A DNA stretch of 64,000 nt. Origin: an uncultured Gemmatimonadales bacterium (GTDB lineage Bacteria > Gemmatimonadota > Gemmatimonadetes > Gemmatimonadales > GWC2-71-9). The stretch spans positions 384,001 through 448,000 of the forward strand of contig CAVUAK010000002.1 of NCBI GenBank assembly GCA_963739455.1, given 5' to 3'. The position numbers were made by a program, and so were the translations under genes. The notes beneath the pieces are model-generated. The model made no database searches, was not told the DNA's origin, and saw only the letters and a program-made list of their open reading frames with translations. Of the stretch, positions 1 through 64,000 are shown in pieces. Position 1 is the first letter of the stretch. Every line of letters begins with the position of its first letter.

Positions 1-1362
1 CACCGCGACGAAGTTCTTCCCCTGCTCTTCCGCGATCTTCTGCACGATCTGCTCGGCGACCCGCTTGGTGGCGCCCATGACGTTGGTGGGCCGCACCGCC
101 TTGTCGGTCGAGATCAGCACAAAGTGCTTGACACCGAATTCGGCGGACAGCTCGGCCACGTTGCGTGTGCCCAGCACGTTGTTCGTCACCGCCTCGGCGC
201 TGTTGGTCTCCATGAGCGGGACATGCTTGTGAGCCGCTGCATGGAAGACCGCGAAGGGCGTGAAGCTCTCGAACACGTGCTGCATACGCTGCCGGTCCCG
301 GATGTCCGCGATGACCGGGCACGCAGGTCACGTTCGGGGCAAGCCGAACCAGTTCGTGGTAAGTGTCGAAGATCGAGTTCTCGCCATGGCCCAGCATGAT
401 GATGCGGGCCGGCTCGAGCAGCGCGAGCTGGCGGCAGAGCTCGCTGCCGATCGAACCGCCGGCACCGGTCACCAGCACCGTCTCACCGGTCGCGAGCTGG
501 CGGACCTGGGCCATGTCGGTGCTGATCGGCTCGCGCCGCAGCAGGTCCTCGATCTGCACCTCGCGGAGCGCCGTAACGGACACGCGACCGGAGAGGATAT
601 CGAACATCCCCGGCACCGTACGCGCCCGCGCACCGGCCGCGTGTGCCGCGTCCACCACTTCGCGCACCACCTTCCCGGGCGCGCGCGGCATCGCGATGAT
701 CACTTCCTGCGCCGCGAGCTCCTCGATGAGGCGGGTCAGGTCCTTGAGCGCACCAAGCACCGGCAGGTCGAGCATCCGGTGCCCGTGCTTTCGCCGGTCA
801 TCGTCGACGAACCCGACCGGCTGCAAGCCGATCTGCGGGTGGCCCAGCAGTTCCTTGCCGATCAACTCCCCGGCCGCCCCGGCCCCCACGATGATGACCC
901 GCTCGCTCTGCGCCTGCGAGCGTCGCTGTCGGCGCCGCGTGAGCAGCCGCACGCCGAGGCGCGGGAGCGTGACGAAGACTGCGGAGAGAAGGATGTCGAG
1001 GAAGAGAACGGAGATGGGAACGCGAGCGGGTATCAGGCCAAGCGCCGGAAGGATGAGCGCCCCTGCCAGCACACAGGCCAGCCCGAATCCACTGACTGCG
1101 GTGATAAGTCGTTCAACCTCGACGACGCTCGCGTGCCTCCAGAGGCGTTTGTAGATGCCGGCCTGATAGCAGACGGCCAGACGGAGACGGGACTGATAAC
1201 GAGGAGGTAGACGAGGGCAGTCTGCCGGTAGGGCTCCGGCCACTCGAAGCCCTCGAACCGCAGCGCAAACGCGAGCGCCGTCGAGACACTGAACAGTACG
1301 GTGTCCGAGAGGACAAAAAAGCGATTCCGTACTGTTGGTCCGAAGGAGCGCGGGTAGGTCAT
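1..1362 (-). CDS. CapD/WbpM/PglF-like nucleoside-diphosphate sugar 4,6-dehydratase (runs off window edge, frameshifted)
   Basis: Reverse strand at 1-125 reads HFVLISTDKAVRPTNVMGATKRVAEQ, a family hallmark. N-terminal membrane part MTYPRSF...LAFALRFEG starts at ATG 1362, overlapping the upstream stop. No single ORF, so indels are present. Confidence 0.85.
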
Positions 1363-2421
1363 TGCGCGAAAAGCTTGTCTTGGAACTGGCGCCATGTCAA
1401 GGACTTGGGCAGTGTCGGCAGATCCCGGACGCTAATGCGTCGCTCCAGCACGACACCTACCAGGAGAACAATGACCAGGTACAGGGCTGACGCGCCGGTG
1501 CGCCAATCGCCAGCGGGCAGGGACGAGCAGAACGCCCCGACCACCGACTCCGACCCCGTACAGGAGGCTGACACGGGCGTGCCCCCACCCGCCATTGGCC
1601 AGCCTCTGGTAGAAGTGAGAGCGGTGAGCCTCGGTGAGGGCCTCGCCCACGGCGCCAGCGCCTGAGCAGGGTGACGTTCGCGTCGAGTACGATCGGCCAG
1701 AGGGGCAGGAAGGTCAGTATGATCCCGCGTCCGGTCTCGCGCATCAGCAACACGCCCACGATCACGAAGGCGAACCCGATCGCGCCGGAACCCACGTCAC
1801 CCAGGAAGATTCGCGCGGGACTCCAGTTCCAGACCAGGAAGCCGGCGGCGGCCCCGGCGAGCGCGAGCGCCGCAACCTGATGCGGCACCGCCCGGCGCGC
1901 CCGCTGCCGCGGCAAAGAGGCCGTAACACCAGGGCGGTGAGCCCGATGAGGCCGTCGATGCCGTCGATGAAATTGACCACGTTCGCTGCGGCGATGCCGC
2001 AGAAGATCCACCACGCTACCACGACCGGGGGAGCCCAGGCAGGTACGGCATCAGGCAGGAGGACCAACGGCAGCAGGGTGCCGGCTGCCACGGCGTGCGC
2101 TACCAATCGCAGGCGTACCGCCAACCCACCGTGATCATCGATCCAGCCTATCACCGCCACTGCGGCAACCCCTCCAAGGGCTGTGAGCAGCGGCCAACTG
2201 CCTGGCCAGCCCCGGACGAGCGAGGGGACAATCACGAGCAGCCATGCGGCGAGGAGCCCGGCCCCACCGCCGCGCGGTGTCGGCGTGGAGTGTGAACTGC
2301 GCTCGCCAGGATGGTCGAGGACGTCGCGATGGAGCGCGTACTGTCGCACGATGCCGACCAGCGCGGCGCTCGCGACGAGCGCCGCCGCAAATGTGAGCAC
2401 CGACAGGAATGGCGGTGTCAT
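1359..2421 (-). CDS. MraY/WecA/WbpL-family undecaprenyl-phosphate sugar-1-phosphate transferase (frameshifted)
   Basis: Motifs spread over several frames: RSSHSTPTPRGGG, IGWIDD, NVVNFIDGIDGL, WNWSPARIFLGDVGS, AHRSHFYQRL. Confidence 0.85.
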
Positions 2422-3374
2422 CCCATCTTCTCGCTGCGCCACCACCCTGCGGTGACCGCCAGGGCATCACCCAGTTCAACCGGGGGACGCCATCCGAGCG
2501 TGGACTGAATCAGGCTGCTGTTCACCCGCAACGTGCCCAGGAGGCGCTCGAGGTCCGCCTTGCGCCCGAGCACTGCGCCTGCCTGGCGCATGAGGCTGAT
2601 CGGCGCGCCGAAAAGGCGGGGTCGGCCACCGAGGGAGATGGCAAGGCGCCGTAGCAGTTCGCTCACACCCACGTCATGATCGTCACTGACAAGGAACATC
2701 CTGTTCTGCGCCGCGGTATGGGGCATTGCGATCATGACTGCGCTGGCAAGATTGTCCACAAAGATCATGCTGCGCAGGTTATCCATCCCCCCAAGTGGCA
2801 GTGGCCAGCGCGCCGCGACGTCCGCCAGTTGCAGCAGCCTCCGAAAGTTGCCGCCGACGCCAGGACCATACACGAGCGGTGGACGCATGATGGTCCAGCC
2901 CATGGCACCGCCAGCTTCACGCACGACCCGTTCGGCATCGAGCTTGGACTGTCCATAGGGATCGACCGGGCGCGGCGGATCCGACTCCGTGTACGGCGCT
3001 GCTCCGCCCTCACCGTTCACCTTGATCGAGCTCACGAAGATGAACCGCCGAGCGCCGGCTGCCCGGGCCGCGGCCACCACGGCACGCGTGCCTTCCACGT
3101 TGACCCGCTGAAACTCGGCGATCGGGTCGCTGGCCTCGGTCATGACGTGCACGCGTGCGGCGAGATGTACCACTGCGTCCACGCCGGCCATGTGCGGTGC
3201 AAGGGCCCCGCTCTCGATCGGGCTTTCAACAACGGGCGCCTCGACACCGGCGGGAAGCGCCGCTCGTGACTTCTCGTGCCTCACCGGGGCGACTACCTGA
3301 TGGCCGCCGTCGACCAGCATTGCACAAAGGCGCCGGCCCACGAAGCCCGACCCACCCGTCACGAGCACTCTCAC
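2418..3374 (-). CDS. NAD-dependent epimerase/dehydratase (WbpV/WbpK-like 4-reductase)
   Basis: VLVTGGSGFVG, HLAARVHVM, SSIKVNGE, YGQSK, RPPLVYGPGV. Confidence 0.85.
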   Translation of the reverse strand: MRVLVTGGSGFVGRRLCAMLVDGGHQVVAPVRHEKSRAALPAGVEAPVVESPIESGALAPHMAGVDAVVHLAARVHVMTEASDPIAEFQRVNVEGTRAVVAAARAAGARRFIFVSSIKVNGEGGAAPYTESDPPRPVDPYGQSKLDAERVVREAGGAMGWTIMRPPLVYGPGVGGNFRRLLQLADVAARWPLPLGGMDNLRSMIFVDNLASAVMIAMPHTAAQNRMFLVSDDHDVGVSELLRRLAISLGGRPRLFGAPISLMRQAGAVLGRKADLERLLGTLRVNSSLIQSTLGWRPPVELGDALAVTAGWWRSEKMG

Positions 3375-4504
3375 GACGAGAGTACATCCCGATAGAGTGC
3401 CAAGTGCCGGTCTACGACGAGTTGCAAGCCAAACTCCCGCTCTGCCAGCGCGCGACCAGCACGACCGAAGTGCTCACGACGCGCTGGGTCCTCCAGCAGT
3501 TCCCGCAGCGCTTGTGCGAGTGCAGCCGGATCGCACGCTGGCACCAGCAGTCCGGTTCGCCCCGGATCGACGCAATCCCGGCAACCCGGAACATCTGTCG
3601 TTACAATGGCGCGGCCTGACGCCGCCGCCTCGAGGAGCGCCTTGGGCATGCCCTCGCGATAGGAAGGCAGGCAGACAAGGTGCGAAGCAGCGAGTACCTC
3701 GGGCATGTCGGACCGACGACCCCACCACTCAATCGCACCCTCTGCCACCCAGGCATTAATTGTGGCGGACGATACCGCGCTCGGATTGGCCGGATCGAGC
3801 CCGCCAACCAGGGCAAACCGGGCGCGAACGCCCGCTCGCCGGAGATACCGCGCCGCTTCCACGAACTCCACAAGCCCCTTGTCCTTCAGCATGCGCGCCG
3901 GAAAGACCACGAGCGGCACTCCGGGAGGTTCAGGCTGGAAGCGATAGCGGGCCAAGTCCACTCCCGACCCAGGAATGAGCGCGCCGCGGTCGGAGGCGAC
4001 GATCCGCTCGTACACGAACTCGTCTCGATCCGTCGTGTTCTGAAAGAGAAACCAGGACCGGCGCCTGTCGCCGACAAGTCGGAGGGTCTGGTGCGCAACC
4101 CGGTTGCGAAAGCGCGCACCTAATCCCGGAGCCAGCAGCATGGAGCCGCGCCCGGTCACGGCGTTGACGGTGTGGGGCACCCGCGCGAGTCGTGCGGCAA
4201 GGCTGCCATAGAGGACCGGCTTCAGGGTAACGTGGTGGGCGATCGCCGGGCGCAACTGGCGGTAAAGCGTAGTTAGGGCACGCACAGTGAGCAGGTCGGC
4301 CACCAGCCCGGAATGGCCACGCTGCATGGGCAGCGGGTGGAATGGCAAGCCGGCCCTTTCGCACTCCTCCACCGTTTCGTCGGGCGCCGCCACGACCTGT
4401 ACGTCGAAACCTGCATCGCGAATGGCGACCGCAAGCGCGAGTCGGTGCGAGACAAAAAACCACGAGACGTTCGCGACGATGAGGATGCGCGGCTTACCCG
4501 CCAT
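3371..4504 (-). CDS. GT4 glycosyltransferase (CapM-like)
   Basis: HRLALA, IPGSGVD, ARMLKDKG, PSYREGMPKALLEAAA, TDVPGCRD. Confidence 0.9.
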   Translation of the reverse strand: MAGKPRILIVANVSWFFVSHRLALAVAIRDAGFDVQVVAAPDETVEECERAGLPFHPLPMQRGHSGLVADLLTVRALTTLYRQLRPAIAHHVTLKPVLYGSLAARLARVPHTVNAVTGRGSMLLAPGLGARFRNRVAHQTLRLVGDRRRSWFLFQNTTDRDEFVYERIVASDRGALIPGSGVDLARYRFQPEPPGVPLVVFPARMLKDKGLVEFVEAARYLRRAGVRARFALVGGLDPANPSAVSSATINAWVAEGAIEWWGRRSDMPEVLAASHLVCLPSYREGMPKALLEAAASGRAIVTTDVPGCRDCVDPGRTGLLVPACDPAALAQALRELLEDPARREHFGRAGRALAEREFGLQLVVDRHLALYRDVLSS

Positions 4505-5432
4505 CCAGGGAGTCCCCCCGCTTTCTTGCAGCCCCGCTCTGGCCGTGAAACTGCGCCTGGGCCAACAGCGCCAGCATCACGATCACGCCGGTCAGTGTTG
4601 ACCACAGTACCGCTCCAAGGAGCAGCCCGCGCGATCGTGGAAGCAGCGTCTTCGGGAGCGCGTCGAGCACGATCAATGCCGGAGTGGCCTCGAGCTCGCG
4701 CGCAGCAGCGGACTCACGGTCCGTGACTGCCTGAGAATAGCCGGTCTCGGCGGTGCGCAATTCGCGTTCGAGACGCTGCTCCGTGATCGAGGCCTCCGAG
4801 TACCGGCCCACCGTGCGGTTCGCTTCAAGGAAATGCCGCTGCGCTTCCTCCGCGACTGATAGCCGCCGTCCGGCACTGTCGACACGCAGATCCTGGGCAT
4901 GCTTCATCGCACTGGCCTGGGCGCGCGTCGCGTTGACGAATGCCGCGCTCGTCTCGTCGAGAAGTTTCGCGGTCATTTGTCGTACGAGCCCGCTGTCACG
5001 CGCAGAGACGCGAATAGTGACGAGACCACTTTGGAGATCTGCCGAGGCCGACACCGCGGTGCGCATGGTCTCGAGCAACGAGCGGTCGTTCACCCGACCG
5101 GGCCCGGCGTTGCGCAGCCGGTCCACATAGCGCCGGCCCGAATCGTCGGGCACTGAGCCGACGGCAATCAACACCCCGTCCAGGCGGGCCAGTCGCGCGA
5201 CCAAAACAGGCGTCGATTGCAGGCCACCCAGTCCGTTGGCACCAAGTACGCTGGCGGCGAGACTGGCTCCGCTCATGCTTGCGCGACTCGTGACCGGGGA
5301 CACCACCACGGTGCCATCGTAGGTGCGAGGACGGATCAGCCCGACCACGACCGAGAGAACCCCAATCGCCGCTGCCACGCCGACGATGAGGGGCGCCCGC
5401 ATTCGAACTATCGACACGGGATCCAAGTTCAT
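4494..5432 (-). CDS. Wzz/GumC-like polysaccharide co-polymerase (chain-length regulator), no kinase domain
   Basis: ATG 5432 (MNLDP) overlaps the upstream stop. N- and C-terminal TM helices flank a coiled-coil region; proline-containing LPKTLLPRSRG precedes the last TM. Confidence 0.65.
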   Translation of the reverse strand: MNLDPVSIVRMRAPLIVGVAAAIGVLSVVVGLIRPRTYDGTVVVSPVTSRASMSGASLAASVLGANGLGGLQSTPVLVARLARLDGVLIAVGSVPDDSGRRYVDRLRNAGPGRVNDRSLLETMRTAVSASADLQSGLVTIRVSARDSGLVRQMTAKLLDETSAAFVNATRAQASAMKHAQDLRVDSAGRRLSVAEEAQRHFLEANRTVGRYSEASITEQRLERELRTAETGYSQAVTDRESAAARELEATPALIVLDALPKTLLPRSRGLLLGAVLWSTLTGVIVMLALLAQAQFHGQSGAARKRGDSLDGG

Positions 5433-6691
5433 ATGGGCTCCACCGTCGGCGCCCGGCCGTGCCCTGCCAACAGCGTCGGCCTCATTAGCAGGTGCATTGC
5501 AACCATGAACACGGTCACTTTGGCCAGGAAGTTGATGTTCGTGAGGAATGACTCGTTGAAGACCGTCTGCAGGATGGCTGCTGTCAGGATGCCGTGTAGC
5601 ACCGTGGCGCCGATGCTGCCACCGATCGCGCTCCGATGCACCGCAGCACATACGAGCCCGATGACGCAAAGCAGCACCAGAGTTCCAGTCAGTCCAACCT
5701 CCGGATAATAGGCGAAGTAGGCAGTATAGACATTGGTAGTGATCCCGTCGCCGATGCTGGTGAACTGCGCATGTAGCGTAGGAATCTCGTACTCTCCCCC
5801 GAAACGGTTGGCGAGCTCCTTCAGCGTCCGCAGGAACGAGCCGGTACTGGGAATGGCCGCAGGATCGTCAACAGCGCGCTGAAAGGCGACGAGCCCGCCC
5901 AGCGCATAGTCCTGGAAATTCTCCGCGACGGCCACGGCGTTGTCGCGCGCCGTGGCATCGGGGTTGGCAGCGCCCTTGCGGACCAACACGCCCATCGCAC
6001 CGAAGGTCAAGGCTACCACAATGCCCCCCAGCAGTAGCGGACCAAACGGCAGCGTGCGCGCGCGGACCGATGCGACTGCCGCCAGACCCGCGACGAGTGC
6101 GATAGGTGCCGAGCGGCCGCCGGTGAGCACCGCGAGCACAAAGGCGAAGACCGTGAGGAGGAGCCTCCAGCTTCGCGCCGCTGCCGAGAATGCCGGAACC
6201 GCGAACGCGAAGAGGGCAGCCATGAGCGCCAGGGGAACGACATTGGCGACGACCCCAAGGCCTCCTTGCACAGCCGACTCCAACGTGCGCACTCGAAGGA
6301 CGTACAGGAATTCCAGTGGTGACGCCTGCACGAGCCGCACCAGCGCGATAATGTAGAGCGGGGTCAAGGCGATCACCGCTATCGTAAGCGCCGGCAGTAG
6401 CCACACAGGCACGGTGGAACGGCTGGCGTCGTCCCTACGGCCAGCAGGCGCGAACAGCGCCCAACCGAGCGCACCGCCAAGGCTAAAGCTGACAGCGCCT
6501 CCAAGATAGACAAGAAGGGTATTCTCGCCGATCTGCATATACCGAGTACCGGAGAGCGACAGCCAGATGAGCACAAAACCCCAGACTGCACAGAAGACGG
6601 CTGGCGGGTAGGTCACGTACGTGACGAGGCGCCGCTGCAGGACCGCCAGGGCACAGAGTAGGAGGCCGGCGGCCAGCGTCAGGCCGCCCAC
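5429..6691 (-). CDS. wzy: Wzy oligosaccharide repeat-unit polymerase
   Basis: 420-aa polytopic membrane protein with LTGGRSA and TNVYTAYFAYYPEVG segments, inside a polysaccharide operon. Confidence 0.7.
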   Translation of the reverse strand: MGGLTLAAGLLLCALAVLQRRLVTYVTYPPAVFCAVWGFVLIWLSLSGTRYMQIGENTLLVYLGGAVSFSLGGALGWALFAPAGRRDDASRSTVPVWLLPALTIAVIALTPLYIIALVRLVQASPLEFLYVLRVRTLESAVQGGLGVVANVVPLALMAALFAFAVPAFSAAARSWRLLLTVFAFVLAVLTGGRSAPIALVAGLAAVASVRARTLPFGPLLLGGIVVALTFGAMGVLVRKGAANPDATARDNAVAVAENFQDYALGGLVAFQRAVDDPAAIPSTGSFLRTLKELANRFGGEYEIPTLHAQFTSIGDGITTNVYTAYFAYYPEVGLTGTLVLLCVIGLVCAAVHRSAIGGSIGATVLHGILTAAILQTVFNESFLTNINFLAKVTVFMVAMHLLMRPTLLAGHGRAPTVEPI

Positions 6692-7701
6692 GAATCACCT
6701 CGTAATGCCGCGGCGAGTCGAGGCACTATCGCGCCCAGAGAGAAGTTCTGCTCGATCACTTGCCGTGCCCTGGTTCCGGTGGCCTTCCGCTTCTCCGGCG
6801 AGTCGACGAAGTCGAGCAGGTGCTCAAGCCACGATCCGGGATCCGTGGCGCCCCTGCCAACTGATCCGAGGGCGAGCACCTCGGCATTCATGCCCACCGG
6901 CGAAACGACGGCCGGAACGCCACATGCCATATACAGGAGCATCTTGTAGCTGCACTTCCCTCGTTCCCAGACGCCATCCTCCAGCGGCATGACGCCAATG
7001 TCGAACGACGCAATCGTCTCGGCTTCCACTGCTGCCGACCATGGCACATGCTGCACTTGCGACGGCGGCACACCGATCAGCGCGGGTCGCGCGTCACAGA
7101 GCACGCGGATAACCACCTGAGGCCTGAGTGTCACCAGTCGGGTAAGCGCCGGCGCGATCGACTCCAGTGCCACCAGCCCTGCCCGGCCTCCGGACCAGCC
7201 AATCACGACCCGGTCGGCATCATCCGGACGGAAGACCGGTACGAAGCGCGCGGTGTCGACGGCAGTCGGTACGATCACTACGGAGCGACAATATTGGCTG
7301 AAGTACTCTGCGAGAAAGGCATTTCCGGCGACCACCCGGTCGCACCGGGCCGCGATGGCACCGGCAAACCGCCCCCGGGGCAGCACCCACAGCGCATCAT
7401 CGACATCCAGGATGCGCGGACGGCCGGTAAATCGCTCAAGGGTCTCAATGGTGGAAAGCAGCTCCCGCTGCAGCAGCGTCACATCGAAGGCCCTAGACCG
7501 GATAACATCGGGTATGCGGGACAGCACCGCTCCTGCTCCCCATGCGGGGCGGAGCCAGCCAGCCCGAGGGGGATACGCACCCAAGGACGCCGGAGCGACC
7601 TCGACCCGAATCCCAATTTGACTGAGCGGTTCAACATATTGCACCACGCGAAACCTGGCGCTTGGGACGTGACGGCCTCCAGTCAGCGCGAACACTCTCA
7701 T
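6679..7701 (-). CDS. GT4 glycosyltransferase
   Basis: PSARFRVVQY, LDVDDA, VPTAVDT, DIGVMPL, GKCSYKMLLYMACGVP. Start ATG 7701 is coupled to the upstream stop. Confidence 0.9.
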   Translation of the reverse strand: MRVFALTGGRHVPSARFRVVQYVEPLSQIGIRVEVAPASLGAYPPRAGWLRPAWGAGAVLSRIPDVIRSRAFDVTLLQRELLSTIETLERFTGRPRILDVDDALWVLPRGRFAGAIAARCDRVVAGNAFLAEYFSQYCRSVVIVPTAVDTARFVPVFRPDDADRVVIGWSGGRAGLVALESIAPALTRLVTLRPQVVIRVLCDARPALIGVPPSQVQHVPWSAAVEAETIASFDIGVMPLEDGVWERGKCSYKMLLYMACGVPAVVSPVGMNAEVLALGSVGRGATDPGSWLEHLLDFVDSPEKRKATGTRARQVIEQNFSLGAIVPRLAAALRGDSWAA

Positions 7702-8528
7702 CAGTCTTGGCGCTTGATCATGAATATTGAACCGCCGGACTGGGTGAGTGCCGCAGCACGAAGCCATGGACGCCGACGGACCAGAGGAAGGAACAATCTT
7801 CGAAGCGGTCCGTTTGCCCAGGCGCTGTCGACGGGCACGAGATCCAGCAGCGAGTAGAACCTCGCGAACCCTGCATCGCGGCCCGCGGCACACAAATCAG
7901 CATAGGAGAACCAGTGAACCGCCGGCCGCGCGTTGAAATTCGCGAGAGCCGGGCGGAAGTGCAATTGATCGTGGACATAGCATTCCCGCACCAGCCTCGG
8001 GAACCAGTTGAGGAACGGCACGCTGAACTCGCCGTTGAACCCCCGCCACGAAAGCTTATGTCGATTGGTCGTGTATACATAGGCGACCCCGCCTGGCGCG
8101 AGCACACGAAACACCTCGGCCAAGCTCAGCGGTACTGAGTCCACATGCTCGAGCACACTCTCCATCAGGACCAATCGTTGTGAGCCTGAAGGGATCGGCA
8201 TTCGCTCCCCACTGCCCTGCACGACGCGGACGGCCGAGCCGCAGAAGGTGGTTGCCTGCTCGACATTCGCAGGCACCGGCTCGATTCCATGCACATCGAA
8301 CCCGCGCGCGGCGAGCGCCATGGCTGCCCGCGGACGTGGTCCGCATCCCAGCACCACCGCTGGGCCCGGTGCCGCGCCGAGGTCGATGAGGCGTTCCAGG
8401 CAGGAAATGACCATGGGGGTGTACAGTGCACCAGACTCGTGGTGCTGCGCGTGGAACTCTGCTCCGCGCAGTTCCAGGTCGGGAAAGAGCGCTGACATCG
8501 GTCGCGTGGCGTATGGATCACTGCTCAT
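7701..8528 (-). CDS. Class I SAM-dependent methyltransferase
   Basis: VVLGCG motif I, HGIEP, GSGERMP, VLEHV, VLAPGG. ATG 8528 is in an ATGA overlap. Confidence 0.8.
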   Translation of the reverse strand: MSSDPYATRPMSALFPDLELRGAEFHAQHHESGALYTPMVISCLERLIDLGAAPGPAVVLGCGPRPRAAMALAARGFDVHGIEPVPANVEQATTFCGSAVRVVQGSGERMPIPSGSQRLVLMESVLEHVDSVPLSLAEVFRVLAPGGVAYVYTTNRHKLSWRGFNGEFSVPFLNWFPRLVRECYVHDQLHFRPALANFNARPAVHWFSYADLCAAGRDAGFARFYSLLDLVPVDSAWANGPLRRLFLPLVRRRPWLRAAALTQSGGSIFMIKRQD

Positions 8529-9487
8529 GAGGTCGGTGAAACGGAGGACGAGGTTGTCGAGTGCGGAACGGTGGCCCGGCCGCGCTCGAGGCGGAATCGA
8601 TCGGCACGCCAGACGCACCAACTGGCCATTGCCGCCACACGAGAGAGCACCGGATACCTGCATCGCAAGTCGGGAGAGGGTACGGATTGTCCGGCATGAC
8701 GCCCGAAGCGCGCGGCGTTTGTCAGTGCAAAGATGCGAGTCACGATTCCTTGCGAATCCACCGCGAGTTCACCGTAGTACAAGAGGGCACCCAGCGCGCT
8801 CCCCGCCATGGTCCGCAACCATCGGCGCGTCAGGCCATCGGGCTGATACTCCTTGCGACCGAGCGTCTCGTTCACGAACCGCATGAGGTAGCTGCGGCCA
8901 ATCCGGTTCCATACGAGACTCTCCGGAACGAAGCGCTCCCCGGGAATCAGCGGGAAGGGGAAGCGACGGAGAATGTCGAGTCGGTGGAAGCCCCACTTAT
9001 CACCGACGCACCAGCGCCGCGCCCACATAACCTGCAGGGTGGAGTCCATCGGGCTCGCTGGGAACGGCTGGCCGATCAACTGCCCCGCCTCATCCGCACA
9101 GTGTACGGTAACGCCCGTGAACTGGTCGCGCCGCTCCGCCGGAATCTCCAGCCACAACTCAACCAGTCGCTGCAGCGCGTGCGACTCGCACCAGTCATCC
9201 GAATCAAGAACCGCGAGGAGGTCCCCCGATGCCGCAGCGACGCCGGCATTGTGCGCTGCCGGTTTCCCGAGATTCTCCTGGCGGACGTAGCGAATGGGAA
9301 AAGGCGCCACCCGTGCCCACTCCGCAACGGTCGCCCCGGTCCCGTCTGTCGAGCCATCGTCCACGACGATCCATTCGTGGGGCCGAACAGTCTGCGCGAC
9401 GAGCGCGGCATAGGTGCGCGGCAGGGTATGTGCCCGGTTGAACGTCGGCGTGAGTATGCTGAGGCGAGGTGGACCCTCGATGTTCAC
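8525..9487 (-). CDS. GT2 glycosyltransferase
   Basis: SILTPTFNRAHTL, VVDDGSTDGT, ENLGKPAA, LDSDD. GTG 9487 overlaps the upstream stop. Confidence 0.9.
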   Translation of the reverse strand: MNIEGPPRLSILTPTFNRAHTLPRTYAALVAQTVRPHEWIVVDDGSTDGTGATVAEWARVAPFPIRYVRQENLGKPAAHNAGVAAASGDLLAVLDSDDWCESHALQRLVELWLEIPAERRDQFTGVTVHCADEAGQLIGQPFPASPMDSTLQVMWARRWCVGDKWGFHRLDILRRFPFPLIPGERFVPESLVWNRIGRSYLMRFVNETLGRKEYQPDGLTRRWLRTMAGSALGALLYYGELAVDSQGIVTRIFALTNAARFGRHAGQSVPSPDLRCRYPVLSRVAAMASWCVWRADRFRLERGRATVPHSTTSSSVSPTS

Positions 9488-10995
9488 GTTGCCTCTTTCA
9501 GTGCCTGGAACCGGGCTAGGCTCCTGAACAGGAGCGCCGCTACCAGGGCAAGGCTGCCAACGATCCAGCTGGCCCGCGCTGGGAGAAGCAGTGATGAGGA
9601 AGCGATCGCAGCAAGCCCCAGCACGAACGTCAGCAGTACCTCGTCGCTGATGTTCGCCGTCCCGGGCGGCGCGTCCTCCGTCAGTGCCCTCACGGCGCGA
9701 GTGCGCGCGAATATCGCGTAGACCGCCTGGCTCAGGAACCATGCCCACCCGAGCGCGATCAGGGGAGTCATCGTGCGCAGGGCCAGAAATACGCCCACGA
9801 GCGTTGCGAGCGCGGACGCCGCGACCGCCGCGACCTCGCCGAAACGCCCACGCGCCTGGAGCAGCTCATAGGACAGGTTGGCGTGCGCATGCAGGGCCAC
9901 GCCGCCGAGCAGGAGGCAGAACAGCGGCAGCGCCTCGGAGCCCTCAATCGCCAGGATGGGAAGCAGCGGGCGGGCGACTACCGTACCCACGACTCCCGCC
10001 AGACCGAGCAACCCGGCGCTCGCTGCGAGCGCGATCGGCAGCAGCGCAGCAAGGCGTGCGCGGCCAGTGGGCGTGGCCTGCAGTCTAGCCAGCCGGGGGA
10101 AGAGCACCAACCCGAACGCATTGGAAACAAACCACAATTTGCTCGCGAGGTCGAAGCAGGCACGGTACAGGCCCAGCGCGGCCAGGCCCCCCATGTGGCC
10201 GATCAGCACACTGCCAATGGACACCATGGTGGTCTGCAGCCACTGCGCCAGCGATAGACTGGTTGATCGTGTCAGCATCCCGTCGAACCTGAATGACGGC
10301 CGCCAAGTCCTCCACGTCCCCGCCGGCAGCGCGCCGAGCAGCCGGACCGCTGCGGGAACCTCAACCAGCCTGCGGCTCACAAACGCCGCCGCCACGAGCG
10401 CCGCCGTCGGTGCGCTGGAGAGCATGATGGCGAGGAAGCCGGCCGCATACCGCAAGACGCCGGAGATGGACTGAAAACGGGCGTATTGGTTGAAGCGCTC
10501 CGCGCCGAGGGCATTGGTCGCGTGGAGCGATACGAGGATGCCCAGCAGGTAGTCGATGACTGCCAAGGTCGTGATGAGACCCAACTCAAATCGCAGTGAA
10601 GGCCGAACCGGAATGAGGAAGCGGGGTACGGCCCAAACCAGCACGGGAATCGCGCAGGTCACGCCAACGGCGATCATGACGTACGCGGAGAGTGCCCGCT
10701 GCAGGTTGGCGCGACGGTCGGCGTCGTTCGCAGACGACGCGAGCTCGCGCAGGAGGTTCTTGCCCAAGCCCAACTCCACGAGCGCCAGATAACCCACGAG
10801 CAGCCAGTAGACACTCAACAGGCCATAGCCCTCCTCGCCCAGCCGCCTGAGGGCAAAGGGCACGAACGCGATCCCGAGTCCACCACTGATCACGAGGGCC
10901 GCAGAGACACGCACTGCATCGCGCAACACGATGTGGAGCCCACCCACCTCCAACACCTTGGAGATCCACTCGAACGGACGGGAGAGTCGGGTCAC
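9484..10995 (-). CDS. wzx: Wzx oligosaccharide flippase
   Basis: 503-aa MOP-like membrane protein with PFALRRLGEEGYGL and ELGLG, in a polysaccharide operon. Confidence 0.75.
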   Translation of the reverse strand: MTRLSRPFEWISKVLEVGGLHIVLRDAVRVSAALVISGGLGIAFVPFALRRLGEEGYGLLSVYWLLVGYLALVELGLGKNLLRELASSANDADRRANLQRALSAYVMIAVGVTCAIPVLVWAVPRFLIPVRPSLRFELGLITTLAVIDYLLGILVSLHATNALGAERFNQYARFQSISGVLRYAAGFLAIMLSSAPTAALVAAAFVSRRLVEVPAAVRLLGALPAGTWRTWRPSFRFDGMLTRSTSLSLAQWLQTTMVSIGSVLIGHMGGLAALGLYRACFDLASKLWFVSNAFGLVLFPRLARLQATPTGRARLAALLPIALAASAGLLGLAGVVGTVVARPLLPILAIEGSEALPLFCLLLGGVALHAHANLSYELLQARGRFGEVAAVAASALATLVGVFLALRTMTPLIALGWAWFLSQAVYAIFARTRAVRALTEDAPPGTANISDEVLLTFVLGLAAIASSSLLLPARASWIVGSLALVAALLFRSLARFQALKEAT

Positions 10996-11891
10996 GTGGT
11001 AAGCGCGATCCGCAGTTGGTCATGCCAGGCCGGCGACCGGATGCCGAACCGCGTGGCCGCGAGGGCATTGTCCAGCACAGAGTAGGCTGGGCGAGGCGCC
11101 AGAGCACCGTAGTCTGCCGTACTGACCGGCTCAAGCCGACGAACGATCTGCGCCTCGCGCGCGGGGTCGAGCGCGATCACCGCTTCAGCCAGCGCGTGCC
11201 ATGTCGTGACCCCACCGCCGGACAGGTGCAGCAAGCCACCATGCGCCCCGAATCCGGCCTGCAGCCCACCCTCGTGGCCACGCAGCTGCTGGATTATCAC
11301 GGCCACCGACTCCGCGAGCCAGCGTGCCCACGTCGGTGCTCCATGCTGGTCATCAACCACACGGATCAGATCGCGCTCATGGGCAAGTCGAAGCATTGTG
11401 CGAACAAAATTGTGGCCGTGCATCCCGTACACCCAGCTGGTCCGGATGATCAGGTGTGATGCACCGCTCGCCGCGAGCGCGCCTTCGCCCGCGAGCTTTG
11501 TGCGACCGTACACGTTTATCGGGGCCGCGAGCTCGTCCTCACGTCGGGGTCGCCGGACAGTTCCATCGAAGACGTAGTCGGAGGAGAAGTGAACCACCAC
11601 GGCGCCCATCTCCCGCGCCGCGCGGCCGATCGTCCCGGGCGCCTTACCGTTGATCAACATGGCGAGGTCCGGCTCTTCTTCGGCACGATCGACCGCAGTA
11701 TACGCCGCGGCATTGATGACGACCGCCGGCCGCCACTGCTTCAGTGCCGAAGCGATCGCCACCTCAGAGGTCAGGTCCAGTTGCTGCCGCGTCAGAGGCA
11801 CCACCGCATTCGACGGGGCCAGCGCGCGCGCCAGCTCGCGTCCCACCTGGCCGTGGGCACCGAATAGCAAGATACGCATCGGTCCCGTCAT
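10992..11891 (-). CDS. rmlD: dTDP-4-dehydrorhamnose reductase
   Basis: GAHGQVG, NAAAYTAVDRAE, SSDYVFDG, YGRTKLAGE, PRPAYS. Confidence 0.95.
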   Translation of the reverse strand: MTGPMRILLFGAHGQVGRELARALAPSNAVVPLTRQQLDLTSEVAIASALKQWRPAVVINAAAYTAVDRAEEEPDLAMLINGKAPGTIGRAAREMGAVVVHFSSDYVFDGTVRRPRREDELAAPINVYGRTKLAGEGALAASGASHLIIRTSWVYGMHGHNFVRTMLRLAHERDLIRVVDDQHGAPTWARWLAESVAVIIQQLRGHEGGLQAGFGAHGGLLHLSGGGVTTWHALAEAVIALDPAREAQIVRRLEPVSTADYGALAPRPAYSVLDNALAATRFGIRSPAWHDQLRIALTT

Positions 11892-12448
11892 GCGACCCGG
11901 TACTGAGGTAACCGTTCCGGTGGCAGAGTCGAGAGGAGTGAGCCGCTGGCATCCCTTGCCGAAAGGACCGGCTCCCGCATCGGCCACGCGATGCTGAAGG
12001 CCGGATCGTCCCAGCGCAGGACGACTTCGTCGTCCCTGACATATGGAGCGCTAACCTTGTAATGGAACAGGGCGCTTTCGCTAACAACCTGGTACCCGTG
12101 CGCAAAACCCGGCGGCACCCACAACTGACGGTGATTCGCCGCGTCGAGCGTGACGCCAACCCACGCCCCAAAGGTGGGCGATCCCCGCCGAATATCGACG
12201 GCGACGTCGAACACTTCGCCTGACAGGACCGAGATGAGCTTGCCCTGGGCGCTCGGCCATTGGTAATGCAGGCCACGCAGGACGCCGCGGCTTGATGAGG
12301 AGAGATTGTCCTGTACGAACCTGCCCGGAATATCGTGGGCACTGTAGCGCACGCCCTGCCATAGCTCCAGAAAGAAGCCGCGATCGTCGCCGTGTACCAC
12401 GGGCTCCAGCAACAGCACATCCGCGATGGCTGTCGGAAGCACCCTCAT
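11888..12448 (-). CDS. rmlC: dTDP-4-dehydrorhamnose 3,5-epimerase
   Basis: [37 protein letters not shown]. Confidence 0.97.
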
Positions 12449-13320
12449 GACGGCCCGTGCGGCAGCAGTTTCGCCAGGTAGGCTCCATAAGTGCTGCCGC
12501 GCAACTCATCGGCGCGACGGACCAGCAGGGCATCGTCGAGCCAGCCGCTTCGCCACGCAATCTCCTCTGGAACGCCGACCTTCAGCCCCTGCCGCTTCTC
12601 CAGCGTCTGAATAAAGCTCGCCGCCTCCAGCAGAGACTCGCAGGTTCCGGTGTCGAGCCAGGCGAAGCCGCGCCCCAATATTTCCATGCGCAGCTGGCCA
12701 CGGCGCAAGTATTCGAGGTTCACGTCCGTTATCTCGTATTCGCCCCGCTTGGATGGCCGGAGTGCCGCCGCAATGTCGGCAACCTGCGCATCGTAGAAGT
12801 AGAGGCCGGTTACGGCATAGCTGGACCTGGGGCGCGCCGGCTTTTCCTCGATGCTCAAGACCTCCCCAGTGTCGGTGACTTCAGCCACCCCGTAGCGTTC
12901 AGGATCGCTCACGTGATAGCCGAAAATTGTTGCCCCCGTCGGTCTCGAGGCCGCTTGCCGGAGATGTTCCACGAGGCCATGCCCGTAGAAGATGTTGTCA
13001 CCCAGTACGAGCGCACACGGATCGGCCGCGAGGAACTCCCGGCCGATGACGAACGCTTGTGCCAGTCCCTGTGGTGCCGGCTGTACCGCGTAGGTGAGGG
13101 CAATTCCCCACTGGCTGCCGTCTCCGAGCAACGCACGGAACTGGGCGTGCTCGTGCGGGGTCGTGATCACCAGGATGTCACGGATGCCTGCGAGCATCAG
13201 CGTGGTCAGCGGGTAATAGATCATCGGCTTGTCGTAGACCGGCAGCAGCTGCTTGCTGACCGCCCTCGTCATCGGCCAGAGCCGGCTGCCGGTGCCGCCG
13301 GCGAGAATGATGCCCTTCAC
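12445..13320 (-). CDS. rmlA: Glucose-1-phosphate thymidylyltransferase
   Basis: [43 protein letters not shown]. Start is GTG 13320. Confidence 0.97.
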
Positions 13321-14393
13321 GATGCGCTGCCGGCGCCGAGGCGCTCGCCCCGATACGCACCGCTGAGGACACGCGCGGACCATTCCGGATGGTCGAGGTA
13401 CCAGTTGATGGTCCGCCGAAGCCCCGTCTCGAAATCCACTTCGGGGATCCATCCCAGCTCGCGACGGCATTTTGTGGCATCGATGGCGTAACGCCAGTCA
13501 TGGCCCGGCCGGTCCGCGACGAAGCTCACGAGCCTTGACCGCGGCCCGGCGGGATCGGGCCGGAGCTCGTCGAGGATCGAGCAGATCGTCAGCACCACGT
13601 CAATGTTACGACGCTCGTTGTCGCCCCCGATCGCATAGGTGTCTCCCGGCGTCCCGTGCAGGAGCGCGAGCCGCAACGCCCGGACATGATCCTCCACGTA
13701 GAGCCAGTCCCGCACATTGTCGCCCTTGCCGTACACCGGCAGGGGTGCGCCGGCCAGCGCCTTCTGGATGATGAGCGGAATGAGCTTCTCCGGAAACTGA
13801 TACGGACCGTAGTTGTTCGAGCAGTTGGTGACGACTACGGGGAGGCCGTAAGTGCGAAACCAGGCGCGCGCGAGATGATCGGATGCTGCCTTGCTCGCCG
13901 AGTAGGGTGAGCTCGGATCGTACGGTGTTGTCTCAGTGAAGCGTCCGTCCGGACCGAGCGCGCCGAACACCTCGTCTGTGGAGACGTGAACGAAACGGAA
14001 TGCGCCCGCGCGCGAAGCCGGGAGCGCCCGCCAGTAGTGCAGCGCTTCCTGAAGGAGCGCATAGGTGCCAACGACGTTGGTGTGGATGAATGCGCCTGGG
14101 CCGTCGATCGAACGGTCCACGTGGGATTCCGCGGCGAGGTGCAGTATGGCGTTAGGCTGATGCGCCTGGAGCAATGCGCGCATCACCGCAGTGTCGCCCA
14201 CGTCGGCCCGGGAGAAATGATGCCGGGGACTGCGCTGCGCCCCCGCAAGTGATTCGAGGTTGCCGGCGTACGTGAGCTTGTCGACGTTGACGACGATGCT
14301 ATCCGTCTCACTCAGGAGTTGCCGCACCACCGCAGAACCAATGAATCCCGCACCGCCGGTCACCAGGAGGGTGCCAATCGGCGGCTGGCTCAT
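13317..14393 (-). CDS. rmlB: dTDP-glucose 4,6-dehydratase
   Basis: [44 protein letters not shown]. Confidence 0.97.
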
Positions 14394-16366
14394 GCGGCGG
14401 CAGGTGCTCGCGCCGACGACGGGTTCGTCAATGCAGACTCCGATTCAAGCCACGCCTCGAACATGAGCACGTCCCACAACCGGTACTGCCAGTTGCGTTC
14501 GCCCGACAGGTGCTCGACAAGCGTGTCGGCAATGATGTCGGGCTGGAGTATCCCTTCGCGCCGGATGCGATCAGGGGCAAGGAGATCCGTGGCCCACTCG
14601 CGCAGCGGCCCACGGAGCCAGCTGTCGATCGGCACGCCAAATCCCATCTTTGGCCGCTCGACAAGCGCGCGAGGCACGAGCTCATACAGGACCTGGCGAA
14701 GCACCCACTTCCCCTCCCTGCCACGGCATTTGACGCTCATCGGCAGGCGCCAGGCAAACTCGGCAAGCCGGTGATCCAGGAAAGGAGCTCGCGTCTCGAG
14801 GCTCGCTGCCATCGAGGCCCGATCGACCTTCACCATGATGTCATCCGGCAGGTACGTCATCGCGTCGGTGTACATCATCTGTTCCACCATGGATGCGCCG
14901 GGCAATGCATGACCGTTGATTCGACCCGGAGGCTCGGCACCGCCCAGCACCACGCGCGAGGGATCGGGCCAATGCGACACCAGCTCGCGATACATAGCTT
15001 GTGGTGACGACGCGTCAAACACCCCCGCAAGCTTGTGCATCCGGTCGCCGACATGCGCCACGCGGAGACGGTTCGGCAGGAGCCGCTGGGCGACGCCCAG
15101 CACCGCCTGCCACTGCGATGGGGCTACGCGCCACACGGCCTTGGCCGCGGCCCGGCGCAGGGGGCGAGGCCAGGGCGCAAGGTTCGACCAGATGCGCTGT
15201 CCAAGCGCATACCGGTTGTAGCCGCCGAGCAGTTCATCGCCGCCATCGCCGGAGAGAGCCACCGTCACGTGTCGTCGCGCAAGCTGCGCGACGAGCAAGG
15301 TTGGTATCTGTGACGAATCGCCGAAGGGCTCGTCGTATATCGTCGGCAGCAGTGGAATCACCGCGCGCGCCTCAGCCGGCGTGACACGATGCTCCGTGTG
15401 CTCGGTCCCCAGGTGCGCGGCGACTGCCCGGGCGTGCGCTGCCTCGTTGTAGCCCTCTTCGTCGAACCCGATCGTGAACGTCCGGATAGGCCGTGCCGAG
15501 CCCGACTGCATGAAAGCCACTACGGCCGAAGAGTCGATCCCTCCGGACAGGAGCGCGCCGAGCGGCACGTCGGCCACCATCTGGGCCGTAACCGACTCCT
15601 GAAGCCGCTCACGGAAGGCCGCAACCAGCTCATCATCGGACCCTTCAATTGGCGCCGCCATGCCGCGCTCCGCGACCTCCTCGAGCGACCAGTAGGCGAC
15701 GACGTGAGAGGAGCCGTCAGCGCGCACCGTGGCGACGTGCGCCGGCAGGAGCTTGAGGACGCCCTTGAAGATGGAATGCGGCGCGGGGATGTAGTTGAAC
15801 CGCAGGAAGAGCGCGACAGCATTGCGATCGACTTCAGCGCGGAACGCCGGGTGCGCACGAAGCGCCTTTAGCTCGGAACCGAACACGAACGTGCGACCCA
15901 TCCAGCCGTAGTACAGAGGCTTCTCGCCGAACCGGTCACGCGCCAGATGCATCTCGCGTCGCTCGCGATCCCACAACACGATCGCGAACATGCCCGCGAC
16001 GCGCTGCAGGGCGGCCATCACGCCCCACCGTGCCACCGCCTCGAGTAGGACCTCGGTGTCCGAGCGACCGCGGAAGAGGACCCCCGTGGCCTCAAGCTCG
16101 CGGCGCACCTCAGTGAAATTGTAGATCTCGCCATTGTAGGCCAATACCCAGCGCCCGTCACGCGACACCATCGGCTGGTGTCCTTCAGCGCTAAGGTCGA
16201 GAATTGAGAGCCGACGGTGACCGATCGCGACACCAGTCTGGGGGTCAGTCCAGATGCCCGCGTCGTCGGGGCCCCGGTGCCGGAGGCAGTCCGACATACG
16301 GACGACCCATGATTCCGCCTCCCTAGGCAGACCGTCTGCGCACCAAAACCCAGCGATGCCGCACAT
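14390..16366 (-). CDS. asnB: Asparagine synthase (glutamine-hydrolysing) family amidotransferase, polysaccharide-associated
   Basis: N-terminal [48 protein letters not shown]. Confidence 0.93.
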
Positions 16367-16490
16367 GCGCTAAGTGGTTCTCCCCGCAGGCAGTAGGCTG
16401 AAAGTCGCGCGTCGCGAAGGGGGAAATTAAGGGGCGCCGGGTACCGAATTGAAGTGCGCCGCTGCAAGATGATGAGCGGGGCGGTCGCAC

Positions 16491-16519
16491 TTGCCAAGGG
16501 AAGCGTGACCTCCTAGGTT
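16491..16519 (+). promoter_or_regulatory. Putative sigma70 promoter of the ICL-like gene
   Basis: TTGCCA (16491-16496), 17-nt spacer, TAGGTT (16514-16519). Confidence 0.55.
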
Positions 16520-16536
16520 TGTGAAACTTTTCACAA
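16519..16536. promoter_or_regulatory. Palindromic operator TTGTGAA-N4-TTCACAA (Rex consensus; also contains the CRP-type TGTGA-N6-TCACA)
   Basis: Sequence TTGTGAAACTTTTCACAA, directly at the predicted -10/TSS. Confidence 0.75.
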
Positions 16537-16612
16537 TCTCCTTCTCGCGCCTTTTACGTGCGTGGGACGGCGTGGCTTACATTTGTTCATCCTCAGCACC
16601 CTGGAGTTTCCG

Positions 16613-17755
16613 ATGACGGCGACAGTGAATCCCCAATCCCCGGCGACCGGAAAGGTTGCCTTCCCTGCCGCCGAGGTCGGCAAGCTCCTCGCTCCGCCCG
16701 AAACCGAGAACCCAGCCACCAAGCTGCGCCGCCTCCTGCATGAGGCCCGCGACAAGGGCAGCTATCTGCATTCTGCTGGGGCGTACGACGCATATACCGC
16801 GGCACTGATGACCAAGTTGGGATTCAAGGCTCTTTACGGCAGCGGTTGGCAACTCGCAGCAACGTGGAACATGTATCCCGACATCGGCGTCTATCATTCC
16901 CACCAGATGGCCGAGTTGACGCTCATGCTCCGTAAGGGGATTGAGGGCGCACGGCACACCACTTGGTTCGACACCGAGGGCGCAGAACTCCTCGAGATGC
17001 CGCCCGTCTTCGTAGACATGGAGGCGGGCTTTGGTGGTCCGGGTCAGACGTTCACTCTCGCTTCCGAGTTGATTAGGGTTGGCGCTGCCGGCGTGCACCT
17101 CGAGAACCAAGACCCATCCGACCGTACGTGCGGTCACATCGTCAACGTCGGGAAGGCGAAGCGCGACAAGGTCCTCGTGCCCCGCAAGGCGTGGATCGCC
17201 AAGTTGAAGGCGATCAAGGCAGCGAGCGATGCCGCCGGTCATCCGCTGGTGAGCATCGCACGGACCGATTCAGTCGACGGCGCCATCCCCGGCCAGCCTC
17301 AGGGCGGCGTGAAGATGGCCATCGAGGACGCGTGGGAAGCGGCGGAACTGGGCTGTGACGTGATCTGGGCCGAGTTCAACAATGTCGAACTGGACCAGCC
17401 GCGTGAGTTCGCGGAAGGTGTGCGCAAGTACTATCCCAACCAGATGCTCGGGTTCAACCTTTCGCCGTCGCTCTACTGGGGAAAGGCGAAGAAGGCGGGC
17501 ACGCTGATCACCAACCAGCAGTTGGCTGACCTGGGCTACACACTCCAGTTCTCGACGCTCTTCAATTTCCGCACGGTGGGCCTGGCGCTCGACAAGGGCT
17601 TGCGGAAGTTCAAGAGCTCCGGCCTCGATGCGCTTGCTGACCTGCAGATTCAGGAAGACGAGGCCGAAGGCGGTGCACCCCTCACCAAGATGCACCAGAA
17701 GTTCGCCGGCATGAATCGCTGGCTGATGCTTGAGCAGGTCTTGAGCGAGAAGTAG
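16613..17755 (+). CDS. Isocitrate lyase-family enzyme (divergent AceA-like)
   Basis: LYGSGWQ, MYPD, DMEAGFGG, HLENQ...RTCGH, KVLVP, ARTDS, IWAE, NLSPS, QFSTL, HQKFAG. ATG 16613 follows a GGAG RBS. Confidence 0.85.
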   Translation: MTATVNPQSPATGKVAFPAAEVGKLLAPPETENPATKLRRLLHEARDKGSYLHSAGAYDAYTAALMTKLGFKALYGSGWQLAATWNMYPDIGVYHSHQMAELTLMLRKGIEGARHTTWFDTEGAELLEMPPVFVDMEAGFGGPGQTFTLASELIRVGAAGVHLENQDPSDRTCGHIVNVGKAKRDKVLVPRKAWIAKLKAIKAASDAAGHPLVSIARTDSVDGAIPGQPQGGVKMAIEDAWEAAELGCDVIWAEFNNVELDQPREFAEGVRKYYPNQMLGFNLSPSLYWGKAKKAGTLITNQQLADLGYTLQFSTLFNFRTVGLALDKGLRKFKSSGLDALADLQIQEDEAEGGAPLTKMHQKFAGMNRWLMLEQVLSEK

Positions 17756-17778
17756 GCAAGCGCGGATCCTCGTGTGAG

Positions 17779-17806
17779 GGCCGACGCGCGGGTGCGTCGG
17801 CCTTTT
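17779..17806 (+). terminator. Rho-independent terminator after the ICL-like gene
   Basis: GGCCGACGC-GCGGGT-GCGTCGGCC followed by TTTT. Confidence 0.75.
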
Positions 17807-17851
17807 GCGTTGGCGTCACCGGTCCAGCATTTCTCCCGCTATCTTGGTCCC

Positions 17852-19030
17852 ATGCGTCGCCTCAAGGTTCTTCATGTCATCGTCGGACTCGATGTGGGCG
17901 GGGCCGAGCGAACGCTCCAACGCCTCATTGGCCCATGTGACGGCACTCCCAGTCACGAGAACCTCGTGGTGTCGTTGACCACGCTGGGTCGATTGGGGCC
18001 AGCCATTCAAGCCAGCGGAGTCCGTGTTCTGCCAATGGACATGCGAGGCTCACGCCACGCGCTCCGCACGCTCTGGATGCTCCGCCGGCTGATTGTCTCC
18101 GAGAAGCCGGACATTGTGCAGTGCTGGATGTATCACTCCGACCTGCTGGGAGGCGTGGCCGCGCGACTTGCCGGGCACTCCCGCATCGTCTGGGGCATTC
18201 GCACCACGGACCTCGTGCGGGGCAGCTCACGGGTGACAGCCGTCTTGCGCCGCGTTTGCGCTCTCCTGTCGCACTTCGTTCCGCGGCTCATAGTCTGTGC
18301 GGCCGAGGCGGCCCGCCGCGCTCATGCGGCGGACGGCTATGACACGTCGCGCATGATCGTCATTCCCAACGGTTTTGACACATCGCGATCACCCGGCGCC
18401 GTCGATGACGCGCGGCAGCTGAGGCTGCAGTATGCGATCGAGTCCGGCGCCGTCGTCATCGGTTGCGTATCACGGTTCAACGTGTACAAAGACCTGCGAA
18501 CCTTCGTGCAGGCCGCCGGGAAGGTGGCGGCCCAGCGTGCTGACGTGCGTATCCTCATGGTTGGGCTTGGGCTGGACGCGAGCAACCCGACACTTGCTTC
18601 ATGGGTCGAGGAGACCGGATGTAGCCGGCGATTTGTCTTGCTTGGGGAGCGTTCTGACGTCCCCGCCTGTCTCGCGGCGATGGATATCTTCTGCCTGTCA
18701 TCGCGTTCGGAGGGACTACCGAATGCTGTGGCCGAAGCCATGGCGATGGAAGTGCCCTGCGTGGTGACAGACGTGGGGGATGCCGCGATGCTGGTGGCCG
18801 ATACGGGGCTCATCGTTCCGAGAGAGGAACCGACGGCTCTTGCATCTGCGCTGTCGACGATGGCTGATATGCCGCGCGCTGCCCGCCAGGACCTTGGAAG
18901 GCGGGCGCGCCGGCGCATCGAGCGCGACTTTTCTGTCGCCGCCATGCACGAACGCTATGATGCGGCTTATGCCGCGGTCATGAGCGGCAAGGTGCTATCA
19001 GGTGTTCAGGTCGCGCCGGGAACGGAGTAG
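17852..19030 (+). CDS. GT4 glycosyltransferase (WbnK-like)
   Basis: [47 protein letters not shown]. Confidence 0.9.
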
Positions 19031-20025
19031 TACTCCCGGTACCACGCCACAAACCGCCGAATCCCGTCCTCGATAGGCGTCGACGGCTTGAACCCGACAT
19101 CACGGGTCAGGTCGTCGACGTCAGCCCAGGTGGCCGGAACATCACCCGGCTGCAGCGGCAGCATGCGCTTCTCCGCCTTCTGCCCGAGCACCCGCTCCAG
19201 CGTCCCGATCATGTCCATCAGCTCGACCGGGTTGTTGTTGCCGATGTTGTACACCCGGTATGGCGCCGAGCTCGTCCCCGGATCGGGCACCTCGCTCGAA
19301 TAGTCCGGGTTCGGTGCCGCGACGCGATCCGCCGTGCGCACGATCCCCTCGACGATGTCATCGATGTAGGTGAAGTCCCGCCGCATCTTCCCGTGATTGA
19401 AGACGTCGATCGGCTTCCCCTCGAGGATGGCCTTGGTGAAGAGGAACATCGCCATGTCGGGCCGGCCCCACGGCCCGTAGACCGTGAAGAACCGCAGCCC
19501 CGTGGTCGGCAGGTTGTAGAGATGGCTGTAGGTGTGCGCCATCAGCTCGTTCGCCTTCTTGCTCGCGGCGTACAGGCTGACCGGATGGTCGATGTTGTCG
19601 TGGATGCTGAACGGCTGCCTGGTATTGCCGCCGTACACGCTGCTCGAGGAGGCGTAGACCAGGTGCCGCACCGCCTGATGGCGGCATCCCTCGAGGATGT
19701 TCATGAAGCCGGCAAGGTTGCTCTGGACGTACGCGTGCGGATTGGTGAGCGAGTAGCGAACGCCGGCCTGGGCTGCGAGGTGGATCACCACCTCAGGTTT
19801 CCGCTCGGCAAAGACTCGCGCCATCCCGTCATTGTCGGAAACGTCGAGCTTGATGAAGTCGTACCCGCGCTTGCCGTCGAGCCGCGCCATCCGCGCATGC
19901 TTCAGGCGCACGTCGTAATAGTCGTTGACGTTGTCGAGGCCGGTCACCTCGTCGCCACGGGCGAGAAGACGTTCCGCCACGTGATAACCGATGAATCCCG
20001 CCGTCCCCGTCACCAGATAGCGCAC
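19006..20025 (-). CDS. UDP-glucuronate 4-epimerase
   Basis: [51 protein letters not shown]. Confidence 0.9.
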
Positions 20026-20054
20026 CCTGCCTCCTCAGCGTTCCCCTGAAGCCC

Positions 20055-21368
20055 TCAGCCCGTGGCGCGCGAGCGCTGCGTGTCGTCCCCTCGCCGCACT
20101 TCCACACCCTCGCGTTCCAGCCGCTCCGCCTGCCAATCCTCAAGCCGGACGGTGAGTTCCTCGGTGCCATCCTCCGAGCGGCGGTCCAGGACCTCCCCCA
20201 CCCGGTACATCTCGGCAAGCCTCGCGCCATCGGCAGTCGGCACCCGGACAGTGGACGACCGGGCGCTCCTTCCGCGCCAGCGCACGGAGCGACTTCTTGA
20301 GCGCGGCCAGGCCGTCGGTGCGCATGGTGGTGGTGAGCACGGAGTCGGGATTCTCATGCTGGGCGCGGGCGGCGACACCGACCGCGTCGACCAGGAGGTC
20401 GATCTTGTTGAACACCGGGATGACGGGCTTCTCCGACAGGTCGAGTTCATCGAGGACTTCCTCGACCACGCGCATCTGGTCTTCCCACTCCGGGTGGCTG
20501 GCGTCCACCACGTGGAGCAGCACGTCGGCCTCGCGTGCCTCCTCCAGCGTGGCACGGAAGCTCGCCACCAGCTGGTGCGGAAGCTTGCGGATGAACCCGA
20601 CCGTGTCGGTGACCCGCGCGCGATAGCCCTCGCCGATGTCCACGACGCGCGTCAGGGTATCGAGCGTCGCGAACAGGCGGTCCTCCACCACGATGTCGTG
20701 CTCGCCACTCAGGGCGCGCAGGAGGCTCGACTTGCCGGCGTTGGTATAGCCCACGAGCGCGGCACGCCAGCATCGACTCGCGACCCTCGCGCACCGTGGT
20801 GCGGTGGCGTCCCACGCCGCGCAGCTTCTCGCGCAGCAGCTGGATCTTCTTGCGGATCATCCGCCGGTCGGTCTCGAGCTGGGTTTCGCCGGGACCGCGC
20901 AGGCCGATGCCGCCCCGGATGCGCGACAAGTGGGTCCACATGCGCGTGAGGCGGGGCAGCATGTACTCGAGCTGCGCGAGCTCCACCTGGAGCTTCGCCT
21001 CGTGGCTCCTGGCCCGGGTGGAGAAGATGTCGAGGATGACCTCCGCGCGATCCATGACCCGCACCTTGAGCTCGCGCTCCAGGTTGGCGCCCTGCGTCGG
21101 CGTCAGCTCCTCGTCGAAAATGACGAGCGTACGCGTTCTTCTCGACGCACGCGAGGCGAACCTCCTCGACCTTGCCCTCGCCGATGAGGAACCCTGGTGT
21201 CGGTGACTGGATCTGCTGGGTGATGCGACCGACCACCTCGGCGCCGGCGGTGTCGACCAGCCGGGCCAGTTCATCGAGGTGCTCGTCCATGAGGGAGACA
21301 TCTCGCGTGCCCTTCCGCGGAGCTGCGATCAGCAGCGCGCGTTCCAGCGGGTCGCGGACGTCGATCAT
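20055..21368 (-). CDS. hflX: GTPase HflX (frameshifted)
   Basis: [59 protein letters not shown], across several frames. Confidence 0.92.
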
Positions 21369-21439
21369 GGTGCGGATGGTCTACTGGCCTCTCGTCGTGG
21401 GTGATGACCTGCCTGAATATAGGCGGGCCTGTCGAAAAG

Positions 21440-22814
21440 TTAGGTGCCCTCGCTGCCCTCGCCCGGCTCCTTCGGACCTGCCGCCCGGGCCCGCCACCAC
21501 GCCATCCGCTCGGCGATGCGCTTCTCGTGGCCCATGCTGCCCGGCTCGTAGAAGGTCGTACCCCGCAGTTCATCCGGGAGGTACTCCTGCGCGATGAAGT
21601 GACTCGGGTCATCGTGCGCATAGCGGTACGCCTTGCCGTAGCCGAGATCCTTCATGAGCGGCCGTCGGGCGCGTTGCGAAGGTGGATCGGCACCGCCGCG
21701 GACGGCGTGCGTCGCGCCGCCTCGAGTGCGGCACCCAGCGCAGCCACGATGCTGTTGGACTTGGGGGCGGTGGCGAGGTACACCGTCATCTCGGCCAGCG
21801 GCAACAGGCCCTCGGGAACGCCCAGCATGTGCACCGCGTCCCGCGCGGCCACCGCGATCATGAGCGCCTGCGGGTCGGCGAGCCCGATATCCTCTGCCGC
21901 CATCGCAATGGCGCGCCGGCACAGCACCAGCGGATCCTCCCCCGCTTCGATCATCCGCGCCATCCAGTAGAGCGCGCCCTGTGGGTCGCTCCCCCGCAGC
22001 GACTTGTGGTACGCCGACAGGATGTTGAAGTGACTCTCGCCCGCCTTGTCGTGACGCGGCAGGCGACGCTGGAAGGCGTCCTGCAGCACCTCGAGCGTGA
22101 TCCGCCCGCGCACGCCCAACCTGTGCGGCGGCGGCCTCGAGCACGGTGAGGGCGCGACGGGCATCGCCGTCAGACTTCCACGGCGAGCCGCGGGAACACC
22201 TCGTCATCGACCGTGAGCTCCATGCCGCCGAGACCCAGCTCGCGGTCGTCGCGCGCGCGCACCAGCAGCGATCTCGAGGTCAGCTGGCGTGAGCGACTCG
22301 AGCACGATCACGCGCGCGCGCGAGAGCAGCGCCGCGTTGAGTTCGAAGCTCGGGTTCTCGGTCGTCGCACCAATGAGCGTGACGGTGCCGTCCTCGACCG
22401 CCGGCAGCAGGCTGTCCTGCTGGGACTTGTTGAGGCGGTGGATCTCATCCACGAACAGCACCGTGCCCGCGCCACCCGATGCGAGGCGGCCGCGCGCCAG
22501 GTCGAAGATCTCGCGCAGTCGAGGCACGCCCTCGCTCGTGGCGCTGAACGGCTCGAAGGCACGGCCGGCCGCGCGCGCGATCAGGTGGCCGAGCGTGGTC
22601 TTGCCCGGTGCCGGGCGGTCCCCAGAGTACCAGTGACCCCGTCTCGCCCCGCTCGATCGCTGTCCGGAGCGGCGCGCCGGCGAGCGGTGACATGCGGCTG
22701 GCCAACGTATTCGTCGAGCGTGCGCGGCCGCATCCGCGCCGCAAGCGGACGGGGGTCGCGCGCGGCAAGGAAGAGGTTCTCGGAAGACTCTGGAGCAGTG
22801 CGGCGGGGCGGCAC
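21440..22814 (-). CDS. rarA: Replication-associated recombination protein A (MgsA/RarA), frameshifted
   Basis: PLAARMRPRTLDEYVGQ, WGPPGTG, FVDEIHRLNKSQQD, GATTENPSF, KSLRGSD, EDIGLADP, PKSN, YRYAHD. Confidence 0.92.
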
Positions 22815-22815
22815 G

Positions 22816-23535
22816 TCAGGCTCCGAGGTAGTGCACGAGGAGCCAGTTCGACGCGAGGAACGCAAGTACTCCGCCGAAGAATGCCAGCGGTGGCGCCCAG
22901 CCCCGCTTCGACTGGAACTCCGGGATCAGGTTGCTCCCCGCCACGTAGAGCGTCACACCGGCAGATACCGCGAGGCCGTGCTGCTGCAGCCTGGCCGAGC
23001 CGACCGTGACCAGTGCACCCAGCACCGTCGCCGCCGCCGGGACAAGCGCCAGTCCTAGTGCGCGTGCCTTCGATTGCCCCGATGCGAGGACCAGGCTCGC
23101 CACCGTCAGCCCCTCTGGCAGCTTGTGCAGGAAGACGGCAAGGAACAGGAGCGCGCCAAGCCCCGGCGACACCAGGAGCCCACTGGCGATCGCCACCCCG
23201 TCGAAGAAGGTGTGCAGCGACAGCCCGATCACCGCCGACGCGCCGGCGCCTGGCGAGACGTGGTGGGTTTCCTCGCCGAAATGGAAATGCGGCGTCAGCA
23301 CATGCTGCGCGAGGTGAACCGCGAGGAATCCACCCAGCACCCACGGCGCTGCCCCGGGCCCCGATGCGAACGCCTCGGGCAGCATGCTCAGCATCACCAC
23401 CGACACCATGAACCCGGCGCCGAAGGCAATGGCGCTCACGATGGTGCGGGCACCGCGACTGCTGCCGCGCACCACCACCAGGGCGCCAGCCAGGTTGGCT
23501 GCGCCGGCCGCCAGCGCGAGGACGATGGGCGTCAG
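22816..23535 (-). CDS. ZIP family divalent metal transporter
   Basis: FGAGFM, HFHFGEETHH, LHTFFDG, LHKLPEG, LYVAGSNLIPE. Start is uncertain because it reads in frame with the upstream cca tail. Confidence 0.85.
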   Translation of the reverse strand: MTPIVLALAAGAANLAGALVVVRGSSRGARTIVSAIAFGAGFMVSVVMLSMLPEAFASGPGAAPWVLGGFLAVHLAQHVLTPHFHFGEETHHVSPGAGASAVIGLSLHTFFDGVAIASGLLVSPGLGALLFLAVFLHKLPEGLTVASLVLASGQSKARALGLALVPAAATVLGALVTVGSARLQQHGLAVSAGVTLYVAGSNLIPEFQSKRGWAPPLAFFGGVLAFLASNWLLVHYLGA

Positions 23536-24706
23536 CGTTTCCCTCGCAAGCGCGAGCAGCTGCTCGCGGGTGTTGATGGCCGGGTCCTCGAGCACGCGAT
23601 CGAGCAATCGGTCGAGCACCATGCCCATCTTCGGCCCGGGCTCGAGCCCCATGGCGCGCAGGTCCACACCGGTGATGGCCAGCGCATCACGAGTCAGCGC
23701 GTCACCCCGTGCCCGGATCCGCTCAGCCACCGCTGCCCAGGCCGGTGACTGGCCGGTGCGCCAGCGCACCAGCGTCGCCTGATCATCGGCAGCCGCGCCG
23801 ACCCTCGAGAGCCAGCGGCGCACCGTCACCTCGTCACTCCTGCTCGGCAGCGGCAGCGACTCCTGAACCGCGACGCGCGCGACCAATCTCCTGGTTCGAT
23901 GCCTTGAGCCGGCGCAGCACCGCCACGGGATCGTTGGTGAGCAGGCACGTCAGCAGCACGGGGTCGCGATCGCTTGCGGTCGACCGCTGGAGTCGTGGCC
24001 CCCGCCGCACCATCCAGCTCCGGCATCCAGACCGCCGCAACCCCGGACTCGCGCCACAGGCGCACCAGCTCGTTGAGGTCGCGCGCGGTACGGAGGCTCT
24101 TGAACCATTCGTCCCTCACCCGCTCGGCGGAGAGCTGCGGCAGTCCGTCGGTCGCGGCGCGCGCCGCATCCCATGTCGCGGGGTCGATGGCGAACCCGAG
24201 TCGCGCCGAGAAGCGAAGACCGCGCAGGATGCGCAGGTAGTCCTCGCGGAAGCGCTGGGCTGCATCGCCCACCGCACGCACCACGCCGACGCGACAGGTC
24301 GTCCGCGCCGTTGAAGGGTCGCGCCATTCCTCGCGCAGCGGATGATAGGCGAGCGCATTGATGGTGAAGTCGCGCCGGGCGAGGTCATCCTCGAGCGAGA
24401 CGCCGTACTGCACGACCGCATGCCGGCCATCGGTCTCGATGTCGCGCCGGAAGGTGGTGACCTCGTGCAGTTGCCGGTTCCGGTCCAGCACGCCCACCGT
24501 GCCGAACCGGATGCCCGACCGGCACGGTGCGCGGGAAGAGGCGCAGGACCTCTTCGGGCCGCGCCGACGTGGCGATGTCGTAGTCGCATGTGGGGATCGC
24601 CGAGCAGGGCGTCCCGCACCGCGCCGCCGACGCACCAGGCCTCGAAGCCGGCGCGCTCGAGCACCCGGGCGATATCCAGCACTTCCTCGGGAATCTCGAT
24701 CGCTGT

Positions 24707-24710
<4 letters not shown>
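23536..24710 (-). CDS. cca: CCA tRNA nucleotidyltransferase (class II), frameshifted
   Basis: VGGAVRD, DYDIAT, EVTTFRRDIETDGRHA, DLARRDFTINA, FREDYLRILR, LSAERVRDE, ITGVDL...GPKMG. The 3' end is approximate. Confidence 0.85.
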
Positions 24711-25665
<955 letters not shown>

Positions 25666-25669
25666 GGAA

Positions 25670-26427
25670 TCAGCCGCACAGCACGCTGCCGCCGTTCACG
25701 TTGAGGATCTCTCCCGGTGATGTGGCGCGCGAGCGGGCTGGCAAGGAAGACGATGGGCCACGCGACGTCGTCCGCGGTGGCGATCCGCCGAAGCGGAATG
25801 GTGGACTCCACCCGGGCGCGGTACTCAGGCGTCAGCACGCCGGCAGACATGTCGGTGTCGATCCACCCCGGCGCACAGCAATTCACGGTGATATCGGGCG
25901 CGCACTCGATCGCCAGCGACTTGGTGAGCGCGAGCAGGCCGCCCTTGGTGACGGCGTAGTCGGCGTGGAATGCCTCGCCACGCTGGCCAGCCGTGCTCGA
26001 CACCAGCACCACCGAACCGCCGGGCCTGCAGGAGCTGGAGCGCACCACGCGTGGTGAGGTAGACACCGTCGAGGTTGGCCCGCATCGTGTCGCCCCAGCG
26101 AGACGCGGGCATCTCCGCCAGCGGGACATCCTGCTCGGGCCAGATCCCGGCATTCGCGACGAAGGTATCGAGGCCGCCCAGTGCATCCGTGATCGCGGCA
26201 TACATGGCAGCCACGGTGCCTTCATCAGCGTGGTCGCCGCCCACCACCACCGCGCGCCGCCCGAGGCCACGGATCTCGGTGGCCACAGCCTCCGCCGCAT
26301 CACGTCGCGTGTGGTAGCTGATCGCGACATCGGCACCGAGGCGCGCGAACAGCAGCGCCGCCGCCCGGCCCACCCCGCGGCTGCCACCCGTGACGAACAC
26401 CGACTTGTGGCTGAAATCGAGCATCAA
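25670..26427 (-). CDS. Short-chain dehydrogenase/reductase (FabG-like), frameshifted
   Basis: VTGGSRGVG, ANAGIW, SSTAGQRGE, YAVTKGG, PGWIDTDM, LNVNGGSVLCG end. Confidence 0.88.
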
Positions 26428-27008
26428 GCCGTTGCGCTCAGGCGAGACTCCACGATTCCGACAATGACATGCTGCGCCGCCATGTGCACCAGCTGGATTC
26501 GCCCGGTGTCGTCGTGATCCACGACGAGCGCGATGTCGACGAGCGCGCGCAGCGGGCCGCCGTCTCGGCCCAGCAGGGCGATGACGGTGGCCCCTCTCGT
26601 ACGGGCAGCCTTTGCCGCCTGAAGGAGGTTCGTGCTCTGGCCGCTGGTGCTGTGCAGGATCAGCACGTCACGCTTTGTCACCAGCGCCTCGACCTGTCGG
26701 GCATATGCGTGCTCGAACCCCAGGTCGTTGCTCGCGGCGGTCAGCATGGAGATGTCGGTGCCCAGCGCCACCGCAGCATAGGCCGGTCGATCGGCGTGCC
26801 GGTGAGAGTAGCGTACGACATACTCCGCCGCACAGTGCTGCGCGTCGGCGGCACTCCCGCCGTTGCCGGCGAAGTAGAGCGTGCCCCCATTGCGCAGCGT
26901 GTCGGTGAAACGCCCAGCGATCTGGTCGATCGTGGCCGCGTGCTCCGTGGCACTGCGGTCGAGCAGCGCCGACAGCGCGGCGAAGGCCTCCCTCGTGGAC
27001 TCCGCCAT
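26424..27008 (-). CDS. gmhA: SIS-domain phosphoheptose isomerase-like protein
   Basis: GNGGSAADAQH, LTAASNDLGF, RQVEAL, STSGQS, RIQLVH. Confidence 0.8.
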   Translation of the reverse strand: MAESTREAFAALSALLDRSATEHAATIDQIAGRFTDTLRNGGTLYFAGNGGSAADAQHCAAEYVVRYSHRHADRPAYAAVALGTDISMLTAASNDLGFEHAYARQVEALVTKRDVLILHSTSGQSTNLLQAAKAARTRGATVIALLGRDGGPLRALVDIALVVDHDDTGRIQLVHMAAQHVIVGIVESRLSATA

Positions 27009-27009
27009 G

Positions 27010-27771
27010 CTAGTCCTCGCTCACAAGGAGGCGCCGGAGCCGGTTGGCGATCGACAGCTTGAGCGCGAACGGCGGTACATCGACCAGCCGCTTGCCCTGG
27101 AGCACGTTGCCGGGGTTCACCCGCGTGAGGATGTCAGCGGTGTCTCCCGCCCCCTCGGCAACCAGGGCATCGCGCAGCGTGGCAATCGACCGGTCGTCGC
27201 CGTGATTGTCGCCAGCGACGATGTCTCCCATGCCGTACGACAGGAGCTGCCGTGCCCGGTCACCGCGCCGGGTCGGTTGCAGCAGCGTGGTGGCGTCGAG
27301 CTGCATCAGGGCCCCCATTTCGCGCCACCGCGCCACCGCCGTTGGCGAGCAGCAGCTGTAGCGCTCCGGGTGCGCCAGGAGCGGCACTACACCGTGGTCC
27401 ACTACGCTCCTCAGTGCGCTGCCCACGGCATCGAGGGCCACCAGGCGGGGGAACTCGACGAGCATCACCGGTCCGCCACCCAGCCGGAATCCCGGATTGG
27501 CCGCTGCTGCGCTGCTGAGCGGACGGTCGAGCATGACCTCGGCACCGCGATGGAGACGAGGCGACGACGGCGCCGCCTTCTTGAGGGCCACGAAGGCGGC
27601 ATCGTGCGCTGCAGGTACCCCCGCCTCGAGGGCGGATGCCGTCAGGTGGGGCGTAAGGCAGAAATCCGCGACGCCGCGCTTGCCCTGTTCGCGCAGCACG
27701 AACACTGAGTGCTCCACGTCGGGGGAACCATCGTCGACACCAGGCAGGAGATGCGAATGGAGGTCGATCAT
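27010..27771 (-). CDS. CpsB/CapC-family PHP tyrosine-protein phosphatase
   Basis: MIDLHSHLLPGVDDG, TPH, GAEV, LAHPERY, DNH. Confidence 0.88.
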   Translation of the reverse strand: MIDLHSHLLPGVDDGSPDVEHSVFVLREQGKRGVADFCLTPHLTASALEAGVPAAHDAAFVALKKAAPSSPRLHRGAEVMLDRPLSSAAAANPGFRLGGGPVMLVEFPRLVALDAVGSALRSVVDHGVVPLLAHPERYSCCSPTAVARWREMGALMQLDATTLLQPTRRGDRARQLLSYGMGDIVAGDNHGDDRSIATLRDALVAEGAGDTADILTRVNPGNVLQGKRLVDVPPFALKLSIANRLRRLLVSED

Positions 27772-28064
27772 GCCCGCGCGACTTCCGTATTCAGCACCAT
27801 CGTGGCAAAGGCGTGGAGCCGGACCGGATCCGCCTCGGCCTGGGCCAGCAGCGCGAGCGTGATCAGCGCATCGGCCGCCAGCAGGTCCAGTGCGGCGCCT
27901 CGCCCCTCCGGCTGACGCGCGACCTCATCGAGCGCGGCGGTAGCTGCTTGCGCCAGGGTGAGGGCATGCTCGCCGCCCGAGGTGCGCATTGCAGCGACGT
28001 ACGCATGCGCCCGATCGCGAAGGACCATTGGCGCAGCAATCGTGTGTCGATCGAGCCATTCCAT
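27768..28064 (-). CDS. Small hypothetical protein
   Basis: 98-aa ORF that fits between alaS and the CpsB-like gene with coupled ends; LDLLAADALITLA. Confidence 0.6.
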   Translation of the reverse strand: MEWLDRHTIAAPMVLRDRAHAYVAAMRTSGGEHALTLAQAATAALDEVARQPEGRGAALDLLAADALITLALLAQAEADPVRLHAFATMVLNTEVARA

Positions 28065-28072
28065 CAGAGAAT

Positions 28073-30700
28073 TCAGTTGGCCCCCTGCAACCAGGCTGCT
28101 ACCACGCCCGGCGTGCCGTCACGCGCCGCGGCGAGCCGAGCCACGTCACCGGCGCCGGCGGATGCGAAGTGCGGCCGGCCACCACCCTTGCCGCCGCTCA
28201 GCGCCGCAAGCCGGTTGACGAGGTCGCCTGCCTTGCGGCCTGACTTTACGAGATCGTCGGTCACCGCCACGTGGATCGCGCCCTTGCCCGAGGTGCCGAA
28301 GAGCACGAGCACGGCGCTCTCCCGGCCGCCGCGGAACGTGTCGGCGACGGCGGCAATCTCGTCGCGGTCCTCTGCCGCCGTGTCGGTCATGGTCACGGCG
28401 ACACCTTGAATGTCGAGTGAGGTGCCCTGCACCGCCGCCCCGCCTCCCTTGAGGAGCTCAGTGACGCGGGCCGCGAGCTTGTCCCGCTCCTCCAGCAGCT
28501 GCTCCAGCTTGCGCTGCAAGTGCTCGGGCTGCGCCTTGACCGTGTGAGCCGCCTGGGCCAACCGCGCCTGCAGTGACTCGATCTGGGCGTAGGCCTCGGG
28601 CCCGGTGACGGCCTCGATGCGTCGCACGCCGGCAGCTACGCCGCCCTGCGACTGGAACTGGAACACGCCCACCTGCCCCGTCGAGCGCACGTGCGTGCCG
28701 CCGCAGAGCTCGATGGAGGATTCGCCCATGAAGACGACGCGCACCTGGTCGCCGTACTTCTCGGAGAAGAGCGCCATCGCGCCCAGCTGCAGTGCATCGG
28801 GATAGCGCATCTGCCGGGTCTCGACCGGGACGTTCTGCCAGATGTGCGCATTCACCTCGCGCTCGATGGCCTGCAGCGCCTCGGGCTCGATGGGGCCATG
28901 GTGCGAGAAGTCGAAGCGGAGGTGGTGGTCGTCCACCAGCGACCCCTGCTGGCGCACGTGCGTGCCGAGGTGCTTTCGGAGTGCCGCATGCACCAGGTGT
29001 GTGGCACTGTGGTTCCGCTCGATGTTCCGGCGGCGCGAGGCGTCAACCACCGCCTTCACCGACGTGGGCTCGAACTTCTCGCGGAATGCGCCGCTGATCA
29101 CCGTGCCTCGGCCCGCGTCCTTGTAGACACGGTCCACCGGCATTACCCAGCCTTCGCCATGCACGCGGCCGGTATCACTGACCTGACCACCAGACTCGAC
29201 GTAGAACGGGTTCTCGCGGAGGAGCAGTTCCACCCGCTCGCCGTCCTGGCGGAAGGCAAGCGGCTCGGTGTCGGAGGCATCGTGCTGGTAGCCGACGAAT
29301 TCCTGAGTCCCATCGCGCAGGTCCCGCCACTCTCCAGCGCCCTTCGTGTGAACCACAGCGCTCTCCGAAAGCTTGCCGGCATCACGCGCTGATCGCGACC
29401 GCTTCCGCTGCGCCGCCAGCGCTGCCTCAAACCCCGCAAGGTCCACCGACGCCCCGTTCTCTTCAGCAATGATGACGGTGAGGTCGATCGGGAAGCCGTA
29501 GGTATCGTACAGCTTGAATGCTTCGTCGCCGGGGATGACGGTGGCGCCGGCCGCGAGCAACTCGCTCATGCGGCCCAGGCCACCCTCGATCGTGGCAAGG
29601 AAACTTCGCTCCTCGGCCTCGACGTAGTCGTGGATCGTCTTCGCGTTCTTCACCAGCTCCGGGTACACATCCCCAAGCTGCGCGATGACGGTGCTCGTCA
29701 GTGGCGTGAGGGTCGGCTCGCGCCGGCCCAGCAACCAGGCATGCCGTACCGCGCGGCGCAGGATGCGGCGCACCACGTAGCCCCGTCCCTCGTTGCTCGG
29801 GAAGCAACCGTCAGCGAGCAGGAAGCTCACCGCGCGCGCGTGATCCGCCAGGACGCGATAGGACGCGCCCGCCGGGCCTCGATCGTACGGTGCGCCGACC
29901 AGCCCTTCCACCTGCTTGAGCAGCGGCAGGAAGAGGTCGGTGTGAAAATTCGAATCCTCGCCCTGCATGATCGCGGCGATGCGCTCGAGGCCGGCGCCGG
30001 TGTCCACCGACGGCTTCGGCAGCGGCGTGAGCGTGCCATCGGCCGAGCGGTCGAACTGCATGAAGACCAGGTTCCAGATCTCGAGGAACCGCCCCGCTTC
30101 CGCCAGCTCCTCGAACTCAGCGGTGCCGATCCGCGCCGCCTTCTGTCCCGGCTTCCAGTCGAGGTCGACGTAAATTTCGCTGCATGGCCCGCACGGGCCG
30201 GTGTCACCCATCTGCCAGAAGTTGTCCTTGTCGCCCAGGCCGTAGATGCGGTCATCCGGCAGGCCCGAGATCTCGCGCCACAGCGCGCGCGCCTCGTCAT
30301 CGGTGTGATGCACCGAGACGCGCAGCCGCTCCGGGTCGATGCCGAGCCATTTCGGGCTCGTCACGAACTCCCAGGCGAAGACGATAGCGTCGCGCTTGAA
30401 ATAGTCGCCGAAGGAAAAATTGCCCAGCATCTCGAAGAAGGTGTGATGCCGGGTGGTGTGGCCCACCTGCTCGAGATCGTTGTGCTTGCCGCCTGCCCGC
30501 ACGCACTTCTGGGACGTGGTGGCACGCGCGTAGTCGCGGTGCTCCTGACCCTGGAACGTGCGCTTGAACTGCACCATCCCGGCGTTGGTGAACAGCAGCG
30601 TGGGATCGTCGGCAGGGACGAGCGAGGCACTGGGAACTTCACGATGGCCACGCTCGACGAAATAGTCGAGGAAGCGGCGACGGATGACGGCAGCTTTCAT
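28073..30700 (-). CDS. alaS: Alanine--tRNA ligase
   Basis: DPTLLFTNAGM, HHTFFEMLGNFSFGDYFK, DTGAGLER, HSATHL, ELCGGTH, GGKGGG. Confidence 0.98.
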   Translation of the reverse strand: MKAAVIRRRFLDYFVERGHREVPSASLVPADDPTLLFTNAGMVQFKRTFQGQEHRDYARATTSQKCVRAGGKHNDLEQVGHTTRHHTFFEMLGNFSFGDYFKRDAIVFAWEFVTSPKWLGIDPERLRVSVHHTDDEARALWREISGLPDDRIYGLGDKDNFWQMGDTGPCGPCSEIYVDLDWKPGQKAARIGTAEFEELAEAGRFLEIWNLVFMQFDRSADGTLTPLPKPSVDTGAGLERIAAIMQGEDSNFHTDLFLPLLKQVEGLVGAPYDRGPAGASYRVLADHARAVSFLLADGCFPSNEGRGYVVRRILRRAVRHAWLLGRREPTLTPLTSTVIAQLGDVYPELVKNAKTIHDYVEAEERSFLATIEGGLGRMSELLAAGATVIPGDEAFKLYDTYGFPIDLTVIIAEENGASVDLAGFEAALAAQRKRSRSARDAGKLSESAVVHTKGAGEWRDLRDGTQEFVGYQHDASDTEPLAFRQDGERVELLLRENPFYVESGGQVSDTGRVHGEGWVMPVDRVYKDAGRGTVISGAFREKFEPTSVKAVVDASRRRNIERNHSATHLVHAALRKHLGTHVRQQGSLVDDHHLRFDFSHHGPIEPEALQAIEREVNAHIWQNVPVETRQMRYPDALQLGAMALFSEKYGDQVRVVFMGESSIELCGGTHVRSTGQVGVFQFQSQGGVAAGVRRIEAVTGPEAYAQIESLQARLAQAAHTVKAQPEHLQRKLEQLLEERDKLAARVTELLKGGGAAVQGTSLDIQGVAVTMTDTAAEDRDEIAAVADTFRGGRESAVLVLFGTSGKGAIHVAVTDDLVKSGRKAGDLVNRLAALSGGKGGGRPHFASAGAGDVARLAAARDGTPGVVAAWLQGAN

Positions 30701-30776
30701 CCCGTAAAGATAAGGCGGGCACGGGGTTCCCGACCACCTCACGGGTTGCGGACGGAGGCCCGCTCCGGGCTGACGA

Positions 30777-31412
30777 TCAGACCAGCTGGCTCACGGCCTT
30801 GTGGGCGATATCGCCGGTGTACCCGCGCCGCGCCAGGAAGGCGAGCAACCGCCGGCGCTGGGCCACACGCGGCAGCTTGGCGAGGCGCCCAGCCCGGGTG
30901 CGGGCGAGCTCAAGTGCCCGCTGGCCATTGTCCACGTCCGGGGGCCATACCACGGCCATTGCCCGGTCGATCGCCTCCCGTTCCACTCCCATCGCCCCCA
31001 GGTCGCGTCGCACCCGCGCCGGCCCGCGCCCCCGGGTACTCCGCACCTCGGCGTAGCCAAGAGCAAAGGCCGAGTCATCGAGCAACCCGCGCGCGAGCAG
31101 CCTGCCGAGGGCCACATCGACGGCGGCTGCCGGATGTCCCTTCCGCACCATGCGACGGCCGAGGTCGGCGCGGGCAAAGCTGCGTCGTTCGAGTGCCCGG
31201 AGCGCCGTACGGAACGCTGCTTCGCTGTCCGCAGCGGCGTTGAGCCCCTCAACAAGCCCCCCCTCCACTGGCATCCCGGGCTTGAGGCCGAGCACCTCGG
31301 CGTCCTCGCGCGCAAGCACGCAAAGCGTCGTGCCGTCCACATCAACCCGGATGGCGCCGGCGCGGCGCGCATCCGGGGTGAGCGCGGTGATCCTACTCGT
31401 CATCGTCCTCAC
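30777..31412 (-). CDS. recX: Regulatory protein RecX
   Basis: Directly after rec[28 protein letters not shown]. Confidence 0.88.
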
Positions 31413-32445
31413 TCACGGCAACGGCACCGCCGGCCTTCACGCCCAGGAAGTCGCGCACCTTGCCCTCGACCTCGGTCATGAGCGCCTGGTTGTCGCGCAG
31501 GAAGAGCTTGGCGTTCTCGCGGCCCTGCCCGATGCGCTGGTCGCCGTAGGAGTACCAGGCGCCCGACTTCTGGATGATGTTCGCTTCGCTCGCGATATCC
31601 ACCACCAGGGAGGTGTGGCTGATGCCCTCGTCGAACATCACGTCGAACTCGGCCTGCCGGAACGGGGGAGCCACCTTGTTCTTGACGACCTTGACCCGCA
31701 CGCGGTTGCCAATGACGACCTCCCGCTCCTTGACCGGACCGATGCGCCGGATGTCGAGCCGGACCGAGGCGTAGAACTTGAGCGCCTTGCCGCCGGTGGT
31801 GGTTTCGGGGTTGCCGAACATGACGCCGATCTTTTCCCGCAGCTGGTTGATGAAAACCACGGCGCACTTGGAGCGGTTGATGGCGCCGGCCAGCTTGCGC
31901 AAGGCCTGGCTCATGAGGCGCGCCTGCAATCCCATGTGGCTGTCACCCATTTCGCCCTCGATTTCGGCCTTGGGCACCAGGGCCGCCACCGAGTCGATGA
32001 CGATGATGTCCACTGCCCCGGACCGGACGAGGATCTCCACGATCTCCAGCGCCTGCTCACCAGTGTCCGGCTGTGACACGAGGAGGTTTTCCACGTCCAC
32101 GCCCAGCTTGCGCGCGTACTCGACATCGAGGGCATGCTCCGCATCGACATACGCGGCGACGCCACCAGCCTTCTGCACGTTGGCCACCAGGTGGAGACAG
32201 AGCGTCGTCTTGCCGGATGACTCGGGGCCGTAGATCTCGCTGATGCGGCCGCGCGGGATTCCGCCGACACCGATCGCCGCGTCGAGGTTGATGGCGCCGG
32301 TGGGAATGACGGCGATCCGCTCGCGCGGCGAATCGGAGCCCATGCGCATGATGGATCCCTTACCGAGCTGCTTTTCGATCTGGGAGATGGCAAGGGTGAG
32401 CGCCTTGCGCCGGTCGGCTTCGAGCCGGGTCTCATCAACGGCCAT
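31393..32445 (-). CDS. recA: Recombinase RecA
   Basis: [51 protein letters not shown]. Confidence 0.99.
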
Positions 32446-32495
32446 AGTGCCCTCTACATGTGTGGAGTGTTTTGATTCATTTTATTGCTCCAGAC

Positions 32496-32524
32496 AATCT
32501 AAAGCCGAAGATCAGCCGAAGCAA
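32496..32524 (-). promoter_or_regulatory. Putative sigma70 recA promoter containing an 11-bp-period direct repeat
   Basis: Minus strand TTGCTT-N17-TAGATT. CTTCGGCT-gat-CTTCGGCT spans the -35 and spacer. Confidence 0.6.
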
Positions 32525-32560
32525 TAGTCAAGATGTGACCTATTTTGAGCCACATGCCAG

Positions 32561-32968
32561 CTACTTGTCTATCCGCCACGCGTCAGGGATGTGGTGCACC
32601 TCTGGAGGCCGCCCGGACCGGTCCAGGACCTCCACCACATCAAACCTGAAGTTGTCCCCCCACCGACCGTTCCGAAGCGCCCAGACAGCGGCCACGCGCG
32701 CGATGGTGCGTCGCTTCTTCCAGCCGATCGACTCCACCGGCGCCCCGTAACGCAGCGACCGGCGGGTCTTCACCTCCACGAATGCCACCACATTGTGCCG
32801 GCGGATGATGAGGTCCAGGTCGTGGCGGCCGAGGCGGAAGCGATGCGCCTCGATGACCCAGCCACAGGAAACCAGGTAGGCGAGCGCAACCAGTTCGCCG
32901 CGCAGTCCACGCACCTGACGCGGGTCGGTCCATTCGCTGGGCGGGATGCGGGCGGCGTGAGCGGTCAT
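32561..32968 (-). CDS. yraN: YraN-family (UPF0102) nuclease-like protein
   Basis: GLRGELVA, DLDLI, AFVEVKTR, FRFDVV. Confidence 0.85.
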   Translation of the reverse strand: MTAHAARIPPSEWTDPRQVRGLRGELVALAYLVSCGWVIEAHRFRLGRHDLDLIIRRHNVVAFVEVKTRRSLRYGAPVESIGWKKRRTIARVAAVWALRNGRWGDNFRFDVVEVLDRSGRPPEVHHIPDAWRIDK

Positions 32969-33142
32969 GGACAACAGAATGCTGCGGGACGTCGAGTCCC
33001 GCGGCACCGTTTCCACGCGCCGAGTGTGAAGAAAGCGTGTGAGGGTCGCAGGTCATGGGACGATCGTCCCCTAGCTGCGGAGGCAGGCTCGCGCTATCAC
33101 CACAGGGGACAATCAGGCGTGTCCGGTGACAGGGAGGTTCGC

Positions 33143-33640
33143 ATGCGCCGACCGACGCTCGCGTTTGCGGCAGTGCTGCTGATGGTCGTGTGTCCTCGGC
33201 GGGTGCACGCACAAGTGCATGTCGACGCTCGGGCCGGAATCGGCATCGTCTTTGGGGGGAGCAACGGAACAGAACTCAGTGGCTTGTTTGGCCTTGGGAT
33301 GGGGGCCGGCCGCTTTCACGGCCGCCTCGATCTTCTCGCCAACGGCGGCGGGCCTGCCGAAGAGTGGGTGGCGAACGTGGCGCTGCAGGTCGACGTGCTG
33401 CGTGGCCCGGTGCACAAGCCAACCCTCTATCTGCTGGCCGGGATCGGCATCGTGAGCCCGTCCTCGATCTTCGGCAGCGATGAGTACGCCGTTTTCATCA
33501 CCGCTGCGGGATTGCAGTTCCCGCTGACGGGTGTGCTGGGACTCTTCAGCGAACTGCGCGGCTACTTCGCGCTCAGTCCACCGCCCTCCGGGACCTCATT
33601 CGGGACGCTGCACGCCGGGATCCGAGTGGGCGCGCCCTGA
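33143..33640 (+). CDS. Hypothetical secreted small outer-membrane beta-barrel-like protein
   Basis: GGGAGG RBS, then MRRPTLAFAAVLLMVVCPRRVHA/Q signal peptide, then alternating beta-strand pattern (YLLAGIG, LFSELRG, AGIRVG). Confidence 0.6.
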   Translation: MRRPTLAFAAVLLMVVCPRRVHAQVHVDARAGIGIVFGGSNGTELSGLFGLGMGAGRFHGRLDLLANGGGPAEEWVANVALQVDVLRGPVHKPTLYLLAGIGIVSPSSIFGSDEYAVFITAAGLQFPLTGVLGLFSELRGYFALSPPPSGTSFGTLHAGIRVGAP

Positions 33641-33652
33641 TCGGCCCCTGCG

Positions 33653-34710
33653 CTACTCCACGAGGGCCCGGCGCACCTCGGGAGCGTACTCCTGTATCAG
33701 GCGACGCAGCGTGATCGTGATGGGCACGGCGAGCACGATGCCCACCGGGCCAAGGACGAAGTTCCAGAAGACCAGCGAGAGAAAGATTGCGACGATCCGA
33801 GATCTCAAAGCCCTTCTGCATCAGCCGTGGCTTGATGATGTCACCCAGGAGGCTGTTGGAGACAGATGAACAGGACCGCGAAGAGAAGGGTCCGCTCGAC
33901 CCCCTGCTCGAGCAGCACCAGCAGCAGCACCGGGGCAACGGCGAGTGGTCCGCCAATGGTCGGCACGAAGCTCAGCACGAAGAAGAGCACCACCCAGGTC
34001 GCGATGTACGGCACCCCGATCACCTTGAGCAGGACGAAGTAGACCACGGCGCCGATGAGGCCCATGATGGCGTTGATGCCGACGTACTTCTGGATGTCGC
34101 CTGCCAGTCTCGCCGAAGCGCACGAGTGAGGTGCGCTCGCCCGCTGCGCGGGCCGACGTCCGGTTCCCCGGAACAGTGACATGAACTCGATCAGCAGGAA
34201 GGTGGTGATCAGCAGGATGAAGAAGCTGTGCCCAGGTCGGCGAGGACCGACTCCGACGATCCCCGCCGCCGGCTTGACGAGCCTTCGGGCTCGAGCGATT
34301 CGACGCTGCAGCAGCTTCGAGGTGTCCACGCCGTAGCCCTGCAGCACGCCGAACAGCTGGTCCCGGAGGCCGAGGTAACGCTGGTTGTATTCCGGCAGGT
34401 TGCCCGACAGCTCCGACATCGAGCCGATCACCAGGAAGATCACCAGCTGCCGCCGCCGATGAAGACCACGAGGAGGGTGAGCACGATCGCCAGCGCCCGC
34501 GGCACGCGCCACAGGATGAGGGCTCGCGTGACCGGGAACAGCACCAGTGCCAGGAGCAGCGCGAAGAGGAAGCCGCTCAGGATCGGCGCCACCAGCCTTG
34601 AGTCCCGCCACGATGACGACGATGCACGCACCGGCCAGCAGGATGCGCAGCGGCCACGGGAGGCTCCAGCGCGTCTGGATCCCGTCGAGTTCGTTCATTC
34701 CGTTCGCCAT
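33653..34710 (-). CDS. AI-2E family transporter (frameshifted)
   Basis: IVVIVAGLK, FVLSFVPTIG, IIKPRLM, SLVFWNFVLGPVGIVLAVP, across frames. Confidence 0.8.
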
Positions 34711-34725
34711 GGTCCTCCCAGGAGG

Positions 34726-36999
34726 CTACCGACAGTACTCATCGAGCTGATCGAACCCGATCAGCACTTCGCGGGGCTTGCTGCCGTCGGGCGGGCCGAG
34801 GATACCGGCCATGTGCAGCTGGTCGATGACGCGCGCCGCCCGGCCGTATCCGATGCTCAGCCGTCGCTGCAGCAGGGATGTCGAGCCCCCCTGGTTCTGG
34901 ATGCAGAGCTCGGCGGCCTCGCGGAACACCGCATCGCGCTTTTCGTCGCCCATGTCCCTGGGCCCACCCTCGGCCTCCGCCTCCTGGGCCCGGATGAGCG
35001 CAAGAATGTCGTCCTCGGGTCGGTCGGTGCCATCAGCGAGCTTGACCCGCCGGGCCTCGCGGCGAGCGGCATACCACTCCATGACGCGCTCACTCTCGTC
35101 CGTGGAAATGAATGCGCCCTGGATCCGCATCGGCTCGCTGCTGCCCGGCGGCAGGAACAGCATGTCACCATTGCCCAGCAGTGCCTCGGCGCCGTTGCCG
35201 TCGAGGATCGTGCGGCTGTCGACCTTGGACGCCACGCGGAACGCGATCCGGCTCGGAAAGTTTGCCTTGATCAGGCCGGTGATGACGTTCACCGACGGGC
35301 GCTGTGTTGCGAGAATGAGGTGGATCCCGATGGCACGCGCCTTCTGGGCGAGCATGGCGAGCGGCGTCTCCACCTCGCCCTGCACCGTCATCATGAGGTC
35401 GGCAAGCTCGTCGATGATCAGCACGATCATCGGGAGCACGCCTTCATTGTAGGTATCCGGCTCCGGCGGCGCGGGCGGCGTGTCAGGTGCCTCAGCCGCT
35501 ACCGACGTGATGGTCGGTCGCGCCTTGAGCGGATAGCGGAGGGTCTTGCCGTCCACGACCTTGCGATTGAAGTCGCTGAGGTTGCGCGCGCCATTGGCCT
35601 GCAGCAACTCGTACCGGCGATTCATCTCGAACACCGCCCACTTGAGCACGGCGGCGGCATCGTGGCTGTGCGTCACCACCTTGTGCCTCAGGTGGGGCAG
35701 CGTGTTGTACATGGAGAGCTCGACCATCTTGGGGTCGACCATCAGCAGCCGGAGCTCGCGCGGGGTGTAGCGATAGATGAGGCTGGTGATGACGCTGTTG
35801 ATCGCCACCGACTTGCCGGTGCCGGTGGCACCCGCGATCAGCAGGTGCGGCATCTTCGCCAGGTCGGCCACGATCGGCTTGCCGGTGAGGTCGCGACCGA
35901 GTGCGAGCGGGAGCATGCCGCGCGATCCATCCCACTCCGGCGACTCGAGCAGCTCACGCAGGGTGACCATGCGTGCCTTGGGGTTCGGCACCTCGACGCC
36001 GACGGCCCCCTTCCCCGGAATGGGCGCGACGCGAATGGAGGCGGCACGCATTGCCATCGCGAGGTCGTCTGCCAGTGCGACGATACGCTGTGCCTTCACC
36101 CCCGGTGCCGGCACCACCTCGAACTGCGTCACGACCGGGCCCGTCGTGCGCCCGGCAATCGTGCCCTCCACCTTGAACGTCCGGAGCGTCTCCAGCAGTG
36201 ACGCGCCGAGGCGGTCGAGCTGCGCCTCACCCAGGTCGGCGTCCTGCGCCACGGCAGGCGTGAGAAGCTCAAGAGGGGGAAGCTCGTCCTCGTCAGCGAT
36301 GCTGGCCGCTGTGTCCCGTGGTGCCGGCTTCGGCTTCTTTTCCTTCCTTGCCTTGCTGGCCGCTGGTGCAGCCGAGGCAATGACGTCGTCATCGTCATCT
36401 ACCACCGGGGTCACAACGGCTGCCGCCGCCCGCGCGAGGCGCTCCGCCACCTTCGGCTTCCGCTCCGTGGCTGGAGCCGCGACCGCTGGCGCACCGGCAG
36501 CTGCCGCCGCTCCGCCCCGCTCGAGCCGCTGCAGCGGGTGCCACGCCAGCGTCACCAGCGTGACGGCCGACAGTGCGAGGAAGCCGAGAATGACGGCACC
36601 GGCAACGCCGACAAAGTTCGGCATGTATACCGCGAAGAAGCCGGGCAGCCATCCCACGAGGTGACCAAGCGTGCTCGTGGAGTTGGTCAGGTCCGCTGCC
36701 GTAACACGGCCAAGCGTACCGAGCAGGTAGGGCACCAGCAGGCCGACTGCCGTGATCAGCAGCGCGGCGCGCTTCATGTCGAGTGATCCGAGGCGATCGA
36801 ACCCCGCCAGGGCGAGCGCCACGCCCAGCACCGGAAGGGCCAGTGCACCAAGGCCCAGTGCGCTCCACAAGCCGCCCCGCAGGAAGTCGCCCACCTGGCC
36901 GGTGAGGGGGAACGGAATGAGCGTGAGGCCGAGAAAGAGGCCGAGCCCGAGCGCGGCGAGGGCGCCCAGGCGACGACGATGTGTGCTGTCGGGGGTCAT
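34726..36999 (-). CDS. ftsK: DNA translocase FtsK
   Basis: N-terminal TMs, GPVVTQFE, PHLLIAGATGTGKS, DPKMVEL, IDELADLMM, ATQRPSV, gamma domain STSLLQRRLSIGYGRA. Confidence 0.97.
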   Translation of the reverse strand: MTPDSTHRRRLGALAALGLGLFLGLTLIPFPLTGQVGDFLRGGLWSALGLGALALPVLGVALALAGFDRLGSLDMKRAALLITAVGLLVPYLLGTLGRVTAADLTNSTSTLGHLVGWLPGFFAVYMPNFVGVAGAVILGFLALSAVTLVTLAWHPLQRLERGGAAAAAGAPAVAAPATERKPKVAERLARAAAAVVTPVVDDDDDVIASAAPAASKARKEKKPKPAPRDTAASIADEDELPPLELLTPAVAQDADLGEAQLDRLGASLLETLRTFKVEGTIAGRTTGPVVTQFEVVPAPGVKAQRIVALADDLAMAMRAASIRVAPIPGKGAVGVEVPNPKARMVTLRELLESPEWDGSRGMLPLALGRDLTGKPIVADLAKMPHLLIAGATGTGKSVAINSVITSLIYRYTPRELRLLMVDPKMVELSMYNTLPHLRHKVVTHSHDAAAVLKWAVFEMNRRYELLQANGARNLSDFNRKVVDGKTLRYPLKARPTITSVAAEAPDTPPAPPEPDTYNEGVLPMIVLIIDELADLMMTVQGEVETPLAMLAQKARAIGIHLILATQRPSVNVITGLIKANFPSRIAFRVASKVDSRTILDGNGAEALLGNGDMLFLPPGSSEPMRIQGAFISTDESERVMEWYAARREARRVKLADGTDRPEDDILALIRAQEAEAEGGPRDMGDEKRDAVFREAAELCIQNQGGSTSLLQRRLSIGYGRAARVIDQLHMAGILGPPDGSKPREVLIGFDQLDEYCR

Positions 37000-37022
37000 G
37001 TCGAAAGATACAAGGCGGGCCC

Positions 37023-37750
37023 TCAGGTAGCTCGCGCGATGTGACCATCTCTCATCACCGCTACCACCGGGAATTCATCCTGCCGCGCCGCAAGGCGAAC
37101 GTCCTCGCCGAAGCCGAGACCGGTCAGTCGTCGCCCCGCGCCGCTCTGTCGGAGGAGCCGGTCCCATCGGTTGCCATGATGACGTGCCAGCTGTACGACG
37201 GCGAGCGCCGCATCGCTGAGTTCGCGCCCGCGCACCCTGCCGGCCAGCACCGCGCGGAGAAACCGGCCCGCCGTGTAGGCATCGTCGAGGCCAAAGCCCC
37301 CCTCCCGCCCCGCGCACACTACCAGCAGGTCGTCGTCCTCCTCGAGCCGGGCTTGAGCCCGCGCCACCGTCACCGAGAAATTGGCGGCCGCCAATACGTG
37401 GACGTGCGTCGCGACCGCACTGGCGGCAAGCGCCGCGGTGCCGTTGGTGGTGCACAGCACCACGATGCGATCACGCACCGAGCGCTCCCGCATTTCCCTC
37501 GGGCTGTTCCCGAGGTCGAACCCGGGAATGCGGGCGCAATCGCGTTCCCCTGCCAGCACGGCACCTGGCAATCCAAGCGCCCGCTCCCTCGCCTGCTCGG
37601 GCGTGGCACAGGGGATCACCGACAGGGCGCCGTGGTGCAAGGCGGCACAGATCGTGGTGGTGGCGCGCAGGATGTCGACGACAAACACCGTTCGCCCGGC
37701 GAGCTGCTGGCGCGCCAGGTCAGCCGGGGTAAGCGCAACATCGAACGGCA

Positions 37751-37751
<1 letters not shown>
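37023..37751 (-). CDS. comB: 2-phosphosulfolactate phosphatase (ComB family)
   Basis: VVDILRATTTI, GER, GFDLGNSP, TTNGT, DDAYTAG. Confidence 0.88.
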
Positions 37752-39106
<1,355 letters not shown>

Positions 39107-39113
39107 CAGCGGT

Positions 39114-40283
39114 TCAGGCGCCGGCGCCAGCGGCCTTGCCGGCGCCGGTGATGTCGCTGAAGGTGCGGTCGGATGACCCCTCGATGCCCGAGATGCGCAG
39201 GGCGAACTCACTCGGGTTGCTCGAGTAGAAAAGCGCGCTCTCGTAGGACACGACCCCGTCCTTGTACCACTTCATCAGGGACTGGTCGAACGACTGCATG
39301 CCGTACGCCACCGAGCCCTCGGAGATGAGGTCCGGGATGCTGAGCTGCTTCTCGATGTCGCGGATGTTGTCTGCCACGGCCGCCGTGTTGATGAGCACCT
39401 CGCACGCCGGGGCACGGCCCCGGCCGTCCTTGCGCGGCACGAGGCGCAGGGACACGACTGCCTGCAGCGCCGTCGAGAGCAGCGAGCGGATCTCCTGGTG
39501 CTGGTGCGGCGGGTAGAACGAGATGACCCGGTTGATCGTCTGGGTCGCGTCGGTGGTGTGCAGCGTGCTGAACACGAGATGGCCCGTATCGGCGGCCTTG
39601 AGCGCCGTGTCGAGCGTCTCCATGTCGCGGATTTCGCCGATCAGGATGACGTCGGGGTCCTGCCGCAGTACGTGGCGCAGCGCCGAGGCGAAGCTCAGCG
39701 TGTCGCTTCCCACCTCGCGCTGCGAGATGTTGGCATTCACGTCGCGATGGAGGAACTCGATCGGGTCCTCGATGGTGATCACGTTCACGCGACGGTTCTG
39801 GTTCACGTGGTTGATCATCGCCGCGAGGCAGGTGGACTTGCCCGAGCCGGTCACGCCGGTCACCAGCACCAGGCCGCGCGCCCGCATGGAGATTTCCTCC
39901 AGCACCGGAGGGAGCGCCAGCTCGCGCACCGTCTTCACCTCGTACGGAATGGCACGGAAGGCGAACGCCAGCGTGCCGCGCTGCTGGTAGATGTTCGTGC
40001 GGAAGCGGCCGACACCCGGCACCCCGATGGCGAAGTCCGCCTCCTTCTTCTCGGCGAATTCCTTCACCTGCCGCGGCGTCATGATCTGTTCGGCCAGCAG
40101 CTTGAGGTCCTCGGGCTTGAGCGGCTGCATTTCCAGCGCCGTCAGCTCGCCGTTCAGGCGCACCGTCGGGTGCCGGCCAACCTTGAGCAGCAGGTCGGAG
40201 CCGTTTCGCTGGACCATCTGCGAAATGGCCTGCTTGAAGTTGAAGAGGGGCGCAGTCGCCCCCGCGGCGGTCGCATCAGCCAT
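39114..40283 (-). CDS. PilT/PilU-family type IV pilus retraction ATPase
   Basis: [61 protein letters not shown]. Confidence 0.93.
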
Positions 40284-40827
40284 TCGGGTCTACCCGGTAC
40301 AGGACCTGGCCGTACTCAACCGGCGTGGCATCCTCGACGCACATCTCGCGGATGATGCCGGAGACCTCGGCCTCGATCTCGTTCATGATCTTCATCGCCT
40401 CGATGATGCACACCGTCTGCCCCGACGTGACGCGAGACCCGAGCTGCACATAGGCGTCTGCGCCCGGCTCGGGCGCGCGATAGTAGGTGCCAACCATCGG
40501 TGACCGGATCTCCTTCAGGGTCACCGAGGGAGCCGCCGCCTCGCCGCCGGCATGGACGGGCGCGGCATGGCTCGCCGGCGCATGATGACCTGGAGCCTGG
40601 TGGGTCGGCGCGGGCGCATGGAACACCTGCGGCGGCGCCACCGGGGCCAGTGCCGTTCGCGTGATGACCACCTTGGTACCGAAGAAACCTTGCACCTCGA
40701 TCGAGCCGATCTCGGGCGCCTCACGCAGCAGGTCGGTCAGGCGCTTCACATCCTTGAGCTCAATGGACTTGATACCCGGCATCGACTTGAGCAGCGTCGC
40801 GAGTTGCTTCATCTCCTCGGGCGTCAA
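40276..40827 (-). CDS. accB: Biotin carboxyl carrier protein
   Basis: SPMVGTYY, IIEAMKIMNEI (biotinyl Lys), VEYGQ; Pro/Ala/His linker. Confidence 0.95.
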   Translation of the reverse strand: MTPEEMKQLATLLKSMPGIKSIELKDVKRLTDLLREAPEIGSIEVQGFFGTKVVITRTALAPVAPPQVFHAPAPTHQAPGHHAPASHAAPVHAGGEAAAPSVTLKEIRSPMVGTYYRAPEPGADAYVQLGSRVTSGQTVCIIEAMKIMNEIEAEVSGIIREMCVEDATPVEYGQVLYRVDPNG

Positions 40828-40854
40828 CGGCGACCTCCGTGCGATGGTACGGAA

Positions 40855-41934
40855 TCAGTGGAGTTCAAGCAGATCAATGCGACCATCTGACAGCAGCTCC
40901 GGACCGGATGGGCCCAGGTAGACATCGTCCTCCAGCCGCACGCCACCCCAGCCCGGAAGATAGATCCCCGGCTCGATGGTCACCACCGCGTGCAGCGGAA
41001 GGGGCAGCTCGTTGGTCTGCGAAAGCCGGGGCGCCTCATGGACTTCCAGCCCCAGCCCGTGCCCCAGCGAGTGGCCGAACGCCTCCCCGAAACCGCGGGC
41101 GGCGATGACGTCCCGGGCCAGAGAATCGGCCTCGCGGCCAGTCATCTGGGCCCGCACCTGGCTCCGGGCACGGACCTGCGCTTCCTGCACCAGTCCATAA
41201 ATGGTACGCTGTCGGTCGTCGGCCCGTCCGACCACCATCGTCCGGGTCAGGTCGGAGCAGTACCCGTCCAGTTGTGCCCCGAAGTCGACCAGCAACAGTT
41301 CGTTCGGCTGGATCTCGCGTGGGGTGGTGCGCGCATGCGGGAGCGCTGCGCGCGGACCGGACGCCACGATCGTTGGAAACGGATGCCACTCGGAGCCGCG
41401 CCGCCGGAGCGCAGACTCCAGCCGCGCCGCCACATCGAGCTCGCGATCGCCGGCACGCACCGTCGGCAGCACTTCCGCCAGCGCGTCCTGCGCCAGCGTG
41501 GCTGCGGCCCGGATCGCCTCCACCTCCTGCGGATCCTTGGCGGCGCGGAGGCGCTCCACCAGGTCGACAGTCGGAACCACCTGCGCCCGCGTAAGGCGGC
41601 TCAGTCGCTCGGCATCACGGGTGGTGAGCACATGCGACTCGACGCCCAGCCGCTCGACCGGTCGCTGGCCCAGCACGCGCCCCACCCGATCCCAGATCGA
41701 CACCGGATCGATCTGTACCTCCACGCCCGGTGCCTCGAGTGGTGCCTGCACCGCATAGCGGAAATCGGTGATCAGCATCGTGCCAGCCGCCCGGACCAGC
41801 AGCAGGCCCGCCGAACCCGAGAAGCCGGTGAGATACCGGATGTTGGGCAGGTGCGTCACGAGCAGCGCGTCGATACCGTCCTGCTCGAGCGCAGCTGCGA
41901 GCGCCGCGATGCGCCGTGGCCCCGGCGCGCTCAC
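40855..41934 (-). CDS. Xaa-Pro aminopeptidase (M24 family)
   Basis: YLTGFSGS, TDFRY, DFG..GYCSDLTRT, HSLGHGLGLEVHE, EPGIY, GVRLED. Confidence 0.93.
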   Translation of the reverse strand: MSAPGPRRIAALAAALEQDGIDALLVTHLPNIRYLTGFSGSAGLLLVRAAGTMLITDFRYAVQAPLEAPGVEVQIDPVSIWDRVGRVLGQRPVERLGVESHVLTTRDAERLSRLTRAQVVPTVDLVERLRAAKDPQEVEAIRAAATLAQDALAEVLPTVRAGDRELDVAARLESALRRRGSEWHPFPTIVASGPRAALPHARTTPREIQPNELLLVDFGAQLDGYCSDLTRTMVVGRADDRQRTIYGLVQEAQVRARSQVRAQMTGREADSLARDVIAARGFGEAFGHSLGHGLGLEVHEAPRLSQTNELPLPLHAVVTIEPGIYLPGWGGVRLEDDVYLGPSGPELLSDGRIDLLELH

Positions 41935-42362
41935 TGCAGGCGACCCGCGAGGGCCCGCAGGGCCATGCGGTAACCCTCGGCGCCGAAACCGCAGATGAAC
42001 CCCACCGCCAGGTCGGCGATGTGCGAGTGCCGGCGTGCTGCCTCGCGAGCGAAGAGGTTGCTGAGGTGCACTTCCACGAACGGCACCTGCACCGCCAGCA
42101 GCGCGTCGCGCAGGCCGAGGCTGGTATGGGTCAGGGCGCCGGCATTGATGACGGCGCCCTGGACCCGGCCCGCCAGCGCCTGGACCGCGTCGATGAACTC
42201 GCCCTCATGATTGGTCTGGAGCCACTCGAGTTCGACGCCCAGAACCTGGGCATCGGCGCGCAGCATCGCCTCGATTTCCGGGAGGGTTGTGCGACCGTAG
42301 ATCTCAGGCTCGCGCTGTCCCAGGAGATTCAGGTTGGGACCGTTGAGAACCGCGAGGCGCAT
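41931..42362 (-). CDS. aroQ: Type II 3-dehydroquinate dehydratase
   Basis: LNGPNLNLLGQREPEIYG, NHEG, THTS, EVHLSN. Confidence 0.97.
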   Translation of the reverse strand: MRLAVLNGPNLNLLGQREPEIYGRTTLPEIEAMLRADAQVLGVELEWLQTNHEGEFIDAVQALAGRVQGAVINAGALTHTSLGLRDALLAVQVPFVEVHLSNLFAREAARRHSHIADLAVGFICGFGAEGYRMALRALAGRLQ

Positions 42363-42364
42363 GA

Positions 42365-44401
42365 TCAGCGCTTGAGGTTCTGGAGCCAGTCGTGGAACTG
42401 GTCGAGGTCATCTTCCCCGGCAGCGCCCTGCGGCGCGCCGGCGGGCCGCGGTGCGGAGCCCTGCTGGCCGGAGCCGCCGCCGTAGAACTCATCGAACGAG
42501 ACACCACCGCGATCGGCGGGTGCCGGCCCGGCGCCGCGCGACTTCATGGACATGGGCGGGAGCGGAGCGGCATCCTCACCGAAAATGGCGCTCAGGGTGA
42601 GGTGGTCCGCGGCCGGGCGCGTGGGTGTACCTGGGGCATCGGGACCCGCGGCAACCGGCTCGGTCGCGGGATGGCGGCCCGCCTCGAGGCCATTGGGCCG
42701 CGAGCCAAGCACCGTGCGCATGAGTTCGCGGACGGAGATGCCGCCCGACGAACTGGCCGCGTACGGCGGCAATGGCTTCGCCTGCGGCACCTCACTGGCC
42801 TCGAGTGAGGCGACCCGTTCTGCGAGGCGCGCGTCGCCCGGGCGTCGCGTCAGCAACTCCCGATAGATGCGGAGCGCATCGGCCGGGTGACCCTGCTTCA
42901 GGAACAGCTCCGCCATGCTCTCGGTGACGACCAGTTCCGGCTCGTCAGCATCTACCGGCCCTGGCTCCTCGATATCGACCAGCTCGAGGATCTCATCGAT
43001 CTCGGCCTTCGCGACCTCGGCGGTTGGCGGGTCACTCGCGAGCGAGATGATCTCCATGATTTCCGTGATGGCGAGGCTGTCGACCTCGGTCGCCGGTGCC
43101 GCCGCCATCTCGGCCACCGGCAGCATCGGGGACACGACCGGCTCGTCATCGGGCTCGAAGGGCGCGGCACCGGCATCCAGCGCAGCATCGCTCCATGTCA
43201 CCCATTCACCTGGCTCCGCGTCATCATCTTCGTCGAACACGGCGGCAACCGCCGGCGGGAGCCCGTTGTCACGCCCTTCAGACGCAGTCGACTGCGGCTC
43301 CGGCGAAGCGGATGGCTTCAGCAGGTCGGCAGCGACATCGGACGACTGGTACTCATTGGCCGTGACTGCCGTGTCACCAACGGACAGCGCGCTCCCGCCG
43401 AAGTCACTGGATGCGTCCGGAAGCTGGAACTCCGAGGCACCTGTTGCCGCCTCGGCCTCGGGAATGAGTTCGTCGGACGCCGATGGCAGCTGGTACTCGG
43501 ACGCACCATTCGCCGCGTCCATCGAGGGCGCGGCGCCCAGGTCTTCAGAGGCTGAAGGCAGCTGGTATTCGGAGGCCTCGGAGTTCGCAGCGTCCGGGAC
43601 GGTATCGGCACCGAAGCCCTCCGACGCCGATGGCAGCTGGAACTCGGTGTGCTCCGCGGCACTGAGGACGATTTCCTCCGAAGTGCCGAGCTGCATCACA
43701 CCGAGGATCGCATCGTCCAGCACGACCGCGCTCGGATCGGCGTACGTCACTGGCTCGGGTGCGGACGCAATGGTCGGCTCGAACGCTTCCACCGGCGGCG
43801 CCTCTGATGTGGCAGCACCGCTGGTTTCCCGTTCGACCGTCTCCAGGGGTGGCAACTCCTCGCCAAACGCATCGTCGGCCAGGTCAGGTGACTCGACTGC
43901 GTTCTGCTCCAGGCCGTCGAGCGTGTTCACCTCGAGGACTTCGCCCGCTTCCACGGCGCCCTCGGCCGCCGCACCGCTCTCAGCCGATGCCTGCTGGGCC
44001 TGGTTCGCCCGGACCCGTTCCAGCTGTTCTCGCGCCTCGTCGTTGCTGCGATCAACGACGAGCAACTGCTCGAGCCAGCGCGATGCATCGCCGAACCGGG
44101 CGCCGCGCTCGGTGATGTCGGCCAGTGCCTTGAGCGCGATCACGTTTTCCGTGTCGAGCTCCAGCACGTGCCCAAACGCCTGCTCGGCGGCGGCGTCATT
44201 CTTCAGGTCAAGATGACACCGGCCCAGCACGATGCTGGCTGGTATGTAGTCGGGGTGCAGCTCGAGACCGGGGGTCAGGACGCTGATCGCGTGCTCCGGA
44301 TCGCCTGACTTCCGGTAGGCTTCCGCCAGAGGGGCGAACGTCAGCCCCTGCGGGTTCTCCTGATATCGCCGTTCGAGCTTCTCGATCTCGCTTAGCGCCA
44401 T
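42365..44401 (-). CDS. TPR protein with long acidic, repeat-containing linker
   Basis: N-terminal TPRs (FAPLAEAYRKSG, VLGRCH), acidic middle, TESMAELFLKQGH motif, C-terminal DDLDQFHDWL. Confidence 0.8.
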   Translation of the reverse strand: MALSEIEKLERRYQENPQGLTFAPLAEAYRKSGDPEHAISVLTPGLELHPDYIPASIVLGRCHLDLKNDAAAEQAFGHVLELDTENVIALKALADITERGARFGDASRWLEQLLVVDRSNDEAREQLERVRANQAQQASAESGAAAEGAVEAGEVLEVNTLDGLEQNAVESPDLADDAFGEELPPLETVERETSGAATSEAPPVEAFEPTIASAPEPVTYADPSAVVLDDAILGVMQLGTSEEIVLSAAEHTEFQLPSASEGFGADTVPDAANSEASEYQLPSASEDLGAAPSMDAANGASEYQLPSASDELIPEAEAATGASEFQLPDASSDFGGSALSVGDTAVTANEYQSSDVAADLLKPSASPEPQSTASEGRDNGLPPAVAAVFDEDDDAEPGEWVTWSDAALDAGAAPFEPDDEPVVSPMLPVAEMAAAPATEVDSLAITEIMEIISLASDPPTAEVAKAEIDEILELVDIEEPGPVDADEPELVVTESMAELFLKQGHPADALRIYRELLTRRPGDARLAERVASLEASEVPQAKPLPPYAASSSGGISVRELMRTVLGSRPNGLEAGRHPATEPVAAGPDAPGTPTRPAADHLTLSAIFGEDAAPLPPMSMKSRGAGPAPADRGGVSFDEFYGGGSGQQGSAPRPAGAPQGAAGEDDLDQFHDWLQNLKR
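43340..43650 (-). repeat. Intragenic tandem ~22-24 aa repeats E[FY]QLPSAS
   Basis: EFQLPSASE, EYQLPSASE, EYQLPSASD, EFQLPDASS, plus a degenerate EYQSSD. Confidence 0.8.
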
Positions 44402-44441
44402 CCCGGATCCGTGACCGTAAGTTGTTGGGGGATAATACGCT

Positions 44442-44470
44442 ATAGTAAAACGCCGTGTCGCAGGTGTCAA
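44442..44470 (-). promoter_or_regulatory. Sigma70 promoter for the TPR-aroQ-acc operon
   Basis: Minus strand TTGACA-N17-TACTAT, about 40 nt upstream of ATG 44401. Confidence 0.75.
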
Positions 44471-44491
44471 CAGCTTCAGCGAAACCTGCGC

Positions 44492-44520
44492 TTGAGCTTT
44501 CGCGTTGCCAGTCTTACTCT
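44492..44520 (+). promoter_or_regulatory. Putative divergent sigma70 promoter for the SurA/PpiD gene
   Basis: TTGAGC-N17-TACTCT. Confidence 0.45.
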
Positions 44521-44565
44521 TAAGGCCCTTTTGGGCCTTCTGTAACTGACCGGGGTGTACGCCAA

Positions 44566-46392
44566 ATGATGAAGTCGGTTCGCAACGTCACCACCAAGGT
44601 GGCTGCCGTAATTTTCGGGCTCCTGATGCTCCTCTTTGTCCTGCAATTGAGCGGGATATTTGATCGCAGCTCGGGAAGCACTCTTTCCTCCACCTCGGTT
44701 GGCAAGATCAACGGTCAGGCGATCGATGCTCGTGCCTATCAGGCGGCGGTACAGCAGACGATCGACAACCAGCAGAGGCAGACCCCGGGCCGCCTGGGCA
44801 TGGAGCAGACCGAGCAGATCCGCAACCAGGTCTGGGACCAGTTCGTGGATCGCGCGGTCATGGAGTCGCAGTACAAGAAGTACGGCATCACGGTGGAGCA
44901 GGACGAGATCCTGAACGCCATGCGGACCCAGCCGATCCAGGACCTCGTCCGGTCCCAGGAGTTCCAGACCGACGGCCAGTTCGACCTGGCGAAGTACCAG
45001 CGCTGGCTTGCATCCCCCGGTGCCGCCCCGTACCTGGAAATCCTCGCGGCGCAGTATCGCGACGACATTCGCCGCTCCAAGCTGTTGCAGGCCGTCACCG
45101 CTGACGTCTACGTCTCCGATGCGGCCCTCTGGCAGCAGTTCCGCGACGCCAACGAGTTGGTGACGATCAGCCTGACCGCCATCCTGCCGCGCAACGCAGT
45201 GGCGGATTCGCTGGTGACGGTGACGCCCGCCGAGGTGGCCGAGTACTACAAGCAGCACCAGAGCACGTTTGAGCGCCCCAAGACCGCCTTCGTCACCTAC
45301 GTCTCGCTGCCGAGCTTCCCCGATGCCTCGGACACGGCGGCAGCACTTGCCCGTGCCCAGCAGGTTCGCGCCGAGATCGTCGGTGGCGCGCCGTTCGGTG
45401 AGGTGGCGCAGCGCGAATCGTCCGACAGTGTTTCCGCGAAGAACGGCGGCGACCTGGGTGAGTGGAAGAAGGGCGACATGGACGCGGCCTTCGATGCGGC
45501 GGCCTTTTCCCTGCCCATCAACGCGGTGTCCCAGCCGGTGCTGTCGCAGTTCGGGTATCACGTCATTCAGGTCAGCAGCCGCTCAGGCGACAAGGCCAAG
45601 GCGCGCCATGTCCTGATCCCCATTGAAGTCTCGGGCACGCACCGCGATCGGCTTGAAGCTCAGGCAGATTCGCTGGACCGGCTGGGTGACCAGAAGGTCA
45701 GCCCGGCCGCCTTCAGCGATCTCGCCAAGGCGATGGGCCTGGAAGTGCGGACCACGTCGGTCCAGCAGGGGACACAGGTCCTCGACGGCAATGTCGTGGT
45801 TCCTGACGCCGGCATCTGGGCATTCCAGGCCGCGCCGGGCACTGCCAGCCCCGTCATCGAGACCAACTTTGCGTTCTACCTGTTCCGGCTCGACAGCCTG
45901 ACCAAGAGCGGCGTCCCGGCACTGGCCGATATTCGCGGCTCCGTTGAATCGGCGGTGCGCGACGAGAAGAAGGTCGGGAAGGCGCGTGAGCTTGCACAGG
46001 CGTACATCGCCCGGCTGGACAAGGGTGAGACGCTGCCGGACGCCGCCAAGGCGATGGGCTTCCCCAACCGCCAGTTTGGCCCGTTCGCGCGGGTACAGCC
46101 GCCCATCCAGAGTGGCCAGGTGGTCGGCACGGCATTCGTGCTGAAGCCCGGCGAGCACTCCGGCGCCATCGAGACGCCCCAGGGCATCTACGTCCTGGAG
46201 ACCGTCACCATTGTTCCCGCCGACTCGGCGCGCTTCGTCAAGGATCAGGAGAAGCTGCGGACCGACTCGATTCGCCGGGCGCGCCAGAACAGGGTGCGGA
46301 ACTACCTGCAGGCGCTCAAGGATGCCGCCAAGATCGTGGACAACCGGGCGGAGCTCTACCAGCGCACCCAGGCGCAGCAGGCAGCGTCGTAG
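44566..46392 (+). CDS. SurA/PpiD-like parvulin peptidyl-prolyl isomerase chaperone
   Basis: N-terminal TM anchor, VGKINGQAI, parvulin motifs SAKNGGDLG, FDAAAF, SQFGYHVI, RHVLI. Confidence 0.9.
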   Translation: MMKSVRNVTTKVAAVIFGLLMLLFVLQLSGIFDRSSGSTLSSTSVGKINGQAIDARAYQAAVQQTIDNQQRQTPGRLGMEQTEQIRNQVWDQFVDRAVMESQYKKYGITVEQDEILNAMRTQPIQDLVRSQEFQTDGQFDLAKYQRWLASPGAAPYLEILAAQYRDDIRRSKLLQAVTADVYVSDAALWQQFRDANELVTISLTAILPRNAVADSLVTVTPAEVAEYYKQHQSTFERPKTAFVTYVSLPSFPDASDTAAALARAQQVRAEIVGGAPFGEVAQRESSDSVSAKNGGDLGEWKKGDMDAAFDAAAFSLPINAVSQPVLSQFGYHVIQVSSRSGDKAKARHVLIPIEVSGTHRDRLEAQADSLDRLGDQKVSPAAFSDLAKAMGLEVRTTSVQQGTQVLDGNVVVPDAGIWAFQAAPGTASPVIETNFAFYLFRLDSLTKSGVPALADIRGSVESAVRDEKKVGKARELAQAYIARLDKGETLPDAAKAMGFPNRQFGPFARVQPPIQSGQVVGTAFVLKPGEHSGAIETPQGIYVLETVTIVPADSARFVKDQEKLRTDSIRRARQNRVRNYLQALKDAAKIVDNRAELYQRTQAQQAAS

Positions 46393-46420
46393 CGTCGTAG
46401 CGTCAGGCAGTACAGCGAAA

Positions 46421-46454
46421 GAAGAAGGGGCGACCATTCGGTCGCCCCTCCTTC
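46421..46454. terminator. Hairpin between convergent ppiD-like and tatA genes (probable terminator)
   Basis: GAAGAAGGGGCGACC-ATTC-GGTCGCCCCTCCTTC. Confidence 0.7.
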
Positions 46455-46487
46455 ACGTCTGCACCTCGCACAGCGCCGGACCGACGC

Positions 46488-46736
46488 CTACTGTGACAGC
46501 CGCTTCGGCTCACCCGTAGACTGCGGCGGTGCCTGGCTCGCGTCCATTTGACGCGATGGAAGGCTCTGGTGCGAATCCTGGCGCATGACCTCGTCCTGGG
46601 TATCGGTCAGGCTCCTCTTGAACTCGCGGATCCCCTTCCCGATCGAGGCCCCAACCTCCGGCAGGCGCTTCGCCCCGAAAACGAGCAGCACCACCAGCAG
46701 GATGATCATGATCTCGGAAAAACCGAGGTTTCCCAT
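46488..46736 (-). CDS. tatA: Twin-arginine translocase TatA/TatE
   Basis: LLVFGAKRLPEVGASIGKGIREFK; GGAGG RBS. Confidence 0.95.
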   Translation of the reverse strand: MGNLGFSEIMIILLVVLLVFGAKRLPEVGASIGKGIREFKRSLTDTQDEVMRQDSHQSLPSRQMDASQAPPQSTGEPKRLSQ

Positions 46737-46745
46737 GGCGACCTC

Positions 46746-47021
46746 CTAGAAGAGCGACCGCGCGATCAGGTAAGCGAGCACCACCCCGATCAGGCCCAGC
46801 AGGGAGACGTGCAGCCCTACCGGACCCAGCGTGAAAGTTAGCACCAACAGATCGGCCGACACAGGCCCGACCGTGGGCGTCCAGGTACTGGTGAAGAAGG
46901 TCTTGGCGGCGCTGTCAGGCATCCAGCGCTGGAGCAATGCATTGAGGAACCCACCGACGATGAAGCCGGAAACCAGCACTCCCAGGTAGAACCCGGGTCG
47001 TCTCGGACCAGCCCGCATCAT
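46746..47021 (-). CDS. Small membrane protein (DUF4321-like)
   Basis: Two hydrophobic segments around GPVSADLLVLTFTLGP. Confidence 0.65.
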   Translation of the reverse strand: MMRAGPRRPGFYLGVLVSGFIVGGFLNALLQRWMPDSAAKTFFTSTWTPTVGPVSADLLVLTFTLGPVGLHVSLLGLIGVVLAYLIARSLF

Positions 47022-48003
47022 CGCTTGCGGTCCGCCACATAGGCGATCGAGGCGCGGAGCGCCTCACGAGCCGGCGACGACGGCAGTACGTCGAGTTCAC
47101 CCTCCGCCTGCTGGGCGAACCGCAGCGCGCGCTCCCGGGCGTAGTCGAGCCCGCCGGCGCGCGCCACCGCCTCGACGACCTCGGCAACCTGGTCGCTGCT
47201 TGGCTCCGGTGTCTGCAGCAGCCGGGTGACGGCCTGGCGCTCGGCACCGGTGAGGTTCGGCAGGGCCGCGATGAGTGGCAAGGTGACCTTGTGCTCCTTG
47301 AGATCGAGCCCCGACGGCTTGCCGGTGACGCTCTGGTCCTCGGTGTAGTCGAGCAGGTCGTCGACCATCTGGAATGCCATGCCCAGCGCCTGGCCGAAGC
47401 GCGCCAGTGCCGCGCGCACCTCCGGCGTCGCGCGCTGCGCCCCGACTTCGCAGGCGCCGGAAATGAGCGAGGCGGTCTTGGCCCGGATGAGCAGGTCGTA
47501 CTGCTCCTCGGTGAACTGCAGCCGGTCATGCGCCAGCAGCTGCCGCATCTCGCCCACCGTCATCTCGTTGGTGACCCGGCTCAGGACCCGCAGCGCATCG
47601 AGGTCACTCAGGTTCACCAGCTCGATCACGGCGCGGGAATACAGGTAGTCGCCCATGATCACCGACACCTGGTGACTGAACAGGCTGTTGATCGTCGGCA
47701 TGCCGCGTCGCAGCACGGAATGATCGACCGAATCGTCGTGCACCAGCGTGGCCAGGTGGATCAGCTCGATGGTCGCGGCAAGCGGAACGGCACGAGGATC
47801 GGGACCGCCGGTCGCCTCGTCGGTGAGCAGGGTGAGCGTGGGACGGAACATCTTCCCCTGCATCTGGAAGAGGTGCGCGTTCACGTCGGCGATGAGGTTG
47901 AAGTCCGCCTCGACGATGCGTCGCAGCTCGGCCTGTACCTGCGGCAGGCGGTGCAGGATCGGCGCCTGGACCGTCGCGAGGCTCACCGACGCCACCTCGG
48001 AAC

Positions 48004-48007
<4 letters not shown>
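47018..48007 (-). CDS. Polyprenyl diphosphate synthase (IspB/HepT-like)
   Basis: GKMFRP, ELIHLATLVHDDSVD, RRG, KTA, FQMVDDLLD, GKPSGLD. Confidence 0.93.
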
Positions 48008-50650
<2,643 letters not shown>

Positions 50651-50694
50651 TCGGCTCGGCCCGGCGATTGGGGAAACTCAGGAGCGGCTTGCAC

Positions 50695-52216
50695 TTAGGG
50701 AAGATAGGAAGGCGCAAGCTCCCCCGCTAGCACCCTCGAGGCCAACCGCTCCAGGTCGGGAGCCGGCGGCCGATCGGCGCCCAGCGGGGGAACGCCGCCA
50801 ACCGGCGAGCGGACCTTCTCGTACAGCTCGATCACGCCCTTGCCTGGCTGGAGCGGCTTCAGGAACTCGAGTCCCTGGGCTCCGCACAGCAGCTCGGCAC
50901 TGATGACATGGGCGGCATTGTCGGAGGATCCGGGACGCCTTGAAGGCCGCCGCCATGCCCATGGGGACGAAGTCCTCCTGGTTGGCGTCCGTCGGAATTG
51001 AGCCGATGCTGGCCGGCATGGCGATGCTCCGAGACTCGGCCACCAGGGACGCCGCGGTGATCTGGACCATCATGTAGCCGGATGAGAGCCCGGGGTTGTC
51101 CGTGAGGAAGGCCGGCAGTCCCTGCGACAGGTCGGGGTTCACCAGGCGCTCCACCCGTCGCTCTGCGATTGCCTGCAGCGTCGTCAGGGCGATCGCCAGG
51201 AAATCGAGGGCCTGCGCCACCGGCTGTCCGTGGAAGTTCCCGCCGGAGAGCACCTCGCCCGACTCGAACACGAGCGGATTGTCGGTTGACGCATTGAGCT
51301 CGATGCGAGCCACTCCCTCGACGAAACGAATCGCATCGAGCACGGCCCCGAGCACCTGGGGCGAGCACCGCAGGCTGTAGGCGTCCTGCACCCGGTCGTC
51401 GTTCTCGCGATGTGACTCCCGGATCTCACTCGCCTCGAGCAGCTGCCGCAGGAGGGCGGCGGCCTCGATCTGCCCCGGGTGCGGACGGTTGTCGTGGATG
51501 CGGGGATCGAGCGGCACCGGTGTGCCGCGAAGGGCCTCCAGCGACATCGCCGCGGCGCCGACGGCGGTGCGCCAGACCAGGTCGGCATCGTGCACCAGGA
51601 GCGCGAGCATCGCGGTCTGTGCCTGCGTGCCGTTGATGAAGGAGATGCCTTCCTTCGGCGCAAAGCTGAATGGCTCGAGTCCCGCGGCCCGGAGCGCGGC
51701 ACCGGCGGCGCGCCCATCCGACAGGGATCCCTCACCCATCAGGACCAGTGCGATATGGCTCAGTGGCGCGAGATCGCCGCTGGCACCGACGCTTCCCTGC
51801 TCCGGCACCGCCGGCACCAGTCCGCTGTTGATGAGTGCCACCAGCGCGTCCACCAGCTCAGGTCGTACACCACTGGTGGGGCGGATCAGTACGTTGGCCC
51901 TGAGCACCATCACCCCGCGCACGACGTCGGCCGGCATCAGCGCCCCGACGCCGGCAGCATGGCTCCGAATCAGGTTCACCTGCAGCTGCTCCAGCTGGTC
52001 AGGCGCGATGCGGACGTTGGCGAGCTTCCCGAACCCGGTGTTGATGCCGTAGATCGTGGCACCCGATGCGACCGCCGCATTCACCCGCCCCCGGCTCGCG
52101 GCAAGTGCCGCACGCGCTTCGGGAGCTACTGCGATCGAGGTGGCGGGATCGCGCGCAACCCGGACCACATCGGCGATGGTGAGGGACGAGCCGTCGAGAA
52201 TGAGGTTCTGGGGCAT
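50695..52216 (-). CDS. hutH: Histidine ammonia-lyase (C-terminal frameshifts)
   Basis: YGINTGFG, SVGASGDLAPL (MIO), INGTQ, QDAYSLRC, GGNFHG, NQEDFV. Confidence 0.93.
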
Positions 52217-52311
52217 GGGCCAAAATAACCGGGCGGACATGAGGCGACAGGCACGGCAGGAGATGAACCTGGTACCTGCTGCCTGACTTCCTGCCGCCGA
52301 CTTCCTGCCCG

Positions 52312-53442
52312 CTAGCGCATTCGAATCAGCTGCGGATTTCCCGGATCCGTCTGGAACGACCAGTCGATGATCGTGAATTCAGTGCCCACGTGCGTCGCTC
52401 GCACGGCACCGTAGCGCAGGAAGCCATCCGGCGACCCGGTGATCTGGATGACGTAGCCGTATCCCGGCAGCAGCTGGACAGGGGTGTGACTGTACCCGCC
52501 CACCGGTGCGATGTCGATGCTCGTCAGGTCGGGAATCGGACCGCCAGAATAGAGCGCCACCGAGGCCTCCGCGCGCACCGGCGTCAGCCAGAGCTGGCCG
52601 GCCCCATCGCGCTCGATGGAAAAATCGGCGCTGGGTGATGCGCCCGCGAGTACGAGGCCCAGTTCACTGTCTTGTGCCAGGCCATCGTTGTTCTGGTCGC
52701 GCCAGAAGCGGAAGCCGCTCTGCGCCGCGTCGAACTGTGAGGAGGTGATCGCAATGTTGCGCGCGTCAGGACGCGGGGTGTCGTCCACAATCGGCGACCA
52801 GAGGCTCTCGAAGCCCTCGATGGTCACCGCCGACACACCGAAACAGCGTGGGAAGCCATTGGGCAACGCCCCGGCAATGAACTCCGGGGCCACCGTGGTA
52901 CCCTCGAGCACCCAGCCGGTATCGAGGCAGAGACCGGTGTCGAGGTTGAACGGGGTGCTGAATATGCGATAGGTCCGGAAGCCGGCGGGGTCAGCCTCAA
53001 AAGGATTGTCCGTCCACGCCAGCGCCACCGCGCCGTTGAGGCTCGTACTGAACAGCTGGTTGACGCGTGGCAGGGTCAGCCGTTCGTCTACCGTCACGAC
53101 ATTGCTGCCCACCGACTCGAATCCGTCGAAGTCCACGGCCGTGACGTAGTACTGCAATTCCGGCACACCCTGGTCGTGGAAGCTGTTCGACGTGGTCGTG
53201 CCCCGCAGCACGAAGGCCTGTGACGTGTTGCTGCGCGAGTAGATGTTCCACACGTTGACGCTTCCATCGGTCACCTGGTCCCACTCCAACAGTGTCGCCA
53301 CCGGGATCGTGGCCGGCCCGCCCGAGGTCACGTCATAGAACAGGTTCGTGGGAGGTGGCAACGTTCCCCCTCCCGGCGCCACGATGTTGTTCGTGGTGCA
53401 GGCCGCGAGCAGCAGGAGCGCGAGCGAGAGCCGGCGGGGCAT
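52312..53442 (-). CDS. Hypothetical lipoprotein with two fibronectin-III-like modules
   Basis: MPRRLSLALLLLAA/C lipobox; duplicated W...Y.I...V[TS]AV..[DE]GFES pattern. Confidence 0.7.
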   Translation of the reverse strand: MPRRLSLALLLLAACTTNNIVAPGGGTLPPPTNLFYDVTSGGPATIPVATLLEWDQVTDGSVNVWNIYSRSNTSQAFVLRGTTTSNSFHDQGVPELQYYVTAVDFDGFESVGSNVVTVDERLTLPRVNQLFSTSLNGAVALAWTDNPFEADPAGFRTYRIFSTPFNLDTGLCLDTGWVLEGTTVAPEFIAGALPNGFPRCFGVSAVTIEGFESLWSPIVDDTPRPDARNIAITSSQFDAAQSGFRFWRDQNNDGLAQDSELGLVLAGASPSADFSIERDGAGQLWLTPVRAEASVALYSGGPIPDLTSIDIAPVGGYSHTPVQLLPGYGYVIQITGSPDGFLRYGAVRATHVGTEFTIIDWSFQTDPGNPQLIRMR

Positions 53443-53479
53443 GGCGTTGTTTCTCCGAGAGGTGATGCAAGGAGCGCTG

Positions 53480-53496
53480 AGCAGGGAGTATGCCAA
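53480..53496 (-). promoter_or_regulatory. Sigma54 (-24/-12) promoter of the lipoprotein gene
   Basis: Minus strand TTGGCATACTCCCTGCT (GG-N10-GC), ending 38 nt upstream of ATG 53442. Confidence 0.65.
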
Positions 53497-53607
53497 TGAG
53501 GGTGTGAAGACGTGAGGGCGTGAAGACGTGAGGCCTATCTTACGCGATACCAATGCCTTTCAGCATTCGGTCACCTCACCTCCTCACGTCTTCACGTCCT
53601 CACGTCT
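53497..53607. repeat. Inverted repeat built from ACGTGA[AG]G octamers
   Basis: 53508-53533 matches the reverse complement of 53582-53607 at 25/26 positions; 48-nt spacer. Confidence 0.85.
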
Positions 53608-53636
53608 CCGAAGGGCGTCGCCGCCCAAGGACAGCG

Positions 53637-56600
53637 TCACTGCTCGAACGTCGTCTGCTGGTAGTCATAGCGCAGCTCGGGCAGATCCGTCAGGAACACC
53701 GAGAAGAAGAACGCGAAGTTGCCGTTGGCATTCCGGACGAACCGGAATGACGCCCGCCATTCGTGAAGCTCGCGCGCCAGCGACACCGTCTGCGACTCGA
53801 AGCGCCCCTGGCTGAAGTTGTACTGCGCCTGCCACGACACAGCCCAGAACTGCGTGGGCGTGAATTGCAGCGAGTAGTTCAGGGAGACCTGGTCCTGCGG
53901 CGTGACGAGCGGCGCAGGCAGCGGCCGGAATCGCTGTACCGTGACGGCGAAATTCGAGGTGAAGCCACGCTGCCCCCCCGCCCCCGTGTTGCTGTAGCTC
54001 GACGCCGGCCGGATCGGCCGGCTCCCCTGGTTCTGCAGGTAGTTGTCCCGGTTCGGGTCGTTCAGGGTGCTCTGCAGTGCGCCCTGCGGCTGCCCACCTA
54101 CTCCCTTCATGGAACCGCCGAACAGTGAGCGCAGTGTCGCGCTCGAGATGCCGAAGGTCGCATTCAGGTTGCTGAGGAAGGGCGAGAACTGCGAGGTATC
54201 CACGCCGGCCAGGCCACGCCACAGGTCGATCCCGAACCCCAGCGTGAACCCCGGCAGCAGGTCGCTGAGCACCGAGTTCGTGATCTGCTGCGTGACCCAG
54301 CCGCTGCCGCCGGGCTCTCCCGCCCGCTGGAAGTTGTAGCTGAATGGGCTCGTCTGGATGCTCAACAGGCGAAACCGCCTCGTCTGGGTGCCGAGGGTAT
54401 CGTCCGGCGCGGGCTTGACCTTCACCTCGAAATTCTGGTTGAGTGCGAGGGTGAGGAGGTTCTCCGGCTGGCTGCGGAGCAGTTGTTCCTGGCCGGGCAG
54501 GGCGATCGCCGCGGCATACGCCGCCGGCACGGTCGCCGCCGGCGCAAACGACCATGTCAACAGCGGATTGATGCTGTGCCGCATGCGGCTCAGCCCGGGG
54601 ATGAAGCCGACGTTGAAGAAGGCGAAGAATGTCGGCGTCATCGACAGGCTGAACCGGGCGCGCTTTCCCTGCACCACCCAATCGCCGTCCGTGTTCCGGT
54701 TGCGGATGGCGAAGGGCCCCGACGTCACGTTCTGCACGCCGATGCTCGGCTGGATTTTCCAGGTGCCGTGCAACAGGAATGGCAGGTTGATGCCGGTGTC
54801 CCAGTCGAGCGAGCCCTGAAAGCGGTTGGCAAAATACCTGACCGTCGTGTCCGCCGGGTTGTCCGGGTCGGGCCCGAATGTGGAGTCCCGTCCACTGACA
54901 TTGGCGTCGGAGTAGCTCACCGAGTTCTGCCAGTTGAAGCTGCCGAAACGAAACGGCGTGGAAAGCCGGGCCGAGGTGGTGCGCGAATCGACCGTGAGTT
55001 GCACCGAGTCGATGGCGCCGCTCGGGGTCACGAACCTGAGGAACCCCCGAGGCTGGTCGAACGTCTGGTCCTGGCTGAAGGCAAACGCCGGCGACCAGGT
55101 CGAGTTGGAACCAAGGGCAATCGGCCTGGGCGTCACGTCGAGCGAAGGCAGTGTCTGCGTGACGCTCCCATTCGTGATGTCCTGCCGGCGGTTGCCGCCG
55201 ATGTTGACGGCGCCCCAGCGGTACTGCTTGGTGAAGCGCAACTGGCTGCTGATCTGCTGCGTGTTGATGAGTGGGTCGATGGCGTTGTTGTTGATGACCT
55301 GGGTATTGGTCGCATAGCCGATCGACAGGGCGATATTCGTCGTCAGGCTGAACTTCTGCGCATGGTCCCAGCGCAGCTGGAGGCTCGAGCCCCCGTCCGT
55401 CTCCCACTGCTTGTTGATGGCGAAGGTGCCACTGAGGAACCGGTTGAGCCAGCGGTAATCGGTCTGGAAGCCGAGGGCCACGTAGCGTCCCGAGAACCAG
55501 TTGATCCGCCCGGTTATGTCCATGTAGTCGTTGGTGGCCCAGTAGTAGCCCAGGTTCGTGATCTGCCGGGAATAGCTGGGGGACGGGCGGATGATGTCGG
55601 AGAATCCGAAGGCCGGGATGAGCAGTCCCGAATGCCGCCCGGGCCGCAGGTCCTGGAAGATGAACGGGAGCCAGAGGACCGGAACGTCCTGGATGTAGAG
55701 CACGACCGGCCGTGCCACCAGCACGGTGTTCGACACCCACTTGATCTCGCGCGCGCTGAAGTGGTAATGCGGAATCGGGAGGTCACAACTGGTGATGTCG
55801 CCGTGGCCGGCGAAGATACGGTTGTTGACCGAGTCCTTGGCCACATCACCGCGGAGGAACCAGGTGGTGCTGCCTTGCTGGAAGTTGGTGAGGGCGTCCT
55901 TGAAGACGCCGCGCTTTTCGCAGGTGTTGTACGCCATCTCCTCGCCCACCAGGACCTGGCCCTCGTTGAACACCCTCGGGTCACCGGTCGCCTCCAGCGA
56001 GCACTGCCGCTCCTCGTAGGTGATGTCCTCCGCCTCCATCGTCGTCCCCTCCCGCTCCGTCATCGCGTGACCGTTGAGCATGAGCTGACGCTGCTCCGCC
56101 AGGATGGCGGCGGAGTCGGCGCGGTACTTGGTGACGGTGTAGCCGGGGCGCTCGAGCAGGGACCGGTAAGCGGAATCCTCCGGCGCGAAGGATTGTGATG
56201 GAGCGGTGGGAAGGCCGAGCCGGCGGGCCTGCGCTGTGTCGAGCGCCTGGCCCGGCGCGCGGGCCGGGGGAGCGCGGGTCGTGTCCTGCCCCGCCACGCG
56301 TGCCGGCGGGACCGGGATACCCTGCCCCGCAGCCGGCGTCGCGAGTCCGCCCATCAGCAACGCAAGCAGGATCATCGGCAGCATGGCCGCCCGCTCGCTC
56401 CGGAGCCGGCGGCGCGCAATCAGGGCGGCGCCGGCCACCCCGATCTCGTACAGCAGGAGGAGCGGCGCCGTCATCATCAGCATCGAGAACACATCGGCGC
56501 CCGGCGACAGCACCGCACCGGCGATAAACGAGAGCACCACCGCGTAGCGCCGGAAGCGATGGAGGTCGGCAGGGGTGACGACACCGAGCGCCGCCAGGAT

Positions 56601-57134
56601 GATGATCACGAGCGGCAGCTCGAACGAGACGCCCAGCGCGAGGATGATCTGGAGCGCGAAGCCGAACCAGGCGTCGAACGTGATCATCGGCAGCAGGGAG
56701 TCGGCCTGGAAGCTGAAGAACACCTTCAGCGCCTGCGGCACCACGAAGACGTATCCGAGCGTCGCACCGACCAGGAACAGCCCGAGACCCGCCACGAGCG
56801 CCGGCAGGATGACCTTGCGCTCGCGATCGTAGAGTGCCGGCGAGAGGAATGCCCACGCCTGGTAAATGAGCACCGGCGACGCGAGCAGGAGCCCGACGAC
56901 GAACCCGAGCTTGAAGACGATCATGAGCGGCTCGGTTGGGCTCGTGAACACGAGCTTGCCACTCGGCAGGAAGGGCTCGATCGGGGCCTTGAGCAGCTGC
57001 ACCAGGTTCAGCCGGTCCACCAGCCAGAGCCCGACGCCGAACCCGACCACGACAGCCCCGAGGGCCCGCAGCAATCGCGTGCGGAGCTCCTCGAGGTGGT
57101 CGAGGAAGGGCATTTCGCCGCCGGGTGCCGTCAT
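53637..57134 (-). CDS. tatC: TatC fused via an internal signal-peptide-like segment to an LptD-like LPS assembly protein
   Basis: aa 1-245: MPFLDHLEELR, WAFLSPALY, FELP, RRYA, SPGAD, PLLLLYE. After aa ~271: OstA-like region, ITSCD..PHYHF, PVLWLPF, RHSGLLIP, beta-barrel ending RELHEWRASF...LPELRYDY. Confidence 0.85.
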   Translation of the reverse strand: MTAPGGEMPFLDHLEELRTRLLRALGAVVVGFGVGLWLVDRLNLVQLLKAPIEPFLPSGKLVFTSPTEPLMIVFKLGFVVGLLLASPVLIYQAWAFLSPALYDRERKVILPALVAGLGLFLVGATLGYVFVVPQALKVFFSFQADSLLPMITFDAWFGFALQIILALGVSFELPLVIIILAALGVVTPADLHRFRRYAVVLSFIAGAVLSPGADVFSMLMMTAPLLLLYEIGVAGAALIARRRLRSERAAMLPMILLALLMGGLATPAAGQGIPVPPARVAGQDTTRAPPARAPGQALDTAQARRLGLPTAPSQSFAPEDSAYRSLLERPGYTVTKYRADSAAILAEQRQLMLNGHAMTEREGTTMEAEDITYEERQCSLEATGDPRVFNEGQVLVGEEMAYNTCEKRGVFKDALTNFQQGSTTWFLRGDVAKDSVNNRIFAGHGDITSCDLPIPHYHFSAREIKWVSNTVLVARPVVLYIQDVPVLWLPFIFQDLRPGRHSGLLIPAFGFSDIIRPSPSYSRQITNLGYYWATNDYMDITGRINWFSGRYVALGFQTDYRWLNRFLSGTFAINKQWETDGGSSLQLRWDHAQKFSLTTNIALSIGYATNTQVINNNAIDPLINTQQISSQLRFTKQYRWGAVNIGGNRRQDITNGSVTQTLPSLDVTPRPIALGSNSTWSPAFAFSQDQTFDQPRGFLRFVTPSGAIDSVQLTVDSRTTSARLSTPFRFGSFNWQNSVSYSDANVSGRDSTFGPDPDNPADTTVRYFANRFQGSLDWDTGINLPFLLHGTWKIQPSIGVQNVTSGPFAIRNRNTDGDWVVQGKRARFSLSMTPTFFAFFNVGFIPGLSRMRHSINPLLTWSFAPAATVPAAYAAAIALPGQEQLLRSQPENLLTLALNQNFEVKVKPAPDDTLGTQTRRFRLLSIQTSPFSYNFQRAGEPGGSGWVTQQITNSVLSDLLPGFTLGFGIDLWRGLAGVDTSQFSPFLSNLNATFGISSATLRSLFGGSMKGVGGQPQGALQSTLNDPNRDNYLQNQGSRPIRPASSYSNTGAGGQRGFTSNFAVTVQRFRPLPAPLVTPQDQVSLNYSLQFTPTQFWAVSWQAQYNFSQGRFESQTVSLARELHEWRASFRFVRNANGNFAFFFSVFLTDLPELRYDYQQTTFEQ

Positions 57135-57150
57135 GCTGGTCCGGCCAGGC

Positions 57151-57936
57151 TCAGCGCCCGATGGCCTTCAACCGGTCGCGGGCAAGGGCCGCCTCGTCCG
57201 ACTTGGGATAACTCTTCAGGAGCTGGTTGTACGCGTCACGCGCCTCGGCCTTGTCACCATGACGCTCCGCCAGCAGGCCCAGTCCGTACAGCGCCGCGGG
57301 TGCCCGCGAGGACGTGGGATACTCCTTCACCACCTTGCGGTAGTACGCGGCCGCGGAATCGGGATTCTCCGACGAGAAACTCTGCCCCACGAAGTAGAGC
57401 GCATCGGGAACGAGTTCGCTCTTCGGATAGGCCTGCAGCATTTCGCGGAGGCCGGCCCGGCCGGTCGCCGCGCTGCCCCGACGCAGCTGGGACAGCGACG
57501 CATCGTACATCTGCTGCGCCGAGGCGGAAGCGGCCGGTACCGCGCCAGCCGAATCGGCCGGGGCGCCAGGCCCGGCCGGCATGGGACCGCCACCAACCGA
57601 CTCACCGCGCGCCTCCAGCTGCGAGCGCAATTCGGTGAGGCGACGCTGGCTTTGCCCCGTCAGCTCCTGCAGCTGCAGCAACTGCTGCTGCACCGCCAGC
57701 ATGTCGTTCGCCGTGCTCCCCTTCATTTCGTTGAGCGAACGCCGCGTGGCCGCCAGGGAGTCCATCATCTGCTGCTGCAGTACCAGGATCTGGCGCAGCT
57801 GTGCCGCGCTCGCCGAGTCGGCGCGCCGGCTATCGGCGCGCAGTACGTTGACCTGGGTCTCTACCTGCTGCACCTGCGCCGGCGTCGCACACGCAGCGAC
57901 ACCGGCGAGGCACGCAGCAGCGATGGCTCGTCTCAC
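57151..57936 (-). CDS. cpoB: Tol-Pal associated protein CpoB/YbgF
   Basis: Lipoprotein-like signal, coiled coil, TPRs (YPKSELVPDALYFVG, YPKSDEA), after pal. Confidence 0.88.
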   Translation of the reverse strand: MRRAIAAACLAGVAACATPAQVQQVETQVNVLRADSRRADSASAAQLRQILVLQQQMMDSLAATRRSLNEMKGSTANDMLAVQQQLLQLQELTGQSQRRLTELRSQLEARGESVGGGPMPAGPGAPADSAGAVPAASASAQQMYDASLSQLRRGSAATGRAGLREMLQAYPKSELVPDALYFVGQSFSSENPDSAAAYYRKVVKEYPTSSRAPAALYGLGLLAERHGDKAEARDAYNQLLKSYPKSDEAALARDRLKAIGR

Positions 57937-58506
57937 TGGGGCGAGACGAGGTTCGCCCCGCCGGCCGTGACCGTGAACTGGTCATTCCGGTTCTGGGCCC
58001 ACGCCGCCTCGGACTGGCCCGTGGCGATCGGACGCTCCGACCCATAGGAGACGGTCTCGATGCGGCTGCCATCGATGCCCTTGCCCACCAGGTACTGCTT
58101 CGCCGCCAGCGCACGACGGTTGCCAAGGGCGAGGTTGTACTCGGCGGAGCCGCGCTCATCGGCGTTGCCGGCCACCTGGATCTTGACGCGCCGGGTTGGC
58201 CGCGAGAATCGCCGCCTTGCGGTCGAGGTTCGCCTTGTCGCCCGGCTGGATGTCCGACTTGTCGTAGTCGAAGTGGATCAGCGCCGTCAGGTCAGCGTTC
58301 AGGGCCCGCGTACGCTCGGCCGCTGCGCGTGCCGCCGCTGCTGCCGCATCGTCGGTCGGCGCCGGAGCCGGCGCCGGGGCGACGGGAGCCGGGGCCGGTG
58401 CCGCGGCCGGCTTCGTTTCCGGCGCCGGTGCCTCGGGTGGCTTCTTGCCACCACAGGCGGCGACGAAAGCGAAAGCACAGACCGCAAGCAGCGAGGAACG
58501 TGTCAT
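57933..58506 (-). CDS. pal: Peptidoglycan-associated lipoprotein (frameshift near 58190)
   Basis: VAA/C lipobox, IHFDYDKS, GNADERGSAEYNLALGNRRA, SYGSERP, QNR. Confidence 0.93.
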
Positions 58507-58533
58507 GAGACTTCTCCTGTTGTAAGTGAACTG

Positions 58534-59820
58534 CTACGGGAGCCGGCGCGACCACGCGGGGAGCCGGGATGCCCCGCCCGTCGTGATCGCACGCACGCGC
58601 CCGGTTTCGATATCGATGACCCACACCTGCCGTTGTCCGGTGCGATCCGAGACAAACGCGATGTGCTTGCCGTCGGGTGCCCAGGTCGGGTCCTCGTTCC
58701 GGCCCGACGACGACAGCTGCTTGAGCCGGCGTCCCGCAATGTCGAGCACGAAGATCTGCGGCCCGCCTGACACTTCGCGATGGAACGCGAGCGACACCCC
58801 ATCCGGGGACCATTCCGGCGCATTGGAACTGCCGGTGACGCCGAAGTCGAACGGCACGAGCAATTCGGCGTTGGTGCCGTTCGCCTCCATGACATAGATC
58901 TGCGGCGGGCCGGCACGCGTCGAGACGAACGCGATGCGCTGGCCGTCGGGCGCATAGGTCGGTGAAAGGTTGTCCGCGAAGCGACCCGTGGTCAACCGCT
59001 GGACACAGCACATGTCTGAAACGTTGGCAACCTGGATGTTGGTGCCCTGCTCACCAGCCTGCGCGTAGGCGAGGAACTGGCCGTTGGGCGAGAACATCGG
59101 CGTGATGTTGAGCGCCGATTCCGTGCCCGGTACCACCTGCGGTGCCCCGCCCGAGAGACGCTGGATCAGGATCGGACCCTTGCCCTCGCCGAGCCGTGTA
59201 TAGGCGATGCGATCGGCCGTCGGCGACCAGGCGGGCGACAGCGCCGTCTCGCCGGCCGGCGTAAGGGCGGTGATGGCGGCCCCGTCGAAATCCATGTACA
59301 TGATCCGGCCGCCACTCACGTACGCGATTCGCGTCGCGGCAACGCCGGGCGTGCCGGTCACCCAGCGCACGACCTCGTCACTGGCCCGGTGCACCTGCAT
59401 GCGGAGCGCCGGATCGGAGGCGTCGGCGAAGCGGGTCTCCATGGTATTGAGCACCTTGCCGCCGGCGACGTCGTGCAGCCGTATCGTGGTCTGGGTGCCC
59501 GCCTGCGACAGCTCGAGGGCGAAGGCAGCACCGAAATTCTTGTAGAGCGCGTAGTTGAGCGGGCCCGATGGGCCCGCGGGTGCAGTCGCGCCGTCCGGCT
59601 GGATGATGGTCTCGAAGCGGTCGCTGAAATCGAGGTCGCGCTTCAGGATCGCGCGCACGGAATCGAGGCCCGCACCGGGAACGATGACCAGCGATGGCCT
59701 GTTACCCGGGTCGTAGCGCAGCGTCAGCCGCACTCCGCCCGCCTGCGGCACCGAGTCCTGCGCAGCAGCCGGCACGGCAACACCGGCCATCGCCGCGAGG
59801 AGTACCAGCGCGCGGCGCAT
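58534..59820 (-). CDS. tolB: TolB
   Basis: RDLDFSDRF, TRIAYV, repeated PD40 P.WSPDG motifs. Confidence 0.92.
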   Translation of the reverse strand: MRRALVLLAAMAGVAVPAAAQDSVPQAGGVRLTLRYDPGNRPSLVIVPGAGLDSVRAILKRDLDFSDRFETIIQPDGATAPAGPSGPLNYALYKNFGAAFALELSQAGTQTTIRLHDVAGGKVLNTMETRFADASDPALRMQVHRASDEVVRWVTGTPGVAATRIAYVSGGRIMYMDFDGAAITALTPAGETALSPAWSPTADRIAYTRLGEGKGPILIQRLSGGAPQVVPGTESALNITPMFSPNGQFLAYAQAGEQGTNIQVANVSDMCCVQRLTTGRFADNLSPTYAPDGQRIAFVSTRAGPPQIYVMEANGTNAELLVPFDFGVTGSSNAPEWSPDGVSLAFHREVSGGPQIFVLDIAGRRLKQLSSSGRNEDPTWAPDGKHIAFVSDRTGQRQVWVIDIETGRVRAITTGGASRLPAWSRRLP

Positions 59821-60545
59821 CACTGGCGCGGCTCGAAGACGAATGTCACGGGGAGGACGTTGGCATCCCACCCGTCAGGCAGCGGGCCGAATGCCTTCCC
59901 GTTCCCTGCCGCCTCGATCGCACCCTGCGCCTCGAGGTCGAAACTGAAGTTGCCTGAACGCTTGAGGAATCGAATGTCAGCCACCGAACCGTCCTTGAGG
60001 ATCAGGAACGCGACCTCGGCGCGAAGCCGGTTGTTGGGCGCGTTCCATCGCCGGAGCACTTCGTTCATGATGTTCCGGAGATACTCCGGATAGGGAAACT
60101 CGATCCCGGGAATCTTGATGTTCGCGACGTCAGTGCCGGTGCCAGGCGTCTCGCCGGGCAACGGCTGCGCCTCACTCTTCGTGACCGGCGTCTTCTCCAC
60201 CGGCTTCTCCGACGCCTGCACCGGCTTTGTGGGCGTCGGCGCCGGTTCCGCCTTGGCCTTCGGCTTCACCGCTTCAGCCTTCGTCGGCTTCGCGGGCGCC
60301 GGGGCCGGCGCCTCAGCCGGCGGCGCAGGTTCGGGCGGTCGGGTGACGGCCTCTGGAGCGGCACGACGTGCCGTCGTCGGCAGCGGTGCCGCCACCAGCT
60401 CGACGGCATACACCGGCGGGCCGATGACCGGCTTCGGGATCACGACAAAGAAGAGCAGGACGGCCGCCACGTGAACGACCAGCGACCCGGTCATGCCGAC
60501 CGTGGCCGAGGGTCCGTCAACGGCGTACGCGCCCCTGCCCTTCAC
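59820..60545 (-). CDS. tolA: TolA/TonB-like energy transducer
   Basis: TM with SLVVH, Pro/Ala/Lys linker, C-terminal SGNFSFD..A..A domain. Confidence 0.8.
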   Translation of the reverse strand: MKGRGAYAVDGPSATVGMTGSLVVHVAAVLLFFVVIPKPVIGPPVYAVELVAAPLPTTARRAAPEAVTRPPEPAPPAEAPAPAPAKPTKAEAVKPKAKAEPAPTPTKPVQASEKPVEKTPVTKSEAQPLPGETPGTGTDVANIKIPGIEFPYPEYLRNIMNEVLRRWNAPNNRLRAEVAFLILKDGSVADIRFLKRSGNFSFDLEAQGAIEAAGNGKAFGPLPDGWDANVLPVTFVFEPRQ

Positions 60546-60964
60546 TTCGATTCCTCATCCTCGGCCACGAGGCCCAGGTTGCGCACGCCGGAGTTCCGGA
60601 TGATGGCCACAACGCGCACGACGTCGCCGTATGAGGCCCGGTTGTCGGCGCGGAGATAGACGGCTTCGGGCTTCCGCGTCGCCACGATGGAGCGGAAGGT
60701 TGCCCGGAAGTCGCGGTAGCTCACCGGCGTCTCATCGAGGAAGATCTTTCCCGTCCGGTCGAGCGACACCACGATGCCCTGCTTGGCGTTCATCGGCTTC
60801 GCAGCGGCCTTTGGCAGGTCCACATCGACGCCGCCCTGCATGATCGGCGCGGCGATCATGAAGATGATCAGCAGCACGAAGGCAACGTCCACCAGCGACG
60901 TGACGTTGACCTCGGCATTCAGGGCCAGGTCGTCGTCGCCGCGGAACCCGCTCAGCGCCCCCAC
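60542..60964 (-). CDS. tolR: TolR/ExbD
   Basis: NVTSLVDVAFVLLIIFMIAAP, LRAD, YGDVV. Confidence 0.9.
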   Translation of the reverse strand: MGALSGFRGDDDLALNAEVNVTSLVDVAFVLLIIFMIAAPIMQGGVDVDLPKAAAKPMNAKQGIVVSLDRTGKIFLDETPVSYRDFRATFRSIVATRKPEAVYLRADNRASYGDVVRVVAIIRNSGVRNLGLVAEDEESK

Positions 60965-60965
60965 G

Positions 60966-61673
60966 TCAGACCATCCCCTCGCGTGCCATGGTGCCGATCA
61001 ACTCGGCGGCAAATCCCTCGAGCTCACCCGCCAGCATGCGAACCTTGTTGACGTAGAGGTTGTACGCGATGACGGCAGGGATGGCCGCGGCCAGTCCCGC
61101 GACGGTGGCAATGAGCGCCTCGGCCACACCGGGCGCCACTGCGCTGATGTTGCCGGACCCCTTCGACGAGATGCCGATGAAGGCATCCATGACGCCGAGC
61201 ACCGTGCCCATCAGCCCCATGAGCGGCCCCACCGCACCCACCGTGGCGAGCCACGGGATGTAGCGACTGAGCATGTCCTTCTCGGCCGAGACTTCCTTCA
61301 TGAGGACCAGCTTGAGCGACTCGAGCTGCGTGGACGTCAGCGGCGTGCGCGCCACTTCCTCCTTGAGTGCACCCGGCCGCAGTTCGCTGTAGAAGTTGAT
61401 CGCCTCGCGGAACAGCCGGTTGTACGGCGACGGCGGCTGCTTCATGGCGGCGTGATAGCCTTCCTGCAGGCGCGTGGTGCGCTCCAGTTCGGCGAAGAAC
61501 TTTCCGCCCTGACGGTGCAGGCGGCGGAATTGCCACCACTTGAGCACGATGATGAACCAGGCGATCAGCGAGAAGACCAGCAGGATGGCGAGCACCACCT
61601 TGGTCTCGACACTCGAGATGAGCAGGAGCTCGAGCGGAGTGGTTGGCAGGGCGCCGCCGACCTGGAGCATCAT
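60966..61673 (-). CDS. tolQ: TolQ/ExbB
   Basis: LATVGAVGPLMGLMGTV, VAPGVAEALIATVAGLAAAIPAVIAYN. Confidence 0.92.
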   Translation of the reverse strand: MMLQVGGALPTTPLELLLISSVETKVVLAILLVFSLIAWFIIVLKWWQFRRLHRQGGKFFAELERTTRLQEGYHAAMKQPPSPYNRLFREAINFYSELRPGALKEEVARTPLTSTQLESLKLVLMKEVSAEKDMLSRYIPWLATVGAVGPLMGLMGTVLGVMDAFIGISSKGSGNISAVAPGVAEALIATVAGLAAAIPAVIAYNLYVNKVRMLAGELEGFAAELIGTMAREGMV

Positions 61674-62620
61674 GCGTTCTCCTTCTTGAACCAGTCGATG
61701 AGCTGGGGCAATCCATTCTCAAAACTGTATTCCGGGGTCCAGCCGAGCTGCGACCCCGCCTTCCGCACGTCCAGCGCGCTCCGCTGCAACTCACCCGGGC
61801 GCGTGGGCGCAAACTCCAGCACGGGGGTCACCCCCATGACCTTCCCGACCGTCGCCGCCAGTTCAAGCACTGAGGTTTCCCGCGAGGTGGCGATGTTGAA
61901 GGCCCGCGCTTCATGCACACCAGCGGGCGGGAGGGGATTCGTACCGGCGAGCAGGTTGGCCCGGGCGACATCGCGGACGAACACGTAGTCGCGCGTCTGG
62001 GTACCGTCGCCGAAGATCGTCAGCGGACGCTTCTCGAGCAGGCGCGACACGAAGATCGAGACGACGCCCGCTTCCGACTTGGGATCCTGCCGCGGACCGA
62101 AGACGTTGGAGTAGCGCATCGCGACGGCATCGAATCCGTTGAGTGCGCCGAGCATGCGGACGTAGTGCTCGCCCGCAAGCTTGCTCGCGCCATAGGGAGA
62201 GATGGGACAGTTGGGCGCGGTCTCCGGCGTAGGGATCTCGAGTGGATCGCCGTACACGGTACCACCGCTCGAGGCGAACACTACCCGGCCGACTCCGCCT
62301 GCTCCCGCACCCTCGAGGAGGTTCACGAAGCCGACGACGTTGATGGATGCATCGAAAGCGGGCTGGTCGACCGACACACGAACATCGATTTGCGCAGCAT
62401 GATGGCAGAGCACGTTGAACCGGCCCTCGGCCAGCAGCTTCCGGGCTTCGGGCGAGCGAATGTCAGCCTGAACCAGCGTCGCCCTGGCCGGCACGTTGTG
62501 CGCGTGACCGCGGGAGAGGTCATCCAGTACGACCACCTCCCAGCCCGCCCCGAGATAAGCCTCGGCGATATGGGATCCGATGAATCCCGCTCCCCCTGTC
62601 ACCAGCACCCGTCCGCCCAT
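61670..62620 (-). CDS. UDP-glucose 4-epimerase-like NAD-dependent epimerase
   Basis: [51 protein letters not shown]. Confidence 0.88.
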   Translation of the reverse strand: MGGRVLVTGGAGFIGSHIAEAYLGAGWEVVVLDDLSRGHAHNVPARATLVQADIRSPEARKLLAEGRFNVLCHHAAQIDVRVSVDQPAFDASINVVGFVNLLEGAGAGGVGRVVFASSGGTVYGDPLEIPTPETAPNCPISPYGASKLAGEHYVRMLGALNGFDAVAMRYSNVFGPRQDPKSEAGVVSIFVSRLLEKRPLTIFGDGTQTRDYVFVRDVARANLLAGTNPLPPAGVHEARAFNIATSRETSVLELAATVGKVMGVTPVLEFAPTRPGELQRSALDVRKAGSQLGWTPEYSFENGLPQLIDWFKKENA

Positions 62621-62752
62621 TTGAGGATCCTTCCCCGGGTTGAAAGTGCCACGGTCTGCCGCCCTGAACAGGGCGTAAACCATGATCGCCCCGCAATATA
62701 GACGGGCGAGCCGCGAGCGGGAGCGCGCTGGGTGACCATCCTCACAAAGACA

Positions 62753-62783
62753 TGAGCGGCGCCCCGGGAAGGGGCGCCGCTCA
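62753..62783 (-). terminator. Probable terminator after the LysM gene
   Basis: 13-bp stem TGAGCGGCGCCCC-GGGAA-GGGGCGCCGCTCA, followed by TGTCTTTG on the minus strand. Confidence 0.7.
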
Positions 62784-62812
62784 GGCCGAATTCGTGTGTG
62801 CCGCGGGAGGTG

Positions 62813-63995
62813 CTATTGCGGCAGCTTGGCCACCTGAACGGCCGGCGTACCCATCGGGAAGGTCGCGAACTTGACGTTGAGCAGCAGCCCGGTGGCGCTG
62901 TGGTCACGCACGTTGACGATCTGCATGACGGCCATCGTCTCGGTCGTCAGCACGGTGCCGTTGTTGGCGATGCCGCCCGACGCCCGCTGCACTTCCCACA
63001 TGTCGCCCAGGGCGACGCCATCGAGCTTGCCCTTGTCGATGAAGAGGTAGCCCTGCGGCAGCTTGAGGTACTCGACCCGCGGCCAGCCAATGACCCGCGC
63101 CGAGATGCCATCGGTGATGGGCACCGCGCGCGCCTTGGAGCTGCCCGGGAACTTCTCCAGTGGCAGCAGCCACTGGCCCGGGTAGATGCCCCAGAAGATC
63201 TGGGTGATGGTCATGATCGGCCGGCCATCGTCGATGCGCTTCACCACGCCGACGCCGGTGGGGAGCACCATGAAGCCGAAGCCGTTGACCGGAGGCCCCT
63301 TCTCGAGCGTCAGCAGCGTGTCACCGATCTCGTATGAAGCACCCTTGGGAGGTGAGATGGCGAGCTCGGTCGCGAGCTTGGCCACGCCGAAGTTGCTGAT
63401 CGAGGCGATCATCGGTGATGCCGTGCGACCCACGATGCGGCCGTAGGGAAGATCCTGGCCCTCAGTGAGGAAGCCGCCGGAATAGAACTCATCGCGCCGG
63501 ATGGCCCGGTAGTTCTTCTCGGAGTAGGCCTTCACCGTTGCGCGGGCCGCCTGCGACATCTCACCCATCTGGGGGAACAGGGGAGCATTCGGATCGTAGT
63601 CGTCCGAGGTCTCCTCGATGGTTTCCTTGAAGTTCGGGTCCTCGACCGCGTCAACCTTGGCGCCCGGAGCCGCCGGAGCCGCCGGATCCAGCCTGTGCCA
63701 CCGCGGACGGTGGAGGCGGCGTATCCTCGGCCGGCACCGACTTCACGCCGTCGCCGGCAGCCAGGCGCAGGTTCTCGCCCGGGTAGATCCAGTGCGGATC
63801 CTCCACCACGTCGGTGTTGAGGCGGTAGATCTCGGGCCACAAGAGCGGGTCACCGAGATACGACTGTGCGAGCGACCAGAGCGTGTCTCCCGGCCGCACG
63901 GTGTGCGTCTGGGGCGTTGCCGGTGCCTGCGCGAGCAAGGCAGAGGGCAGCGCCAGCAGCACACCGATGGCGACGTGCCAGCGGCGGGGTGACAT
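62813..63995 (-). CDS. Secreted LysM peptidoglycan-binding protein (TsaP-like architecture; frameshift near 63690)
   Basis: Signal peptide [17 protein letters not shown]...WPEIY...DPHWIYPG. The C-terminal beta-rich domain is in the 62813-63568 ORF. Confidence 0.8.
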
Positions 63996-64000
63996 GCGGT

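Follow-up and report, generated by a model that had tools for sequence, protein, structure and literature searches.

How can an inner-membrane protein and an outer-membrane protein be made from one reading frame? This question is raised by a frame in the 64,000-nt stretch of DNA from an uncultured Gemmatimonadales bacterium analysed here (the window), in which TatC is followed by LptD without an intervening stop codon (Table 1). The initial annotation had described it as a polyprotein, from which signal peptidase I releases LptD behind an internal export signal and which couples Tat and LPS assembly 1:1.

The fused frame and its two moieties

As first described, the frame is uninterrupted over its full length, and it encodes the sole TatC and the sole LptD detected in the source genome (84%-complete). 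The initial annotation had cautioned that the assembly is rich in indels and that an ATGA, which is indeed present at 56375-56372 with its ATG encoding M254 in the fused frame, would give an ordinary stop/start overlap after a single indel. Frameshifts do occur elsewhere in the assembly (pal is split over two frames, 57933-58506, and rseP lies in three pieces), and reads of the source assembly were not found among the sequencing runs searched, the best of which shared 0.12 of words. Both points speak for an artefact, namely an indel that erased the tatC stop at 56372-56374. Against it, a homologue search (1161 matches among 8000 scored candidates) revealed both domains in 119 of the 120 best listed homologues, query included, and hence in 118 of the 119 others, and all three congeneric genomes are fused. 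In relatives at 91% identity, the junction is likewise in frame. The four runs examined over the joint gave contigs of relatives; a relative's 883-nt contig, from an independent sequencing run, covers 56125-57007 with 78 substitutions and no gaps. At the joint, the caution is refuted. The 1165-aa TatC-LptD frame is genuine, an artefact as the cause of the family-wide pattern is already refuted, and the probability of an erased stop is negligible.

The N-terminal moiety was confirmed as TatC. PF00902 spans residues 12-224 (E 1e-61; 208.8 bits, cut-off 25.1), TIGR00945 scores 202.1 bits against a cut-off of 132.7, and a phmmer search with this moiety retrieved solved TatC at E 1e-47. The structure model has the six-helix TatC fold (Foldseek against 4b4a: TM(target) 0.82, rmsd 3.2). 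Residues H13, E16, R18, R20, F96, E105, E172, D214, and E230 are present, which we take, by their roles and E. coli equivalents, to be the signal-binding and polar positions. Profile, fold, residues, and a TatA partner encoded in the genome support TatC membership, and Tat transport is predicted. While the protein shares the six-helix core and these residues with TatC (PF00902, TIGR00945; PDB 4b4a, 4hts, 9dzz), it differs from known TatC in what follows at the C-terminus, a seventh hydrophobic segment and then an 895-aa passenger.

The proposed LptD-like region was likewise found, with PF19838 (LptD_2) spanning residues 473-936 (E 2.7e-33; 115.8 bits, cut-off 22.5). The proteobacterial equivalog cut-offs were missed (PRK03761, 21.7 vs 683; PRK04423, 22.7 vs 944), and a phmmer search of the PDB with mature LptD found no match (best E 0.73). 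LptD structures were retrieved by fold search only, where each of the top 15 Foldseek matches was an LptD(E) structure (E 5e-25 to 7e-18, best 5.4e-25) and the model shows a jellyroll and a large barrel. About 28 long strands follow residue 524, counted by eye from an element list that does not tell membrane strands apart; the LptD barrel is 26-stranded. E. coli LptD has jellyroll-to-barrel disulfides. Here, cysteines occur only at 378, 405, and 450, the E. coli-type interdomain disulfide cysteines are absent, and therefore no such disulfides are expected. The moiety has the N-terminal β-jellyroll and large barrel of solved LptDs (PF19838; PDB 8h1s, 9kn3, 4q35) at ~10-12% identity, with its signal internal rather than N-terminal, and the TatC and LptD folds are both intact in the model.

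Table 1 Features of the tatC-lptD locus (positions in the window; residues numbered in the fused protein)
Feature	Position	Strand	Remarks
tatC-lptD fusion ORF, 1165 aa	53637..57134	(-)	Single frame without stops
TatC moiety, residues 1-238, six-helix core	56421..57134	(-)	Pfam/NCBIfam, phmmer, Foldseek
Basic stretch R241-R248	56391..56414	(-)	Cytoplasmic end of TatC TM6, doubling as predicted n-region of the internal signal
h-region A249-L264, putative retained LptD signal peptide, seventh membrane segment	56343..56390	(-)	Joint comparison
c-region and predicted signal peptidase I site A268-A269-G270/Q271	56322..56342	(-)	Q271 codon 56324-56322
Pro-rich low-complexity N-terminus of predicted mature LptD, residues 271-295	56250..56324	(-)	Disordered in the model
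Periplasmic all-β OstA-like jellyroll, ~residues 335-495	55650..56132	(-)	Model strands, Foldseek vs full-length LptD
LptD β-barrel, ~residues 524-1162	53649..55565	(-)	Pfam, model, Foldseek
tolQ-tolR-tolA-like-tolB-pal-cpoB cluster	57151..61673	(-)	Upstream; kept beside tatC(-lptD) in relatives
tatA	46491..46745	(-)	~7 kb downstream, same strand; sole PF02416 (TatA/B/E) match in genome

The joint between TatC and LptD

The succession of basic stretch, hydrophobic stretch, and small-residue site followed by Gln is as the initial annotation wrote it. Judged from its sequence, the joint corresponds to the signal peptide of LptD itself, retained inside the fusion. A crude rule of our own, with the +1 Gln built into its search pattern, detected a small-x-small site followed by Gln in 99 of 100 distinct joints compared to 27% in composition shuffles, and mean identity over residues -20 to -1 of the joints is 27%. 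At -1, 87 joints have Ala, 10 Gly, and 2 Ser; the source joint carries the minority residue Gly (10 of 99). The support for +1 Gln is not circular, because Q271 is conserved at ≥90% (at least) over 125 aligned LptDs, fused and stand-alone, and because a scan of the source genome that did not require Gln showed it at +1 in 99 of 206 signal-like N-termini (48%, background 7.2%). Gln at +1 is, by these counts, a signature of the source genome's own signal peptides. In Bacteroidetes, a similar bias is known as the Q-rule: a large fraction of exported proteins has Gln directly behind the signal peptidase I cleavage site, according to the accessible text of PMC5837995, in which Gemmatimonadetes are mentioned 0 times. 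A difference is that no glutaminyl cyclase was identified here: the type II family was not found in the 84%-complete source genome, and the search gave 15 M28 matches whose family assignment within M28 is ambiguous.

Fused and stand-alone LptD signals have the same geometry, with a median uncharged run of 21 vs 19.5 residues, Pro/Gly at -7 to -4 in 96% of both, and a peak 19-residue hydropathy of 1.74 vs 1.71. In a rule-based check, the joint has a basic n-region, a hydrophobic h-region, a Pro/Gly turn, small residues at -3 and -1, and no Pro at +1; this rule is an imperfect marker, passed by only 46 of 62 stand-alone LptDs. In the structure model, pLDDT is below 50 for residues 251-295. This geometry, together with a site grammar kept in 99/100 diverged joints, argues for the proposed internal export signal and makes it probable that signal peptidase I releases LptD.

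Gain and loss of the fusion in Gemmatimonadota

Separate coding of tatC and lptD in relatives, named by the initial annotation as evidence against a fusion, is not the rule in the source's large family of uncultured Gemmatimonadota, where 112 of 125 sampled genomes carry the fusion, although these genomes are kin and the counts not independent. A search with this one TatC query found no second tatC in 111 of the 112 fused genomes. In other Gemmatimonadota, tatC and lptD are mostly neighbours with a 4-nt stop/start overlap, and therefore a single indel suffices to fuse them. Of 62 split pairs with adjacent genes, 51 have an lptD frame that runs over the tatC stop in the -1 frame, 40 of them with ATG/GTG/TTG. 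The ancestral arrangement in Gemmatimonadota has lptD behind tatC in the -1 frame, its start overlapping the tatC stop. Split pairs share with the fusion the gene order after cpoB, the signal geometry, and often the +1 Gln, but have a stop/start overlap, a free acidic/Ala TatC tail, and an LptD with its own start and n-region in place of a continuous frame.

A single-gene FastTree of 83 TatC sequences, some nodes of which are weak, points to three additional fusion events and to three re-splits, the latter nested inside fused clades. Another possible re-split, behind a '1 TAG' flag in five genomes of genus g16, was discarded, as 5/5 are fused at the joint. Some lineages have lost the TatC portion of the fusion and rely on an unrelated tatC at another locus; of ten loci with a second or replacement tatC, nine had no tatA in the surrounding 3.7-7.7 kb examined. 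One TatC-less LptD, at locus L015, retains an in-frame TatC N-terminal remnant ahead of its signal (0/200 shuffles reach its score). Over nine distinct TatC-less loci, this remnant is clear in one, weak in two (L167 and L168, 0/200 shuffles), borderline in two (3 and 4 of 200), and absent in four. In a small sample of 30 loci, nearly all from other phyla (L032-L061), there was no TatC match.

The fusion is tolerated, not needed. The functional 1:1 coupling that the initial annotation envisaged is not borne out, since tatC and lptD overlap, and are probably coupled in translation, even where they are not fused, and since the fusion has been repeatedly gained and lost and some lineages do without its TatC portion.

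Fate of the fused chain

We consider it probable (roughly 80%) that the conserved fusion is a cleavable precursor, which signal peptidase I would split into free LptD and a TatC that keeps the old signal as a spent seventh helix. Its steps draw on sequence and on general Sec, signal peptidase I, and BAM biology; cleavage itself is what we infer. From the geometry, a single indel would have deleted the tatC stop, joining the cytoplasmic C-tail of TatC to the Sec signal peptide of LptD. The ribosome would insert the six TatC helices at SecYEG, and the former signal would enter as a seventh, N-in/C-out segment and start to translocate LptD, 895 aa in length. Cleavage by signal peptidase I would then follow at A-A-G/Q271; LepB was found in the source genome, and its cleavage of the joint is predicted. 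Released LptD would proceed to the outer membrane and act with LptE and LptC, which were both detected in the genome (PF04390 and PF06835 over cut-off), while TatC would remain in the inner membrane with its spent helix, possibly trimmed by RseP. The family-wide form appears streamlined, with the basic post-TM6 stretch of TatC serving as n-region.

A chain left uncut, or cut slowly, would instead tether inner-membrane TatC to outer-membrane LptD as one envelope-spanning polypeptide. Such a tether is geometrically conceivable for the periplasm width that we assume: Q271 is separated from the start of the jellyroll strands by ~64 residues, of which 25 are disordered in the model, and the uncharged run of ~21 residues before the site is of anchor-capable length. 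However, stand-alone signals are equally long, and stand-alone LptDs carry the same linker, including a segment like the Pro-rich one, behind an N-terminal signal. An anchor needs neither the -3/-1 rule nor the +1 Gln that are kept in joints otherwise so diverged, and in re-split and TatC-deleted lineages the segment is an ordinary N-terminal signal. A lasting tether is thus very unlikely. Separate translation of LptD from an internal start, which would make the fusion a formal one only, is highly improbable. ATG codons do lie at residues 251 and 254, 47/100 joints have an in-frame ATG/GTG/TTG ahead of the h-region, and split pairs initiate lptD at about the same place; yet in 53/100 no in-frame start codon occurs in the stretch from the first basic residue to the h-region, a Shine-Dalgarno-like 4-mer stands beside the start in only 7/100, and close relatives have Val, Thr or Ala in place of Met251. 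With neither start nor Shine-Dalgarno sequence conserved across joints, we rejected an internal restart. A TatC-LptD read-through product would still need handling, and the L015 LptD uses tatC's start.

Tat signals have an N-in/C-out topology and a consensus of RR followed by x-F-L. The Arg-rich seventh helix would have this topology, and RR occurs in 88/100 fused joints, in keeping with the earlier idea that RRRLR is a tethered twin-arginine-like ligand. Before or after cleavage, the helix might then occupy the signal-binding site of TatC and gate or regulate Tat, or LptD might exit via Tat. But RR is equally common in unfused TatC tails (59/72) and lacking in 12/100 joints, RRxF[LI] occurs in 0/100, and a loose Tat motif is found in 5/100 joints vs 6/72 unfused tails. 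The three Tat-like signals of the source genome are all RRxF, as the search pattern required, and the modelled arginines extend TM6 as one helix (215-261). We therefore hold the twin-arginine reading to be scarcely probable. That the joint has a role of its own, either in a persistent trans-envelope TatC-LptD chain with slow or regulated cleavage or as a seventh helix that stays on TatC as a Tat-gating pseudo-signal and ties Tat to LPS-translocon synthesis, is, as one proposition, unlikely.

The closest precedent for the cleaved precursor appears, by analogy, to be the cytochrome b-c1 precursor fbcH of Bradyrhizobium japonicum, in which one gene reportedly yields two proteins (Thony-Meyer, James, and Hennecke, 1991): a polytopic inner-membrane protein is said to come first, then an internal signal whose cleavage frees the second protein. 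Both share the single frame and this order of parts, with processing predicted here. The two fbcH products are subunits of one complex in the inner membrane, whereas here the second is an outer-membrane β-barrel with no known shared complex; unlike fbcH, the tatC-lptD fusion recurs and reverts across a phylum. No description of a TatC-LptD fusion was found in the literature covered, chiefly open-access titles and abstracts, and 'fusion' or 'fused' is absent from the accessible text of the TatC survey PMC3827258. Public annotation labels the fusion proteins 'TatC' only, and therefore LptD appears to be missing in a common soil lineage.

LptD is normally exported post-translationally. If cleavage is true, this would be a natural bacterial precursor that frees an outer-membrane β-barrel from a polytopic inner-membrane protein; LptD could be delivered co-translationally as the passenger of a membrane protein and would still reach BAM, and TatC would function with an extra C-terminal helix. 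The locus also shows a simple route by which overlapping genes fuse and separate again if a signal peptide comes with the downstream one.

TatC and LptD in one reading frame

Translation of the window gave a stop-free frame of 1165 aa in which profile searches matched both TatC and LptD_2, bearing out the single uninterrupted ORF proposed in the initial annotation. Its two halves are members of these families. The TatC part exceeded the TIGR00945 cut-off; proteobacterial LptD equivalog cut-offs were not reached in the profile search and, in contrast to E. coli LptD, the LptD half is missing interdomain cysteines of the E. coli type. In an AlphaFold2 model (125 sequences in the alignment; mean pLDDT 83.6; pTM 0.60), a helical TatC core is followed by low-confidence residues 251-295, then by a periplasmic domain composed entirely of beta structure, and by a large barrel. 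Foldseek searches with this model returned LptD structures as the best 15 matches (lowest E 5.4e-25), with TatC structures ranking after them (E 3.5e-12).

The earlier caution that an assembly indel might have created the joint between TatC and mature LptD was fair because the assembly carries indels elsewhere (pal), yet it does not apply here. An 883-nt contig from a relative covers positions 56125-57007 with 78 substitutions and zero gaps, and proteins with both domains, which the initial annotation had proposed to look for in related genomes, were readily found: a homologue search gave 1161 matches among 8000 scored candidates, and 119 of the best 120 (query counted) contain both. Named homologues among these 120 are 'TatC' of Gemmatimonadales. 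A search for sequencing reads from the sample itself found none.

Features of the fusion ORF, its neighbourhood and compared loci (window coordinates unless a genome and contig are named)
Feature	Position	Strand	Remark
TatC-LptD fusion ORF	53637-57134	-	1165 aa
TatC match	residues 12-224
LptD_2 match	residues 473-936
Joint layout	R241-R248, A249-L264, A265-G270		Q271 follows predicted cut
Lipoprotein-like gene	52312-53553	-	no Pfam/NCBIfam match
pal	57933-58506	-	two reading frames, break near 58180; probably assembly indel
Overlapping frames	48004-50650 (48004-50094 and 49697-50650)	-	resemble one indel-broken TPR-rich acidic protein
rseP homologue	G000 (this genome):C2:285558-286912	-	spread over three frames; probably assembly indels
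TatC-less locus L015, TatC motif	about 4770-5000 of the locus	+
Loci L150/L160	G188:C111:75113-76672		two tandem tatC, then in-frame lptD parted by a mere stop codon
Second tatC copies L171-L177	G066, G025, G033, G172, G227, G236, G045

The joint as a signal peptide

We compared 100 distinct fused joints taken from genome loci. A small or aliphatic residue at -3, a small residue at -1 and Gln after a hydrophobic core were present in 99, compared with 27% of shuffles, the search pattern itself including Gln. Strict AxA followed by Q occurred in 49 joints versus 4%, and the 20 residues preceding the site share a mean identity of just 27%. Because the joint search asked for Gln, two Gln-independent tests were made. 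When 125 proteins, both fused and stand-alone, were aligned, Q271 showed at least 90% conservation, and a crude scan blind to Gln placed Gln at +1 in 99 of 206 signal-like N-termini of this genome (48%, background 7.2%). Signals of fused and stand-alone LptD are equal in length, turn residues and hydropathy, although no more than 46 of 62 stand-alone signals satisfied the same rule. These patterns identify the joint, which the initial annotation had read as an internal signal peptide, as a signal peptide under selection. Counted from the first basic residue that follows TM6, Gln lies at a median distance of 28 (range 23-62), and two fusions of another family (L156, L157) retain long tail-plus-signal joints; the old fusion therefore seems to have been streamlined, with the basic tail of TatC also serving as n-region.

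The +1 Gln bias resembles the Q-rule of Bacteroidetes (PMC5837995); Gemmatimonadota are not named in that paper. Type II glutaminyl cyclase was not found in this genome (83.7% complete), where the search gave 15 M28 candidates without assignment.

Distribution, gains and losses

The whole protein served as query against 300 genomes of the phylum; 277 of these were also searched with its TatC portion to read off the open-frame length. Against the possibility that relatives encode tatC and lptD separately, 112 of 125 genomes of this bacterium's family are fused (110 of 123 leaving out unpublished G057 and G182): in 101 the frame that contains TatC reaches 1000 aa or more, nine cross the joint but stop at contig breaks, and two more cross on inspection. 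The remainder comprises four split-adjacent genomes, three not assessable and six with LptD after cpoB without TatC and a different tatC elsewhere. A TatC query found no second tatC in 111 of the 112. Fusions were found in three of 70 matching genomes from other families of the order (72 searched) and in one of 78 from the remaining phylum (80 searched with TatC), and in 30 loci, most of them from other phyla, TatC was never near LptD. Other-phyla LptD homologues at L032, L035, L038-L041, L046, L047, L051, L053 and L055 have 400-900 extra open-frame codons before the match.

In 51 of 62 distinct adjacent split pairs, whose LptD has its own signal peptide, lptD overlaps the tatC stop in the -1 frame, so that a single indel turns pair into fusion or back. 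The overlap codon is ATG, GTG or TTG in 40 and CTG in nine (among them L130, L131, L140, L141, L142 and L147), which suggests lptD initiation at CTG or a start located elsewhere. A FastTree phylogeny of 83 TatC sequences united the resident TatCs of the family (support 0.92) in a clade that also takes in one unfused sister-family sequence; split family TatCs sit within the fused ones at three places, and fused TatCs from other families occupy three separate positions among split relatives. Because the tree rests on one gene, it gives no more than an estimate of how many events took place. A further seven tatC copies carried by family genomes group together inside the neighbouring family and were apparently acquired; G045 has such a copy beside its fused TatC, and the other six use it in place of one.

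In TatC-less loci, LptD starts at the former start of tatC. A near-perfect TatC N-terminal motif lies in frame ahead of the signal at L015 (0/200 shuffles), a remnant identifying this LptD as an in-frame deletion derivative of the fusion; tatC was not found in that genome. The other eight distinct loci gave two weak remnants (0/200 shuffles), two borderline cases and four without any.

Probable processing of the fusion protein

The analysis shows one continuous frame with both folds, a cleavage grammar that is conserved, an overlap as the ancestral state, and reversibility. From these sequence features, the conserved precursor is predicted, with a probability of about 0.8, to be cut into TatC and free LptD. 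In a route that we infer from established biology, TatC would be inserted co-translationally at SecYEG and the seventh segment would enter N-in/C-out behind its cytoplasmic C-terminus. LptD would be translocated, freed by a LepB cut between G270 and Q271 and assembled by BAM together with LptE, and the spent helix would remain on TatC, perhaps trimmed by RseP. LepB, LptE and LptC are encoded in this genome, its sole TatC and sole LptD found (83.7% completeness) lie within the fusion ORF, and one TatA lies 7 kb downstream. The lipoprotein-like gene, which immediately follows lptD in most family loci, is a possible Lpt or envelope accessory.

A persistent tether or regulatory seventh helix is improbable, and an uncut chain spanning the envelope, which leaves the kept -3/-1/+1 pattern unexplained, even more so. 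Hardly any weight falls on an internal translation restart making LptD, as starts are not conserved: 53 of 100 joints contain none, and seven have one with an SD-like sequence. Equally improbable is the earlier suggestion that RRRLR acts as a tethered twin-arginine-like ligand: RR occurs in 88 of 100 joints but likewise in 59 of 72 unfused TatC tails, and RRxF[LI] in none of the joints. The proposed 1:1 coupling of Tat and LPS assembly is unlikely to be obligatory because the link has formed and broken repeatedly.

Cleavage into TatC and LptD would liken the fusion in mode of working to the Bradyrhizobium japonicum cytochrome b-c1 precursor. The product released there is reportedly a second inner-membrane subunit, whereas here it would be an outer-membrane barrel. 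No description of a TatC-LptD fusion was found in the literature covered, which left subscription papers and supplements outside, or in passages of a TatC survey (PMC3827258), so the fusion is apparently new to that literature. It is real, lineage-wide and most likely ordinary in mechanism.
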